Assembly (NCBI GenBank): GCA_002307715.1
Contig: DBUA01000035.1
Coordinates: forward strand, 1 to 52,449
DNA: 52,449 nucleotides
DNA from: Candidatus Moranbacteria bacterium UBA1302
GTDB lineage: Bacteria; Patescibacteriota; Minisyncoccia; Moranbacterales; UBA1568
Direction of reading: 5' to 3'
Of this stretch, positions 1 to 52,449 are shown piece after piece; within the stretch, counting starts at the first letter, position 1, and each line of letters opens with the position of its first letter. A model generated the notes under the pieces. It made no database searches, was not told where the DNA came from, and saw only the letters and a program-made list of their open reading frames with translations. A program made the translations under genes and the position numbers.

Positions 1-899
1 ATCGTCCGGATGTGCTTGATCCGGCCCTGCTTCGCGCCGGGCGGTTTGAGCGTCGTGTAACGATGGATCTTCCTGATATACATGAGCGGGAACAGATATT
101 GGCGATACATGTTAAGAATAAGCCATTATCTGACAATGTTGATCTGCGAATATTAGCTGAGCGCACGCCCGGATTTTCTGGCGCTGACCTCGCTAATCTC
201 GTCAATGAAGGAGCAATCCTCGCTACGAGAAGGAATAAGAAGACAATAGATTTTGTAGAATTAGTTGAATCTATCGAAAAAGTTATACTTGGTCCAGAGC
301 GACGAAGTCGGGTTATAAGCGACCAAGAGCGCAAGACGATAGCATATCATGAGGCTGGACATGCTTTGATTGGAACGGTTCTTCCGAATGCTGATCCCGT
401 GCATAAAGTATCGATTATTTCTCGCGGACATGCTGGCGGATACACGCTCGCTGTTCCGCAAGAAGATAAAACGCTCCATACTAAAGCGTATTATCTGGAT
501 GAATTATCAGTGTTGCTCGGCGGTTACGCTAGTGAGCGCATGATATTTAGTGATACGACGACAGGTCCATCAAATGACCTTGAAAGAGCCACGCAGATGG
601 CTCGGAATATGGTTACACGTTATGGAATGAGTCGTTTAGGAGCGCGTACGTTCGGTAAAAAAGAAGAATTAGTATTTCTCGGACGTGAGATGCATGAAGA
701 ACGGAATTATTCTGAAAAGACAGCTCAAGACATTGATACTGAAGTGACATGCATGATTGATGAAGCTCTCAAGCGCGCAAGCGATATCTTGAGCCAGAAA
801 CGTGCATTGCTTGATAGGATTGCTCTTGAACTTCTTGAAAAGGAGACGATAGAAAAAGAGCGTTTTGATGCCATTGTAGCAGAAGAAACAAGAGACTAA
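1..899 (+). CDS. ftsH: ATP-dependent zinc metalloprotease FtsH, C-terminal part (5' end outside window)
   Basis: The frame is open from the window edge (RPDVLDPALLRAGRFERRV). It carries the HEAGHAL zinc motif followed by an M41 peptidase-type tail. Confidence 0.95.
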   Translation, partial: RPDVLDPALLRAGRFERRVTMDLPDIHEREQILAIHVKNKPLSDNVDLRILAERTPGFSGADLANLVNEGAILATRRNKKTIDFVELVESIEKVILGPERRSRVISDQERKTIAYHEAGHALIGTVLPNADPVHKVSIISRGHAGGYTLAVPQEDKTLHTKAYYLDELSVLLGGYASERMIFSDTTTGPSNDLERATQMARNMVTRYGMSRLGARTFGKKEELVFLGREMHEERNYSEKTAQDIDTEVTCMIDEALKRASDILSQKRALLDRIALELLEKETIEKERFDAIVAEETRD

Positions 900-1050
900 T
901 AGGGACCGGTAGAATTTTTCGGCTTCTAGGCATTTTTGTTTGGAAGCCGAGTCTTGTTTTAGAGATGTAGAAGAGTACCCTTTACTTTTTAGAGATGAAT
1001 GGGTATACTGATGATTGTTACATTGAGTTTTTAGTATAAAATCAGTTTTT

Positions 1051-1124
1051 GGGCTTGTAGCTCAGTTGGTTAGAGCGCTACATTGACATTGTAGAGGTCT
1101 CCAGTTCGAATCTGGACAAGCCCA
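1051..1124 (+). tRNA. tRNA-Val (GAC)
   Basis: Hand-folded cloverleaf with acceptor gggcttg/caagccc, anticodon loop ttGACat and T-loop ttcgaat. CCA is not encoded. Confidence 0.9.
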
Positions 1125-1184
1125 CATGTAAGAATTCCCTTGTTGTCTAGGAAAATTCAGTGTATCTATTGGTATGCGCAAAAT

Positions 1185-1213
1185 AAAACCCCAAGAAATT
1201 TTCTTGGGGTTTT
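1185..1213. terminator. Bidirectional rho-independent terminator
   Basis: Hairpin aaaaccccaaga/tcttggggtttt with A/T runs on both sides. It sits between tRNA-Val (+) and the stop of the 1229..2185 CDS (-). Confidence 0.65.
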
Positions 1214-1228
1214 ATAATTTGAAGTTTT

Positions 1229-2185
1229 TTAATAGCTGAGTAATGCTGCTGGACCACTTGTACTGACAGATGATTTGAGAGAGGTGCTTGTTTGGCTACT
1301 GACATTGTTGATTTCGCGCTGTATGCTTGACTGTACTTGACCGATACCTTGTTGTACAAGACGATTGATAGTTTGATTAACGGTCGATGTTACGACTCCA
1401 GAAAGAAATTCAGCCGGATTTGAAGCGTTGGCAATAATATCGTTGCCCATGTTTTGCACGCGTGTCGTTATTGCTTCAATAGATCCTGCCGGAGCTATGA
1501 CTTTCCCATTGCTCTGCACAGGAAGAAATCCACCACTTGATTGCGCTTGAACTTCTGCAGTCTTTTGGTTTTCAGCGAGTTTCTTCTGATAAGCATTTTC
1601 AGCTAATAGCGTATAACCGTAAGGGTTGTTCGCTGGATTTGAGAAAAAGGCATTGAATCCTCTCCAATTTCCTTCTGAAAACATTGTTGACGGACTTGAA
1701 GCATAGCTATCAAGATCATACTGAATCGTAGTTGTTCCGCTGTTGACAGTCGCTTGTTTTGCCATTGAGACGAGATATTGAGTATAATTTCCACCTAAAC
1801 CAGAAGAGACATCACCAGCACTGATGTAGTTAGAGGAAGATGACTTTCCTCGTGTCGAAAGCGTAAAAAAATCATTCATGTAGAGGTTCGTTTTTTGTCG
1901 TGGCGTTTGATAAAGAAAGCTATTGTAGTCTGTTATGAAAAGTGCTTGCCCAGAGCTCCCGCCGACAAGTTGGTTGATTTGGCTATTGAGCAATTGTACG
2001 GCCGCGACTTTAAGTGACCCGAGAAGTACGCCTTGGATTTGATCATAAATTTTTTCCATGGCCTGCTTCATGATAGTGGCAGCCATAGTTGTCCCCCAAA
2101 CGTCAGCATGCGCTTGTGGAGCAGAAAAAACTAACAAGAAAGAAAAGGAAAGGAGTAAAGCTGACGATGTGATAATTTTTTTCAT
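1229..2185 (-). CDS. Secreted hypothetical protein (signal peptide)
   Basis: 318-aa ORF. The N-terminus MKKIITSSALLLSFSFLLVFSAPQAHA looks like a Sec signal peptide. I recognise no catalytic motif. Confidence 0.7.
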   Translation of the reverse strand: MKKIITSSALLLSFSFLLVFSAPQAHADVWGTTMAATIMKQAMEKIYDQIQGVLLGSLKVAAVQLLNSQINQLVGGSSGQALFITDYNSFLYQTPRQKTNLYMNDFFTLSTRGKSSSSNYISAGDVSSGLGGNYTQYLVSMAKQATVNSGTTTIQYDLDSYASSPSTMFSEGNWRGFNAFFSNPANNPYGYTLLAENAYQKKLAENQKTAEVQAQSSGGFLPVQSNGKVIAPAGSIEAITTRVQNMGNDIIANASNPAEFLSGVVTSTVNQTINRLVQQGIGQVQSSIQREINNVSSQTSTSLKSSVSTSGPAALLSY

Positions 2186-2221
2186 AAAAATCGTATATTC
2201 GACCTGATCCTTATATGTTCA

Positions 2222-3214
2222 TCAAAGATTGATAGGTAATTCGTCAATCCCGTATTCGGAGAGTTTTTTGCTTACTTCATCTGAAAAAGATATAGACGCT
2301 CCAATGAATCCTTGAGCTTTAGATAGAATTGCTATTTGGCCGATCGGATCGTCCTGTGTTGGTTTCAATTCATTTTTAAGCTGTGATGCATAGAGAGCCA
2401 TTCGGAGCGCTTTTATATGCACATCGAGCATTTCTTCCGGCACCTCTATGTCTTTGATCCCTTTGAATAATTCGTCTCCTTTATCACTGAGCTGATCGAG
2501 ATAACTCATATCTCCCGATGCAAGAGCTGAAATTGATGAGCTTGATAGAGTATCGAGCATATTACTGAAATCATCACCGGTATGGAATGACGTCGGAGAA
2601 TTGTTGGCGATAAGATACGAGACTGAGGTGAGATATTCAGTAGCGTCCTCTTTTTTGGCCTCTTTTTCTGCTTTTGTCCCTAGTTTTTTTGAGGGAGATT
2701 TCTTTATTTTAATGTCAGACATGTTTATTTCAGGCAAAATCACTTCTGAAGTACTCCCGTTCATTATATTTTGGACGGCTGTATTGACTTGCTCTACAGA
2801 GACCGCCTCGTCACCTGAACTATTTTTTATAACTTTTGCAATTTCATTTGAAACCTGTTCCGTTAAGTTAGTATTATTTACATTGGCGGAAGCATCGGTA
2901 ACGTTTGTTGATGATGAAACGGTAACGATTTTGTCTCCAGGAGCTTTTTTCAGAGGATTATAACCGCTTAAAACTTCAACTCCATCAGAATAGCCATCCC
3001 CGTCAGAATCTTTGTTATAGGGATCTGTGCCGTAAAGTGACTCTTCGTCGTTGCTGAGCCCATCCCCGTCAGAATCTTGAAATATGTTTTTTCCTGAAAC
3101 TGAATCATCAGCAAGAACAAAAAAAGCCATACTGAAAAACAGCAGGCCTGAGAACACAAACAACGAAACGCGCACACTCTTCGCAGAAATTTCGCGAAAG
3201 AATGATGGAATCAT
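2222..3214 (-). CDS. Membrane-anchored/secreted protein with thrombospondin-type-3-like Ca-binding repeats
   Basis: 330-aa ORF with an N-terminal TM segment and DSDGDGLSNDEE / DSDGDGYSDG repeats. It lies 36 nt upstream of the 1229..2185 CDS on the same strand. Confidence 0.75.
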   Translation of the reverse strand: MIPSFFREISAKSVRVSLFVFSGLLFFSMAFFVLADDSVSGKNIFQDSDGDGLSNDEESLYGTDPYNKDSDGDGYSDGVEVLSGYNPLKKAPGDKIVTVSSSTNVTDASANVNNTNLTEQVSNEIAKVIKNSSGDEAVSVEQVNTAVQNIMNGSTSEVILPEINMSDIKIKKSPSKKLGTKAEKEAKKEDATEYLTSVSYLIANNSPTSFHTGDDFSNMLDTLSSSSISALASGDMSYLDQLSDKGDELFKGIKDIEVPEEMLDVHIKALRMALYASQLKNELKPTQDDPIGQIAILSKAQGFIGASISFSDEVSKKLSEYGIDELPINL

Positions 3215-3297
3215 AGTACAATAATGTTGGTATGTATATCTATGTATCTAGTATATCATTTTTTTCTTTTTTTTGCAATTATATCTTTTTAAGATAT

Positions 3298-3326
3298 ATT
3301 ATATAATAAATATAAGATTATGTCAA
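3298..3326 (-). promoter_or_regulatory. Consensus sigma70-type promoter for the 2222..3214 operon
   Basis: The minus strand reads TTGACA-17 nt-TATAAT (plus-strand tgtcaa 3321-3326, attata 3298-3303). Confidence 0.55.
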
Positions 3327-3339
3327 TTTATTAGATGAA

Positions 3340-3582
3340 TGTTCCACGTGGAACAATTAAATATCATAAATAACTTATTGAGTTTATTTTTTAATTGTTC
3401 CACGTGGAACAATAAGCATTTTTTAGAATAGTAAAACAGTATTCTTTATGTGTTGTTCCACGTAGAATATATTTATTTTTTAGGTTTTTATTTATATTAT
3501 TTTTTAATTGTTCCACGTGGAACAATAAGCATTTTTTAGAATAGTAAAACAGTATTCTTTATGTGTTGTTCCACGTAGAACA
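3340..3582. promoter_or_regulatory. Array of five 16-bp palindromic operator-like sites (TGTTCCACGTGGAACA)
   Basis: Perfect copies lie at 3340-3355, 3396-3411 (extendable to the 20-bp palindrome attgttccacgtggaacaat) and 3509-3524. The copy at 3567-3582 has one mismatch (tgttccacgtagaaca). The copy at 3454-3469 has two mismatches. Confidence 0.6.
3385..3580. repeat. Perfect 83-bp direct repeat (3385-3467 and 3498-3580, period 113 bp)
   Basis: By hand alignment the two copies are identical. Each holds one perfect palindrome, an agaata..tattct inverted repeat and one degenerate palindrome. Confidence 0.85.
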
Positions 3583-3603
3583 ATAAGTATAAGTTATTAT
3601 TTA

Positions 3604-3632
3604 TTGACAATTATTTATATTTATTTTATAAT
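3604..3632 (+). promoter_or_regulatory. Consensus promoter P1 upstream of tRNA-Ala/tRNA-Arg/rbfA
   Basis: TTGACA (3604-3609), 17 nt, TATAAT (3627-3632). Confidence 0.55.
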
Positions 3633-3650
3633 ATTAATAACAATAATATA

Positions 3651-3680
3651 TTGACTAAATACTATAAATACAGGTATTAT
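3651..3680 (+). promoter_or_regulatory. Promoter P2 upstream of tRNA-Ala
   Basis: TTGACT (3651-3656), 18 nt, TATTAT (3675-3680). This is about 25 nt before the tRNA-Ala 5' end. Confidence 0.45.
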
Positions 3681-3704
3681 TAGTTGGTATAAAAAGAAGA
3701 GAAA

Positions 3705-3777
3705 GGGCCTGTAGCTTAGTTGGTAGAGCGCCTCCATGGCATGGAGGAGGTCAGGAGTTCGAGTCTCCTCAGGTCCA
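3705..3777 (+). tRNA. tRNA-Ala (GGC)
   Basis: Cloverleaf with anticodon loop atGGCat. The acceptor gggcctg/caggtcc gives the G3:U70 alanine identity pair. Confidence 0.9.
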
Positions 3778-3825
3778 CATTTTTGGCTTTTCATACATAA
3801 ATACCGTTAAAACGGTAAAGAATAA

Positions 3826-3897
3826 GCCTCCATAGCTCAATGGATAGAGCTATCGCGTCCTAAGCGAGAGATCTAGGTTCGATTCCTGGTGGGGGCA
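3826..3897 (+). tRNA. tRNA-Arg (CCT)
   Basis: Cloverleaf with acceptor gcctcca/tgggggc, anticodon loop gtCCTaa and T-loop ttcgatt. Confidence 0.85.
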
Positions 3898-3925
3898 CTA
3901 TCCAATAGATTATCATTTTTTATTT

Positions 3926-4261
3926 ATGGCATCATTTAGAGTTACAAAAGTAAATGAATTGATTCGACAGCAGTTGTCTGAGATAATAAATCGAGAATTA
4001 TCCCTTAAACCAGGGGTTTTTATTACTCTTTCTAAAGTTGACACATCAAAAGATCTCAGGTATACTCGGATGTTCGTGAGTGTTTTTCCGGAAGAAGAGT
4101 CTCATTACATTGTTGAAACTCTTAAAAAGGAATTGGGAGGCCTTCAAAAGAAACTTCACGAGAAACTTTATATGAAGCCTTTACCAAAGCTTTCTTTTGA
4201 AATAGATGGTACAGAGAAAGAAGCAGATAAAGTAGAAAAGATTTTGAAGGAGCTTTTTTAA
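3926..4261 (+). CDS. rbfA: Ribosome-binding factor A
   Basis: 111 aa. The N-terminus RVTKVNELIRQQLSEIINRE is typical of RbfA. Confidence 0.85.
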   Translation: MASFRVTKVNELIRQQLSEIINRELSLKPGVFITLSKVDTSKDLRYTRMFVSVFPEEESHYIVETLKKELGGLQKKLHEKLYMKPLPKLSFEIDGTEKEADKVEKILKELF

Positions 4262-4285
4262 GGAAAATGGACTTATCCACAGGTT

Positions 4286-5245
4286 ATGCAGTGTTTTGAT
4301 GCGGAATTTCGAAATCTTGGATATGTCGTGAAAAAATCAGACCGTATTTTGCTTATCGCGCATAGTAGGCCGGATCCGGATACGGTTGGATCTAATGTCG
4401 CTTTATGTGAATATCTTGAATCTCAAGGGAAAAAGACTGATATAGCCTGCTATGATTTTTTCCCTGAAATCATGAAAGGATTGAGTGGGAGACGTTTTGT
4501 TCATCCAGATCATGTAGATTTCGATTCTTATGACGCGATTATTGCCTGCGATAGCGTTGATCGAGGTTTTGATAAGATGATTGGAAATGTTAGTTCTGAA
4601 CAAGTAGTTGTATTGATTGACCATCATCCGGATATAGAATTAGAAGCAGATATCCGTATTGTTGATGTGGAATATTCATCAGCATCAGAATTAGTATATC
4701 TTTTTCTTGAATCAGTTGGAGCCTTGATAACAAAAAGTATGGCGAGCCTCTTGCTTTCGGGTATATTGTTCGACACAGGAAGCTTTCAACATTCGAATGT
4801 TACTCCACGCGTTATGGAGATAGCATCTTGTCTTGTAAAGAAAGGCGCTCCACTCCAAAAAATTACGCAAACTATATTTTCGAATCAGGATGTAGCAGCT
4901 CTTCGTTTGTGGGGAAAAGCTTTTGAAAAAGCAAAATTGAATCCTTTAAACGGAATGATAATGACAGCTGTTACGAAAAAAGATGTTGAAGAGTGCGGGG
5001 CTTCAGCCGATGATATTTATCAAGTGACATCGATATTGAGTACGGTTCCTGATGCAAGATTCGCGCTTGTGCTTTCGGAACGCGATCATGGGATGATAAG
5101 AGCTAGTCTTCGGTCTACAGATTGTTCTAATTTTGATGTTTCGGATATAGCAAAAAGATTCGGTGGTGGTGGGCATAGATTGGCGAGTGGTTTTGAACTT
5201 CCTGGGCGTATTATCGAGACGGAATCAGGTTTTATGGTAGTATGA
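4286..5245 (+). CDS. DHH/DHHA1 phosphoesterase (NrnA-like oligoribonuclease/pAp phosphatase)
   Basis: Motifs HSRPDPDTVGS, LIDHHPD and GGGGH appear in canonical DHH-DHHA1 order. Confidence 0.85.
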   Translation: MQCFDAEFRNLGYVVKKSDRILLIAHSRPDPDTVGSNVALCEYLESQGKKTDIACYDFFPEIMKGLSGRRFVHPDHVDFDSYDAIIACDSVDRGFDKMIGNVSSEQVVVLIDHHPDIELEADIRIVDVEYSSASELVYLFLESVGALITKSMASLLLSGILFDTGSFQHSNVTPRVMEIASCLVKKGAPLQKITQTIFSNQDVAALRLWGKAFEKAKLNPLNGMIMTAVTKKDVEECGASADDIYQVTSILSTVPDARFALVLSERDHGMIRASLRSTDCSNFDVSDIAKRFGGGGHRLASGFELPGRIIETESGFMVV

Positions 5246-5275
5246 ACCGTATAGCGATCCTAGATTTTTTGAAGT

Positions 5276-5851
5276 ATGGACCAAAAAAAGCGTCTTGATC
5301 AAGCGCAAATCAAGTGGAGGGATATGTGCGATTGTTCTCTTCGGAATCAATGTACGCAAGCCGTATTTGGAGAAGGAAATGCTGAGGCAGATATCGTTTT
5401 CATAGGTGAAGCTCCCGGAAAGAATGAAGATATCCAAGGGCGTCCATTTATCGGAGCGGCAGGAAAATTTCTTTCTGAAATGTTGGCGATTATCGGATTG
5501 AAACGCGAGGATGTTTATATTACGAATATCGTGAAATATCGTCCGCCTGAAAATCGTGACCCTGTTCCAGAAGAAATCGAAGCATGTTCGTTGTGGCTTT
5601 ATGAAGAACTTTCAATTATCGATCCGAAGCTGATTGTTATGTTGGGACGGCATGCTCTTGAGCATTTTGTCCCAGGAAAGAAAATATCTGAAGCACATGG
5701 AAAAACGTTTCGTTTGATATTCAACGGACGTGAGCGCTCTTTTTTTGCTTTGTATCATCCGGCCGCTGCTTTGTATAATGGAGGGATGCGGCAGACCTTG
5801 ATTGAAGATTTTAAGAAAATCTCGAAGGTAATTTCGAAGATGGAAAAATAA
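5276..5851 (+). CDS. Uracil-DNA glycosylase, family 4
   Basis: It carries GEGNAEADIVFIGEAPGKNED...GRPFIGAAG and an N-terminal Cys cluster, as in Fe-S family 4 UDGs. Confidence 0.85.
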   Translation: MDQKKRLDQAQIKWRDMCDCSLRNQCTQAVFGEGNAEADIVFIGEAPGKNEDIQGRPFIGAAGKFLSEMLAIIGLKREDVYITNIVKYRPPENRDPVPEEIEACSLWLYEELSIIDPKLIVMLGRHALEHFVPGKKISEAHGKTFRLIFNGRERSFFALYHPAAALYNGGMRQTLIEDFKKISKVISKMEK

Positions 5852-5877
5852 AAACCGGATGAACATCCGGTTTTTTT
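5850..5877 (+). terminator. Rho-independent terminator of the rbfA-udg operon
   Basis: Hairpin aaaaaccgga/tccggttttt followed by a T7 run, immediately after the stop codon. Confidence 0.7.
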
Positions 5878-5878
5878 G

Positions 5879-5960
5879 TGCCGCGGGAGAGACTCGAACT
5901 CTCACGATCTTACGATCCGCGGATTTTAAGTCCGCTGCGTCTACCATTCCGCCACCACGG
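5879..5960 (-). tRNA. tRNA-Leu (TAA)
   Basis: The reverse complement folds with acceptor gccgtgg/ccgcggc, anticodon loop ctTAAaa, a long variable arm and T-loop ttcgagt. Confidence 0.9.
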
Positions 5961-5973
5961 CGATGTCATTTTG

Positions 5974-6044
5974 AGGTCGCGTCCGGAGTCGAACCGGAGT
6001 AAAAGGTTTTGCAGACCTGTGCCTAACCGCTCGGCCACGCGACC
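5974..6044 (-). tRNA. tRNA-Cys (GCA)
   Basis: The reverse complement has acceptor ggtcgcg/cgcgacc, anticodon loop ctGCAaa and discriminator U73 (Cys identity). Confidence 0.85.
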
Positions 6045-6098
6045 GCTAATGTACTTTCCAAGCCTATCAAATAGACTAAGAAGCGTCAATCGTATAAG

Positions 6099-6130
6099 AA
6101 AACCCCTCAAGTTTTTATCGGAGGGGTTTT
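6099..6130 (-). terminator. Terminator after the 3D-domain gene
   Basis: Hairpin aaaacccctc...gaggggtttt with a T-run on the minus strand. Confidence 0.6.
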
Positions 6131-6140
6131 CATCTTTAAT

Positions 6141-6710
6141 TTAGTGAACGACTTCGGCTAACAGGTGTTGACGCCCGAAAGTAAAAGCCTCTTTTTTTGT
6201 TTCTACATAGATATCTATGCGGTTTCCTTTTATAGCACCTCCGCGATCTTCACATCGATATTCGCCAACGCCATTGATACGTATTTTTGTACCGAATGGG
6301 AAGTTGGGAGGACAAGCAATGGTTCGTTTTTCAGTTACTTTTAGTCCTGATGCAGTAACACCATCGTCTTTTCCGCATTCGTCGGCTGCGGCGGTATAGG
6401 CAGAAACATTCACTTTGAATGGTTCAGTGGGAAGATTATCCCACAAATCGGCTTGTTTTTCTTTCCATCGATCGAGAAGTTCGTTCTCTATCGAATGGAT
6501 AGTTTTTGTATCAGAATCCTCGGTATTTTCCATGCGGAGAGTCCATTCAAGTAAAAAAGGATCATTCCGAAAATCATAAGCATCGGAAGAGGATTGATCG
6601 AGCAGGAGAGGCGTATCTATGGAATCTGCATGGACAGAACTTACTCCTATAAAGAAGAAAATAACCCCAAAAATCGTCTGAATGATATGGATTCCTTTCG
6701 GAAAACGCAT
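6141..6710 (-). CDS. Secreted 3D-domain (MltA/YuiC-like) cell-wall protein
   Basis: It has a signal/TM N-terminus. The C-terminal block VSAYTAAADECGKDDGVTASG...FGTKIRINGVGEYRCEDRGGAIKGNRIDIYV is typical of the 3D domain. Confidence 0.8.
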   Translation of the reverse strand: MRFPKGIHIIQTIFGVIFFFIGVSSVHADSIDTPLLLDQSSSDAYDFRNDPFLLEWTLRMENTEDSDTKTIHSIENELLDRWKEKQADLWDNLPTEPFKVNVSAYTAAADECGKDDGVTASGLKVTEKRTIACPPNFPFGTKIRINGVGEYRCEDRGGAIKGNRIDIYVETKKEAFTFGRQHLLAEVVH

Positions 6711-6779
6711 AAAGTGCTCTTACGTGTAAACCGTTTTTTCCGTAGAAATTGCGGGCCGCCTGGTTTGAGGCAACTTGAG

Positions 6780-6808
6780 ATATTAGCATAAAATAAAAAA
6801 AGAGTCAA
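6780..6808 (-). promoter_or_regulatory. Promoter of the 3D-domain gene
   Basis: The minus strand reads TTGACT-17 nt-TAATAT. Confidence 0.5.
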
Positions 6809-6814
6809 GACTGA

Positions 6815-6854
6815 AAATATACTATTTGGCTTAACAAAGCCAAATAGTATATTT
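6815..6854 (-). terminator. 16-bp perfect hairpin (second terminator/insulator after the GGDEF gene)
   Basis: aaatatactatttggc / gccaaatagtatattt with an 8-nt loop and a T-run on the minus strand. Confidence 0.45.
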
Positions 6855-6930
6855 AAAGCTTATATAAGCCACTATGTGGATATCTAGTGGAAAAGAAAAA
6901 AACTTTTGAAAATAAAAATTTATACAATAT

Positions 6931-6954
6931 AAAATGGCTTATAAAAGCCATTTT
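6931..6954 (-). terminator. Terminator of the GGDEF gene
   Basis: Hairpin aaaatggc/gccatttt, about 35 nt downstream of the stop at 6989. Confidence 0.5.
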
Positions 6955-6988
6955 ATTAGTTATACACGAGTTATACAGTTGTGGACAG

Positions 6989-7789
6989 TCATTGTTCTTC
7001 GGGAATTATAGCGCGAGATGTTCGGTTTCTTCCAGATTCTTTTGCAGTGTAAAGTGCTTTATCTGCGAGTTGTATCAAATAGCTGACCCATTGTTTTGTG
7101 GTCGCCTTATCGAATGGTTCCGGTTTTTTTAATTGGTCAGTTCCAATATATCCAATACTGATAGTCTTATGGAGAGTATGTGAGCCACTTTCTCCTGATA
7201 TTTCAAAAGGCGTTTTTTCAACGTTCGCCCGTATTTTTTCGGCAATTTCTGATGCTATAGCTGATGTCGCATCGGGAAGGAAAACGACAAACTCCTCTCC
7301 GCCGTAGCGGTAAACGATATCTGAAGAACGCACAGTCTTGTCGATAATTTCAGCAATCTTTTGAAGAGCCTGATCTCCAGCATCGTGTCCGTAAGTATCG
7401 TTTACGCTTTTGAAGTGGTCAAAATCGAGCATAAGAAAGGAACATTCTTTGCCTTCTCGATGTTCCATAGTAAGGAGTTGAGGTGTTTCTTCAAGAAAAG
7501 CGTTTTTGTTGCGCATTCCAGTGAGTTTATCGGTCCATCGTTCCTGTTCAGCTTCTTTTCGAAACATAGCTTGGTCTGAATAATCATCAGCAAGCGTGCC
7601 GATCATATCGGGGCTAACATGAGCTTGAGCAAGACGTTCGCGGAAATCGCCCTCTTGTTGCGCTAATTCATAAACAGAATCCTCGTATTTATTGTCATGA
7701 TCTCGTAGAGACTCTACGCGTTTACGCTTTTCATTTTTTTGTTCTCCTGTTTTGTCAGTATCTATTAGTGGCTTTACATGTTCAAACAT
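6989..7789 (-). CDS. Diguanylate cyclase (GGDEF domain) with a charged N-terminal region
   Basis: It carries the GGEEF active-site motif, the RSSD I-site five residues upstream, and DFDHFKSVNDTYGHDAGD. Confidence 0.9.
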   Translation of the reverse strand: MFEHVKPLIDTDKTGEQKNEKRKRVESLRDHDNKYEDSVYELAQQEGDFRERLAQAHVSPDMIGTLADDYSDQAMFRKEAEQERWTDKLTGMRNKNAFLEETPQLLTMEHREGKECSFLMLDFDHFKSVNDTYGHDAGDQALQKIAEIIDKTVRSSDIVYRYGGEEFVVFLPDATSAIASEIAEKIRANVEKTPFEISGESGSHTLHKTISIGYIGTDQLKKPEPFDKATTKQWVSYLIQLADKALYTAKESGRNRTSRAIIPEEQ

Positions 7790-8193
7790 AATGTAACAAT
7801 AATTGGATATGAGACTATTTTATCACAAAAATTAGAAAAAATTTGTGAGTATAGATTTTTGATCGTTAGAGTTGTCAGTTAAGAAATAGATGAAGATCTC
7901 ATCAAGGAGATTTCAATGGTGAACTTCTATGCTAATTATGAATGTTCCGTATCGGGGGGAGCTACTTTGTTACCGGAGTACCAGAACTATTGAAGCACTG
8001 AAATGAGAAAGAAATGAGTCGTGCATCAAGTAGTTTTAAAATTTACGAGAGAGATGACCATCCTTTTTTAGGGAAAGAGTATGCGTATCATTCTGAAACA
8101 ATTTAGCGGAAGTTTTTAGCTAGACAACATATTTGGTTCAACCTTGATGAACTCGCTTTCAGGTAAGGCCTAGACTCGTTTTCCCCCATATAA

Positions 8194-8219
8194 AAAAGAG
8201 GCCTATGAAAGCCTCTTTT
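8194..8219 (-). terminator. Terminator after the five-tRNA cluster
   Basis: Hairpin aaaagaggc/gcctctttt with a T-run on the minus strand. Confidence 0.6.
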
Positions 8220-8228
8220 CTAAACCTG

Positions 8229-8300
8229 AGCGGGTAACGGGAGTCGAACCCGTATCTTAACCATGGCAAGGTTACATAATAGCCGCTATACGATACCCGC
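8229..8300 (-). tRNA. tRNA-Gly (GCC)
   Basis: The reverse complement has acceptor gcgggta/tacccgc, anticodon loop ttGCCat and T-loop ttcgact. Confidence 0.85.
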
Positions 8301-8361
8301 ATTGTTCTATTGTACAAAAGACATTTATTTCAAGCAAATATCTTTTGAGTTTTCTTGTGTG

Positions 8362-8434
8362 TGGGTCCGGCTGGATTTGAACCAGCGACCAAGCGGTTAT
8401 GAGCCGCCTGCTCTAACCGCTGAGCTACGGACCC
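8362..8434 (-). tRNA. tRNA with CAT anticodon (elongator Met, or Ile2 if lysidinylated)
   Basis: The reverse complement has acceptor gggtccg/cggaccc, anticodon loop ctCATaa and a paired G1-C72, so it is not an initiator. Confidence 0.8.
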
Positions 8435-8472
8435 GTCAGCATCCAGAAAATTCTTCTCTTATTGTTCGTATG

Positions 8473-8544
<72 letters not shown>

Positions 8545-8570
8545 GGCAATTTCTTGTACAATCATTCTAG

Positions 8571-8644
8571 TGCGTGCTGAGGGACTCGAACCCCCGACCC
8601 TCTCGGTGTAAACGAGATGCTCTAACCAACTGAGCTAAGCACGC
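8571..8644 (-). tRNA. tRNA-Val (TAC)
   Basis: The reverse complement has acceptor gcgtgct/agcacgc and anticodon loop ttTACac. Confidence 0.9.
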
Positions 8645-8688
8645 TACTCTCGATTTCCGGAAGATCCGTTTCTATCCTATTCATACTG

Positions 8689-8772
8689 TGCCCAGAAGAG
8701 GACTCGAACCTCCAATCCCTTGCGGGAACTAGCACCTCAAGCTAGCGCGTATACCAATTCCGCCATCTGGGC
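8689..8772 (-). tRNA. tRNA-Leu (GAG)
   Basis: The reverse complement has acceptor gcccaga/tctgggc, anticodon loop ttGAGgt and a long variable arm. Confidence 0.9.
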
Positions 8773-8789
8773 AGATGGAGAGGCTTTGA

Positions 8790-9236
8790 TTAAGCCTCTG
8801 ATTTTTCGACGTTTTCTACTACTGTTTCTTCGGTGGCCTGTTCTTCCGTTGTTGTTGGAGCTGATATGAGACCAGCTTTGATGGCGACTTCCTTGAGCTT
8901 TTTACGCAGAACCTTGACGGATTTGGTGCGTACAAAATAAAGTTTGGAACGACGAGCGCGGGTCCGCTTTACGAATTCGATATGATCGATTTGTGGGGAA
9001 GCGAGTGGCATGACGAGTTCTACGCCGACACCGAAAGAAATTTTTCGGACTGTTACTGTTCGAGAAGCGCTTTGGCCGCCTTTAATGGCGATAATGGTGC
9101 CTTGAAAGGCTTGGATGCGCTCTTTTCCACCTTCTTTAATCTTGCGATAAATCTTGATGACATCACCGACCTGAAATTCAGGAGATTGAGCGATTTCGCG
9201 CTGTTTTTGATTGAATGCGATGAGTTTCTGGTGCAT
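8790..9236 (-). CDS. rplS: 50S ribosomal protein L19 with a C-terminal extension
   Basis: The block FQVGDVIKIYRKIKEGGKERIQAFQGTIIAIKGG...TVRKISFGVGVE matches L19. I prefer the ATG at 9236 (MHQKLIAF) over the TTG at 9287. Confidence 0.9.
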   Translation of the reverse strand: MHQKLIAFNQKQREIAQSPEFQVGDVIKIYRKIKEGGKERIQAFQGTIIAIKGGQSASRTVTVRKISFGVGVELVMPLASPQIDHIEFVKRTRARRSKLYFVRTKSVKVLRKKLKEVAIKAGLISAPTTTEEQATEETVVENVEKSEA

Positions 9237-9320
9237 ATGCTTACAACGTTTGCTCCGCCGAATCGTAATCAGGAGGGCACTCGCCAAAATAAGGATAATC
9301 GAAAAGGTAAAAGAAAAAAC

Positions 9321-10346
9321 CTATTCCTTGCTCATGTCTTGGAGCAGGCTTTCTAAGGCTTCACCATCATAACCTGTAATCTTCGTCTCGTCAATACTTT
9401 CGAGCACAGAGCGAAAATCAGCCGGAAGCGGTGAAATGAATGAATATTTTTTTCCAAGAAGTTCGAATTCTAGGCTAAAAGCATGCAGAAGATGTCTCGA
9501 GGATGTTATTGCATGCTGTTTTAGAAGTTTTGACCCTGCATAAAGGGCATCTCCAATGATAGGATGGTCGATATGAGCGAGATGCACTCGTAGTTGATGG
9601 GTTCGCCCTGTTTTTGGTGATAATTCAAGAAGATCAGCATCTTCATATCGTCTGAGCAGGCGATAAAATGTCAATGCGGATCGTCGGATACCGATGCTGG
9701 ATCTTTCTGAGGCTGTTCGTTTGAGAGTCTTGAAAGATCTGGCAAGAGGCAGATCAATAGACCCTTCGGAAGATATGAGATTGCCATAAACAAGTGCCAA
9801 GTAACGTTTTATGATGGAGCGTTCATGGAAAAGTTTTTTTAGAGCATCGTAGCTTTCAATCGTTTTGGCTATAACCATAAGCCCTGAAGTATCTTTGTCG
9901 AGTCGATGAACAATCCCGGGGCGAAGTGGATTTTCGCCCACAGAAAGGATTTTTGGAAAATGAGCGGCGATCCAATGCGCTACGGTCGGAATTGTCAAAG
10001 AAGAAGCAGGATGTACTGCTATGCCGGCTGGTTTATCGATAATGATAAAATGACGGTTTTCAAAGATGATAGGTATTGAAAGATTATCATCAGTTGAAAG
10101 CGAGGGTGTGACACTTTTGAAAGTATGATGAGAAAATGAGACATGGTCACCCGCGGACACTTTCGTACTTGCCTTCGGCATGTGCCCGTTTAGGAGCACT
10201 TGTTTTGTGCGAATGGCTTCTGATAGGGAATTTCGGGAAATATTCTCGTAAGATGGATCTTTGGACAATAGGGAATGCAAAGCGGCATCAAGACGCAAAT
10301 CTTGGTGTTTTCTGGAAAAATGAGCAGTGAAGTATTCTTCAGCCAT
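9321..10346 (-). CDS. rluD: RluA-family 23S rRNA pseudouridine synthase (RluD-like) with an S4 domain
   Basis: It has the HRLDKDTSGLMV catalytic motif and GRTHQLRVH, with an S4-like N-terminal region. Confidence 0.85.
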   Translation of the reverse strand: MAEEYFTAHFSRKHQDLRLDAALHSLLSKDPSYENISRNSLSEAIRTKQVLLNGHMPKASTKVSAGDHVSFSHHTFKSVTPSLSTDDNLSIPIIFENRHFIIIDKPAGIAVHPASSLTIPTVAHWIAAHFPKILSVGENPLRPGIVHRLDKDTSGLMVIAKTIESYDALKKLFHERSIIKRYLALVYGNLISSEGSIDLPLARSFKTLKRTASERSSIGIRRSALTFYRLLRRYEDADLLELSPKTGRTHQLRVHLAHIDHPIIGDALYAGSKLLKQHAITSSRHLLHAFSLEFELLGKKYSFISPLPADFRSVLESIDETKITGYDGEALESLLQDMSKE

Positions 10347-10435
10347 ATTATAAGTATAACAGCCTATCCGTTTACGTATACCATCCCAAAGAGTTTTCGT
10401 CTATAATGTGAGAGTATTCACATAAAATCATATGT

Positions 10436-11449
10436 ATGCGCATCGCATTTTTTGAAGTATCAAAAGGAGATGAGGGTTATCTCAAGAATTGTCTGAAGGA
10501 GCACGAATGTCTCTTTTTTGAGGAGTCGCTTAACGCATCAAATGCGGCTTTGGCGGATGGATGCGATGCTGTATCAGTGTTTATTTATTCGCAAGTCACT
10601 GCTGAAGCGCTTGGACGTATGCCATCGGTGAAATGCATTGCGACACGTTCTACCGGATTTGATCATATTGATACGGAATATTGCCAACAACATGCTATTT
10701 CCGTCGTGAATGTCCCGTATTATGGCGAGAATACAGTGGCTGAACATACGTTTGCTCTGATTCTTTCGTTATCTCGCAATGTGCATAAATCGTATGCTCG
10801 AGGCTTGAAAGGGGATTATTCTATTGATGGGTTGAAAGGTTTCGATCTTAAGGATAAAACGCTGGGCGTTATCGGCACAGGACATATCGGATTGCATGTT
10901 ATTCGTATTGCTAAGGGTTTCGGTATGCATGTGCTGGCGTTTGATGTCAAAAAAGACACTTTCATTTCTGAAGTGCTTCATTTTAAATATGCATCGCTTG
11001 ATGAAGTATTGGCGAATGCCGATATCGTGACGGTACACGTCCCGTACAATGAACATACGCATCATCTTATTGACCGGAATCATATTCGAATGATGAAGAA
11101 AGGAGCCTTGCTCATCAATACGGCACGTGGTGGTATCGTTGAGACAGAAGCGTTGGAAGAGGCGCTTGAAGAAGGGTTTCTTTCCGGAGCAGGTCTGGAT
11201 GTTGTCGAAGGTGAGAATTCTATTAAGGAAGAGAGTCAGCATGTGAATACGAAAAAATGCTGCGATCAAGTAGAAGCTGGACATGTTGAGCGGAATACAC
11301 CGCTTCTGTCGCGTGACAATGTTGTTTTCACTCCACATATCGGTTTTTATAGCGAGGAAGCCATTAAGAGGATCATTGATACGACAGTGGCGAATCTCAT
11401 CGCTTTTTCCTCGGGGAAAATCGAGAATAGGGTCGCTGAACGAGTGTAA
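10436..11449 (+). CDS. D-isomer-specific 2-hydroxyacid dehydrogenase
   Basis: It has the NAD fold GVIGTGHIGLHVIRIAKGFGMHVLAFD, then NTARGGIV and FTPHIGF (catalytic Arg/Glu/His pattern). Confidence 0.85.
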   Translation: MRIAFFEVSKGDEGYLKNCLKEHECLFFEESLNASNAALADGCDAVSVFIYSQVTAEALGRMPSVKCIATRSTGFDHIDTEYCQQHAISVVNVPYYGENTVAEHTFALILSLSRNVHKSYARGLKGDYSIDGLKGFDLKDKTLGVIGTGHIGLHVIRIAKGFGMHVLAFDVKKDTFISEVLHFKYASLDEVLANADIVTVHVPYNEHTHHLIDRNHIRMMKKGALLINTARGGIVETEALEEALEEGFLSGAGLDVVEGENSIKEESQHVNTKKCCDQVEAGHVERNTPLLSRDNVVFTPHIGFYSEEAIKRIIDTTVANLIAFSSGKIENRVAERV

Positions 11450-11473
11450 CTGGAGTCGAGAAATCCGTATCGG

Positions 11474-11499
11474 AAAGCCTGCATAACGCAGGCTTTTTT
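11474..11499 (+). terminator. Rho-independent terminator
   Basis: Hairpin aaagcctgc/gcaggcttt followed by T6. Confidence 0.7.
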
Positions 11500-11615
11500 G
11501 ACACAAGTTTGAAATAGAAGTTGTGTTATTTCTTATCAAATATGCACAATATGTTGTTGAAAAGTTGTTTTTAGTGAAAAAATACGAGCAATTTTTTGGC
11601 TTGGATAGCGGACAG

Positions 11616-11644
11616 TTGACAGTCTTTTTTTGAGCTCTTATGAT
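11616..11644 (+). promoter_or_regulatory. Promoter of the ahpC-sod pair
   Basis: TTGACA (11616-11621), 17 nt, TATGAT (11639-11644). Confidence 0.55.
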
Positions 11645-11689
11645 GAGGGAGCGGTTCGCCGTTTTTAACCCCTATAAGAGAACAAAAAT

Positions 11690-12313
11690 ATGTGTAGTGG
11701 ACACTGTTCGTGCGAAAGCGAAGGATCTTCATTTGATACATATCCGTTGATTGGTGAGATGGTTCCTGATTTTGAGCTTGATATCTATCAAAATGAATCA
11801 TTCGTTACGAAAAATCTTTCGGATTTTAAAGGAAAGTGGTCTATTTTCTTCTTTTACCCGGCTGATTTCACTTTTGTTTGTCCGACAGAACTTGAAGATA
11901 TGGCCGATCAGTATGCAAAGTTCCAGGAACTGGGCGCTGAAGTTTTCTCAGTGAGTACTGATACGCGGTTCGTGCATAAGGCGTGGCACGATCATTCGGA
12001 GGCTATCAAGAAAATCGCTTATCCGATGGTGGCTGATCCAGCGGGAGAATTAGCCCGTTATTTCGGAGTCTATATTCCAGAGGGTGGCGATAAAGGGTTG
12101 GCGCTTCGTGGTACGTTCCTTGTTGACCCGGATGGTGTGTTACAGGCATGCGAGGTTCATGCAAACAATATCGGCCGCAATGCGACAGAGCTTGTTCGTA
12201 AATTGGAAGCGGCTATATTTGTTCGTGAACATGGAGGAGAAGTATGTCCAGCGAAATGGCATCCTGGAGCAAAAACACTTAAGCCAGGCATTGATTTGGT
12301 TGGAAAAATCTGA
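11690..12313 (+). CDS. ahpC: Typical 2-Cys peroxiredoxin (AhpC/Prx1) with a Cys-rich N-terminal extension
   Basis: [16 protein letters not shown] carries the peroxidatic Cys and GEVCPAKW the resolving Cys. The first 18 aa are [18 protein letters not shown]. Confidence 0.9.
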
Positions 12314-12326
12314 GATTACGCATTAT

Positions 12327-12902
12327 ATGATAGAAGAATACGTAAAACAGGATTATTCGCATCTTCTCGGACTTTCGGGGTTTTCGGATGTTCTTTTAAC
12401 GGACCACTTCTCCTTGTATGACGGATATGTGAAGAATACAAACGCTCTTTCTGAACTTTTAAGATCAGAAGAGCCGGGAACGCCGAAATATTCTGAAATT
12501 GAGCGTCGTTTCGGTTGGGAATGGAATGGCATGAGACTTCACGAATTGTATTTTGGTAACCTCTCAAAAGAACATAAGGAACTTGGGGCGGGGCCATTAC
12601 GGGAGGCAATAGAACAGTCATTCGGTAGTTTTGATGCATGGAAACTCGCGTTTTCGTCCATCGGGTTGATGCGTGGAATCGGTTGGGTAGTGTTATATCA
12701 GGATGTCTCAAGCCATCGATTGATTATCTCATGGATCAATGAGCATGATGGCGGCCATTTGGCTGGCGCGGTACCGCTGCTTGTTATGGATGTTTTCGAA
12801 CATGCGTATTTGCGCGATTATGGCTTCAAGCGCGTTGATTATATAGGATCATTCTTTGAGAATATCTATTGGAAAGCAGTGGAAGCCCGTTTTATAGCAT
12901 AG
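12327..12902 (+). CDS. Fe/Mn superoxide dismutase family protein (divergent N-terminal half)
   Basis: The C-terminal VMDVFEHAYLRDYG matches the D-x-W-E-H-A-Y-Y ligand motif, and candidate ligand His residues occur in DHFSLY and LHELYF. The ATG at 12327 removes the overlap with ahpC. Confidence 0.8.
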   Translation: MIEEYVKQDYSHLLGLSGFSDVLLTDHFSLYDGYVKNTNALSELLRSEEPGTPKYSEIERRFGWEWNGMRLHELYFGNLSKEHKELGAGPLREAIEQSFGSFDAWKLAFSSIGLMRGIGWVVLYQDVSSHRLIISWINEHDGGHLAGAVPLLVMDVFEHAYLRDYGFKRVDYIGSFFENIYWKAVEARFIA

Positions 12903-13018
12903 TTTTGATAGACTGGCCTCTGCATGAATTGATGGTCAGAAAATAAAAAAAGAAAAACTCACAAGGAGGGGTGGGTGTGTTCTTGTCTCGCTCTAACATA
13001 TTATTCGAAGGTATTGTT

Positions 13019-15634
13019 ATGACATTTACTCACGTAAAACGGAGAGATGGAGAGATAGTCGAGTTTGATCGGTCTCGTATTGAACAGGCTATTTCGGCGG
13101 CATGTGATGCAGTGGCTGAAACGGAAAAAACATTCATCAGCCAGATGACTGATAGCATTGTCCACGATTTGAACCATGCGTATGAGAATAAAGAAGGTGA
13201 ACACATCCCATCAGTTGAAATTATCCAGGATTGTGTAGAGAAACATCTCGTAAAATCGAATAAGTACGAGGTGGCGAAGGCATATATCCTGTATCGTGAG
13301 AAGCGTGCCGAAGAACGCAAAGAACGCAAAGAAAAACTGGTTGAACAGTTTGAAAATCAGGCGCTTAACGTTATCAAAGCTAATGGGTCGAAGGAGCTGT
13401 TTGATGTCAAGAAAATCAAGGCTGTGTTTGAACGTGCTGTTGTTGGATATGAGGATACCTGTTCGTTTGATGAATTGATTGAAGCATTCAAAAAGAATAT
13501 CGTTGATGAGATAAAGACCGCTGATATCAATCGTCTTCTTGTAAAGACATGCATCGATCTCGTAACGGTCGAAAATATCCTATGGCAGAATATCGGTGCT
13601 CGTATTTTTCTTGGTAATATCTATAAGCATGCTTGCCGTAACCGTTCCATGGCGTATGCTGATATTTACACTCCAGAAGCATACCTTGCGTTCTTCAAAC
13701 AGTATATCGAGGAAGGATTATATTATAAAGATTTTTTCAAGTATTACAGCGAAGCTGATATTCTTGAAGCCGGAAAGCATCTTTCGTCTGAGACGGATTT
13801 CAATTATGAGTATACGACCGTAGTATCTTTTACGAAACGATATCTTCTGAATCCGAATAAGGTGATACGTGAATTGCCTCAGGAAATGTATATGTCGGTC
13901 GCGCTTTTTCTCGCTATTCCAGAGAAGGAGGGGGAGAGGCTTAAGCTAGCTTTGGAGATCTACGAACATTGTTCGAAGCAGCGTATTTCATTGCCGACGC
14001 CGACATTGCTCAATGCTCGGACGAATTATAATCAGCTGTCGAGCTGTTTCAAGATCAATGTTGACGATGATTTGCGCGCTATTTATCATGCTATCGAAAA
14101 TATGGCGCAGATTTCGAAATTCGGCGGCGGCGTTGGTGTCTATCTCGGTAATATACGTGCGCTTGGTAGTTCTATCCGCGGGGTGTTCGGTATGTCTGGA
14201 GGGGTTAATCCATGGATCAAAGTCATCAACGATACAGCCGTAGCAGTGAATCAGCTTGGTTCGCGTTTGGGTGCTATTTCGGTGACATTGGATGCCTGGC
14301 ATCACGATATTTATGATTTTCTCGATCTTCAGACTGAAACCGGCGATATCCGATCCAAGGCATTTGATATTTTTCCGGCTATTTCTGTCCCTGATCTTTT
14401 CATGAAGCGTCTTGAACAGGACGGGACGGTAACGCTGTTCGATCCGCATGAAATTCATGATTTGTATGGTAAGCGCCTTCAGGATTGCTTCGGCGATGAA
14501 TTCGAGGCCTTTTATATAGAGCTTGAGCAAGATGAGCGTATCCGTCTCAAGAAAACGATTCGTGTCAAAGAATTCTTCAAGAAATTCTTAAAGACGGTAG
14601 TGGAAACTGGTATGCCGTATGTCTTTTTTCGTGACACGGTGAATCGGTTGAATCCGAATCGTCATGCTGGGAATATTTATTCGACCCAGTTGTGTACTGA
14701 AATCTGTCAGAATACTTCCTCGTCAAAGTTTTTGGAGGAGTCTATCGAAGATGGCAAAGTAACAATCAAGTATGAGCCTGGCGATCTTGTCGTTTGCAAC
14801 CTGGCATCGATCAATGTCGCTACTGTCCATGATCGTGAAATGATGGAACGCGTTTTTCCGGTCGTAATGCGCCTTCTTGATAATATCATAACGCTCAATT
14901 ACTATCCGATCAAGGAAGCTGAACGGACGGCTATGCGTTATCGTAGCGTCGGTCTGGGATATCTCGGATTGGCTGAGTATTTGGCAGTCAATCACCTTGC
15001 CTATGATAGCGAAGAGGCTCGGAAAAAAGTCGATGAATTGTTCGCGTTGTATGCATATTATACCTATCGTTCATCGGTAGATATCGCACGCGAACGAGGC
15101 GCATATGAATTGTATAAGGGAAGCGATTATGATAAAGGTTTCATATTAGGCCGTCAAGCGGAATGGTTTAGCCAGTATACGGACGATGGCGATCTTTGGA
15201 AATCGTTGTTTGAAGACATGGCTCAATATGGAGTCAGATTCGCTTACCATACGGCTCCGGCACCGAATACATCAACAGCCGGAGTTGTCGGAACGACTGC
15301 GGCACTTCTTCCGATCTACAAGAAATTTTTTGTGGAAACGAACCTATCGGCTCCGACTATCCGGGTAGCCCCGAAACTTTCGAAAGACAACTTCTGGTAT
15401 TACAAGGAGTATGTCAATATGGATATGAACGACGTGATCGATATGATGGCTGTCATTTACAAGTGGATTGATCAGTCGGTTTCTTTCGAATGGATGATTG
15501 ATCCGGCACGCGTCAGTCCTGTGCAGCTCTATGAGTATTATTTGAAATCTTGGAAACAGGGCATCAAGACAGTTTATTATGTCAGAAGTCTTTCAGGAGA
15601 AGTGAAGGATGGTTGCGTGAGTTGTAGCGGTTAG
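13019..15634 (+). CDS. nrdA: Class Ia ribonucleotide reductase alpha subunit with ATP-cone
   Basis: It has the ATP-cone MTFTHVKRRDGEIVEFDRSRIEQAI, a catalytic-core block (NLCTEI-like STQLCTEICQ) and the C-terminal Cys pair GCVSCSG. Alternative GTG starts at 12971 and 12977 follow a strong AAGGAGG. Confidence 0.9.
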   Translation: MTFTHVKRRDGEIVEFDRSRIEQAISAACDAVAETEKTFISQMTDSIVHDLNHAYENKEGEHIPSVEIIQDCVEKHLVKSNKYEVAKAYILYREKRAEERKERKEKLVEQFENQALNVIKANGSKELFDVKKIKAVFERAVVGYEDTCSFDELIEAFKKNIVDEIKTADINRLLVKTCIDLVTVENILWQNIGARIFLGNIYKHACRNRSMAYADIYTPEAYLAFFKQYIEEGLYYKDFFKYYSEADILEAGKHLSSETDFNYEYTTVVSFTKRYLLNPNKVIRELPQEMYMSVALFLAIPEKEGERLKLALEIYEHCSKQRISLPTPTLLNARTNYNQLSSCFKINVDDDLRAIYHAIENMAQISKFGGGVGVYLGNIRALGSSIRGVFGMSGGVNPWIKVINDTAVAVNQLGSRLGAISVTLDAWHHDIYDFLDLQTETGDIRSKAFDIFPAISVPDLFMKRLEQDGTVTLFDPHEIHDLYGKRLQDCFGDEFEAFYIELEQDERIRLKKTIRVKEFFKKFLKTVVETGMPYVFFRDTVNRLNPNRHAGNIYSTQLCTEICQNTSSSKFLEESIEDGKVTIKYEPGDLVVCNLASINVATVHDREMMERVFPVVMRLLDNIITLNYYPIKEAERTAMRYRSVGLGYLGLAEYLAVNHLAYDSEEARKKVDELFALYAYYTYRSSVDIARERGAYELYKGSDYDKGFILGRQAEWFSQYTDDGDLWKSLFEDMAQYGVRFAYHTAPAPNTSTAGVVGTTAALLPIYKKFFVETNLSAPTIRVAPKLSKDNFWYYKEYVNMDMNDVIDMMAVIYKWIDQSVSFEWMIDPARVSPVQLYEYYLKSWKQGIKTVYYVRSLSGEVKDGCVSCSG

Positions 15635-15661
15635 GCTTGCAAGAGAAGGAGCGATTCGGAC

Positions 15662-16711
15662 ATGTCTAATGAGAAATTTATGGAACAGAATGCTATTTTT
15701 AATCCGCTCGGTAATGACGATGTCGAGGTGCGTACCATTATCAAGGGCGGGACAACGGGACTTTTCAACTTGAATGCTACGAAGTATCCTTGGGCGAAGT
15801 CGCTCTATCAGGTGATGATTGGAAATTTCTGGGTTCCGGAAAAAGTATCCGGGCTTAAGGATGATGCGCGCACATTCCATTCGGATCTGACAGCTGAAGA
15901 GCAGACGGCGTATAAAGGCATACTGTCATTTCTGATATTTCTTGATTCCATCCAGACGGTCAATTTGCCGCATTTCGCTGATTATGTCACTTCTCCGGAA
16001 GTCAATCTCATCTTGTCTATACAGGCGTATCAGGAAGCGATCCATTCGCAATCGTATGCGACGATACTTGAGTCTGTTGTGGATAGCGAAGAACGCAATG
16101 AGATCTACTATTTCTGGCGTAATGACAAGACGCTCCTTGAGCGCAACAAGTATATCGGGCAGATTTACCAGAACTTCATTGATGATCCATCGGATGAGAA
16201 CTTTTTCCGCGGAGTCGTAGCGAACTTTCTTCTCGAATCGATTTATTTTTATAACGGTTTCGCATTCTTCGATACGTTGGTTGACCATATGAAGATGTTG
16301 GCGACCGGACGGATGATCTCGTATATTCGTCGTGATGAATTGACGCATATCACTATTTTTTCGAACCTTATTCGTGAAATCAGGCGTGAGTTCCCGGATA
16401 TATATGATGAACAGGTGGTGAAAGATATGATGGATGTGGCAGTTCAGCAAGAAATCGAGTGGTCTAAGCACATCTTAGGCGATCGTATTCCTGGCATTAA
16501 TGGTAGGACAACGGAAGAGTACACTCATTGGTTGGCGAATCAACGTCTTGGTATGCTCAATATCGCACCATTGTATCCGGAGGCCGTAGAGAATCCGTAT
16601 AAGCATCTGGAACGTATTCAAGATACGAATAGTGATAAAAGTAATTTCTTCGAATCGACCGTAGTGAATTATACTCAATCCTCGAATCTTAATGGTAGTT
16701 GGGATTTCTGA
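15662..16711 (+). CDS. nrdB: Class I ribonucleotide reductase beta subunit
   Basis: Di-iron ligand blocks are FLDSIQ, QAYQEAIHSQSY, ESIYFYNGF and RDELTH. The acidic/aromatic C-terminal tail ends ...GSWDF. Confidence 0.9.
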   Translation: MSNEKFMEQNAIFNPLGNDDVEVRTIIKGGTTGLFNLNATKYPWAKSLYQVMIGNFWVPEKVSGLKDDARTFHSDLTAEEQTAYKGILSFLIFLDSIQTVNLPHFADYVTSPEVNLILSIQAYQEAIHSQSYATILESVVDSEERNEIYYFWRNDKTLLERNKYIGQIYQNFIDDPSDENFFRGVVANFLLESIYFYNGFAFFDTLVDHMKMLATGRMISYIRRDELTHITIFSNLIREIRREFPDIYDEQVVKDMMDVAVQQEIEWSKHILGDRIPGINGRTTEEYTHWLANQRLGMLNIAPLYPEAVENPYKHLERIQDTNSDKSNFFESTVVNYTQSSNLNGSWDF

Positions 16712-16780
16712 AAGAAGATTGAAGAGAAGAGCTCCGATCCGCTGACGGAGCTTTTTTCGTATGCGTAATGGTATGGTATA

Positions 16781-18019
16781 ATGTATAAAAAGCTTTCTTG
16801 TTATCATATGTGCAAAAATAAAGTAGCTCTTATCGTTCGAGCATCTCTTTTCGTTATTATATTTTGCATGGCAGCGCCATCGGCATCGGCAGTTGATCCT
16901 GGGGGAACGTGTAGCGTGAATGTTTCAACCAAGTCGTATACTGGGACATGCCGTTCTACGGCGAGCGGCTGCGAAAGCGGAGAATACAATCCGGGTATCG
17001 GGGATTGTACTGTTACAGGGGGCGTGGCTTATGTATGTTGCATCCCGAAGACGCAGACGGAAAGTACGAGTTGTACAGCGCTCAATGGAACATGCACTAC
17101 GGCGTCCTGTGCGAATGTCGTAGAAAATGCGACATCTGGATGTGTTTTTGGCGGTACAACCAATGAAGTCTGTTGCGCGAATGATTCCTCGACTGCATCA
17201 ACCAGCTCAGCCAGCAGTTCATCAGGCTATACATTGCTTGAGAAGGTTCCTGGAACGAGCGGTCTCGGAAGTGATCTTCCGGGGTATTTGGTCGCTCTTT
17301 ATAAGGTTGCGCTTGTTTTGGTGGTGCTTTCGGCAGTGCTGATGGTTTCCATCGGTGGTTTCATGTATTTGACGAGCGCAGGCAATACGTCATCTATCGG
17401 AACGGCAAAAGCTGTGATTACGGATGCTTTGGTCGGCCTCGTTATCGCGCTTGTCGCCTGGCTTATTCTGAATGTCATCAATCCTGATCTTACAACCGTG
17501 ACAATCGATACGCTTTCGGTGGACGTGTCGACATCGACAAGCTCTGCTGCTTCTTCGAGCACGGCCGATACATCATCAGCAAGCTCAACTGCCTCTACCG
17601 GTTCCGGCAGTTGCGGTGGGTATTCGGTGAATGGTATATCAAGCAGCCAATGCACTGATGCTTCGTCGGCACTTTCGACGCTTCTTGCGTGTATGTATGC
17701 GAAATATCCGAATACGAAGATTACGAGTATTTCCGATAGCGCGGGTTTCTCTACTTGTAAGAATAGTTATTCAAGCGCTTGCGCTCATGCTAAGACGTCA
17801 TGCCATTATGGCGGAGGTGCGTCAAAGACGAGTTCGGAATGTCAGAGTTCGATGGCAGCTGATTTCTCGATTCGTAATTCAAGCGGTACGTATGATTCTT
17901 CCATAGGAACTGCCATTAAAGCAGCAGCTTCTGCTTGTGGTGGTCGAGTAAATGATGAATCAAGCGGTGGACATCCGCATATCCATGTAAGTGCGCAGAC
18001 GAGCTGCTGTTCGCTTTAA
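16781..18019 (+). CDS. Secreted Cys-rich protein with T4SS-pilin-like double-TM core and Cys-rich C-terminal HxH domain
   Basis: It has a signal peptide and two Cys modules, each ending VCC. The double-TM block is LVALYKVALVLVVLSAVLMVSIGGFMYLTSAGN...ALVGLVIALVAWLILNVINPDL. S/T linkers follow, and the C-terminus carries SCHYGGGAS...GGHPHIHVS. Confidence 0.75.
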   Translation: MYKKLSCYHMCKNKVALIVRASLFVIIFCMAAPSASAVDPGGTCSVNVSTKSYTGTCRSTASGCESGEYNPGIGDCTVTGGVAYVCCIPKTQTESTSCTALNGTCTTASCANVVENATSGCVFGGTTNEVCCANDSSTASTSSASSSSGYTLLEKVPGTSGLGSDLPGYLVALYKVALVLVVLSAVLMVSIGGFMYLTSAGNTSSIGTAKAVITDALVGLVIALVAWLILNVINPDLTTVTIDTLSVDVSTSTSSAASSSTADTSSASSTASTGSGSCGGYSVNGISSSQCTDASSALSTLLACMYAKYPNTKITSISDSAGFSTCKNSYSSACAHAKTSCHYGGGASKTSSECQSSMAADFSIRNSSGTYDSSIGTAIKAAASACGGRVNDESSGGHPHIHVSAQTSCCSL

Positions 18020-18047
18020 TAGATTCTTGTTTTCCAAGATTACAGCC

Positions 18048-19184
18048 ATGATGAAGAAAGTTTTCTATATATCGTTTGGGATGCTTGTGCTCACGCTCAT
18101 ATTTTTGGGTGCGTATAATTTTGCTTTCAAGAGTGACACGAATAATCCGGTTGCTGATCAGGATAAGAAAGAACAAAAAGGAATAGCAACGGATATTGCA
18201 GAAAGTCTATCGAAACCGCTTGCTACGCAGTTTGAGAATCCCATCAATGAATTGGTGCTCGGGGCGGTCATCGGAACTGACGGTATGGTGTATTACTACT
18301 CGATGGATGATAAGTCGATCAAGAAAGCCTCACAAGAAGGGAAAAATAAAGAGACGCTTTTGAGTAATCTTCCCGGTGAACCGACAAGAATTTTGTGGTC
18401 CCCGAAACGCGATAAGGCACTGGTGCAGATGGGAGCATGGTATTATGTCAATTTTTCCAATCGGTCACTTGTATTGTTGAAACCGGAGATTTCTCGTCTT
18501 GTTTGGAATAATCTCGGAGATAAGGTGTTTTATCAGTATACTGATCAGAAGACCGGGGAGAGATCGTTGAATATGTCTAATCCAGATGGCAGCGATTGGA
18601 AGCAGCTTGCTGATCTTGGTACGCAGGAAACATACCTTGCAGCTATCCCTCAAAGCACCTCGGTATCGTTTTGGACTCGTCCGAATGCTTTGGAAAAAAC
18701 AACATTTGAGACGGTGAGTATTTCCGGAAGCGATCGCCGCACAGTGTTGACTGATCGTTTCGGAGCTGATTATCTTTGGTCGCCTGATGGAAGTAAAGTG
18801 CTTGTGAGTACGAGCAATCAGAAAGGCGGCAATACCGTTTCTTTGAATATCATGAATAGTAGCGGAGGAGAATATCAATCGCTTTCTATACCGACATTTG
18901 TGTCAAAAGCCGTGTGGTCAAAGAATGGCAAAATGATTTATTATGCTTTGCCTGGATCATTACCGGAAAATGGAGTTATGCCGAATGATTATTTCGGAAA
19001 ATCTGTGCATACGAAGGATACTTTTTGGAAGCTGGATCTTGATACTGGAAGGCAAACAAGACTTGTTGAACTCAAGGATGTGACACAAAGTTTCGATAGT
19101 ACGGACCTGTTTATTTCTCCGGATGAGGATTACCTTTACTTCACGGATCGCGTATCGCATCGATTGTATCGGATTGAGCTTTAA
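18048..19184 (+). CDS. Membrane-anchored TolB-like/PD40 beta-propeller protein
   Basis: MMKKVFYISFGMLVLTLIFLGAY forms the anchor. Repeated W-S-P-(D/K) motifs occur (WSPKRDKALV, WSPDGSKVLVS, ISPDEDYLYF). The start is moved to the ATG at 18048. Confidence 0.75.
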   Translation: MMKKVFYISFGMLVLTLIFLGAYNFAFKSDTNNPVADQDKKEQKGIATDIAESLSKPLATQFENPINELVLGAVIGTDGMVYYYSMDDKSIKKASQEGKNKETLLSNLPGEPTRILWSPKRDKALVQMGAWYYVNFSNRSLVLLKPEISRLVWNNLGDKVFYQYTDQKTGERSLNMSNPDGSDWKQLADLGTQETYLAAIPQSTSVSFWTRPNALEKTTFETVSISGSDRRTVLTDRFGADYLWSPDGSKVLVSTSNQKGGNTVSLNIMNSSGGEYQSLSIPTFVSKAVWSKNGKMIYYALPGSLPENGVMPNDYFGKSVHTKDTFWKLDLDTGRQTRLVELKDVTQSFDSTDLFISPDEDYLYFTDRVSHRLYRIEL

Positions 19185-20443
19185 GATTTTGATAAGGAAG
19201 AGGCAGGATCGGATGTTACATCCGATCCTTTTTGTGTTGTGATAGCGAGAGCAGCACCGATGATGACCCAGAACTCGAAAGCAAGGGCGTTTCCGAATAA
19301 GGGTGTATCCGTCATTCCATAGATAAGGAAGAGTGTGATGATGGATATTAGCGCTGTTTTTGTTTCAACCATGCTAGGCGACGTTGAGAGTGAGCGTATG
19401 AGGAGCATGAATATCCGAAAAATGATGATACAGAATCCGATGATGCCAAGTAAGCCCGCTTGAAGCCATAGAGCGAGGTAGAGATTGTGCGGTTGTGGTA
19501 CAGCCCATTCGAGATAAGGAGGAAAGAATGGCTGGAGCGCCAAGTATGTTTCTTGGAATCTCCCAATGCCGATGCCGATGATAGGGTGTTCCGCGAGCAT
19601 TGTTTGGGCGGCACGCCAAATCATCAGGCGTGAAGAGAATGAAGAGCGGTCATTGAATGATATGAGAGCAGACCATTTTTCGCTTGAATGTTCCAAGAAT
19701 ATGAAGCATGAGAACAGAGCGAAGATCGTAATTATGGATATTCTGATAGCAGGCCAGTTTTTCGAGAATCGATGCGGAATTGTAAAAAAGATGATGAGTG
19801 CTGCAGCTGTCGCTATCCAAGTTCCATAAGAACGAGTGAAGAAAAGCGTAATCATCATGAGAATCAGAATGGCTATCGAAATTGGCGCGACGATTTTTGA
19901 GCGCATTTTTGATGATATCAATATCGCGAGAGTTGTCATGATGCCTGGTGTTATGGCTAGGGCAAGAAAGTTAGGCGATGTATACCAAGCTTGCAGGCGA
20001 CCATCATAGGTGAGTTGTGAGTGGATAAGAAAGAAGCAAGCGCCAAGAGCTATGGCGCCTGATGATGCTGTCATGCCTAAGAGAAAATATTTTCGAATAT
20101 CGTCAGCATCAGCGAATCGTGCAATAAGCCAGGTCGTTATGAGAGGAAAAAAAATCCACGTTTTGAGCAGTCCGAGTCCGGTCAGAGAAAAAGGATTCGA
20201 GAAGAATGAGATGATAGTGCCCGACACAAAAAGGATAATGCCGGATATGATATATGAGTCGATATGTTTGGGAGCAGTTCTTTTCCCTATCAGTAGAGCT
20301 ATGAGCGCGAGTATCGTTGGGACCTCGATGAGGTAGAGCGGATAGCCGAATAATGTGAATTTCATCGAGGCAAATGGAAGAAGGAAAAGCGTAGCGATAG
20401 CGATTCGACTGACAGTGAAAGAGTGAAGATATCGTTTTATCAT
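19181..20443 (-). CDS. O-antigen ligase/polymerase-like (Wzy_C family) polytopic membrane protein
   Basis: 420 aa with about 10-12 TM segments and a mid-protein FTRSYGTWIATAAAL block. Its stop overlaps the convergent 18048..19184 stop (ttaa). Confidence 0.7.
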   Translation of the reverse strand: MIKRYLHSFTVSRIAIATLFLLPFASMKFTLFGYPLYLIEVPTILALIALLIGKRTAPKHIDSYIISGIILFVSGTIISFFSNPFSLTGLGLLKTWIFFPLITTWLIARFADADDIRKYFLLGMTASSGAIALGACFFLIHSQLTYDGRLQAWYTSPNFLALAITPGIMTTLAILISSKMRSKIVAPISIAILILMMITLFFTRSYGTWIATAAALIIFFTIPHRFSKNWPAIRISIITIFALFSCFIFLEHSSEKWSALISFNDRSSFSSRLMIWRAAQTMLAEHPIIGIGIGRFQETYLALQPFFPPYLEWAVPQPHNLYLALWLQAGLLGIIGFCIIIFRIFMLLIRSLSTSPSMVETKTALISIITLFLIYGMTDTPLFGNALAFEFWVIIGAALAITTQKGSDVTSDPASSLSKS

Positions 20444-20471
20444 AGTGTTTGGTATGCGTGCCTGTTTTTTA

Positions 20472-21752
20472 CTATTTTCGTGATTGGTATGATGTTGCGC
20501 TTGCTAGAGCGGTTATAAAAAGGAATGCTGGTAAGACTTGAACAGAAAAAAGAGGCAGCTCAAACATTGAGTGAACGGAAAATATTATGAGTGATAGCAA
20601 TGCGGCGGCCCGAAAGGGGTCAGATGAGCGTTGCCAAGATTTTAGTGAGAGGTATATGGCTATAATAACGAATCCGACGAATCCGGCCAAACTGAGGAGT
20701 CCGGTTTCAGAAGCAATGTCGAGATACAGATCATGAGCATAGATTGGTTCGCGATAATCAGCGCTTGGCTTAGCAAGTAAAGAATAATTTCCTAATCCGA
20801 CTCCGAAAAATGGACGTTCGGCGATATATGTCAGCGTTTCTTTCCAGAGTCGCAAGCGTTCGATATTCGATCCGTCATTAAGCGAAATGCTAGATGCGAG
20901 GCGTTGGCCGATAGGGCTGAAAGCGAGAATAACGAAGAACATGATCAAGATACCTAGAGCAGGCAAAAAATGTTTTCGATTGATGGATAGAGCGCGATAT
21001 TTGAAGAGTCCTATGATAAGGCAAATCGCTCCGATAGCGAGTCCGAGATAACCGCCGCGGGAAAATGTGAGAAGGTCGGCCGTACTGAGAAGCAGAAAGG
21101 CGATGATGTATGCGAACTGATGCTGTTTCTGCGTCATGGCGAATGCGCCGGCTATCGGTATAGCAAGTCCGAGAAAGAGTGAAAACATATGAGGATCAGG
21201 AAAGAAGGCGGATGCTCGCATGAGAGTGGTTCCTGAAACATTTACAAGAAGGCTAGGATATGAGGAGACAGTGTTGCCGAATGATTGTCCGAGAAAGAAT
21301 GGGAGCAGTTGTTCTGTCCAGATTTTGAAGGATCGGTCGATGCCTATGATACATTGCGATAAGAATTGGAGTATGCCGATGAATGCTGCTGCGGTGCTGC
21401 TCCAGATGAATGCTGATAAGAGGCGTTCTTTTATCTTGTTGTTTGTGACGGACGCAGAGAAGACGATGAAGAGTGGAAGAAAATTTATGAGGAATAGGGC
21501 TTTTCTGACAGCCCAAGAGATATTTTCAGCCCAAAGTGGAGATGAAAAAGCGATGATAGCATAGACGCTGAATGGGAAAAGGATGGCGGGTTGTGGAAGT
21601 TCCAGCTTTTGTTCCGCCAGGCTTTTCACTGCGAATGTGATTATGAGGCCGAGAGCTAGCACACGACAAAGTGCCAAATCGATGCTATCCATAGGCGAAA
21701 GTGCCCATTGGAATGGCAGTATCCAGAAGAAAAATATCAAAAACCGTTCCAT
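20472..21752 (-). CDS. O-antigen ligase/polymerase-like (Wzy_C family) polytopic membrane protein, paralog
   Basis: 426 aa and polytopic. TFSRGGYLGLAIGAICL is the typical Wzy_C signature. Confidence 0.75.
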   Translation of the reverse strand: MERFLIFFFWILPFQWALSPMDSIDLALCRVLALGLIITFAVKSLAEQKLELPQPAILFPFSVYAIIAFSSPLWAENISWAVRKALFLINFLPLFIVFSASVTNNKIKERLLSAFIWSSTAAAFIGILQFLSQCIIGIDRSFKIWTEQLLPFFLGQSFGNTVSSYPSLLVNVSGTTLMRASAFFPDPHMFSLFLGLAIPIAGAFAMTQKQHQFAYIIAFLLLSTADLLTFSRGGYLGLAIGAICLIIGLFKYRALSINRKHFLPALGILIMFFVILAFSPIGQRLASSISLNDGSNIERLRLWKETLTYIAERPFFGVGLGNYSLLAKPSADYREPIYAHDLYLDIASETGLLSLAGFVGFVIIAIYLSLKSWQRSSDPFRAAALLSLIIFSVHSMFELPLFSVQVLPAFLFITALASATSYQSRK

Positions 21753-21778
21753 AGCGTGAGAAGTTTCCTAAGAGGATA

Positions 21779-22579
21779 TCAAAATCCGTACCGGAGCAAC
21801 CGGAGCAACCGGAGAGCGAAAATCTCTTTTTTTGGCCGATATTTTCGCATGTAGGTTTCTTGTGATTCGAAGAAATACCGTTTCTGTGACGCGTGAGAGG
21901 GATGGCTTTTTCCTCCTCGATGGGTGATCGATGTCTTGAAGGAAAGTCGGATTGATTTTCCGAATGCTCTCATCCGTTTGCAGAGATCCATATCTTCGAA
22001 ATAGAGAAAGAACCGTTCATCAAAACCGCCTATGTTTGAAAAATCATCTTTTCTCATAAAAAGCGCTCCTCCGCTGACCCAATCGGTCGTGATGGTTTCG
22101 GATGTATTTTTTCTGGAGGCGATTGGAAAAAGATTGTTTTTGATAAGTCTCGAAAAAGTAAGCTCATCGCCGAAACTGAAACTCTCTTGCTGACCATTGC
22201 TATCGACAAGCGAAATGCCAGCCACCCCGATCGTTTGGTCGGAAAGAAGAGAGAGAATAGAGTCCAAGGAACGTCCCGTCCAGAGGATATCAGGATTGAT
22301 GAAGCCGATGATATGTCCTTGTGCAGCAGCAGCGCCGAGATTTGCTCCTTTTCCGAAACCTCCGTTCTGACCGCTTTCGATAACGATGAATCCGAATATT
22401 CTACTGAGCGCATGGATTACGCTGTATTCGTTGGGATCGTTGTTTACGACGATGAGTTCGCTTCGTGAAAGATCCTCGGTATGTTGGATGCTTTGTATCG
22501 CTTCGGCTAGATAGCGGGCGCTACCGTAGTTGACGAATATGAGCGAATAAAGAGGGGTGTTCGGCATAATAGTCGGCAT
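21779..22579 (-). CDS. Family 2 glycosyltransferase
   Basis: It carries LIFVNYGS...VVNNDPNE, GFGKGANLG and GGFDERFFLYFEDMDLCKR. The start is uncertain (ATG at 22579 or 22567, or 22627) and it overlaps the upstream GT2 stop. Confidence 0.85.
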   Translation of the reverse strand: MPTIMPNTPLYSLIFVNYGSARYLAEAIQSIQHTEDLSRSELIVVNNDPNEYSVIHALSRIFGFIVIESGQNGGFGKGANLGAAAAQGHIIGFINPDILWTGRSLDSILSLLSDQTIGVAGISLVDSNGQQESFSFGDELTFSRLIKNNLFPIASRKNTSETITTDWVSGGALFMRKDDFSNIGGFDERFFLYFEDMDLCKRMRAFGKSIRLSFKTSITHRGGKSHPSHASQKRYFFESQETYMRKYRPKKEIFALRLLRLLRYGF

Positions 22580-23414
22580 AGGCTTGTCCAACACGGAAGG
22601 CTTCTTCCCTCCCGAGAAGCCTGTCAATCAGATTCTTTGTCCTCCGTATTGTAGCATATATGCAGAGATATGGCCGGATATACCAAGGCGTATGCCGATC
22701 GAAAAATATGAGTCCTGAGCGGACGAGATGGTAGATTTTTTCAGGATTGGATTGGCTCGACTCCTTATGTTGGACAATCGCTTGTGGAACGATAGATAGG
22801 CCGAACCCTGCTTGAGAGGCGCGCAACGAGAAATCAGCGTCTTCATAATAAAGAAAGAATGTTTCATCAAGGAAACCTATACGTGCAAAAACTTCTTTGC
22901 GGATCAGGAGCGCACAGCCGGTTAGGATAGGGCTCGAATAATGTGCAAGTCCTAGTTCTGCATCTTTTGGCATCACGTGTTCGGTCCTCATGCGGAAGAA
23001 TCGGATTATCGCTTTCCCGAACCAAAGCGATTCATGCTGCGGATCGAAGATAATCGGACTCAGAAGTCCTGCTTGTGGCAAGGCGAAGGAATGATGTATC
23101 AGGATATTCAAGGAATCTGGGTGAGCGGTTGCGTCATTATTGAAGAGCCAGCACCAATCTGCTCCTCGCTCCAAGGCTGCGCGTATTCCAGCATTCATTC
23201 CTCCGGCAAAACCGAGGTTGGTACCAGTCGTCATGAAATGATAATTCGGGAATGAGCGCTTGGCTTCTTCGTATGATCCGTCGGTTGAAGCATTATCGAC
23301 AACGATGATATCTTTCCGATCGTAATGGAGATTGGAAAGTGAAATGAGACAATCATGAAGGCAATCGCGGCCATTCCAGTTGAGAACGATGATAGCGACT
23401 TTCGGAGAAATCAT
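22521..23414 (-). CDS. Family 2 glycosyltransferase (rhamnosyltransferase-like)
   Basis: It carries VAIIVLNWNGRDCL...VVDNASTDGS, GFAGGMNAG and LDETFFLYYEDADFSLR. Confidence 0.88.
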   Translation of the reverse strand: MISPKVAIIVLNWNGRDCLHDCLISLSNLHYDRKDIIVVDNASTDGSYEEAKRSFPNYHFMTTGTNLGFAGGMNAGIRAALERGADWCWLFNNDATAHPDSLNILIHHSFALPQAGLLSPIIFDPQHESLWFGKAIIRFFRMRTEHVMPKDAELGLAHYSSPILTGCALLIRKEVFARIGFLDETFFLYYEDADFSLRASQAGFGLSIVPQAIVQHKESSQSNPEKIYHLVRSGLIFFDRHTPWYIRPYLCIYATIRRTKNLIDRLLGREEAFRVGQAYADYYAEHPSLFAHIRQLR

Positions 23415-23425
23415 ATGAAGATTCC

Positions 23426-24889
23426 TTAGGGGACCATCGTTTCCATCCGTTCGGCCTCGGCGATTGATCCTGGCTGCTTTTGGAAGAGACTGACCAATTC
23501 GTTTTTATTCACGGCATGAGTTAGCCAGAGGACGAAGAGATATGTTGCAACACCGGCGGCGCTTGCCAAAAGGAAAGAGTATGGTTCAGCGATCGCGAGA
23601 ACTGCTCCCATGGAAAATCCAGATAGCAGTATAGAGCCGATTTTTTCAAAAGATGGAAGGAATTTTATTTGTCGAAATACAAGCGTTCCGGTGAGTAAAG
23701 CCACAAGCATCTCTGTCAGGAAGGAGGCGCTTGCCGCTCCCATGTAAGAGTATTCTTTGATGAGGAAGGTATTGATAGCAACATTGAAAACAGCAGCGAT
23801 GATAAGCGTTTGCATGAGTTTCTTTTGGAGATTGCCGACAATGAGGAGCATATTGAAAAATTGTCCGAAAAAGATGCATCCGAGTGCGAAGATGAGGATA
23901 CGGAGCACGGGAGCTGATTCTGGAAAGCCGTTTCCTGAGACGATCCGGATGATATCATTCGCAAGAAACCATGTTCCGACGATAAGAGGCGTGATGATGA
24001 TGAGAAAAACTTTGAAAGTCTTGTTGGCGATTTCTTCGAAGCGCATACGATTGGTGAAGATGAAACGTGAAAGAAGCGGCAAGATCAAGCCGGCTAACAT
24101 GGCAGGGAAGAAAATCAAGTTTTCCATGATCTTATAGGCGACGTTATAGATACCGACATGGGAATTCGATTGGAAAAGCGAGAGAAGGATGGTATCCATT
24201 TTGAAATATATAAATGTGATGATGGCTGTCATGCCCATCGGCCAAGATTCGCGAAGGAAGCGTTTCCAATAAATGAAATCAAAAGTGAGATGGAATGATG
24301 CATAGCGTCGGCTTAATAAAAGAGCTAATATGGCGTTGAATGAGAGCGATATGATGAGGGTGGTAGCGATAGCTAGGAATCCCCAATTGGCTTTTACGAT
24401 AAGAGCGACGGAACCCACTTGGAGAAGTTTGCCGATGAATTCAATCATGGCGATTTTATCCATGGCGAGATGTTTCTGAAAGATGCCGTTAAGAGTGAGA
24501 GAAAGTGTCGAGAATATTATGGCTCCGGCTGCGATGACGATACCTGCTTTGACGTCGCTCGAATAATTAAAGAAAACGACGATAAAAGGCGCTATCATAG
24601 CAAGCATGACGGATGATGCGAGACGGAGCGCTATGACATTGCCGAGGATTTTTCCTTCGTCGGCTCCATCACGCGATATTTCTCGAGCGGTCACTGAGCC
24701 GAGTCCGAGATCAGCGACAGCTGAGAAGAATGCAAAGAAAGCCAGGACAGTAGCGTATTTTCCGAATCCGTCCTGACCAAGATAGCCGGTAATCAAGCGT
24801 ATGGATAAAAGCGAAAGCGCGACGGTCGAAAAAACTTTGAGCGCTGAATTGATGATGACGATATAAGCGATTTTCCGGGCTACGGCCAT
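23426..24889 (-). CDS. Wzx-type oligosaccharide flippase (MOP superfamily)
   Basis: 487 aa with about 12-14 TM segments, the N-terminal block ITGYLGQDGFGKY and polysaccharide-biosynthesis-protein architecture. Confidence 0.8.
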   Translation of the reverse strand: MAVARKIAYIVIINSALKVFSTVALSLLSIRLITGYLGQDGFGKYATVLAFFAFFSAVADLGLGSVTAREISRDGADEGKILGNVIALRLASSVMLAMIAPFIVVFFNYSSDVKAGIVIAAGAIIFSTLSLTLNGIFQKHLAMDKIAMIEFIGKLLQVGSVALIVKANWGFLAIATTLIISLSFNAILALLLSRRYASFHLTFDFIYWKRFLRESWPMGMTAIITFIYFKMDTILLSLFQSNSHVGIYNVAYKIMENLIFFPAMLAGLILPLLSRFIFTNRMRFEEIANKTFKVFLIIITPLIVGTWFLANDIIRIVSGNGFPESAPVLRILIFALGCIFFGQFFNMLLIVGNLQKKLMQTLIIAAVFNVAINTFLIKEYSYMGAASASFLTEMLVALLTGTLVFRQIKFLPSFEKIGSILLSGFSMGAVLAIAEPYSFLLASAAGVATYLFVLWLTHAVNKNELVSLFQKQPGSIAEAERMETMVP

Positions 24890-24951
24890 AAGAATGATGA
24901 CAGCGGATTTGTCCTTGAATTATAGCAGTATTTTGTCGCTCAGGATATGAG

Positions 24952-24978
24952 AAATCCCGCCAATTTCAAGCGGGATTT
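24952..24978 (-). terminator. Terminator of the rpmH-rnpA-yidC-jag operon
   Basis: Hairpin aaatcccgc/gcgggattt, about 20 nt after the jag stop. Confidence 0.55.
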
Positions 24979-24999
24979 TTCTAGGGTATTGAATTTATA

Positions 25000-25482
25000 T
25001 CAGGCGATCGATACTTCATCGGTCGGTTTCGGTCTGACGAGTACCTTCCTTTCTTCTCCTTTCCCAATGCTCTCGGTGGTGACAGAGGGCATATGAGCAA
25101 GATGGGAGTGGATGATTTTCCGTTCATAAGGAAGCATCGGACGAAGCGCTACGGAAATATTATTTTCTAAGGCTTCAGAACAGGCTTTTTCAGCTTCTCG
25201 TTCCAAGGCTTCGCGTTTTCCTGCAAAATAACCGTTAATATCGACGATTATATCGGTCCGTTCGCCTACGCGTTTACGGAGCATTACTCGAACTAGATGT
25301 TGTATAGCTGCAAGATTTATGCCATGCTGTCCAATCAGCAAATTTTGGTTTTCAGCGATTTCTGCTTGGCAGGTGATTATGCCATCTGATGTCACCTGTG
25401 TTTTCACAGAAGCCGAAAATCCCATTTTTTCGAGCACATTGGTAACGATGTCCGTGAGTTCTTCTTGATGTTCAGTGGCCAT
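25000..25482 (-). CDS. jag: Jag/SpoIIIJ-associated KH + R3H RNA-binding protein
   Basis: It has the R3H block LRPMLPYERKIIHSHLA and a KH-like region. The ATG at 25482 (MATEHQEEL) avoids overlap with yidC. Confidence 0.85.
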   Translation of the reverse strand: MATEHQEELTDIVTNVLEKMGFSASVKTQVTSDGIITCQAEIAENQNLLIGQHGINLAAIQHLVRVMLRKRVGERTDIIVDINGYFAGKREALEREAEKACSEALENNISVALRPMLPYERKIIHSHLAHMPSVTTESIGKGEERKVLVRPKPTDEVSIA

Positions 25483-25486
25483 AGAG

Positions 25487-26209
25487 TTAGAATTCTTTCC
25501 GTTTAATGATGAATGTCTGTTGGACGAGCATGAAAACGGTCGAAACAAGCCAATAAAGCGAAAGAGCAGCAGGGAACGTGACGCCGATAAAGAAGGTGAG
25601 ACCAGGACCGAGATAAAGCATCTGTTTATTCATGATAGTGGCGATATCTGATTGATTCGCCTCAGCGTTCTGTTGGGTCGGTTGGCCTTGGAGCAGTGTT
25701 TTTGTTTGGAAATATTGTGCAAGAGCCGCAAGAGCTGCAAAGATATAATTTGGTTTTGAAAGATCAATGAACCCGATGAAAAAATGGCTGACCATCCCCG
25801 GATTATTGATAAAGAAATAGAGATTTTCTTGGGAAATAAGGAAACCGGACTGGGAAATATTGATGATGACCCGATAGATAGCAATGAGGAATATGAGCTG
25901 GATGATGAGTGGCAGGCATCCAGAAACAGGATTGGCGCCGTGCTCTTTATAGAGCGCCATAATGGCTTTTGTCTGGGCTTCCTTGTCTTCTTTATGGCGT
26001 TTTTGGAGTTCTTTTATCTTCGGTTGAAGCTCTTGCATCTTTTTTTGCGACTCAATCTGCTTCTTTGAAAGGGGGATAAAAAAAGCTTTAAGCAGGAGTG
26101 TTGTTAGTATGATGGCAATGCCGAAATCATGTCCTGGAATCACATCATAGAAGAACACGATAACGTTGTATAGCGGTTGGTAGATAGCGATATGGAAAAG
26201 TGCGACCAT
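25487..26209 (-). CDS. yidC: Membrane protein insertase YidC (short form)
   Basis: It carries PLYNVIVFFYD, GCLPLIIQLIFLIAIY and a charged loop KKQIESQKKMQELQPKIKELQKRHKEDKE. Confidence 0.9.
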   Translation of the reverse strand: MVALFHIAIYQPLYNVIVFFYDVIPGHDFGIAIILTTLLLKAFFIPLSKKQIESQKKMQELQPKIKELQKRHKEDKEAQTKAIMALYKEHGANPVSGCLPLIIQLIFLIAIYRVIINISQSGFLISQENLYFFINNPGMVSHFFIGFIDLSKPNYIFAALAALAQYFQTKTLLQGQPTQQNAEANQSDIATIMNKQMLYLGPGLTFFIGVTFPAALSLYWLVSTVFMLVQQTFIIKRKEF

Positions 26210-26215
26210 AGGATA

Positions 26216-26560
26216 CTAATCTTTTTGCTTATGTATATATTTGATGATACGCGAAACAATCGATAAGGAAGTGTAATAATCCATATGTTTCGGCTGTTTC
26301 TTAGCGAAAAAAACGATGTCGATTCCGGAGGGCCATTCAGAGCGTAATGAGGTGAAAGCTTCGGAAATGACTCTGCGAAGATGATTCCTGTCAACGGCAA
26401 GAGGAAGAGATTTTTTGCTTAGTGAAAATCCTACCCTAAGTCCTGCTATTGCGTTTTGAGAGATCCTACAGCCGATTTCCTCAAAAAAAAGAGGCTTTCC
26501 GCTACGAAAAACTCTGTCAAAGTCTACTTTTTTCGTTATACGGAAGCCTTTTTTTAGCAT
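26216..26560 (-). CDS. rnpA: RNase P protein component
   Basis: 114 aa and basic, with KKVDFDRVFRSGK. It sits directly downstream of rpmH. Confidence 0.9.
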   Translation of the reverse strand: MLKKGFRITKKVDFDRVFRSGKPLFFEEIGCRISQNAIAGLRVGFSLSKKSLPLAVDRNHLRRVISEAFTSLRSEWPSGIDIVFFAKKQPKHMDYYTSLSIVSRIIKYIHKQKD

Positions 26561-26563
26561 ATC

Positions 26564-26704
26564 TTACGCTACAGCGAGTCTTTTACGGCCAACAGCTCGG
26601 CGCGCAGCGATGACTTTGCGGCCGCTGGCAGTGCTCATGCGCTCCAGAAAACCGTGCCGGCGTGCACGCTTACGCGTTTTCGGCTGATATGTCCTTTTTG
26701 GCAT
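26564..26704 (-). CDS. rpmH: 50S ribosomal protein L34
   Basis: My hand translation gives [46 protein letters not shown] (46 aa). It is below the ORF-track length cut-off. Confidence 0.95.
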
Positions 26705-26737
26705 ACGGATTATTCCTAGGGTTATTACAGTTTTCAC

Positions 26738-26765
26738 AGTATATCAGAAGAGGGGAGAAAGTCAA
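26738..26765 (-). promoter_or_regulatory. Promoter of the rpmH operon
   Basis: The minus strand reads TTGACT-16 nt-TATACT. Confidence 0.5.
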
Positions 26766-26787
26766 CCGCTTTGCAGAATATTTTAGC

Positions 26788-26816
26788 TCGACAGAGACTG
26801 TTTTTCCTGATAGAAT
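26788..26816 (+). promoter_or_regulatory. Divergent promoter of the MBL-fold hydrolase gene
   Basis: TCGACA-17 nt-TAGAAT. Confidence 0.4.
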
Positions 26817-26847
26817 GTATATGTTATCGGAAAATTCTCTCAAATGT

Positions 26848-27507
26848 ATGAATATCCAGTATTACGGTGATTATTGCTTTAAAATAAGCACGAAACCAGC
26901 CGGAAGAGCTACGGATGACATTATCATCTGGACGGACCCGTTAGAAAAGGGCGCCGGTCTTCGTTCGCCGCAGGGAGAAGCGAATATCGTTTTTTTGACG
27001 CATGGTGACACTCAAGCGGCACGTGAATCGCTGAAAGGCGAGCCTGTTATCATTGACGCTCCGGGAGAATACGCCGCTCGCGGAATTACAGCACTTGGTT
27101 TTCCGGCTTTTTGTGACGAAGAAGAAGGAGCTCTTCGTGGACAGAATACCGTTTTTGTTTTTGAAAGCGAAGACATTCACATGTGCTTTCTCGGAGCTCT
27201 TGGTCATGATTTGTCGCCTGAGACATTAGGAAAATTGAATGGCATCGATATTTTGTTCGTTCCAGTAGGTGGAGATGATACTATTTCAGCAAAGTTAGCG
27301 GCTGAGCTTGTGAGGAAGATTGAACCGAATGTTGTTATACCGATGCATTATGCTCTGTCTGGATTGGCGGTGCGCTTGAGCAGTGAGAAGGCTTTTTGTG
27401 AGGCTCTCGGCAATTGTCCTCGAGAGACCTTGCAAAAATTCAATATAAAGAAGAAAGATCTTGAAGAAAAGATGCTTGAAGTGGTGTTGCTTGAGCGCGG
27501 AGCATAG
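26848..27507 (+). CDS. MBL-fold metal-dependent hydrolase (UPF0173-like)
   Basis: It starts MNIQYYGDYCFKIST and has FLTHGD in place of HxHxDH, then IPMHY. The longer ORF from 26662 would overlap rpmH, so I shortened it. Confidence 0.7.
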   Translation: MNIQYYGDYCFKISTKPAGRATDDIIIWTDPLEKGAGLRSPQGEANIVFLTHGDTQAARESLKGEPVIIDAPGEYAARGITALGFPAFCDEEEGALRGQNTVFVFESEDIHMCFLGALGHDLSPETLGKLNGIDILFVPVGGDDTISAKLAAELVRKIEPNVVIPMHYALSGLAVRLSSEKAFCEALGNCPRETLQKFNIKKKDLEEKMLEVVLLERGA

Positions 27508-27518
27508 CGTACGCGATT

Positions 27519-27866
27519 ATGGCTTTTGATATTTGGGAAAAGATAGAGGCGATTCGACATCAGCCAGAGTCTGTCCGTATGCGGTATGCTCTGGCCTGTG
27601 TTGGTATTTCGATGCTGCTGATCATCGGTCTTTGGCTTCTTTCGGTTCGTGAAGGATTTTCGGATTTTTCTGAAGGCTTATCGGCAACGATAGAAAAAGG
27701 GAAAGAAATCAATCCTCAAACGGATACGCCATCGCTCAATGATATGTTTGAACAGTCAAAAACGCTTCGCGTCGATAGTTCGGGGAAAACGGGCCAGCAA
27801 TTTTTTGATGAGAAGCTCCAGCAATCGCAGCAGGGAACGGCAAGTGGCATAGGGACGGAACAATAA
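27519..27866 (+). CDS. Small single-TM hypothetical protein
   Basis: 115 aa with TM segment YALACVGISMLLIIGLWLLSV, tightly spaced after the preceding gene. Confidence 0.6.
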   Translation: MAFDIWEKIEAIRHQPESVRMRYALACVGISMLLIIGLWLLSVREGFSDFSEGLSATIEKGKEINPQTDTPSLNDMFEQSKTLRVDSSGKTGQQFFDEKLQQSQQGTASGIGTEQ

Positions 27867-27901
27867 TGTGATTATCCAGTAAGACAAGTTATTTCTCGAG
27901 T

Positions 27902-30355
27902 ATGTCGAAAGAAATCGGAGCCTTCCATGATGGAAAAATCGAAGACCGCAGCATCGCCGATGAAGTAAGGCAATCCTATCTTGATTATGCGATGTCCGTT
28001 ATCGTATCGCGTGCATTGCCTGATGTTCGTGATGGTTTGAAACCGGTGCATCGTCGCATTCTGTATTCTATGTGGTCGACCGGTCTCCGTTCCACGGCCA
28101 AGTTCCGGAAATCTGCGACAGTTGTCGGTGAAGTGCTCGGTAAGTATCATCCGCATGGTGATTCTGCCGTATATGAAACCATGGTTCGTTTAGCGCAGGA
28201 TTTCTCCATGCGTTATCCACTCGTGTGGGGACAGGGAAACTTCGGTTCCATGGATGGTGACTCAGCTGCTGCGTATCGTTATACGGAAGCGAAACTCATG
28301 CCGATCGCTGAGGAGATGCTTGTAGATATCGAAAAAGATACCGTTGATTTCATACCGAACTTTGATGGTGTGCACGAAGAACCGGTCGTGTTGCCAGCGA
28401 AATTGCCACAGCTTCTTTTGAACGGCACTGTCGGTATCGCGGTCGGTATGGCTACCAATATCCCGCCGCACAATCTCAATGAGCTTGTGGATGGTATCTG
28501 TCATCTTGTTGACCATCCAGAAGCAAGCGTGGATGATCTCATGGAATTCATCAAAGGTCCGGATTTTCCGACTGGCGGCATCATCTATAATCACAAGGAT
28601 ATTCGTGAAGCCTATGCGTCTGGTAAGGGCCCGATCGTATCACGCGCTAAGGCTGAGATCGTTGAGAATAAAGCGGGACAATTCCAGATCGTTATCACAG
28701 AGATGACGTATGCTACCAACAAGGCGACGCTTATCATGAAGATCGCCGAGCTTGTGAAGGAAGAGAAGATTATCGGTATAAAGGATTTGCGCGATGAGTC
28801 CGATAAGGATGGCGTACGTATCGTTGTAGACCTTAAAAAGGAGGCTTTTCCACAGAAAGTGCTGAATCAGCTTTATCAGATGACTGATTTGCAAAAGAAT
28901 TTTAATGTCAACATGCTGGCGCTTGTTGATGGAACTGATCCGCAGATTCTCACGTTGAAGAGTATTCTTGAACACTATATCAAGCATCGAGAAATCGTCG
29001 TGGTGCGTCGCACGGAGCATGATCTCCAGAAAGCTAAGGATCGAGCGCATATCCTTGAGGGGTTGAAGATCGCTCTTGATCATATTGACCAGATCATTGA
29101 GACCATCAAGAAATCTCCGACCAAAGAGGAAGCGCACGCGAACCTCATGAAGAAATTCAAGCTTTCTGATCGCCAAGCGACAGCTATTCTTGAAATGCAG
29201 CTTCAGCGTCTTGCTGGTCTTGAACGCAAGAAAATTGAGGATGAGCTTGAAGAGAAGCTTAAGCTTATCGCATATCTCGAGGACCTGCTGAAACATCGTA
29301 ATAAGATTCTCGGCCTTGTGAAGAGCGAGCTTTTGGAGGTGCGTGATCGGTTCGGGGATGCCCGTAAGACGAAAGTTATCAAGACTGGCGTTTCAGAATT
29401 CAAGCAGGAAGATCTTATTCCGAATGAAGAGGCGATTATAACGCTCACCGAGGATGGCTATATCAAGCGTATGAACCCGAGCGTTTATCGTGTACAGAAA
29501 CGCGGTGGCAAGGGAGTTATCGGTGCGACCACGAAAGAAGAGGATCGCATAGCGAAAGTGCTTACTATCGAGACGCATGATAATCTCATGTTTTTCACGG
29601 ACTCAGGAAAGGTTTTCCAGACGAAAGCTTATGAGATTCCAGAGTCATCCCGGACTTCTAAGGGTCAGGCAATCGTGAATTTCCTTCAGCTAACGCAGGA
29701 AGAGAAGATTACTGCGGTCATTTCGTTCAAGCCTAGTGATTATAAGTACCTTTTCATGGCAACTCGCAATGGAACCGTCAAGAAGACGAAAATTGAGGAT
29801 TTTGAAAATGTTCGTCGGAGTGGTCTTATCGCGATTACTCTTGAAAAGGGTGATGTGCTTGGTTGGGTAAGTCCGACGACAGGAACAGATGAAGTTGTCA
29901 TGACAACGGCTGACGGTCAATCAATCCGATTCAAGGAGTCAGATGTCCGTCCGATGGGAAGGAATGCAGCCGGCGTGCGAGGCATGAAGATGAAGGATGC
30001 CCAGGACTTGATCGTCGGTATGGATATCGTTGCGAAAGATGCTAAGGATATGGAGGTGCTGGTCCTGTCTCGGCATGGTTATGGTAAACGTAGTGCCCTC
30101 AAACAGTTTAAAGCGCAGAAGCGCGGCGGTTCCGGCATCAAGGCGATGAAGGTGACTGACAAGACCGGTGATATCGTCGGTGCGCTCATCACCAGTATGG
30201 AAAACATCGAGGACGATCTCATCCTCACATCTGAGAAGGGAACGATCATCCGTATTCCGTTCAAGAGCGTACCGCTTCTTGGTCGTGTGACACAGGGTGT
30301 CCGTGTCATGAAACCGCAGGCCGGTGACAGTGTCGCAGCTTTCACGATATTGTAA
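27902..30355 (+). CDS. gyrA: DNA gyrase subunit A
   Basis: It carries [12 protein letters not shown], the active-site [11 protein letters not shown] and C-terminal beta-pinwheel repeats. Confidence 0.97.
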
Positions 30356-30367
30356 CAAGAAGTTCAT

Positions 30368-30397
30368 AAAAAACCGGCTCTCAAAGGCCGGTTTTTT
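30368..30397 (+). terminator. gyrA terminator
   Basis: Hairpin aaaccggc/gccggttt followed by T6. Confidence 0.7.
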
Positions 30398-30401
30398 CTT
30401 G

Positions 30402-30427
30402 AAAAAAGCAGCCAAAAGAGGCTGCTT
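30402..30427 (-). terminator. Terminator of the convergent 30445..30777 gene
   Basis: Hairpin aagcagcc/ggctgctt with T6 on the minus strand. Confidence 0.65.
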
Positions 30428-30444
30428 ATGAAGTGTCCACAAAA

Positions 30445-30777
30445 TCATGGATGGCATGTGATTTCGACGAGATATCGGAGCGGACCGATTTTGAGGATGT
30501 GAGTATCATTGTCGGGAAGCATAATGCTCACGAGTCCATCAGGTTGCTTCGGATTTTCATCCCATGACCAAGCAGGAATTTTGACGGAACTAACGTCGAT
30601 ATGGTTCCCTGAAAGCATGATACGAATTTTCCCATCCCCAAAAAAGCTTTCCATCACCTTGTATGAGCCCTTCAGAGGACCTTGTTTTCCGATGGAGATG
30701 TAACAACTTTGACGGGTGAGGATTTTTTTAAATGAATCGGCAACACGATGAAGAGCGGTTAGCGTTACGGTTACCAT
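30445..30777 (-). CDS. Hypothetical protein (110 aa)
   Basis: The ATG at 30777 is preceded by aaaggaa and the gene has its own terminator. I recognise no motif. The longer 157-aa version lacks an RBS. Confidence 0.5.
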   Translation of the reverse strand: MVTVTLTALHRVADSFKKILTRQSCYISIGKQGPLKGSYKVMESFFGDGKIRIMLSGNHIDVSSVKIPAWSWDENPKQPDGLVSIMLPDNDTHILKIGPLRYLVEITCHP

Positions 30778-31083
30778 GGAATTTTCCTTTCTCAAAGAAC
30801 GACGGAGGACACTGTTACTAAAACATAGAATAATAAAAATGTAAATATCTTCAAGTGAGTGACTATCTTGGTCTATGATATTGTATGTAGGATATCTTCT
30901 TGCGGCGTGCGAGTTCATCTGATTTATGGCACTGATGCCCTCAATACATGCAGATACTTGTGACGATTTGTAATGCGCTCGCGAAGAACGATATGTTCAG
31001 TTTTCTTTTGGCTTTGAAACATTTTTTCTTTACGTGGCTGGGGAATCCGTGGTATCTTTTACCTGCATATTTTTTCTTCATAT

Positions 31084-32268
31084 ATGAAAGATTATTCTGC
31101 ATTACAGCCAAGAAGGAAATCGAGGGTCGTCATGGTGGGCGGCGTCGGTATCGGTGGGGATAATCCGATCCGTGTGCAGACGATGACCAATACTGATACG
31201 CTCGATATCGAAGCGACGGTTGCGCAGATTAAAGCATGCGTGAAGGCTGGTTGCGAGCTCATCCGGCTCACGACGCCGACGCCTCGGCATGCCCAGGCGC
31301 TCGGAGCGATTCGCGAGGCGCTCGCGAAGGATGGCATTACGATTCCGCTCATTGCTGATATCCATTTTTTGCCGGCAGCGGCTTTCGAAGCGCTCAAGTG
31401 GGCGGACAAGATCCGACTCAATCCGGGCAATTTTCTCGATGGTAAGATTTTCCGTGAGTTGGCATTCAATGATGCGAGCTATGCCAAAGAAATTGAAAGA
31501 ATCGAGGAAAGTCTACTCCCGTTTATCGAAGCAGCCAAGACAGCTGGAAAACCGATCCGTATCGGTTCTAATCATGGATCGTTATCAGACCGCGTGCTGT
31601 CACGTTTCGGTGATACGCCACAGGGCATGGTTGAGTCAGCGATGGAATATCTCCGCATTTTCAAAAAATATGATTTTGAGGAAATCATTGTCGCTATGAA
31701 AGCTTCTGATCCGCTTATTATGATTGAGGCGAATCGTCTTTTAGTGTCTATAATGGAAAAGGAGGGCATGGACTACCCTATCCACCTCGGCGTAACGGAA
31801 GCGGGTAATGGCGAAGAGGGAAGAGCCAAGTCGACGCTCGGTATCGGCACGCTCCTTCTCGAGGGTCTGGGCGATACGATCCGCGTCTCGCTCACGGAAG
31901 ACCCGGCGAAAGAGATCCCGACCTGCTATGGCATCCTCCAGGCGACGCATCGGCGCATCACTCGGGCGGAGTTTATCTCGTGTCCATCGTGCGGTCGGAC
32001 ACTTTATGATATCGAGGAAGTGGCAAACATCATCAAAGAACGTCTCGGCCATCTGAAGGGTGTGCGTATCGCCATCATGGGCTGCATCGTGAATGGTCTC
32101 GGTGAGATGGCAGATGCAGACTTCGGGTACGTTGGTGGTGCGCCGGATAAGGTGAATCTGTACTATAAGAAGGAGTTGGTGCGGCGGGATGTGCCGCAGG
32201 CAGAGGCAGTCGATGCGCTCATCGGGCTGATTAAGGAAAAGGGGATGTGGGTTGAGCCAATCGTCTGA
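31084..32268 (+). CDS. ispG: 4-hydroxy-3-methylbut-2-en-1-yl diphosphate synthase (MEP pathway)
   Basis: It carries VGGVGIGGDNPIRVQTMTNTDT, the Fe-S Cys ligands in CPSCGRT and GCIVNGLGE. Confidence 0.93.
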   Translation: MKDYSALQPRRKSRVVMVGGVGIGGDNPIRVQTMTNTDTLDIEATVAQIKACVKAGCELIRLTTPTPRHAQALGAIREALAKDGITIPLIADIHFLPAAAFEALKWADKIRLNPGNFLDGKIFRELAFNDASYAKEIERIEESLLPFIEAAKTAGKPIRIGSNHGSLSDRVLSRFGDTPQGMVESAMEYLRIFKKYDFEEIIVAMKASDPLIMIEANRLLVSIMEKEGMDYPIHLGVTEAGNGEEGRAKSTLGIGTLLLEGLGDTIRVSLTEDPAKEIPTCYGILQATHRRITRAEFISCPSCGRTLYDIEEVANIIKERLGHLKGVRIAIMGCIVNGLGEMADADFGYVGGAPDKVNLYYKKELVRRDVPQAEAVDALIGLIKEKGMWVEPIV

Positions 32269-32350
32269 CCAAAAAAGAGTCTTTGAAATTTGTCAAAAGC
32301 CGGGTTTTTTGGTATGTAGAAGAAGCAGTTCTTTTTAGAAGGAGATCGTT

Positions 32351-32503
32351 GTGGATGAAGAAATACCTGTTCGTATTCCAGGTTTAGGGACTATTCCCTG
32401 TACCAAACGGCTTTATCCGGGTGAACCGCTGAAACAGGAAGGCGGTGCAGGCGATGTCGGAGACGACGCTCCGAAAAATACCGAAGACTCACAGGATGAA
32501 TAA
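32351..32503 (+). CDS. Small acidic hypothetical protein (50 aa)
   Basis: The GTG start lies 5 nt after AAGGAGA. The product is VDEEIPVRIPGLGTIPCTKRLYPGEPLKQEGG..., followed by a clean terminator. Confidence 0.45.
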   Translation: MDEEIPVRIPGLGTIPCTKRLYPGEPLKQEGGAGDVGDDAPKNTEDSQDE

Positions 32504-32517
32504 TAAACAGTTACAAA

Positions 32518-32540
32518 GGCGTGCAATGCACGCCGTTTTT
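32518..32540 (+). terminator. Rho-independent terminator
   Basis: Hairpin ggcgtg(caatg)cacgcc followed by gTTTTT. Confidence 0.65.
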
Positions 32541-32650
32541 CTTGCCTAAAAAACAGATATGTGTTATCGTTCATTTGTTAATTTTTTTACAACGAGCAGA
32601 TGTTGGTCTGAGCAAAGTCAAAGACGAGCATCTTGCTGACAAAAATGCTT

Positions 32651-32914
32651 ATGGCACTTACGCACAAGCAAAAGGAGAAAGTGACTGGTGAAGTGAAGCG
32701 GCACGATAAGGACACGGGTTCCCCGGAATATCAGATCGCTTTGTTCACTGAGCAGATCAAGCGCCTTACGACTCACCTCAAGAAGAATAAGAAGGACTTC
32801 CATTCTCGTCGTGGACTCTTGAAAATGGTTGCGAAGCGTAAAAAGCTTCTCTCATATCTTGAAAAGACGAACGAATCAGCTTATAAGGAATTGGTAACGA
32901 CTCTGGGGCTTTAA
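32651..32914 (+). CDS. rpsO: 30S ribosomal protein S15
   Basis: MALTHKQKEK...DTGSPEYQIALFTEQIKRLTTHLKKNKKDFHSRRGLLKMV. Confidence 0.93.
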   Translation: MALTHKQKEKVTGEVKRHDKDTGSPEYQIALFTEQIKRLTTHLKKNKKDFHSRRGLLKMVAKRKKLLSYLEKTNESAYKELVTTLGL

Positions 32915-32967
32915 TCAAGCCCCTTTTTCTATCATCTGATGATAGCCTTTCGTAAGACGAATGATGT

Positions 32968-33468
32968 ATGGCAAAATTTGCTGAGCAGCGTGTGGGTGTT
33001 TTGGTGGATATTTCCAATCTTTATTATAGCGCCCGAGTGTTGTATGGAAAGAAGGTGAATTATCGTAATATTCTTGAAGCGGCTGCTGGTGGACGTAAGC
33101 TTATCCGCGCTATCGCATATGGCATTAAAACAGCCGAAGCAACAGAAGAAAAGTTTTTCGAAGCCCTCGAGAAGAGCGGCTATGAGGTCAAGACCAAGGA
33201 TCTCCAGATCTTTCCAGACGGATCCAAGAAAGGTGACTGGGACGTCGGCATCGCAGTTGATGCCATCAAGATGGCTCCAAAGCTTGATGCGCTTGTGCTT
33301 CTTTCGGGTGATGGCGATTATGTTTCGCTCGCGGAATATATACAGAATACGTATGGCTGTCGTGTCGAAGTGATTGCTTTCGCCGAATCGGCCTCGGCTA
33401 AATTGATTGATATTGCTGATGATTTCATCAATCTTTCGAGTGATAAGCGACGTTTTCTTATTTCATAG
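32968..33468 (+). CDS. NYN-domain (LabA-like) predicted ribonuclease
   Basis: VGVLVDISNLYYSAR, GDWDVGIAVDAI and LLSGDGDYVSL follow the acidic-residue pattern of NYN/PIN-like nucleases. Confidence 0.8.
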   Translation: MAKFAEQRVGVLVDISNLYYSARVLYGKKVNYRNILEAAAGGRKLIRAIAYGIKTAEATEEKFFEALEKSGYEVKTKDLQIFPDGSKKGDWDVGIAVDAIKMAPKLDALVLLSGDGDYVSLAEYIQNTYGCRVEVIAFAESASAKLIDIADDFINLSSDKRRFLIS

Positions 33469-33663
33469 GTTGATGTTGCATACGAAGACAGTCTTGTTTT
33501 GGCAGGGCTGTTTTTCTTTGACAAAAGGGCGAAAATGACGCTAAACTGAGGGCAGTTAGTCTTAATTCGAGCCTTTTTCAGGTTTATAGCTACACGATTC
33601 TTCACGAAACTCTCGGGGAGAGCCGCGTGTTTATGAGCTTGAATAGGCTATAAGCATTTTTAT

Positions 33664-35784
33664 ATGCAAGAGAAGAAATGGTCTCTCGAACTCGGTGGCC
33701 GCGAACTGATTATCGAGACAGGGACGCTGGCCAAGCAGGCAAGCGGGTCAGTGACAGCGCGTTATGGTGATACGGTTGTCTTGGCAACCGCGACAATGAG
33801 CAAGGAAATGTCCAAGATTACGGGCTATTTCCCACTCATGGTGGACTACGAAGAGCGGTACTATGCCGCGGGCAAGATTAAGGGATCGCGCTTCATCAAG
33901 CGTGAAGGCCGTCCATCGGATGATGCTATTCTTTCGGGGCGCGCGGTGGATCGTACGATTCGGCCATTGTTCGATAGCCGCATGCGCAACGAAGTACAGG
34001 TGGTCGTGACGACACTGTCGTATGATGGAGTGAATGATCCTGATCTCGTAGCGATGATTGCGGCTTCGGCGGCGCTTACGCTCTCGGATATTCCGTGGAA
34101 TGGACCGATCGGAGCGGTACGCGTAGGGCTTCAGAATGGTGCATTCATACTCAATCCTTCAAGCGAGGAGTGTAAAAGTGGCATGCTTGATCTTCTGGTC
34201 TCGGGCACCAAAGACAAGATCAATATGATCGAGTGCGGCGCTAATGAGATTACCGAAGAAAAGATGGGAGAGGCTTTCGAGTTCGCTTTTGAAGCCGTCC
34301 AGAAGATAGCAGCATTCATTGAGGATATCAGGAAAGAAGCTGGCAAAGAAAAGCGTGCTGCGGCTATGCTCCGTGGTTCTGATGAGTTTGAGGCTGATAT
34401 CCGCGCTTTTTGTGAACAGTCTGGTTTGGCAGAAGCGCTCTATCTTCGTCCAAAGCAGTCCATGGAAACGAAGGTTGCTGAAATCAATGCAGAAATCGCG
34501 AAATATGCGATGGAAAAATACTCGGATCAGAAAAATCTGAACGAACTCCTTTCCATTATCACCGAAGAAGTCTCTGACGAAGCGGTGCATGAGAACATCC
34601 TGAAGAAAGGCGCTCGTCCGGATGGCCGCGGTGTGACGGAGATTCGCCCGATCACTTGCAATGTTGGTATCCTGCCGCGTACGCACGGTACTGGCCTCTT
34701 CACGCGTGGTGAGACTCAAGCTTTGACCGTCACGACGCTTGGCGCTCCTGGCGATGAAATGGTCGTTGATACGATGGAAACCGATATCAAGAAGCGTTAC
34801 ATGCACTTCTACAATTTTCCGCCGTATTCCGTCGGTGAAGTGCGTCCGATGCGTGGTCCAGGCCGCCGGGAAATCGGCCATGGTGCACTTGCTGAAAAGG
34901 CACTTGTGCCGGTACTGCCGAGCAAAGAAGAATTTCCTTACACGATTCTTCTTGTTTCCGAGGTGCTCGAGTCAAATGGCTCATCTTCTATGGCTTCGAC
35001 ATGCGGTTCCACACTTTCCCTTATGGATGCTGGTGTACCGATCCGGAAACCGGTTGCGGGTATCGCGATGGGCGTAATTACAGGCAAGGATGGCGAGTAT
35101 AAAGTGCTGACTGACATCCAAGGTTTGGAAGACCATTATGGAGATATGGACTTCAAAGTGGCTGGCACCAAAGATGGTATCACAGCCATGCAGATGGATG
35201 TGAAGATTGATGGTCTGACCCCGGCGATGCTCAAAGTGGCTATCGCGCAGGCGCTCGAAGGTCGACTCTTCATCATGGATAAGATGCTTGCAACGATTCC
35301 GGAAGTGCGCAAGACGATGTCTCCGTACGCGCCGCGCATCATCACGCTCCACATCAATCCGGAGAAGATTCGTGATGTCATCGGCCCGGGCGGCAAGATG
35401 ATCAACCAGATCATCGACGAGACGGGTGTTTCGATCGATATTGAGGATGATGGTTCAGTATTTATCACATCTTCCGAAGAAGCTGGTGCAACAAAGGCGG
35501 TTGAATGGATCACAAATCTCACTCGCGAAGTGAAAGCAGGTGAGCTTTTTCAAGGTCGCATAACGCGCATCATGAATTTCGGCGCTTTTGCTGAAGTATT
35601 GCCGAACCAGGAAGGGTTGATCCATATTTCAGAGCTCGCGGATCATCGAGTCGAAAAAGTGGAAGATGTCGTGCGCGTCGGAGACGTTGTTCCGGTCATC
35701 GTAAAGGAGATAGACGCTCAGGGGCGTATCAATCTTTCGCATAAGGCAGCTCTGAAAAAACTCAGTGACGTTTCAGGTGAATAA
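33664..35784 (+). CDS. pnp: Polynucleotide phosphorylase
   Basis: It has two RNase PH domains followed by KH and S1 ([20 protein letters not shown]). Confidence 0.97.
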
Positions 35785-35820
35785 GCGCTGTCTAGTGTTT
35801 GCGACAGTTTGGTGTATACT

Positions 35821-35845
35821 AAAGGAGAGGTAATGCCTCTCCTTT
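35821..35845 (+). terminator. pnp terminator hairpin
   Basis: 10-bp stem aaaggagagg/cctctccttt with a 5-nt loop. The trailing T-run is weak. Confidence 0.5.
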
Positions 35846-35859
35846 AGATTTATCGCAGA

Positions 35860-36963
35860 ATGTTTATGTCACTGTTTTCTTTTGGGACAGAAACCGATCG
35901 TTCAAATAAAAAAGGTGATATCCCGCAGGAGTTTTATGATGCCGTAAGCGTCATGGAAGATGTTCCGTTTGGAAAATTTGAGAAACAGCCTGTGACAACC
36001 TCGCAGATTAGCCAAGCAGAGAAACTCGCAGATGGAGCGAGCCCATTTTTAGATGCGTTTCCTTCAAAAAAAGAAGCGGCTGCAGAAGGTACAATAACAT
36101 TTCAGCCTTCGTCTGAGGATACACAGCCGATAGATGTTCCATCCGAACTTGTTTTTTCTGATGAAATTGACAAAAACACCCGTTTTTCTGAACCAGAAAC
36201 GAAATCTGATTTTTCGTCCCCTAAAAAACATACTGCAACGCTTATCATAGCGATTTCATCTATTGCGATAGTCTGCATCGCTCTCGCGTATTATTTCTTT
36301 TCTTACAGGCCAACGCATCAACAGCCGGAGATGTCGACTTTTTCTGAAGTTTCAGAGTCAACTTCATCCGAAGTACAATCAGAAACGGCAAGTACAATGC
36401 CTTTTGCAACGGATACGCCGAATTATCTGCCTATTGACACCGAAACAGCGACTGCAGAAAGCGTTCGAGCGGCTTTCTTGCAAATTTCAACTCAGATGGC
36501 CGATGCCGGGATGGATCAGCCGGTAGAATTCTTCGTAACGGATAACAACAATAACCCTATCGCATTCAGCCGGTTTGCCTATATGACGGGTATTGCTTTA
36601 CCGGCGGATTTTTTGGCATTGTCCAATGAGACATTTTCGTTCTGTGTTTATAATGATGGAGGACAGATGCGTTTTGTTCTCGATCTTTCATTTAAGGATG
36701 CGGCAACTGCCGAAAAACTTATCACATCGAACGAATCCGGGCTGCCGGCTGCATTCCAAAAATTATTTTACGGAACAGAGGTTATTGCTCCGAATGCAGC
36801 GATATTCCGATCAGGCGCTTATGGCTCCTCAGTTATTCGTTATGTGAATCTTGATATTGATCGTCATTATTCTCTTGATTATGTCATTGAAAATGGCGAG
36901 ATGATAATCAGTTCAAGCAAGGATGCCCTTCGCGCTTTCTTGGCAGTACGACAATCGAAATGA
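35860..36963 (+). CDS. Hypothetical bitopic membrane protein
   Basis: 367 aa with an acidic N-terminal region, a central TM segment (ATLIIAISSIAIVCIALAYYFF) and an extracytoplasmic C-domain without recognisable motifs. Confidence 0.65.
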   Translation: MFMSLFSFGTETDRSNKKGDIPQEFYDAVSVMEDVPFGKFEKQPVTTSQISQAEKLADGASPFLDAFPSKKEAAAEGTITFQPSSEDTQPIDVPSELVFSDEIDKNTRFSEPETKSDFSSPKKHTATLIIAISSIAIVCIALAYYFFSYRPTHQQPEMSTFSEVSESTSSEVQSETASTMPFATDTPNYLPIDTETATAESVRAAFLQISTQMADAGMDQPVEFFVTDNNNNPIAFSRFAYMTGIALPADFLALSNETFSFCVYNDGGQMRFVLDLSFKDAATAEKLITSNESGLPAAFQKLFYGTEVIAPNAAIFRSGAYGSSVIRYVNLDIDRHYSLDYVIENGEMIISSSKDALRAFLAVRQSK

Positions 36964-37106
36964 CGCGAATGGCTGTATAGAAGCTTTTTGATGATGTTAG
37001 AGAAAGTCCGATACTTTATTTTCTGATAGATAGATGTGCGATATCTGGTATGTCCAGTCGATAAGAGAGAAATGCCGATGAATAAGCGTCGTATCATAGT
37101 GATACA

Positions 37107-37135
37107 TTGACCCGAGTCGTTTTTTCTGCTATAAT
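37107..37135 (+). promoter_or_regulatory. Consensus sigma70-type promoter with no downstream ORF
   Basis: TTGACC (37107-37112), exactly 17 nt, TATAAT (37130-37135). Confidence 0.6.
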
Positions 37136-37141
37136 GGATTT

Positions 37142-37750
37142 GTAAGGTTTGATTCTTTGACAACCGCTCCCTCTCTTACTGCGAAAGCAGCCATTCAGGG
37201 ACAGTGGAAGAGCTCTCATCCGCAGCGATGCGTTGCGAAGGAGAACTCTTTCACTGTTCAAGTGTTTCGACAATGCATCGAAACCGCTCCGCCCTAACAC
37301 GGAGACAAAAAACAAAAACAAAAGACGGGGTTAGCTACACAGCGGATGGAAATCGCGTTTGTATCTGCTGCGTAGCTAATGCCCACGCTCTTGAAAATAA
37401 TAAACATCAAGAGAAAAAATAAAAAGAAACAAAAAAATCGTTCTTTCAAACAAAACAAAGGCTTTATGCCAGAGAATGGTGAAGGGAGAAGTGCTTGAAA
37501 CGTTAGGACAAGCGCAAAAAAATGACATGCGCACAAACTACACGAATGTTCCTTGGATCACTGATGCTACTTACCCGGGCTAGGTGACCGAAATATACGT
37601 GTTGGCACATGCAACGTCGGGCGCTACAGAGCCAAAATTTATATTATTTGGGCGTTCATAGCGCCCGGCACCAACAATTCCTGAAGGGAAGGGGTCGGGC
37701 AGAGTATGGAAGAATAGATTGTAGAGATGGCTTGAAAGGCCATTTTTTTA
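37142..37750 (+). ncRNA. Candidate large (~610 nt) structured non-coding RNA, family unknown
   Basis: It is bounded by a consensus promoter and a terminator and has no SD-preceded ORF. Hairpins: ctgc-GAAA-gcag 37179-37190; a 16-bp helix 37201-37217/37241-37257 enclosing cgca-GCGA-tgcg 37221-37232; 37264-37284; 37287-37304; 37331-37379; 37388-37413; 37512-37532. Nested helices span 37600-37676 and 37618-37667. A-rich linkers join them. Confidence 0.55.
37727..37750 (+). terminator. Rho-independent terminator ending the candidate ncRNA
   Basis: Hairpin atggct(tgaaa)ggccat followed by T7. Only the plus strand has the T-run. Confidence 0.7.
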
Positions 37751-37780
37751 TTGTAAAAAAGAGATCAAAATTTTGATCAT

Positions 37781-38164
37781 ATGGGGACTTTCTCACTTTC
37801 ATCTCCGATTGGTACGCTTGGTGAGCGCATCGGTTGCCAGTATCTTCAACAAAAAGGCTATCGTATATTAGAGCGCAATTATTGCAATGCTCACGGACGT
37901 AGGCTTGGAGAAATCGATATCGTAGCCGAAAAAGAGAAGAAACTTATTTTTGTTGAAGTAAAAACACGTATTGATCCAGGAACATCATTGCCTGAAGAAA
38001 ACGTGACACGCGAGAAGCTGCGGAAGCTTGAACGCGTAGCTGTCCATTATCTTCGGGAAAAACATTCTGAAAATCGTCCGTATGCTTTTGATGTGCTCGC
38101 CATAACGTATGACAAGAAAACAAAAACAGCTCACGTGAGGCATCTAGAAAGCGTTTTTTTATGA
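37781..38164 (+). CDS. yraN: YraN-family (UPF0102) endonuclease
   Basis: GERIGCQYLQQKGYRILERNY...GEIDIVAEKEKKLIFVEVKTR. Confidence 0.88.
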   Translation: MGTFSLSSPIGTLGERIGCQYLQQKGYRILERNYCNAHGRRLGEIDIVAEKEKKLIFVEVKTRIDPGTSLPEENVTREKLRKLERVAVHYLREKHSENRPYAFDVLAITYDKKTKTAHVRHLESVFL

Positions 38165-38234
38165 AATCGCCATCGACAAGAGGTATATTTTTTGCTATAA
38201 TAAAGAAAGTAATAGTTGTTGATGATACAAAACT

Positions 38235-38579
38235 ATGGCGCTTGATCAGGCAGTGATTGCGGAATTGAAGGAAAAGCTTTTAATTGAAAAGAAACGTTTG
38301 GAAAGCGAACTTTCCGGTTTCGCAGATTCTACGGAGGTCCCGGGCGATTATAAGACTGCTTTTGACAATATCGGTACGGATGAAGACGAGAATGCGACTG
38401 AAGTTGAAGAATATGTCGATAATCTCGCGCTCGAAAGCAATCTTGAAGGTCAGCTTCGCGATGTGGATGATGCGCTTGCCAAGATAGAACAGAACACTTA
38501 CGGTATTTGTGAAAAGACTGGACAGGAAATTAGTATAGAAAGACTTAAGGCATATCCAGCGGCGCGTACCGTGGTTTGA
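38235..38579 (+). CDS. DksA/TraR-family protein lacking the four-Cys zinc finger
   Basis: It has a coiled-coil N-terminus and the C-terminal YGICEKTGQEISIERLKAYPAA. Only one Cys is present where CxxC-x17-CxxC is usual. Confidence 0.7.
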   Translation: MALDQAVIAELKEKLLIEKKRLESELSGFADSTEVPGDYKTAFDNIGTDEDENATEVEEYVDNLALESNLEGQLRDVDDALAKIEQNTYGICEKTGQEISIERLKAYPAARTVV

Positions 38580-39019
38580 TTGGTGTCCGTGTGACTATGA
38601 TAAGGCTGCAGAAAGCGGTGCATGGCGCGTTTTCGGTAGCCTTTTTCTTTTTTTTGTGTCAAGCAGCCCGTGTGTTGGTGGAAATATTTATTCCTTCTTC
38701 TGTCGTTTGTAATGGAAGTGCGGCATTTGGGGTTCATGTTCCCTCAGAAATAGGAGTGATAATCGGCATAGCCAGTACCATCTTTTTTATCGCAGGCTGG
38801 ATTTTCATGGGCAACGAACCGAGATGGGAATGGCCTTGGATCTTTCTGATAGCTGCCGGTTTTTCCAATCTTGCTGAAAGGCTTTTTTTCGGTTGCGTGG
38901 TAGACTATATACATATATCAGCTTTCCCTGTTTTCAATGTGGCGGATGTATTGTTGACGGTTGGAACAGTATCATTGTTTCTTTTCTTTCCGCGCTTTTC
39001 GGAGAACGATAAGATGTAA
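38576..39019 (+). CDS. lspA: Lipoprotein signal peptidase (SPase II), short form
   Basis: GFSNLAERLFFGCVVDYI...FPVFNVADVLLTVG. The start is uncertain (TTG at 38576 or ATG at 38597). The first catalytic-Asp position reads Glu. Confidence 0.8.
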   Translation: MIGVRVTMIRLQKAVHGAFSVAFFFFLCQAARVLVEIFIPSSVVCNGSAAFGVHVPSEIGVIIGIASTIFFIAGWIFMGNEPRWEWPWIFLIAAGFSNLAERLFFGCVVDYIHISAFPVFNVADVLLTVGTVSLFLFFPRFSENDKM

Positions 39020-39023
39020 CTGT

Positions 39024-40544
39024 ATGTCTTCAAAAGTATATTCAGCGGCCACTATCGGCCTTGAAAGCGTTCCTGTCGAAGTTGAAGTTGATGTGTTGCC
39101 TCAAGGACTACATCATTTTACTTTGGTAGGACTTCCCGATACAGCTATCAAGGAATCACGTGATCGTGTGAGTGCAGCGATTAAGAATAGTGGATTTAAA
39201 CCTCCGCATCAGCATGGACGCATCACTGTTAATTTGGCACCGGCGGATCTCCCAAAAAATACTCCGATTTATGATCTTCCGATGGCGCTTGGTTTTTTGT
39301 TGGCTACCAAACAACTTTCATTTGATCATAGGAAAAAACTCTTCGTGGGGGAGCTTGCTCTTGATGGTTCGGTGAGGCGTGTCCAGGGAGCATTGCCGAT
39401 CGCTCTATTCGCTCAGGAACAAGGTTTTGATGAAGTGTATGTTCCGACGGAGAATGCTGATGAGGCAGCATTGGTCGATGGTATAAGAGTTATGCCGGTT
39501 AGGCATCTGTTGGATGTCGCTCGGCATTTGAGAGGTGAGTCAGTAATGGAGCCGTTCACTCGAAAGGCCGAGATATTTGAACCCACATCGGATCAATCGA
39601 CGTTGGATATGTCGTATGTGCGCGGTCAAGAACATGCCAAAAGAGCCCTGGAAATAGCGGCTGCCGGAGGGCATAATGTGTTATTTATCGGGCCGCCAGG
39701 AAGCGGGAAAACATTGCTGGCCCAGACATTGCCGACCATTTTGCCACGTCTCGATTTTGAGGAGAGTCTTGAAGTGACGAAGATATTTTCAGTAGCGGGA
39801 AGATTATCTCGTAAAGATGCGCTTGTAAAGGAGCGGCCGTTTCGAGCGCCGCATCATACGGCGAGCGCTGTGGCGTTAATCGGTGGCGGAGCTTTCCCGA
39901 AACCGGGAGAGATCAGTTTGGCACATAGGGGCGTATTATTTCTTGACGAGTTCGCCGAGTTTTCTCGTGCTGTGCTTGAAAATCTCCGACAACCATTGGA
40001 AGATGGTTGTGTCACGGTTTCTCGAGCCAAAGGGTCGTTGCATTTTCCATCGCGATTTATGTTGGTTGCCGCAATGAATCCTTGCCCGTGCGGATATGCG
40101 GGCGATCCGGAACATATGTGTTCGTGTTCGCCGCATCAAGCGGCTAAATATCGCCAGAAAATATCAGGACCGATCATGGATCGTATCGATCTTCACGTCG
40201 AAGTGCCTCGGCTGAAAATTGAAAAGCTTGATGAATCAACATCGGATGCTGAACCGAGCACAGCCATTCGAGAACGTGTTGAGAAAGCGCGAGCAATGCA
40301 GAAAGTCCGTTTTGCGGAACCAAAAACTAATGCTGAGATGTCATCGCAGATGGTGAAGAAACATTGCACGTTGGATGATGCTTCGAAAGAGCTTGTGCGT
40401 GCGGCTGTTTCAAAACTCCAGCTTTCTGCACGTGGCTACATGCGGGTTCTCAAGGTGGCGAGGACAATCGCTGACCTCGTGGAAGCGGAACATATCGCGC
40501 CGTCGCATATCGCTGAAGCGCTCCAGTATCGGTTCAAGGATTGA
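39024..40544 (+). CDS. comM: Mg-chelatase-like ATPase YifB/ComM
   Basis: It starts MSSKVYSAATIGLESVPVEVEVDV and carries Walker A GPPGSGKT and RGVLFLDEF. The start is moved to the ATG at 39024. Confidence 0.92.
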   Translation: MSSKVYSAATIGLESVPVEVEVDVLPQGLHHFTLVGLPDTAIKESRDRVSAAIKNSGFKPPHQHGRITVNLAPADLPKNTPIYDLPMALGFLLATKQLSFDHRKKLFVGELALDGSVRRVQGALPIALFAQEQGFDEVYVPTENADEAALVDGIRVMPVRHLLDVARHLRGESVMEPFTRKAEIFEPTSDQSTLDMSYVRGQEHAKRALEIAAAGGHNVLFIGPPGSGKTLLAQTLPTILPRLDFEESLEVTKIFSVAGRLSRKDALVKERPFRAPHHTASAVALIGGGAFPKPGEISLAHRGVLFLDEFAEFSRAVLENLRQPLEDGCVTVSRAKGSLHFPSRFMLVAAMNPCPCGYAGDPEHMCSCSPHQAAKYRQKISGPIMDRIDLHVEVPRLKIEKLDESTSDAEPSTAIRERVEKARAMQKVRFAEPKTNAEMSSQMVKKHCTLDDASKELVRAAVSKLQLSARGYMRVLKVARTIADLVEAEHIAPSHIAEALQYRFKD

Positions 40545-40575
40545 TGATAAGGAAGATAAAGCAGAATCGGTACGT

Positions 40576-41550
40576 ATGATTCAGGCATGTTTATTACGAC
40601 GCATGTTTACGAAAAAGATATGCTGGTTGGCTGTATCAGTCGGGCTTGTTTTGTTCGTGTATGCGTATTATGAGTATAAGTATCAGCCATCAGCATGGGA
40701 ACTTGCGAGTGCTTATAAAAGCATAGTCATTATCGATGATGGCATAGAATGGCATGATACGACAGACGCGGAGACCGTAGGGGATTTTTTGAATCGAGCA
40801 GGCCTTATTTTGGGAGAAGAAGACAGAGTTGCTCCGGGCTATGATGAGAAGCTGTTGGTCGGAACAGATATAATTATTCATCGCGCAAAGACGGTATCAA
40901 TCGCTTCTGATGGCGGGACGAGGGAATGGCAGACGCTTTCCGGCACCGTTGAGGAAGCGCTTACGGATGCAGGAATCGCGCTTGACGAGGATGATATCGT
41001 GAAGCCGGAACGGGAGGAAGCGGTGCATGACGGTATGAAGATTTCGGTCATTCGTGTCGAAATCCGCGAGGAATCCGTTGAGAAGGCGGTTGCTTTCGAT
41101 AAGACGGCAAATGAGGATGATACGCTTTCGTGGAGGAAGACGATTGTGACCCAGAAAGGCGAGAATGGCATCGATCGGTTGACGTATCGTGTCAGTTCTC
41201 ATGATGGGAAAGAGGTGAGCAGAAAACTTATTCAAACTGAGCGGATAAAGGATCCTGTAACAGAGATTACGACGCAGGGAACGTATGTGAAAGTCGGGAA
41301 AAGCCACAGCGGAGGCGCTTCGTGGTATGCTTATACGGGAACGATGTCAGCTGCTAACCCATGGTTGCCATTGGGAAGCTATGTGAAAGTGACGAATACA
41401 GCAAATGGCAAAAGCGTCATCGTGAAGATCAATGATCGAGGCCCGTTTGTCGGTGGGCGCATCGTTGATCTTGATAAGGTAGCATTTCAGAAAATCGCCT
41501 CGCTTGGCGCCGGTGTCATTAATGTGAAGATGGAAGAAATAGAGAATTAA
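40576..41550 (+). CDS. Membrane-anchored G5-domain + RlpA-like DPBB cell-wall protein (YabE/Rpf-type architecture)
   Basis: It has a TM anchor and a G5-like block (TLSWRKTIVTQKGENGIDRLTYRV). The C-terminal GGASWYAY...GSYVKVTNTANGKSVIVKINDRGPF is a double-psi beta-barrel. Confidence 0.8.
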   Translation: MIQACLLRRMFTKKICWLAVSVGLVLFVYAYYEYKYQPSAWELASAYKSIVIIDDGIEWHDTTDAETVGDFLNRAGLILGEEDRVAPGYDEKLLVGTDIIIHRAKTVSIASDGGTREWQTLSGTVEEALTDAGIALDEDDIVKPEREEAVHDGMKISVIRVEIREESVEKAVAFDKTANEDDTLSWRKTIVTQKGENGIDRLTYRVSSHDGKEVSRKLIQTERIKDPVTEITTQGTYVKVGKSHSGGASWYAYTGTMSAANPWLPLGSYVKVTNTANGKSVIVKINDRGPFVGGRIVDLDKVAFQKIASLGAGVINVKMEEIEN

Positions 41551-41555
41551 CGCTT

Positions 41556-42359
41556 ATGGAGAAAGTAAGAGCCAAAAAATCTCTGGGACAGAATTTCCTC
41601 AATGATTTTGAAATCATCGGACGCATATTTGAGGCGGCGGAAATCCAGCAATCTGATTATGTGCTCGAGATAGGGCCAGGGACGGGTGCGTTGACATTCC
41701 GGCTTTCTGATCGCGTGGAAAAACTTGTCGCAATCGAGCTCGATCATCAGTTAGTGGAACGATTGCAGCAGCATTTTGTGGATTCGCAGAATGTTTCTAT
41801 TCTTGAAGGAAATATCTTGGATGTCCATCTTGAGGAGCTTCTGCATGCGATCGGATATGCAGAACATCCGTATAAGATCGTTGCGAATATCCCGTATTAC
41901 ATTACGGCGCCAATCATTCGGACGCTTTTGGCTCTCAAGCATCAGCCAGTGTCGATGACGCTCATGGTACAGAATGAAGTCGCTGATCGTCTTGCGGCAC
42001 AGCCAGGAAGCATGAGTCTGCTTTCGGTGATGGCTCAGTTTTATGCGGAGGTGGAGAAAAAATTCGTCGTACCGAAAGAGGCATTTGATCCGGTTCCGAA
42101 AGTAGAGAGCGCCATTATCCATATCATTCCGAAACGTTCGTACGATAAAGATAAGGATAGACGGGTGTTTCGTCTAGTGCGAGCAGGCTTCTCGGCGAGA
42201 CGGAAGACGCTGGTAAATAATCTTTCATCGAGCCTTATGATTTCACGCGACGATGCGACGCGTCTTATGGAAAGTATCGGTCTTCGAAAAGATATTCGCG
42301 CCCAAGCGCTTGCTGTGGATGATTGGGAAAGGCTCGCAGCGATATGGCCTGAAGCGTGA
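41556..42359 (+). CDS. rsmA: 16S rRNA (adenine1518/1519-N6)-dimethyltransferase
   Basis: KSLGQNFL, EIGPGTGALT and NIPYYITAPI. Confidence 0.95.
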   Translation: MEKVRAKKSLGQNFLNDFEIIGRIFEAAEIQQSDYVLEIGPGTGALTFRLSDRVEKLVAIELDHQLVERLQQHFVDSQNVSILEGNILDVHLEELLHAIGYAEHPYKIVANIPYYITAPIIRTLLALKHQPVSMTLMVQNEVADRLAAQPGSMSLLSVMAQFYAEVEKKFVVPKEAFDPVPKVESAIIHIIPKRSYDKDKDRRVFRLVRAGFSARRKTLVNNLSSSLMISRDDATRLMESIGLRKDIRAQALAVDDWERLAAIWPEA

Positions 42360-42399
42360 TTTCTCAGAAGCGGTCTCACCGGATGGAGGGGCCGCTTTT

Positions 42400-44085
42400 T
42401 TAGAATAAGATAGCGAGTATCATGAAGCCGTAGAGTATGGTGATGCCAAGGATGACTCCGGGCAGTTTTCGGAAGGAAACGAAGGAAGCATTCGTGTCGG
42501 TACCGCGTTGCATCGCCCAAAAAGCGAGACTGCCGGAAAATATTGCCGGAAGAAATAGCCGGTCATCACGGAGAATAAAGGGACTTGAAACGAAGAGGAT
42601 GAACATGAGGCTTCCGAGGATGAGTGCGGCATTCTGCGTACCAAGGATAACAGGCAGCGTATACACTCCATCTGCTCGGTCTCCCTCGACATCCTTGAAG
42701 TCTTTGATAGGAAGGCAGAGCGTGTAGGCGGCCAAGAGGAAAAGACTTATTGGAAGAGGAAGCGAATGGAGATTCTGATCTGGTGCGATGATCAGATATC
42801 CCGAGCAGAAGACGAGCATACCGGCAGCAGCAGCGATGAGCGTTGCGATGATCGGGAAACGCTTGAGGCGAAGCGGTTCAGCGGAATAGATCCATGCCAG
42901 TGATTGATAACATAGGATGAGCAAGAGCGCTTGGAAGCTCATGATGCCGGCGAAGAGCAGTGAAGCGGCGAAAAAGAAAATGCCGAAAGCCCGGTATGTT
43001 TCTGGTGGAATGGCCTGACGGATAAGCGGACGGTCGGGATTGGTCTTTTGATCGATCCGTATGTCGTAGAGGTCATTCATGATGACTGAAGCGAGCCAAG
43101 CGCTTTCGACAGCGGCTAATATGACAAATGCGCCTGCAAAATGGAACAGATCGAGGCGGATGAACGTATCGGAAAAGAAGAATGCTAATGCCATGCCGAT
43201 AGCTAAGAGGCCGCCGTGCCAAACTAGCTGGGGAAATCGAGCATTTTTCCAGAGAGCGATAAAATATTTTGGCGTGTTTTTCCAAAGCGTAGCGCCGATG
43301 AGCGCCATGGATAATATTGCGTAGACAATGCTCATTTTTACGTTTAAGACGCTTCGGAAATCAGTAATATCGTGTGAGAATATGCGTTCAGGCGAAAGAA
43401 AGAGCGCGGCAACATCGGTAGCGTTGATAGCAAAGAATCCTTTTTGAAAACTGAGGACAGCCAGTGTTATCCATGATGGGAAAGTGCCGAGTATGAAGAG
43501 TATGGAATAGGTGCCGAGCGCTGAAAGCAGCGCTTTTTTCCAATCTGATTTAGCGTAGGCATAAAGACCCATCAGAAGCGTGACAAGTACGGTTTCGACA
43601 CGTACGCCATACGTAATACCGATTTCTGGCGTATCACCGAAGAGTGTGAAGAAACGGATGATAAGGCCGCGGAATCCATCGAATTCATAGAAGCTCCAAA
43701 AATTCGTTCCATGGAAGATGATGGTATCGATGATGGGAGGTGTGAGAATGATGAGAAATCCACAGAGAAGGATATTAGCAGCTTTCCCGATGGTTGTGGC
43801 ACCAGCAAAACGTACTAGTGGAAGTATGAGCAGAAAAGCGCAGAGAAAGAAGAGAAATGTGTGTGAAAATTCAAAGAAGAGAAATGAAAAAGGATGTGTC
43901 TTGAAGAGTCCGAGGGCGTTTTCGACGGTGAGGCGGGCGATGATGAGAGCTGTGAATGACGCGATGAATGCGGGCAATGTGAGAGAGGTGTTTTCAATAG
44001 CAGCGATGAATCGATTGAAGCGCATAGTGCTTTCCATTAGGAATACTGTATTGATATGGTAGCACTTGCTGGCTGAAGGGCACAA
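42400..44085 (-). CDS. UbiA-family prenyltransferase fused to a ~300-aa polytopic N-terminal membrane domain
   Basis: The C-terminal half carries NDLYDIRIDQKTNPDRPL (NDxxDxxxD) and KDFKDVEGDRADG (second Asp-rich motif). The N-terminal half has about 8 TM segments and no motif I recognise. Confidence 0.8.
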   Translation of the reverse strand: MCPSASKCYHINTVFLMESTMRFNRFIAAIENTSLTLPAFIASFTALIIARLTVENALGLFKTHPFSFLFFEFSHTFLFFLCAFLLILPLVRFAGATTIGKAANILLCGFLIILTPPIIDTIIFHGTNFWSFYEFDGFRGLIIRFFTLFGDTPEIGITYGVRVETVLVTLLMGLYAYAKSDWKKALLSALGTYSILFILGTFPSWITLAVLSFQKGFFAINATDVAALFLSPERIFSHDITDFRSVLNVKMSIVYAILSMALIGATLWKNTPKYFIALWKNARFPQLVWHGGLLAIGMALAFFFSDTFIRLDLFHFAGAFVILAAVESAWLASVIMNDLYDIRIDQKTNPDRPLIRQAIPPETYRAFGIFFFAASLLFAGIMSFQALLLILCYQSLAWIYSAEPLRLKRFPIIATLIAAAAGMLVFCSGYLIIAPDQNLHSLPLPISLFLLAAYTLCLPIKDFKDVEGDRADGVYTLPVILGTQNAALILGSLMFILFVSSPFILRDDRLFLPAIFSGSLAFWAMQRGTDTNASFVSFRKLPGVILGITILYGFMILAILF

Positions 44086-44158
44086 CGTCCGATAGAGCGC
44101 TGCGGCGTAATATGGTAAAATACGTTGGTTCTGCGCTTATCCATTATCTTTTTGAATC

Positions 44159-46402
44159 ATGAAATTCTGGGAACGAGGTTTGAATCCTGAACAGCGTCGA
44201 GCCGTCCTTCAAACGGAAGGTCCAGTGCTTATCTTAGCCGGCGCAGGCTCCGGAAAAACTAAGACGCTGACGCATCGCATCGCCTATCTTCTGGATGAGA
44301 AGAAAGTGCCTCCAACGCATATTCTAGCCGTGACATTTACGAACAAGGCAGCGCAAGAAATGCGTGAGCGCATCGAGACGCTTCTTTCCAAAAGCGCAGC
44401 CGCTGAATATGGATTTGTGGCTATTCCTCAATACATCGGAACATTTCATAATATCTGTTGTCGTATTCTTCGGCGAGAAATCGAAACGCTTGGATACAGT
44501 AAGAATTTCAATATAGTCGATAGTTCCGACCAGGAAGCGCTCGTCAAGAAAGCGATGCGTGAGCTCGAGATCGATCCAGACCAGGTGAAGCCGCGCGCTG
44601 TCCTTGATGCTATCTCGCGTGCTAAGAATGCTTTCAAGAGCGAGGAGCAGTTCATGCTCGAGGCCGGTAGCTATTTCGAAGAGATTATCGCCCGGGTTTA
44701 CACGGCCTATCAGAAGGCGCTCCGTGCGGGGAACAGTCTCGATTTCGACGATCTCATTATGCTCACAGTCCGGCTTTTCCAGGAGCATCCAGAGGTACTT
44801 GCACGTTATCAGGATATTTTCCGTTATGTCATGGTCGACGAGTATCAGGACACCAATTATCCGCAGTATCTTTTGGTGACACTTCTCGCAGGCAAGCATA
44901 AGAACATCTTCGTTATCGGTGATGACTATCAGTCAATTTATGGTTGGCGTCAAGCGGATATCCGCAATATCCTCAATTTTGAGAAGGACTATCCGGAAGC
45001 AGCGGTCATTACGCTCGATCAGAATTATCGCTCGACGCAGATCATTCTTGATGCGGCGCATGGCGTTATCGAGCGCAACAAGAACCAGCGTCATAAGAAG
45101 CTTTGGACCGAAGGGAAGGGTGGTGACCTGATCGCACTCGTGCCGGCCGAAGACGAAGAGGCAGAAGCGCGTTTCGTGGCAGAGACGATTGCACGCGAGC
45201 AGAAAGAAGGAAAGAAGTTCAGCGACTTCGCTGTGCTCTATCGTACCAATGCACAGTCCCGCATGATCGAAGAAATGTTCCTTCGGCATTCGGTGGAGTA
45301 TCGTATCGTGGGCGGACTCAAGTTTTATCAGCGCAAGGAAGTGAAGGATATGGTTGCGTATGTGAGGCTCCTCGAGAATCCTCGCGACATGCTCGCGCTT
45401 GAGCGGGTCATCAATGAACCCAAGCGAGGTTTGGGCGATGCGACGCTCGCCCGCTGGACCAGTTTCGCCCGTACGAATGACCTTGATTTCTTCGAGGCTG
45501 CGTATCGGATGACACCAGAAACGAGCGATCTCCGTGAAGGCAAGATCAAGGCGATTCGCGAGTTCTCAGATGTTTTTATCAAGCTTCGCCTCGAGATGGG
45601 CGAGTATCCTGATCTCAAGCTACCGGAGCTGCTTGATAAGATCGGTCGCGCGAGCGGCTATGTCAGTAGTCTCAATGACGGTACAGCGGAAGGCGAGGCG
45701 CGAGAGGAGAACGTGCGCGAGCTCCTCACCGTTGCCAAGAAGCATGACGACTTGCCGCTTGCCGAAGCGCTCCACCTGTTTCTCGAAGAAGTGGCACTTT
45801 CTTCCGATACCGATGAGATCAGCCGCAATACTGATGCAGTCCATGTGATGACACTCCACAGCGCCAAGGGTCTCGAGTTTCCGACGGTCTTCATCCTCGG
45901 CCTTGAAGAAGGTATCTTCCCACATTCGCGCGCGCAGCTTTCGCAGGCAGAGCTTGAGGAAGAGCGCCGACTCATGTATGTAGGACTGACTCGTGCCAAG
46001 GAGCACGTGTATCTCCTTCATACCGAGAGCCGCACTATCTTCGGTTCGACTCAAATCAATCCACCATCGCGCTTCATCGCGGAGATTCCGGCCGATCTGA
46101 TTGAAGAGCGCGACCGCGTGAGCTCCGGTATGATGGGCAAGAAATATTTCCAGCGGTCATTCCAGCGCTATCCGTCTGCACCAAAAAAGAAGCTTGCTGC
46201 TCCGGTAGCAAAATCAGAAAGCGTCGCACCGGCAGGCGCGCCGCTTCAGCTTGGCGAGGTACGCCCAGGAGATATGGTGGAGCATCCGCAGTTCGGCTCG
46301 GGGCTCATCGTCTCGATCGCAGGCACGCTCGCGACCATCGCCTTCAAACGCGCAGGCGTGAAGAAGATGATGCTCGGCGTCGCTCCGCTTACGAAGGTAT
46401 AA
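44159..46402 (+). CDS. pcrA: UvrD/PcrA-family ATP-dependent DNA helicase
   Basis: AGAGSGKTKTLTHRIAYLL, VDEYQDTN, DQNYRST and the TLHSAKGLEFPTVF motifs. Confidence 0.95.
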   Translation: MKFWERGLNPEQRRAVLQTEGPVLILAGAGSGKTKTLTHRIAYLLDEKKVPPTHILAVTFTNKAAQEMRERIETLLSKSAAAEYGFVAIPQYIGTFHNICCRILRREIETLGYSKNFNIVDSSDQEALVKKAMRELEIDPDQVKPRAVLDAISRAKNAFKSEEQFMLEAGSYFEEIIARVYTAYQKALRAGNSLDFDDLIMLTVRLFQEHPEVLARYQDIFRYVMVDEYQDTNYPQYLLVTLLAGKHKNIFVIGDDYQSIYGWRQADIRNILNFEKDYPEAAVITLDQNYRSTQIILDAAHGVIERNKNQRHKKLWTEGKGGDLIALVPAEDEEAEARFVAETIAREQKEGKKFSDFAVLYRTNAQSRMIEEMFLRHSVEYRIVGGLKFYQRKEVKDMVAYVRLLENPRDMLALERVINEPKRGLGDATLARWTSFARTNDLDFFEAAYRMTPETSDLREGKIKAIREFSDVFIKLRLEMGEYPDLKLPELLDKIGRASGYVSSLNDGTAEGEAREENVRELLTVAKKHDDLPLAEALHLFLEEVALSSDTDEISRNTDAVHVMTLHSAKGLEFPTVFILGLEEGIFPHSRAQLSQAELEEERRLMYVGLTRAKEHVYLLHTESRTIFGSTQINPPSRFIAEIPADLIEERDRVSSGMMGKKYFQRSFQRYPSAPKKKLAAPVAKSESVAPAGAPLQLGEVRPGDMVEHPQFGSGLIVSIAGTLATIAFKRAGVKKMMLGVAPLTKV

Positions 46403-46423
46403 AATCAGAGAAGCAAAGAAAAA

Positions 46424-46453
46424 ACGGGCGATAGAAGATTCTCTATCGCCCGT
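46424..46453. terminator. 12-bp GC-rich hairpin between pcrA and the NadV remnant
   Basis: acgggcgataga/tctatcgcccgt. The T-run is better on the minus strand. Confidence 0.5.
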
Positions 46454-46466
46454 TGTGCTTGCCGGC

Positions 46467-46862
46467 TCATGCCTTTGCGGCACGGGCACTGATGTCAGCG
46501 AAGGACTGTTCGCGGACGAGCTCGCCGTTCTCGAAGACAGTCTCGAGCAGGTCTTCGCCCGGAGCGCTTTCGCGGACCGTGGCGAACCCCGAGGCGTCGC
46601 GGATGAGTTTCATCCGTCCGGCCTTGGAGCGCTTGCCCGGGTCGGTGACCGGATCCTTCATGGCATCCTGCCAGCCGCTCTCGTCTTCGGTTGCAGAGCA
46701 CTTGAAGGCGAACTTGCAGGTATCGCGATCTACCTTCTGGAGTAGCCTGCCGCCGGAGCCGAAGGCAATGTTGTCAGCCGCCCAGCCAAGCTCTATGCCT
46801 TCTCCGACCGCAAACTGAAAATCATCGACGTGCTGTGATATGAGGAATAAAAAAAGAGGCGG
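46467..46862 (-). pseudogene. C-terminal fragment of nicotinamide phosphoribosyltransferase (NadV/NAMPT), 5'-truncated
   Basis: My hand translation of the minus frame is open from 46862. It reads ...GIELGWAADNIAFGSGGRLLQKVDRDTCKFAFKCSATEDESGWQDAMKDPVTDPGKRSKAGRMKL...ETVFENGELV...*. This aligns by eye with the NAMPT block NIAFGSGGGLLQK...FKCS...KDPVADPNKRSKKGR. It has no N-terminal two-thirds and no start. The segment is visibly G+C-rich. Confidence 0.75.
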
Positions 46863-46869
46863 TCATCCG

Positions 46870-46926
46870 GTCACTTCTTTTTTCTTTTTCTATGAAAGCT
46901 TTTAAGGATTTCTTTGAGGTGTTTGT
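46870..46926 (-). pseudogene. Orphan degenerate copy of the recombinase gene 3' end (repeat copy A)
   Basis: By hand alignment 51 of 57 nt match 48908-48964, and the first 21 nt are identical. It translates to ..THKHLKEILKSFHRKRKKK* against ..TNERLKEIHKNFHGKRKKK* in the intact gene. Confidence 0.75.
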
Positions 46927-47031
46927 GTGTGAAAAGATGATGTTTGGTGTTGTACTGTTGAGGTAATCCCGCTTTTTATAGAGGGTTTTTTTGTGATATT
47001 ATAAACATTATAAGGCTTGACATATATAGTT

Positions 47032-48861
47032 ATGGGAACTATCGAACAGGGACCTCAGGGTGGTCGTAGTTTTGATAAAATTGAACAGGGACCTCAGGGT
47101 GGTCGTGATTTGAATAAATATGAAGAGGTATTAGGTTTCAAGAGGACAGAGTTGGAAGGTCAGACCGTGCTTGATTTGGGTGCTGGGCCAGGTGGAAGAT
47201 TCGCGAAGGAACTGTCGGCAGCCGGCGTGCATGCTCAAGTCGTGTCGCTCAGCCCCGATTATGCCAATGAGAAAAATCGGCAGCTTTTTGAGCGGACTTT
47301 GCCCGAAAAATTAAAGAGTCTTTTGCGACCCGTTAGTGAGCAACCGGGGAGGGCTGCTGTCGCAGCATGGGCGGAGTCACTTCCTTTTAAGAACGAGTCT
47401 TTTGAGAGGATCCTAGCTCTTTTTTCTGTTTCGGTGTGGTCCGAGGGCAATTATAAGCAGTGGTTACCAGAAATCATTCGCGTTCTCAAATCCGGAGGTG
47501 AAGCCCGGATAGGTCCTTTTCATCCCGCTGAATTCGATATGTATGATGGCGATCTTATGATTCAGCAACGAGAGCGGATGCATCAGTATATAGCAGCATT
47601 AGGATACGAGGTCGATTACATTCCCGGTTCCGAGGCGGGTCAAACGGTACTCGTGCTCCGAAAACAACGTAAGGATCTGGCATCGTCCCAGTCTTCCGCC
47701 GAAACTTCCCAGGAGTCTCTTCGGAGAATTATTGATCGGGTGAATATCGATGTGGAGAATCAGAGAAAACCACAACTCTCTGCTTCCGAATATTCGAGGG
47801 AGCAGTTCTCAATTCTGGAGAAAAGTTTCGATGGGTCTTTGCTTGAAGAGGGTCCATCAGTCGTCGGGGTCGTCAGATGTTGGAATAAGAAAGAGAAAGA
47901 CTTGGCTGAATTCCTTGAGAGGATCGAGAGGTTTAAACAAGGGATACCCTCCCTAAAAGGCGTACTTCTTATTATCAATAAAGACGGAGAAAAGAGTGGG
48001 AGTGTTACCGAAGAAAGCCTGAAGGCTGCTTTGGATCAGAGGAGTGTCTCGATACCCGTAGTTCCGCTTCAGGTTGAAGGGTATTCTTGGACTGCTGGAT
48101 TGAATGCTGGGGCGGCTGTGCTGAATGAGATGTGCCTGGAACGGTCGATCAGTCGGAAAGATTTGCGGGTGGCGAATTTTTCTTTCGATACAGATTTGGA
48201 TGAGGAGGGGTTGAAACAGTGCAATGCCAACATCCAGGAGAATACATTGGTTGTCACTGCCCGGAAAACATCCGATGGTCGATCGCCTTTCATAGCCGGG
48301 CATGGTGGCGGGGAGCTCTGGGAGAGATTCACAACGATGTTGCGTTCACCGAAAGCTGCGAAATTGTCGGAGCTTGCTTATACGATGCGCAATACCTTCA
48401 ATGTGATTTCGCTTCAAGATATCATTTCTATGGGTGGTTTCAACCCGCTGTGCAACGGAGATACCTTCTCTTCCAATCGTCCTGAGCCTTTCTTGCAGAT
48501 GAGACGCTCCGAAGAAGTAGCGATCGCCGGGATGGAGGATATAGAATTTTTTATGCGGTTTATCTTCCGTGCGCTCAAAAAAGGTGACATAAGCGCATTG
48601 AAAGAATTGAGGACGGCCATGGATACCCCTGTGTTTTATCGGGATACGTCCTGGGAAGATTTGCATGAACTGAAGAAGATAGATAAAATCGGCAACGAGA
48701 TGGTGGCCCTCTCGCTTATCCTCAGTGAGCTTTCCGGGAAGAAAGCTATGCCGACTCAGAATGCTGGAGAAACGAAGACAGTCGGGCTAGTGAAAGATTT
48801 CTATGTTCCACGGGTCATGCAGGATTTTGCTTTGCGCAAGGAAGACGAACAGCGTGGCTGA
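47032..48861 (+). CDS. Fusion protein: N-terminal tandem repeat + class I SAM-methyltransferase + GT-A (GT2-like) glycosyltransferase
   Basis: The repeat is IEQGPQGGR(S/D)(F/L)(D/N)K x2. The MTase motif I is VLDLGAGPGGRFAKEL, plus LKSGGEARI. The C-terminal half has VVGVVRCWNKKEKDL, WTAGLNAGAAV, FSFDTDLD and GGFNPL...GMEDIEFFMR. The start is ATG at 47032 or TTG at 47017. Confidence 0.75.
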   Translation: MGTIEQGPQGGRSFDKIEQGPQGGRDLNKYEEVLGFKRTELEGQTVLDLGAGPGGRFAKELSAAGVHAQVVSLSPDYANEKNRQLFERTLPEKLKSLLRPVSEQPGRAAVAAWAESLPFKNESFERILALFSVSVWSEGNYKQWLPEIIRVLKSGGEARIGPFHPAEFDMYDGDLMIQQRERMHQYIAALGYEVDYIPGSEAGQTVLVLRKQRKDLASSQSSAETSQESLRRIIDRVNIDVENQRKPQLSASEYSREQFSILEKSFDGSLLEEGPSVVGVVRCWNKKEKDLAEFLERIERFKQGIPSLKGVLLIINKDGEKSGSVTEESLKAALDQRSVSIPVVPLQVEGYSWTAGLNAGAAVLNEMCLERSISRKDLRVANFSFDTDLDEEGLKQCNANIQENTLVVTARKTSDGRSPFIAGHGGGELWERFTTMLRSPKAAKLSELAYTMRNTFNVISLQDIISMGGFNPLCNGDTFSSNRPEPFLQMRRSEEVAIAGMEDIEFFMRFIFRALKKGDISALKELRTAMDTPVFYRDTSWEDLHELKKIDKIGNEMVALSLILSELSGKKAMPTQNAGETKTVGLVKDFYVPRVMQDFALRKEDEQRG

Positions 48862-48892
48862 ATTTTGCACGGGATTTTTTTTGATTTTGCAC

Positions 48893-48920
48893 AAAAAGAA
48901 GTGACATGTCACTTCTTTTT
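48893..48920. terminator. Perfect 28-bp palindrome (bidirectional terminator) overlapping the recombinase stop codon
   Basis: aaaaagaagtgaca|tgtcacttcttttt. The right arm coincides with the start of repeat copy B. Confidence 0.65.
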
Positions 48921-48964
48921 TCTTTTTCCATGAAAGTTTTTATGGATTTCTTTCAGGCGTTCGT
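48908..48964. repeat. Repeat copy B (intact 3' end of the recombinase gene)
   Basis: This is the partner of 46870-46926. The two copies are direct repeats 2038 bp apart. Confidence 0.8.
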
Positions 48965-49901
48965 TGGTGATATGGGTGTAGACTTGTGTGGTAGTGATAG
49001 AGGAATGGCCGAGCATAGACTGGACGCTGCGGATGTCGGCGCCGTTGACCAGAAGATCGGTCGCGAAGGAGTGGCGGAGCGTGTGCGGATGGACGTCTTT
49101 CACGATGCCGGCTTTTTTGGCGTAGTGCTTGACGATGCGTTGGATGCTGCGAGGAGTAAGTCTCAGCGTGTCACGAGTTGAATTTTTCCGATTAGTGAGA
49201 CCTTTTTTCCCATGTGAAACGAAGAGTGCCGGGTCGATGTCGGTCCGTTTAGCGAGATACGTTTCGAGAGCTTTCTTCGCTGTGGGTGATATGAAAACGA
49301 TGCGGAGTTTCGATCCTTTGCCTCGAACGCTGAATTCTTCTTTATCGAGATTGACATGGTTCCTATCAAGACCGATAAGCTCTGAAACACGCAGACCGGA
49401 AGAGAAGAGCAGCTCGAGGATAGCGCGATCACGGAGAGTCTTTAGGGCAGAACCTTCAGTCGCAGACAGAAGCCGTTCGATCTCATCGTATTCTAAGAAG
49501 TCTACCTGCCGATCCGGTATGCGTCCGATTTCGATCTTTTCGGCTGCGAACGCTTTGACATCCTGTTTTGCGAGATATTTGAGGAATGTGCGCAGGACAA
49601 CGGCATGATAGGCTTGGCTGTTTTTCTTGAGCGTTGTACCGAAACGAGTCATTTTCCTGTTGAGATAAATACGGTATTCACGCACTTTTTCAGCATTGAT
49701 GTCTTCGGTATGGCGGATGTTTCCCCAAGCAAAAAAAGCGTTCAAGGTATGGCCATAGCTTTCGAGCGTGCGAGGAGAACGATTCATCTCGATTTCCATA
49801 TGCTCGAGAAAGCGTTTTGCCAGCATCCCGATTTCAGTAGCCGGATTTTCGAAGAAGCGTTTCATAAGTTGCTTCATAAGACGACATTGGAAGTATACCA
49901 T
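48909..49901 (-). CDS. Tyrosine recombinase (XerC/XerD/phage-integrase family)
   Basis: HPHTLRHSFATDLLVNGADIRSVQSMLGHSSITTTQVYTHI carries the R..H-x-x-R..Y catalytic signature. The N-terminus has a SAM-like core-binding domain. Confidence 0.92.
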   Translation of the reverse strand: MVYFQCRLMKQLMKRFFENPATEIGMLAKRFLEHMEIEMNRSPRTLESYGHTLNAFFAWGNIRHTEDINAEKVREYRIYLNRKMTRFGTTLKKNSQAYHAVVLRTFLKYLAKQDVKAFAAEKIEIGRIPDRQVDFLEYDEIERLLSATEGSALKTLRDRAILELLFSSGLRVSELIGLDRNHVNLDKEEFSVRGKGSKLRIVFISPTAKKALETYLAKRTDIDPALFVSHGKKGLTNRKNSTRDTLRLTPRSIQRIVKHYAKKAGIVKDVHPHTLRHSFATDLLVNGADIRSVQSMLGHSSITTTQVYTHITNERLKEIHKNFHGKRKKK

Positions 49902-50017
49902 ACCGTTTCTGGGATTTTGAATGATGATTCGGTTTGAAGATCATGATTTTCGGTGGATCTTTTTGTAGAAATATGCTTTTAATAAGCCAAAATAAGAGAT
50001 TTATAACTATTTTTTCA

Positions 50018-50046
50018 TTGACGGGCGACTGTTTCCGGGCTACACT
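50018..50046 (+). promoter_or_regulatory. Promoter of the LysM-CHAP gene
   Basis: TTGACG-17 nt-TACACT, leaving a leader of about 125 nt before the ATG at 50178. Confidence 0.5.
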
Positions 50047-50177
50047 GGTTTGGTAAAAATTAGGGCAAACTCCCATAGGCATCCTGAGACCGATAGTGCG
50101 GTAGGATTTCTTCAGAGTTTTGCTGATTGAAAGGCGAGAGTCTTATCAGTACTCAACCCTCCATCTTTTCCAGAATT

Positions 50178-51416
50178 ATGCGGCGGCATAGGTCGATAGC
50201 ATCCGACCAAACCCCCGCGTCTTTTGAGAAGACCTGTTGGTCGGATCGTTTTCGGCGGTTCCATACTCGCGTTCACCATGTCCAGTCGAAGGTTCTCCAC
50301 TTTATCAAGGAGATTTCAGGATATAGAGTCGTCCGTGTTTTCCGGAATTATTCCGCTTTTTCCATAGTGGCATCGAGCGCCCTTCTGGTATCGGCGAGCA
50401 ATTTCGCGCACGATAAGGATCCGGACAGTATGCTTTTCGGCTATGTCCATAGCGATTCTTCACAGGCGGAAGGTGTTACGAAGCGCCGTTTGGCTGCCCA
50501 AGTGAGCAAGAAAGAGAATCTTGCATTGGTTCCGCTCGCTAATGCTCCCAGTGCTGTCGATCCGGACCAGAAAGACGATGCGACACTGTATGATTTGCAA
50601 GGTGGAAATGTCCAGGATTCCATAATCCTCTCATCTCAAGCTGGCGCGCCGTCCATGTCTAAGGATCCCGAAGAGGATGGTGGTGTAAAAATCTACACTG
50701 TTGCATCGGGCGATACCATCAGCGGTATAGCCGCCAAGTTTGGTATTACGGTTAATACGATCCTCTGGGCGAATGATTTCGATAATGTCGATGAAATCAA
50801 ACCTGGTGATCAGATATTCATTCTTCCTGTCGCGGGTCTTTCTTACGTTGTGCAATCGGGAGACACTATCGACACCATCGCTACGAAATATAAAGCTGAA
50901 AAAGACAAGATCATCGCTTTCAATAGTTTGCCAGCCAATGGTGAACTTCACGTTGGTGATTCCATTATTATTCCTGATGGAAAAAAAGACATGCCGGCTC
51001 AGACAAGCGCCTCCCAGTCCGGCTTAGAGCGTCGGCAGTACGCATCTTCGACAGGTGGCGCTGCGACTGATATTTCCGGTTATCGGACATTATCTGGCAA
51101 TCCGAGTTCCGGTCATCGGTTCCCATATGGCTGGTGTACATGGTATGTAGCGCAGAAACGATATGTGCCGTGGGGAGGGAATGCTGGAACTTGGCTGTAT
51201 AATGCCAAGGCTCTTGGATACAAAACTGGTCGTAAGCCGGCTGTCGGGGCTATTATGGTAACGACAGAAAATCGTTATTATGGGCATGTCGCGCTCGTTG
51301 AGAGGGTTGATGGTGACACGATTACGGTCAGTGAAATGAATTATGTAAAATGGGGCAAGGTGGATCGTCGGACTCTTTCGGCTTCCAGCCGCGCTGTGAA
51401 AGGATTCATTTATTAG
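50178..51416 (+). CDS. Membrane-anchored LysM (x2-3) + CHAP-domain peptidoglycan hydrolase
   Basis: LysM blocks are YTVASGDTISGIAAKFGITVNTILWAN and YVVQSGDTIDTIATKYK. The CHAP block is GWCTWYVAQKR...YGHVALVERV (Cys/His). The start could be TTG at 50127 or ATG at 50178. Confidence 0.85.
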   Translation: MRRHRSIASDQTPASFEKTCWSDRFRRFHTRVHHVQSKVLHFIKEISGYRVVRVFRNYSAFSIVASSALLVSASNFAHDKDPDSMLFGYVHSDSSQAEGVTKRRLAAQVSKKENLALVPLANAPSAVDPDQKDDATLYDLQGGNVQDSIILSSQAGAPSMSKDPEEDGGVKIYTVASGDTISGIAAKFGITVNTILWANDFDNVDEIKPGDQIFILPVAGLSYVVQSGDTIDTIATKYKAEKDKIIAFNSLPANGELHVGDSIIIPDGKKDMPAQTSASQSGLERRQYASSTGGAATDISGYRTLSGNPSSGHRFPYGWCTWYVAQKRYVPWGGNAGTWLYNAKALGYKTGRKPAVGAIMVTTENRYYGHVALVERVDGDTITVSEMNYVKWGKVDRRTLSASSRAVKGFIY

Positions 51417-51541
51417 TCTTGTCGTATCAACGCATCGGACTTTACAGATGCTGATGAGCGTGCTATACCCGGTGAGGAAGTGAATGACTTCCGGTGGTAT
51501 CTTTTTTTGTCCAGCTCTTTTATTATTTATGGAGATTCGTC

Positions 51542-51676
51542 ATGGGGAAAGCTCTGGTTGTTTTTGGCGCCGTGGTCGTGTTCGCTTTGGGCGCTTTCGG
51601 CGTTTACAAGGGTTTGGTGGCCGATAGTGTGTCGGCAACTGTTTCCACCCCGGCTGCTTCTGTGCCAGCCAACTAA
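51542..51676 (+). CDS. Small single-TM protein (44 aa)
   Basis: GGAGA lies 6 nt before the ATG. The product starts MGKALVVFGAVVVFALGAFGVYKG.., and a strong terminator follows. Confidence 0.55.
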   Translation: MGKALVVFGAVVVFALGAFGVYKGLVADSVSATVSTPAASVPAN

Positions 51677-51699
51677 TAACGAGGAGACTTTTTTGTACG

Positions 51700-51730
51700 C
51701 CCAACCGATCATGTAACGGTTGGGTTTTTT
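51700..51730 (+). terminator. Rho-independent terminator
   Basis: Hairpin cccaaccg/cggttggg followed by T6. Confidence 0.7.
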
Positions 51731-51760
51731 CTTTTTTAAAGCCATTTTTCTGGAAATTAC

Positions 51761-51789
51761 TTGACTAAATATTAAGTCTATGCTATACT
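51761..51789 (+). promoter_or_regulatory. Promoter of the 51838 small gene
   Basis: TTGACT-17 nt-TATACT. Confidence 0.55.
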
Positions 51790-51837
51790 CGCAATAGAAG
51801 TTGATACTTTTACAATCTTTTTCCCAAGGAGGGAATC

Positions 51838-52041
51838 ATGAAAACACCGGAAGAGAAGGAACGCGCCAAGGCTGCGAATGCCAAGGCAGCAAAGGTTATC
51901 GTCCTGATTCTCCTGGTCCTGGCCGTTGTCATCACCGGGGTCAGGATGTTGGCGGGCGTAAGCATCAATCCTTTCAAGGAACGTTGTACGGAGTACAACG
52001 TGGGCAGTATGGAAAGTTGTCCACGTCCGTTCGAAAAATGA
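51838..52041 (+). CDS. Small single-TM protein (67 aa)
   Basis: AAGGAGGG lies 5 nt before the ATG. The N-terminus is Lys/Ala-rich, the TM segment is VIVLILLVLAVVITGV, and the C-terminus has 2 Cys. Confidence 0.6.
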   Translation: MKTPEEKERAKAANAKAAKVIVLILLVLAVVITGVRMLAGVSINPFKERCTEYNVGSMESCPRPFEK

Positions 52042-52062
52042 GCTCGAAGCAGAGTTCTCAAG

Positions 52063-52100
52063 AAGCCTTGTGCGTAAAACGTGCAGGGCTTTTTCTTTTT
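52063..52100 (+). terminator. Probable terminator
   Basis: Hairpin aagccttg/cagggctt with a 13-nt loop, followed by a T-rich run. Confidence 0.45.
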
Positions 52101-52311
52101 TCCTAAATTCGCAAAGAGTCCTATTTTTTATTGATGCATGGTATCTAGTCTTTTCATATGCAACAAGAGAGAATATGTGGTATATTATGGAAGAGAATAT
52201 ATCGGGGTTTCACCGCACGTTCGATTTTTTGATTTTCCGTTCTAGCATTTGGAGTAAGAACTGAAAGCATGTCAGTTTTTGGTATCGTTTGAAGAAAAAA
52301 GATTCTTCCCT

Positions 52312-52449
52312 ATGGATGTTAATACGCTAAATACCATACTCAATCCGGTGGGCACGCTCGCGAGCAGTGTTGTTTCTGGTGTGGCGGGCAATATCGTGAT
52401 ATACGCGTTCAAGTTCTTGATATACTGCGTGTTCGTGTTGCTCGGATGG
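52312..52449 (+). CDS. 5' part of a membrane protein gene running off the window
   Basis: The ATG at 52312 opens a frame to the window end (MDVNTLNTILNPVGTLASSVVSGVAGNIVIYAFKFLIYCVFVLLGW). Confidence 0.4.
   Translation, partial: MDVNTLNTILNPVGTLASSVVSGVAGNIVIYAFKFLIYCVFVLLGW

Follow-up and report, generated by a model that had tools for sequence, protein, structure and literature searches.

What occupies the 817-nt gap that separates the end of a 367-aa ORF (nt 36963) from the start of yraN (nt 37781) in the window, a 52,449-nt stretch of contig DBUA01000035.1 of Candidatus Moranbacteria bacterium UBA1302? The first-pass annotation had reported this gap, which is present as described, and had read it as the site of a candidate large structured ncRNA of no known class, framed by a promoter and a terminator. 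That core reading is upheld, as the sequence is conserved and covarying, holds no conserved ORF and matches no Rfam family. Nucleotides 37142-37749 are very probably an undescribed, independently transcribed large structured ncRNA of a Moranbacteria-like CPR clade, which would act in trans. The gene spans about 608-610 nt in the window and about 500-610 nt across the family.

The probable ends of the transcript are taken from consensus signals:

37107-37135, plus strand: sigma-70-type promoter (-35 TTGACC at 37107-12, 17-nt spacer, extended -10 TGCTATAAT at 37127-35)
37726-37749, plus strand: intrinsic terminator (GAUGGCU-UGAAA-GGCCAU, then U7)

The promoter, originally noted as TTGACC-17-TATAAT, matches the consensus at 11 of 12 positions, carries the TG of an extended -10 and suggests a transcription start near nt 37142. 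The pattern TTGACN-17-TGNTATA[A/C]T is found in all 19 main-clade copies that have upstream sequence (20 main-clade copies in all). The plus-strand rho-independent terminator was likewise found where it had been called (37723-37747, with a T run behind it); stem and T run are both kept in all homologues, while the sequence of the stem varies (GGCC versus CCC/GGG types). Folded alone, the window RNA has a minimum free energy of -213.7 kcal/mol (z = -7.2 relative to dinucleotide-shuffled sequences). Since the reverse strand gives a similar value (z = -7.4), the strand call rests on the promoter, the terminator and the many conserved G-U pairs.

Conservation among relatives, on which the first reading depended, was observed. 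A further 20 distinct homologues (54-81% identity) were recovered from metagenome and MAG contigs, so that the alignment holds 21 distinct sequences with the window. Their hosts are Moranbacteria-like CPR bacteria, and the loci fall within L014-L048. Loci were sorted as RNA-bearing or not by nhmmer; the family is so far confined to one clade, as recovered with a metagenome search pattern that demanded 22 exact bases. Contigs of the L048-type lineage number in the hundreds. Blocks of 15-25 nt in the RNA are invariant across the homologues, and the flanking proteins diverge far more (YraN 52-64% and the membrane protein 34-49% identity). A scan of genome contigs for YraN returned distant loci only (35-45% identity), none of them similar to the RNA, and an exact-protein look-up of YraN returned the same strain only, with 2 mismatches. 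A pattern match in L035 was rejected as due to chance, as it lies inside a GC-rich coding region. One copy of the RNA is found on a 652-kb contig (of ERZ25039597), indicating that the gene is chromosomal.

That the segment encodes a small protein, or is a pseudogene or a chance fold, has a negligible probability. A GTG-start ORF of 72 aa is present at nt 37204-37422, but neither this nor any other ORF keeps its position or length across 19 homologues, in agreement with the earlier reading of the unit as non-coding, and the 72-aa ORF runs across an optional 55-nt insert that is missing from most homologues. Substitutions within the stems are compensatory, and a chance fold is excluded by the fold z-score together with the conservation.

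The claim that the RNA is structured was tested by covariation and held. Across the 21 aligned sequences, a structure of 117 pairs is 93.7% paired, with compensatory changes at 60 of the 117 pairs; controls in which the partners were slid gave 37-41% paired and 15-29 compensatory pairs, and the observed values were reached by 0/500 shuffles. Another covariation run gave 95.5% paired and 45 compensatory pairs, versus 8-14 with the partners slid. The supported fold is multi-branched. Its covarying helices number about 15 and fall into two halves, H1-H6 (joined by sequence-conserved A-rich single strands) and H7-H12:

37141-37198, plus strand: 5' segment, with conserved CUUUGACAA (37155-63), the pyrimidine tract CUCCCUCUCUU (37167-77), the hairpin cugc-GAAA-gcag (37179-90, specific to this lineage) and CCAUUC (37191-96)
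37199-37217 with 37241-37259, plus strand: H1, 19 pairs, 7 compensatory, 95.7% paired
37222-27 with 37231-36, plus strand: H1b, inside H1, 6 pairs, 4 compensatory, GCGA loop in the window
37262-70 with 37278-85, plus strand: H2, 8 pairs, 6 compensatory, 97.6% paired, conserved CAAUGYA loop
37286-37306, plus strand: H3, 3 compensatory pairs, 100% paired, loop CCUAAC (37293-98)
37307-37325, plus strand: A-rich linker 1, AAAAAACAAAAACAAAAGA, columns invariant or nearly so in all homologues
37328-37382, plus strand: optional hairpin of ~55 nt, with an internal GNRA-capped arm (GAU-GGAA-AUC)
37388-37414, plus strand: H4 (37389-94 with 37409-14), A-rich loop, 5 compensatory pairs, 77-85% paired in an alignment register that is imperfect here
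37415-37459, plus strand: A-rich linkers 2 and 3 (37415-23 and 37447-59), one on either side of putative H5
37424-30 with 37440-45, plus strand: possible hairpin H5, AAGAAAC/GUUCUU, almost invariant
37460-70, plus strand: H6, GGC/GCC (GGG/CCC in L023)
37470-92, plus strand: near-invariant purine block CAGAGAAUGGUGAAGGGAGAAGU
37491-37515, plus strand: H7, 7 pairs, 5 compensatory, loop GUUAGG (37502-07)
37525-37614, plus strand: 3' domain stack of H8, H9, H10 and H11, with invariant UGUUGGCACAUGCAA (37600-14)
37525-35 with 37603-12, plus strand: H8, 2 compensatory pairs
37540-48 with 37594-602, plus strand: H9, 5 compensatory pairs
37555-61 with 37584-89, plus strand: H10, 5 compensatory pairs
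37566-80, plus strand: H11, conserved CUYACCCG loop
37617-27 with 37658-68, and distally 37629-38/37646-53, plus strand: H12, a long hairpin with 10 compensatory pairs, some of which stem from two subgroups being one base apart in register
37669-37676, plus strand: block CACCAACA, invariant in 21/21 sequences
37677-37725, plus strand: variable 3' spacer, with semi-conserved GGGGUCGGGC (37691-700)

Among the helices that had been folded by hand, covariation supports 37201-17/37241-57 with its inner hairpin, the hairpins at 37264-84, 37287-304 and 37388-413, and cgggcgcta/tagcgcccg. The helix at 37331-79 is real but belongs to an optional module carried by 6 of the 21 sequences, and the GAAA hairpin (37179-90) and GCGA loop (37225-28) are present but restricted to this lineage. 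Two of about a dozen are not conserved, namely the closing helix attctt/aagaat (34% paired) and the hairpin at 37512-32 (67% paired, zero compensation). The candidate pairing tgttgg/ccaaca is invariant in all sequences and overlaps a covarying helix; by complementarity, CACCAACA has both UGUUGG (37600-05) and GGUG (37478-81) as candidate partners, and RNAalifold proposes GGUG/CACC. The optional hairpin occupies the 37328-82 site in the window and in L023, and lies after H5 in L015, L039, L025 and L041; a dispersed repeat was ruled out.

For the pyrimidine tract and CCAUUC of the 5' segment, the central purine block is a possible pairing partner. RNAduplex gave a mean z of -2.4 for the tract and block relative to shuffles, and in the window, L045 and L040 an A stands opposite the central U. 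This pairing was not seen in the two most divergent members, L046 and L048, and the helix is therefore kept as tentative, being moderately supported in the main clade.

A covarying loop-loop contact links H3 and H7, one hairpin in each half of the molecule. The H3 loop (37293-98) is complementary to the H7 loop (37502-07) over 6 pairs that are 99.2% paired, 4 of which are changed on both sides, and three perfectly complementary versions can be read from the sequences (CCUAAC/GUUAGG, UCUGAC/GUCAGA and UCUGGU/ACCAGA). Such a kissing contact would clamp both halves together, with the peripheral GNRA-capped arms docking on the core, and the RNA would work in trans, as a particle with a compact fold, whose invariant unpaired blocks (the CAAAAA repeats, CAGAGAAYGGUGAA, UGUUGGCACAUGCAA and CACCAACA) serve as recognition surfaces. 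Most likely, it is a compact fold that acts together with a bound protein.

The neighbourhood of the gene is conserved and of housekeeping character. At every RNA locus the gene 5' of the RNA encodes an uncharacterised single-pass membrane protein that adjoins pnp, placing pnp invariably two genes upstream of the RNA. Downstream in the window the order is yraN-dksA-lspA-comM, with the RNA 30 nt before yraN and on the same strand. This closeness is what would be expected of a leader or attenuator of the yraN-dksA-lspA-comM genes, and the semi-conserved 3' motif could form a helix alternative to the H12 base (GGGGUCGGGC is able to pair with CCCGGCACC by a reading of the alignment, and a 'GGUGAUCGGG'-like motif occurs in ~13/19 sequences). 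However, the homologues have their own near-consensus promoter, a strong terminator stands in all copies, and the downstream gene varies, being other than yraN in L038 and L027; because it differs in L038, a yraN leader is ruled out. In relatives that are just as close (L010-13, L021-22), the yraN loci are without the RNA element. A 3' UTR of the membrane-protein gene would have to reach across the ~145 nt and the promoter that set the RNA apart from that gene. A cis-acting role of either kind, including that of a riboswitch, is thus very improbable.

The membrane-protein neighbour (245-393 aa among the RNA loci) matched no Pfam or NCBIfam family, and a word-indexed homology search found 3 relatives only. 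Its AlphaFold model (pLDDT 88.9) gave nothing below E = 0.02 in a Foldseek search of the PDB. The conserved domain is predicted to be extracellular and RNA-binding features are absent, so the gene context provides no functional clue. A search of the window for antisense targets of the invariant blocks found none.

Could the gene encode a known RNA that has diverged, or gained insertions, so far that the Rfam models miss it? Insertions are known from the rRNAs of CPR bacteria, which lends this idea some plausibility. Yet, in line with the original assignment to no known class, the gap had no match, local or partial, to any of 4227 models of Rfam 15, either when the whole window was scanned at gathering thresholds or when the gap was searched at E<=10, and there was none at the gathering score in 18 homologous loci or at E<=1 in the divergent L046 and L048. 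The remaining Rfam output consisted of tRNAs and chance matches (HOTAIR, ZFAT-AS1, Alpha_RBS, CrcZ and CRISPR-DR33). RNase P RNA (RF00010/RF00011) gave no match even locally at E<=10, and tmRNA (RF00023) had no Rfam match, ARAGORN reporting 10 tRNAs and no tmRNA in the window. The invariant blocks, read for P4/CR-I to CR-V motifs, a tRNA-like end and SRP domain IV, showed none of them. Neither 6S nor SRP RNA was matched in Rfam, and 6S is a long irregular hairpin, in contrast to the multi-branched fold found here. The OLE model (RF01071) found nothing in the window at E<=10, nor in the 18 plus 2 other loci, and the ROOL, GOLLD, raiA and HEARO covariance models had no match in the window and 20 loci. 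A divergent RNase P RNA, tmRNA, SRP, 6S or OLE RNA is therefore extremely improbable. No description of this RNA was found in the literature searched, and the gene appears to represent a large bacterial non-coding RNA of a new class.

The likeness to OLE, ROOL and GOLLD drawn in the first-pass annotation holds for size and ornateness; as no homology was detected, it is an analogy only. Like OLE, the RNA is ~600 nt long, has many covarying helices among highly conserved unpaired nucleotides, and is a single-copy chromosomal gene that adjoins a membrane-protein gene and whose function is not obvious from context. The gene neighbour of OLE, oapA, encodes a small multi-pass membrane protein and its hosts are Firmicutes, whereas here the host is a CPR bacterium and the neighbour is single-pass with an external domain. 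We know of no A-rich linkers in OLE. ROOL and GOLLD are also large, ornate and of obscure function; the present RNA differs in its housekeeping neighbourhood, in lying neither beside tRNAs nor in prophages, and in having no copy in the viral contigs searched. With the large ribozymes (RNase P RNA and group I/II introns) it shares a multi-domain build tied together by loop-loop pairing over long range and by peripheral arms with GNRA caps, and also optional peripheral modules that shift their insertion point, but their conserved core motifs are absent, and neither intron boundaries nor exons on the flanks are present.

By these analogies the gene might encode a ribozyme or an RNA-only assembly, in which intermolecular kissing loops build homo-oligomers in the manner of OLE, ROOL and GOLLD. 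The size, the invariant unpaired nucleotides, the GNRA-capped arms and the covarying loop-loop contact would all fit, and ornate homo-oligomeric RNAs are on record: in one report (PMC12286853), loop-loop and tetraloop contacts give ROOL and GOLLD their higher-order structure. Against this, neither a catalytic motif nor a substrate was found, the covariation fits intramolecular and intermolecular kissing alike, and the association with phages or tRNAs seen for ROOL and GOLLD is lacking. This alternative is doubtful, as is the related idea that it belongs to a new class of large RNA, either catalytic or self-assembling, of the rank of RNase P, OLE, ROOL and GOLLD. If the latter were true, the RNA would have been retained in minimal (~1 Mb) CPR genomes for a core cellular task, and a defined three-dimensional particle, possibly a homo-oligomer, would be formed through its covarying kissing loops and its GNRA arms.

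The A-rich tracts between the helices had also been noted at the outset. They form three linkers (37307-25, 37415-23 and 37447-59) that are sequence-conserved although unpaired; linker 1 has an AT skew of +0.40, and CAAAAA-type tracts recur two to three times. In having repeated single-stranded A-rich motifs, a strong promoter and terminator of its own and a presumed action in trans, the RNA resembles CrcZ and CsrB. It might, as the first-pass annotation had put forward as a possibility, be read as a protein-sequestering sponge of the CsrB/RsmZ or CrcZ type, whose ARN/CAAAAA tracts titrate an RNA-binding regulator, with Hfq-, S1- or KH-type proteins, and possibly PNPase, as candidate targets. 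The invariable position of pnp two genes upstream would suit such a role but may be plain synteny. The weak local resemblance to CrcZ is due to the A-rich tracts and is at chance level (E = 3; 10.3 bits, where the gathering score is 95). Sponge RNAs mostly consist of hairpin motifs repeated in a simple array, whereas the architecture here is far more complex and non-repetitive, and some 15 different covarying helices, a kissing contact and unique invariant blocks exceed what a sponge needs. A sponge is on balance unlikely.

A ribonucleoprotein scaffold or protein-binding RNA, in which the A-rich tracts would hold a single-strand RNA-binding protein, is tentatively preferred as the mechanism, with rather less than an even chance of being correct.

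Large bacterial RNAs that combine rich covariation with many invariant unpaired nucleotides are rare, and to our knowledge every such class that has been solved has unusual biochemistry (RNase P, group II introns, tmRNA, OLE, ROOL/GOLLD). The CPR bacteria have very small genomes and a largely obscure biology, and an important function is implied by a ~0.6-kb locus that has a strong promoter and is better conserved than the proteins encoded beside it. The proposed family, 'Moranbacteria large ncRNA', is recognised by the promoter, the terminator, H1-H12, the H3-H7 contact and invariant blocks (CUUUCACUGUU, CCAGAGAAYGGUGAA, UGUUGG.ACA.GCA and CACCAACA), all of them present in the window and common to the 20 other sequences. 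With 21 sequences, a covariation-supported structure and a covarying tertiary contact, the RNA is directly testable.

The candidate RNA gene (window 37142–37749) lies in a gap whose length of 817 nt, from the end of the 367-aa ORF (36963) to the start of yraN (37781), agrees with the first-pass annotation. A consensus scan recovered both signals reported there, namely the promoter TTGACC-17-TATAAT (37107–37135; 11/12, plus an extended -10 TG) and a plus-strand terminator (37723–37747, followed by a T run). The promoter, in the form TTGACN-17-TGNTATA[A/C]T, is kept in 19/19 main-clade copies having upstream sequence (the main clade being all copies except the divergent loci L046 and L048), and every RNA copy carries a stem and U tract at its 3' end, the stem sequence varying by lineage. 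A second near-consensus promoter-like site, TCGACA-17-TATAAT (11/12, with TG; 38173–38201), lies just past the end of yraN, upstream of a dksA-like gene.

The 72-aa GTG ORF listed previously is present, and it crosses an optional 55-nt insert missing from most homologues. The longest ORFs of 19 homologues vary in strand, position and length, none being shared; judged from these sequences, the RNA is non-coding. The 611-nt stretch has a minimum free energy of −213.7 kcal/mol, where dinucleotide shuffles average −156.6 ± 7.9 (z = −7.2). That the unit is coding, as the ORF might suggest, or a product of chance has next to no probability. Because the reverse strand gives a similar fold z, the strand call rests on the promoter, the terminator and the many conserved G-U pairs, which would read A-C on the opposite strand.

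YraN homologues put the window among Moranbacteria-like CPR bacteria; among the RNA-bearing loci, one comes from a MAG that carries the name Candidatus Moranbacteria (protein OGI21889.1), and the same strain as the window is present in two other samples. Contigs with YraN 52–64% identical share the gene order pnp, membrane protein, gap, yraN, dksA-like, lspA, comM-like, with intergenic gaps of 715–835 nt that align to the window gap. A 22-base pattern of two blocks, drawn from invariant stretches, retrieved another 20 loci from metagenomes along with a single match due to chance, and two extra YraN look-ups supplied L046 and L048, which are clearly more divergent (nhmmer 144 and 188 bits, remaining copies at least 385). 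The total is 21 distinct RNA sequences of 54–81% pairwise identity. Main-clade RNAs have invariant blocks of 15–25 nt; the adjacent membrane protein of those genomes is just 34–49% identical, and their YraN 52–64%. One copy is on a 652-kb contig, and the gene is therefore chromosomal; viral contigs held no copies.

Comparison with Rfam, suggested in the first-pass annotation, matched neither the gap nor the homologous loci to a known family. At gathering thresholds, Rfam 15 found ten tRNAs and nothing else in the whole window; at E<=10 the gap gave four chance-level matches, the top one scoring 13.8 bits vs a gathering score of 60. ARAGORN found no tmRNA in the window, 18 homologous loci had no Rfam match at gathering score, and L046 and L048, the most divergent homologues, gave a lone chance match (CRISPR-DR33, E = 0.72). 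The likeness to OLE, ROOL and GOLLD proposed earlier holds for size and ornateness alone, and the tests run for membership of known families all failed. We therefore class the RNA as a new family, so far of one CPR clade within a search reaching close relatives only; a divergent known RNA is very improbable. Full-text literature searches on CPR, Patescibacteria, Moranbacteria and Parcubacteria turned up no large ncRNA in these organisms, to which a 50-genome ncRNA survey does not extend. The ten tRNA genes (Rfam, ARAGORN) lie at 1051–1125, 3705–3898, 5878–6044 and 8228–8772, the last being a minus-strand cluster of five.

The consensus structure was obtained with RNAalifold on the tool alignment, less three doubtful long-range helices, and then tested for covariation as the first-pass annotation had recommended; it was supported on both alignments.

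Covariation in the consensus structure (19 sequences; 21 sequences, the structure count of the latter taking in the loop-loop contact)
Pairs in structure: 112; 117
Cells holding a standard pair: 95.5%; 93.7%
Pairs with changes in both partners: 45; 60
Cells with changes in both partners: 200; 243
Slid-partner control, cells paired: 38–42%; 37–41%
Slid-partner control, pairs with changes in both partners: 8–14; 15–29
Shuffles matching observed values: 0/500; 0/500

The exception is the pair-type count for 19 sequences, matched by 43/500 shuffles. The best-supported helices include the following (plus strand):

37199–217 with 37241–259, H1
37262–70 with 37278–85, H2
37286–91 with 37300–06, H3
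37491–97 with 37509–15, H7
37540–48 with 37594–602, H9
37555–61 with 37584–89, H10
37617–27 with 37658–68, H12

At H12 two subgroups differ in register by one base, which accounts for part of the apparent covariation; the covariation of this helix should be counted cautiously. H5 is almost invariant, a candidate pairing with no covariation to read, and the H8 strands are mostly invariant, though L046 has G-C in place of one A-U pair. Among the hand-folded elements, the 5'/3' closing helix (34% paired) and the 37512–32 hairpin (67% paired, zero compensation) are not conserved, and the GAAA and GCGA loops are present in the window but limited to its lineage. The tgttgg/ccaaca pairing is invariant in 21/21 and has three bases in common with H9, which covaries; it may be an alternative pairing or a pseudoknot, to which covariation, given its invariance, cannot speak.

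Across the main clade (19 sequences), CCUAAC (37293–98) occupies the H3 loop and GUUAGG (37502–07) the H7 loop. Both are invariant except in L028, so that no covariation is readable there; the L028 double change (C to A in one loop, G to A in the other; alignment A4, columns 188 and 487) affects both partners of the terminal kissing pair and abolishes it, and is the sole loop change within the clade. The loops of L048 (UCUGAC and GUCAGA) and L046 (UCUGGU and ACCAGA) are perfectly complementary, and over 21 sequences 4/6 pairs have changes on both sides, with 99.2% of cells paired. By this covariation the divergent copies settle the H3-H7 loop-loop pairing, which joins the 5' half (H1–H6) and the 3' half (H7–H12). 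The contact may form within one molecule or between two, covariation being indifferent to the choice; a ribozyme or RNA-only assembly is distinctly unlikely. At the sequence level, the comparison demonstrates a non-coding RNA that has transcription signals of its own, is highly structured and strongly conserved, and makes a tertiary contact that covaries; it would act in trans as a compact particle.

The region 37300–37500 is strongly A-rich (AT skew +0.40), and the three A-rich single-stranded linkers noted earlier are conserved in sequence among homologues; their positions, and that of an optional hairpin, are:

37307–25, plus strand, A-rich single-stranded linker
37415–23, plus strand, A-rich single-stranded linker
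37447–59, plus strand, A-rich single-stranded linker
37328–82, plus strand, optional hairpin of ~55 nt with a GGAA-capped arm (same site in L023)

A role in protein binding or as an RNP scaffold, in which proteins would dock on the conserved A-rich single strands, is plausible though short of probable; a simple sponge RNA is unlikely, at a likelihood that overlaps with the former. The helix drawn earlier at 37331–79 is a genuine hairpin in the window and in homologues, but an optional one, absent from most copies. Four other loci have a homologous ~55-nt hairpin after H5 (L015, ~2640–2700; L039; L025; L041), so that the lineages with a hairpin use one or other of two insertion points. Such a movable peripheral arm suggests that two linkers may be close in space. 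A dispersed repeat was rejected, as the hairpin occurs nowhere else in the window or loci.

Several alternative pairings were seen. The H1 5' strand GACAGUGGAAGAG (37199–37212; mostly GAACGGUGAAAGAG among homologues) nearly duplicates GAAUGGUGAAGGGAG, the invariant block at the centre (37474–37488), which gives the H1 3' strand two possible partners. H1 is favoured by the compensatory changes seen in L028 and L040, an alternative fold being less likely. In the main clade, the near-invariant purine block CAGAGAAYGGUGAAGGGAGAAGU has a complement in the 5' segment, which is variable and rich in pyrimidines (mean z −2.4 vs shuffles). The sole variable base of the block is C or U, and three lineages match it with G or A. 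This long-range helix is tentative, since L046 and L048, without the tract and the GGGAG part of the block, show no such duplex. A semi-conserved 3' motif, GGUG(A)UCGGG (37691–37700; ~13/19 sequences), is complementary to CCCG(A/G)CACC, the H12 3' strand plus CACC (37663–37672). The two vary in step (UCGGG with CCCGA, CCGGG with CCCGG), and as read from the alignments their helix would exclude the H12 base; the motif may act as a conformational switch or be left over from a duplication.

Wherever flanks are available, the RNA is directly 3' of the 367-aa protein homologue, itself after pnp. The downstream gene is usually yraN, and a different one in L038 and L027. Six loci (L010–L013, L021–L022) have YraN 57–68% identical, no more distant than that of RNA-bearing loci and in part closer; a LytR_C-domain or S1-domain protein lies directly upstream, and the surrounding 3 kb lack the RNA. 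A yraN leader was rejected on these grounds, and a cis-regulator is very improbable. The constant neighbour (35860–36963; e.g. 1017–2165 in L014) is a single-pass protein with one transmembrane helix, a variable, acidic N-terminus and a conserved C-terminal domain of ~180 aa, predicted by the positive-inside rule to lie outside the cell. The protein matched no Pfam or NCBIfam family, and the confident AlphaFold model of the C-terminal domain (pLDDT 88.9) had no PDB match below E = 0.02. We read the adjacency of this gene as conserved synteny and draw no functional clue from it.

Follow-up and report, generated by a model that had tools for sequence, protein, structure and literature searches.

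We analysed a 52,449-nt stretch of DNA from Candidatus Moranbacteria bacterium UBA1302 (hereafter the window), in which a tyrosine recombinase gene (rec) and a uvrD/pcrA helicase gene are convergent and enclose a single-gene unit and several gene remnants. The features of the locus are listed below by window coordinates.

44159–46402, plus strand: uvrD/pcrA helicase gene (Pfam UvrD-helicase/UvrD_C), conserved distal border of the variable spot
46423–46454: GC-rich hairpin, predicted uvrD terminator (inverted repeat and terminator scan)
46467–46787, minus strand: C-terminal fragment of a nadV/NAPRTase-family gene, ~107 codons (Pfam NAPRTase, profile positions 167–239 of 239 only)
46777–46838, plus strand: nrtR-like (Nudix regulator) remnant, last ~20 codons and stop
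46852–46884: degenerate hairpin, putative ancestral rec terminator, its left arm homologous to the rec downstream flank in L046 and L004
46870–46932, minus strand: decaying orphan duplicate of the rec end, 63 nt long (19 2/3 codons, the stop and 1 nt past it; repeat search, translation, copy comparison)
46933–47031, plus strand: cargo upstream region with an extended -10 promoter (TGATATTAT, ending at 47002; promoter scan)
47032–48861, plus strand: cargo gene, SAM-methyltransferase/GT-A glycosyltransferase fusion (MT-GT), 609 aa, or 614 aa if translation begins at the TTG at 47017
48893–48920: perfect 28-bp palindrome (14+14 inverted repeat), its right arm formed by the Lys-codon tail and stop of rec
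48908–48970, minus strand: intact 63-nt copy, the in-frame rec end, encoding what follows the catalytic Tyr (C-terminal helix and Lys tail)
48909–49901, minus strand: rec, XerA-type tyrosine recombinase gene, 330 aa
50127–51416, plus strand: LysM-CHAP peptidoglycan hydrolase gene, conserved 5' neighbour of rec

Recombinase and cargo genes

Rec carries the Pfam domains PF00589 (Phage_integrase, 1.5e-43) and PF02899 (SAM-like domain, 2e-08). It scored 236.9 bits against the XerA-type NCBIfam model NF040815, passing the cut-off of 220, and 247 bits against the XerC and XerD models, under their cut-offs of 335 and 330; its best PDB matches were XerD and XerA. Scores against the integron-integrase models TIGR02249 (127 bits, cut-off 265) and NF011946 (87, cut-off 435) stayed below threshold. 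Orthologues 45–80% identical to Rec were present in 33 Patescibacteria genomes, with the tail (..LKEIHKNFH and a Lys-rich end) and the neighbours conserved, and 1636 proteins matched Rec at E<=1e-100. By sequence comparison rec is a conserved XerA-type orthologue, single-copy within the fetched loci, so that a housekeeping annotation would not be wrong; the hint in the preliminary description that annotation as XerC/D would mislead was not borne out. Another 330-aa ORF in the window (2222–3214), considered as a possible Rec relative, proved to be an unrelated TSP3-repeat protein.

Between the two repeat copies, the MT-GT gene alone among the ORFs has family support. Pfam recognized only the methyltransferase domain of its product, and the predicted model of the C-terminal 389 aa (pTM 0.81) matched only GT-A glycosyltransferases in the PDB, so the fusion label holds; the earlier view that exactly this one gene lies between the copies was confirmed. 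An ORF and Pfam survey of the 2-kb unit found no recombinase, integrase, excisionase or other mobility gene. Nine homologues were found among 5.8 billion proteins, those in other genomes occupying different locations in ordinary chromosomal contexts, and searches of phage, plasmid and IMG/VR viral collections gave no match for relatives of the cargo. The -10 element is conserved in an alignment with L039, a contig carrying a related copy. The cargo is a foreign sugar-modifying gene of cell-envelope type with its own promoter.

Duplicated 3' end of rec

The repeat search identified a 63-nt direct repeat (46870–46932 and 48908–48970; 55/63 identical, 87%; spacing 2038), whose first 21 nt are without mismatch. 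The preliminary description had counted 51 matches in 57 nt with the first 21 identical, a count that proved correct within the longer repeat. Homology stops at 63 nt: when the 84 nt beyond were aligned locally, the score was 9.0 against a shuffle mean of 8.96. The orphan copy translates to ..THKHLKEILKSFHRKRKKK before its stop and the intact rec end to ..TNERLKEIHKNFHGKRKKK, bearing out the recognisable but diverged C-terminus described before. Six of the eight differences between the copies change an amino acid in the orphan, and at five of those six sites the intact copy retains the family consensus. The copies are mutual closest relatives and have AT-rich synonymous states in common that are unlike those of all sampled orthologues. 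These synonymous states, together with the amino-acid changes on the orphan side, point to duplication within the same lineage followed by neutral decay. No substitution fell in the 21-nt hairpin arm of the orphan and eight fell in the other 42 nt (one-sided P ~0.03, calculated from the repeat alignment), which weakly suggests that the arm may have been maintained.

Exact copies of GTCACTTCTTTTT occur in the 52-kb window only at 46870 (plus), 48893 (minus) and 48908 (plus). The repeat is therefore not a dispersed motif, and the earlier concern that it might be a common terminator-associated sequence found no support within the window. A weak partial third match to the repeat (50103–50132, 70% identity) was judged to be due to chance.

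Two Logan contigs, each from a different run, match the window over the entire structure at 100% and 99.97% identity, and gene order is unchanged in a JGI assembly; with these in agreement, the arrangement is not an assembly artefact. The insert was present in 3/3 assemblies bearing the exact recombinase of the window. The preliminary description had proposed searching for a junction of 46869 with 48908 or for a circular cassette; contigs with identical Rec included neither an empty nor a circular form, only occupied sites. The sequence expected for a precise empty junction is ..GAGGCGGTCATCC-GGTCACTTCTTTTTTCTTTTTC-CATGAAAGTTTTTATGG.. and that for a circular cassette junction ..TTTTGCACAAAAAGAAGTGACAT-GTCACTTCTTTTTTCTTTTTC-TATGAAAGCTTTTAAGG..; the relevant data sets are SRR5325165, SRR404117, JGI 3300075153 and SRR16297629 (the L039 run).

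Flanks and related loci

The outer flank of the orphan matches what follows rec in relatives. Positions 46777–46932 align with the rec end, spacer and nrtR end of L004, and the gene order of L046 is likewise rec, ..., nrtR, nadR-like, pnuC. The nrtR remnant reads ..PAKLYAFSDRKLKIIDVL before its stop, compared with ..PAKLYTFSDRKLKIVDVL in nrtR of L004, whose protein matches the NCBIfam NtrR model under its curated cut-off; the corresponding L046 gene has Pfam NUDIX and WHD_NrtR domains. This alignment, which takes in the spacer and the end of nrtR, shows that the orphan is the original 3' end of rec, displaced but still joined to its ancestral downstream flank. The adjoining nadV fragment (GC 0.60–0.63) has a GC3 of 0.78 versus 0.43–0.53 in native genes and is a relic of a foreign NAD-salvage island.

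The genes lying 3' of rec are as follows.

Window: MT-GT
L046: OMP-like gene, then nrtR
L167: TerC, MerT, Msr
L047: gene of no known identity, then LD-carboxypeptidase
L004: NAD island
L003 and L010: uvrD
L005: beta-helix gene, then uvrD
L006: DUF1761, AHSA1, MsrA

The 3' content was thus distinct in every sampled close relative with a visible flank, except for the two sharing an empty rec/uvrD arrangement (L003 and L010). In relatives uvrD and rec are convergent; in these two their ends lie next to each other, 10–30 bp apart. The LysM-CHAP gene adjoins rec in L003, L004, L005, L047 and L167, and is present wherever the 5' flank is visible. Variable 3' neighbours beside a conserved 5' neighbour indicate that the rec 3' end is a real gene-content hotspot in this Moranbacteria clade. 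Empty sites were found in other species: L003 and L010 (rec/uvrD) and L004 (rec/nrtR). Together with the ancestral flank of the orphan, they bear out the proposed insertion into the 3' end of rec with supply of a surrogate end. Of the phrase "active recombination hotspot", the hotspot stood, given the varied neighbours, and "active" was not supported: the orphan has decayed and all three assemblies are occupied.

In relatives, no att-like repeats bounded the other inserts, and an orphan rec end or a second rec copy was found at none of 37 related loci; tandem tyrosine recombinase genes occur in L033. In L008/L009, rec is inverted in situ. Sliding-window identity of rec and uvrD against relatives, with GC3, gave no resolvable breakpoint; the 3' two-thirds of uvrD has slightly higher GC3, also without a clear one.

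Palindrome, hairpins and contig L039

The palindrome at 48893–48920 is a perfect 28 bp, as previously noted, and the repeat begins 1 nt past its centre rather than at the centre itself. It folds at -12.4/-12.9 kcal/mol (z ~-3.6) and was flagged by the terminator scan; the degenerate hairpin at 46852–46884 folds at -10.0/-8.5 kcal/mol. The window contains about 10 A-tract/stem/T-tract palindromes, unrelated in sequence, and the 28-bp one is among them. A hairpin over the rec stop recurs in L006, L010, L046 and L039 with loops of 4–10 nt and compensatory stem changes, and is missing at the orthologous loci L003, L004, L005 and L167 (Rec 75–80% identical). The spacing between the AAGAAGT/ACTTCTT cores is 8 nt in some lineages versus 11 nt in others. 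No dif-like palindrome of the form 11-N(5-8)-11 proved to be conserved when the window and 37 loci were searched; the hairpins recovered were all terminator-like and lineage-specific. GC skew is positive from end to end of the window and does not switch at 48.9 kb, placing the window within one replichore. From the scan, the similar palindromes and the recurring hairpins with differing loops, the palindrome is predicted to be a bidirectional intrinsic terminator common to the convergent cargo gene and rec. The site-specific geometry suggested earlier was left unproven, the palindrome being roughly one of ten terminator-like ones, absent in the closest orthologous loci and variable in stem spacing.

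In a metagenome scan the pattern AAAGAAGTRACN{0,8}GTYACTTCTTT proved generic: it matched at least 119 contigs of unrelated origin, among them human gut and marine ones, with one hairpin each, none of those listed encoding a relative of Rec or MT-GT. The short motif ATTTTGCAC, previously placed twice beside the palindrome, was found exactly at 48862–48870 and, 1 nt off the earlier coordinate, at 48884–48892. Two or more copies arose in 17/100 shuffles and the homologous spacer of L039 has none, and the pair was rejected as accessory sites.

L039 is a 1955-nt contig from another run that carries a 74%-identical copy of the MT-GT gene, with the same hairpin at its start and end. The end offsets are what a k=31 assembly graph would give if an exact 33-nt repeat (AAAAAAGAAGTAAC-GGATG-GTTACTTCTTTTTT) flanked the gene. 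Among the best 120 Rec homologues, those ending in KKK were followed up for neighbours of L039; the short contig fetched, L169, belongs to another run.

Origin of the insertion

We consider the locus, at about even confidence, to be an old, fixed single-gene insertion scar at a lineage-specific exchange hotspot between convergent rec and uvrD/pcrA, and we rate homology-assisted recombination, with similar assurance, as the best explanation for the insertion. The MT-GT gene with its promoter now lies within the former last 63 nt of rec, and a second copy of these 63 nt from the same lineage keeps rec intact. The displaced end is still joined to its former neighbour, nrtR of the NAD-salvage island, which was later reduced by deletion to the fragments nrtR' and nadV'; these two fragments suggest messy, imprecise events at the locus. 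The rec 3' end may have served as homology when a circularised DNA fragment bearing a rec end integrated by a Campbell-type single crossover, or in homology-facilitated illegitimate recombination after uptake of DNA from a close relative with the gene beside its rec. Either route is favoured over a recombinase acting at a site of its own, and the data do not support the recombinase itself as the agent of insertion or present-day activity at the locus. The hotspot as such may reflect homologous exchange anchored in the core flanks, combined with insertions tolerated between convergent ends in a compact genome. Three points sit less well with homology-assisted insertion: the exact 33-nt repeat on both sides of the L039 gene, the uneven decay that spared the hairpin arm (a weak point), and the suggestive proximity of a tyrosine recombinase gene as immediate neighbour and target.

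The first two of these points lend some appeal to site-specific capture, in which the palindrome at the rec stop would be a putative site for the XerA-type or another tyrosine recombinase; we regard this as a tentative possibility. A circular MT-GT cassette with its own site would then have integrated in an IMEX- or integron-like manner, leaving one site per side, a sequence of events we likewise consider possible but unlikely. The double 33-nt hairpin of L039 keeps this model tentatively alive: site-specific recombination would leave a repeat that equals the palindrome exactly, and homology-assisted insertion does not predict the L039 repeat. The palindrome has the 11-6-11 layout (two 11-bp inverted arms and a 6-bp centre) of XerA dif sites, and xerS/difSL and some xerA/dif pairs form adjacent modules (PMC5357621). 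If the crossover fell at the palindrome centre, the left arm beside the orphan would derive from the ancestral chromosome and that beside the intact copy from the cassette, which the flanks fit; the undecayed orphan arm, the clade's hotspot at the rec 3' end and a cassette devoid of its own recombinase agree with this as well. Against it, the palindrome is not conserved where Rec is 75–80% identical, its arms vary in spacing in a way that a dimer-binding site would not tolerate, some ten similar palindromes lie in the window, GC skew does not switch, other hotspot inserts lack flanking repeats, and contigs with the exact Rec include no empty or circular form. The repeat, moreover, runs 50 nt past the palindrome into coding sequence, which simple site exchange cannot explain.

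The preliminary description also offered a tandem pair of rec genes, one largely deleted. Two tandem or convergent copies, arisen for example by accretion of a second element or by segmental duplication, would once have flanked MT-GT, one surviving only as its last 63 nt. The retained frame and stop of the orphan, the stubs left by other deletions at the locus and the tandem genes in L033 all accord with such a history, but the genes bordering the arrangement on either side are those that neighboured one rec gene ancestrally (nrtR by the orphan, LysM-CHAP by the intact gene), so a single insertion accounts for it with no additional gene copy, and 0/37 related clade loci have two copies or an orphan. 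We therefore find it less parsimonious and improbable. The T-rich, low-complexity first 21 nt might hint at a chance match, or the arrangement at an assembly chimera; both are ruled out, to a negligible residual probability, by the match of 55/63 nt in the reading frame of a conserved protein tail, the concurrence of three independent assemblies and the homology of the flank to relatives.

Comparison with known systems

Islands that insert in gene 3' ends and supply a surrogate end include tRNA/tmRNA-targeting islands and SCCmec in rlmH/orfX. As in these, a direct repeat of the target-gene 3' end brackets the insert at both borders, the gene is restored, an orphan end remains and relatives have empty sites, here in other species (L003, L004 and L010), whereas contigs with identical Rec are occupied only. 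The present case differs in its one-gene, 2-kb insert, in which the MT-GT gene is the sole family-supported ORF and no integrase (expected by an att site), excisionase or mobility gene occurs, in having a recombinase gene as target, and in a repeat that is 87% rather than nearly 100% identical with no excised form seen. Also comparable are transfer hotspots bordered by core genes and, in naturally transformable bacteria, homology-facilitated illegitimate recombination. The locus resembles these in that one interval holds different accessory genes in each relative, with stubs, imprecise junctions and no mobility genes; it differs in that one junction lies inside a core gene, compensated by the duplicated end, and natural transformation in this organism is putative.

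Integrative mobile elements exploiting Xer (IMEX), such as CTX-phi, TLC-phi, the gonococcal island and Legionella LME-1, integrate at dif in the replication terminus (PMC5357621, PMC9765430). The 2-kb unit likewise lacks a recombinase and lies near an Xer-family enzyme, flanked by a palindromic 28-bp sequence at one junction and a degenerate copy, both at most putative Xer sites. Unlike at dif, skew remains positive throughout the window, and the palindrome is unconserved at orthologous loci and acts like a terminator. In xerS/difSL and xerA/dif modules the recombinase gene lies beside its own site (PMC5357621); a single Xer-type recombinase with a palindrome at the gene border is common to both, but their site is conserved across species, whereas here it is absent or different at 75–80% Rec identity. 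Integron cassettes share the single-gene unit by a tyrosine recombinase gene and, in L039, border hairpin repeats. Rec, however, is not an IntI-type integrase by its 127 bits (cut-off 265), and instead of promoterless attC cassettes at attI upstream of intI we found a gene at the recombinase 3' end with its own conserved extended -10 promoter and a hairpin without GTTRRRY/RYYYAAC (attC) cores.

Implications

Genomes in the Candidate Phyla Radiation are tiny and densely packed with genes, and the routes by which these bacteria acquire genes are little known. In Moranbacteria, the locus provides a concrete gene-exchange hotspot, situated at the 3' end of a xer-like gene that is conserved. Its scar is datable: the orphan end and two stubs preserve a succession of gains and losses involving a NAD-salvage island and a cell-envelope-type MT-GT gene. 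It also warns that a perfect palindrome next to a recombinase gene is not necessarily the recombinase's site. Doubtful as we consider it, the chromosomal XerA-type recombinase in some Moranbacteria may capture, invert or release single-gene cassettes at the palindrome of its own stop. This would amount to a xer 3'-end cassette platform distinct from integrons and dif-targeting IMEX, with MT-GT a cassette integrated in two lineages (window and L039) and the rec inversion in L008/L009 a by-product. Were cassette capture true, a housekeeping-type recombinase would have a new means of recruiting cassettes; if homology-assisted insertion is true, the locus would cleanly exemplify how, in an uncultured lineage, islands turn over through homology-assisted recombination.

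The recombinase gene and its duplicated 3' end

The locus is centred on one gene, here called rec:
48909-49901, minus strand, tyrosine recombinase, 330 aa (domain profile search)

Its protein, Rec, scored above the cut-off of the NCBI XerA-type model and below those of the XerC, XerD and integron-integrase models, and its closest solved structures were XerD and XerA. Related genomes placed the organism as Candidatus Moranbacteria (Patescibacteria), and in the loci fetched from 33 genomes rec occurred in one copy per locus with the same C-terminal tail. Rec is a conserved orthologue. Another ORF that is also exactly 330 aa long (2222-3214) was considered as a relative of Rec and rejected; it is unrelated and carries bacterial TSP3 repeats.

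A repeat search of the window returned a 63-nt direct repeat with 55 identical positions and a spacing of 2038 nt, consisting of an orphan copy (46870-46932) and an intact copy that forms the in-frame end of rec (48908-48970). The opening 21 nt are identical in both copies, and no homology past the 63 nt was found in the sequence beyond them. The preliminary description, which had counted 51 matches in 57 nt, an identical first 21 nt and a perfect 28-bp palindrome at 48893-48920, is borne out by this search, and a single gene indeed lies between the copies, its methyltransferase and glycosyltransferase domains being identified by profile search and a structure model. On the minus strand the orphan translates to THKHLKEILKSFHRKRKKK followed by a stop codon, and the intact end to TNERLKEIHKNFHGKRKKK followed by a stop codon. 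Exact matches to the 13-mer GTCACTTCTTTTT occur in the window only in the two copies of the repeat and, on the opposite strand, in the left arm of the palindrome, so it is not dispersed there. Two Logan contigs, each from a different run, and a JGI contig show the same arrangement, and their agreement excludes an assembly artefact as the source of the repeat.

The intact copy begins three codons past the catalytic tyrosine (TQVYTH, then ITNER), so that what was replaced is equivalent to the C-terminal helix plus the Lys tail. This helix is reported to regulate activity in the XerA of archaea.

Origin of the orphan copy and the inserted gene

Two gene stubs lie to the left of the orphan, abutting on opposite strands within 46467-46838:
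46467-46787, minus strand, NAPRTase/NadV-family fragment, C-terminal third only (domain profile search)
~46777-46838, plus strand, nrtR-like remnant, last 20 codons (alignment to related locus L004)

The NAPRTase/NadV fragment has a GC3 of 0.78, compared with 0.43-0.53 in native genes. In L004 (Rec 78% identical), a terminator comes after rec, and beyond it a convergent intact nrtR leads an NAD-salvage island of nadR-like, pnuC, nadE and pncB genes; the same island is found in L046 (Rec 80% identical). The stubs are what is left of a GC-rich NAD-salvage island resembling the one that is still intact beside rec in these two relatives. The orphan, a degenerate hairpin and the nrtR stub of the window align colinearly with the rec end, spacer and nrtR end of L004. 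This colinearity, with the presence of the island in L046 also, indicates that the orphan is the original end of rec, still joined to its former neighbour. The inserted gene (MT-GT) entered rec at a point 63 nt short of its end, and a substitute end was inserted along with it.

MT-GT carries an N-terminal SAM-methyltransferase domain (profile search), and its C-terminal 389 aa are predicted to fold as a GT-A glycosyltransferase (pTM 0.81). The gene is rare, with nine proteins found among 5.8 billion in a protein search, and its homologues occupy ordinary chromosomal surroundings without a recombinase. On another Patescibacteria contig (L040, 6801-8722), a 224-aa Methyltransf_11 gene directly precedes a 407-aa GT-A homologue, which identifies MT-GT as a fusion of partners that are adjacent elsewhere. 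At its 5' end, two tandem copies of a 39-nt repeat (47041-47118, 87% identical) encode IEQGPQGGRSFDK and IEQGPQGGRDLNK, N-terminal to the methyltransferase domain.

Variation of gene content around rec

Neighbours were compared among relatives with Rec at least 70% identical and a visible 3' flank; L007, whose contig ends just past rec, was left out. The gene adjoining the rec stop codon differed in each, except for the empty state common to L003 and L010, in which only 10-30 bp separate rec from a convergent uvrD.

Genes at the 3' side of rec
Window: MT-GT
L046: OMP-like gene, then nrtR
L167: TerC, MerT, Msr, DsbD
L047: uncharacterised gene and LD-carboxypeptidase
L004: NAD island
L005: beta-helix protein, then uvrD
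L006: DUF1761, AHSA1, MsrA

LysM-CHAP is the constant 5' neighbour wherever that flank is visible, and more distant clades have a stable 3' neighbour, namely tRNA genes. This combination establishes the 3' end of rec as a real hotspot for gene content that is specific to this lineage. Neither repeats flanking the other inserts nor a further orphan rec end were found in the related loci.

Several other features of these loci were recorded. The OMP-like gene of L046 (1226-1774) is GC-rich and encodes 182 aa with a weak match to an outer-membrane beta-barrel family (OMP_b-brl). Such a gene is unexpected in a lineage believed to have no outer membrane, and it is probably foreign. Between lineages, rec alone is inverted in situ: L008 (6482-12341) and L009 have the order uvrD, beta-helix, rec and LysM-CHAP, all on the plus strand, and L005 (8488-14573) and the window (44159-51416) have the same neighbours with rec on the opposite strand. 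No inverted repeats flanking rec were found in L008. In three independent assemblies of the window strain the contig stops 25-50 nt upstream of the start of rec, at 49950 in both Logan contigs and near 49925 in the JGI contig. The window reads through 49925-49950; this shared break suggests population-level variation there. Past LysM-CHAP in L167 (130-7715) lies a type-IV-secretion/conjugation-like set (PrgI, TraC-like and a VirB4/TraG-type ATPase), placing rec at a cluster edge in at least one relative; the window stops short of the matching region.

Age and mechanism of the duplication

Both repeat copies share AT-rich synonymous states (AAA, GAA, TTT and CAT) at sites where all sampled orthologues have AAG, GAG, TTC and CAC. 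Eight positions separate the orphan from the intact copy and 16-18 separate it from L046 and L047, so the copies are paralogues that stem from one lineage or from a very close one. Of the eight differences, six alter an amino acid of the orphan; the intact copy retains the family consensus at five of the six, and at the sixth (Asn versus Ser) the closest relatives have Ser. The orphan is decaying. The cassette was present in all contigs encoding this exact Rec, and the duplication is old and fixed, not ongoing.

The palindrome was flagged by a terminator scan, and its right arm is made up of the run of Lys codons at the end of rec and the stop codon. The window contains about ten palindromes of the A-tract/stem/T-tract type, which are unrelated in sequence. 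Hairpins of the same build, with different loops and similar stabilities, were found in L006, L010, L046 and L039 (a contig from run SRR16297629), with compensatory stem changes among them (TGA/GTCAC versus TAA/GTTAC); such a hairpin is absent from the rec end in L003, L004, L005 and L167. The conserved arm cores are spaced differently in the window and in L039, by 3 nt, and GC skew stays positive throughout the 52 kb, without a switch at the palindrome. All of this is consistent with a bidirectional RNA terminator and not with a conserved Xer binding site.

The two gene stubs, the lack of att-like repeats on other inserts, the unconserved palindrome and a repeat running 50 nt into coding sequence favour homology-assisted recombination at a hotspot flanked by core genes, to which we assign roughly even probability. 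A circularised fragment bearing a rec end could have entered by a Campbell-type single crossover, or homology-facilitated illegitimate recombination could have been anchored in rec. The main counter-evidence is L039 (1955 nt), which carries a 74%-identical MT-GT fusion. Both ends of this contig come from a single 33-nt hairpin, its 3' part forming the first 30 nt and its 5' part the last 30 nt; a k=31 graph gives this pattern when the gene is flanked on either side by an exact 33-nt repeat. A repeat coinciding with the palindrome is the expected leftover of a site-specific exchange; weak evidence also indicates that the hairpin arm is preserved in the orphan (0 of 21 positions changed versus 8 of 42, P about 0.03). 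Single-Xer systems can adjoin their own site, XerA sites being 11-6-11 palindromes (PMC5357621), and mobile elements can expose previously unrecognised dif sites (PMC9765430). On the L039 hairpins, the arm and this literature we retain the site-specific model, as an unlikely explanation. If site-specific excision does occur, the empty-site junction would read CGGTCATCCGGTCACTTCTTTTTTCTTTTTCCATGAAAGTTTTTATGG and the circle junction GCACAAAAAGAAGTGACATGTCACTTCTTTTTTCTTTTTCTATGAAAGCTTTTAAGG. Tandem copies of rec, one of which was then largely deleted, are a very unlikely origin.

The preliminary reading is supported in part: it stands as to insertion, surrogate end and hotspot, given the L004 and L046 flanks and the variable 3' neighbours, and finds no support as to 'active' and 'site-specific', given the decaying orphan and the unconserved palindrome. 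Islands inserting into gene 3' ends share this geometry, but the present insert lacks an integrase. IMEX likewise have no recombinase of their own, but the dif/terminus test for IMEX was negative for the MT-GT insert. An integron was rejected, as Rec misses the integrase model and the insert lies at the wrong end of rec; the MT-GT cassette has its own promoter and lacks attC cores. Among known kinds, a horizontal-transfer hotspot lying between core genes fits best, here with an unusually informative scar.
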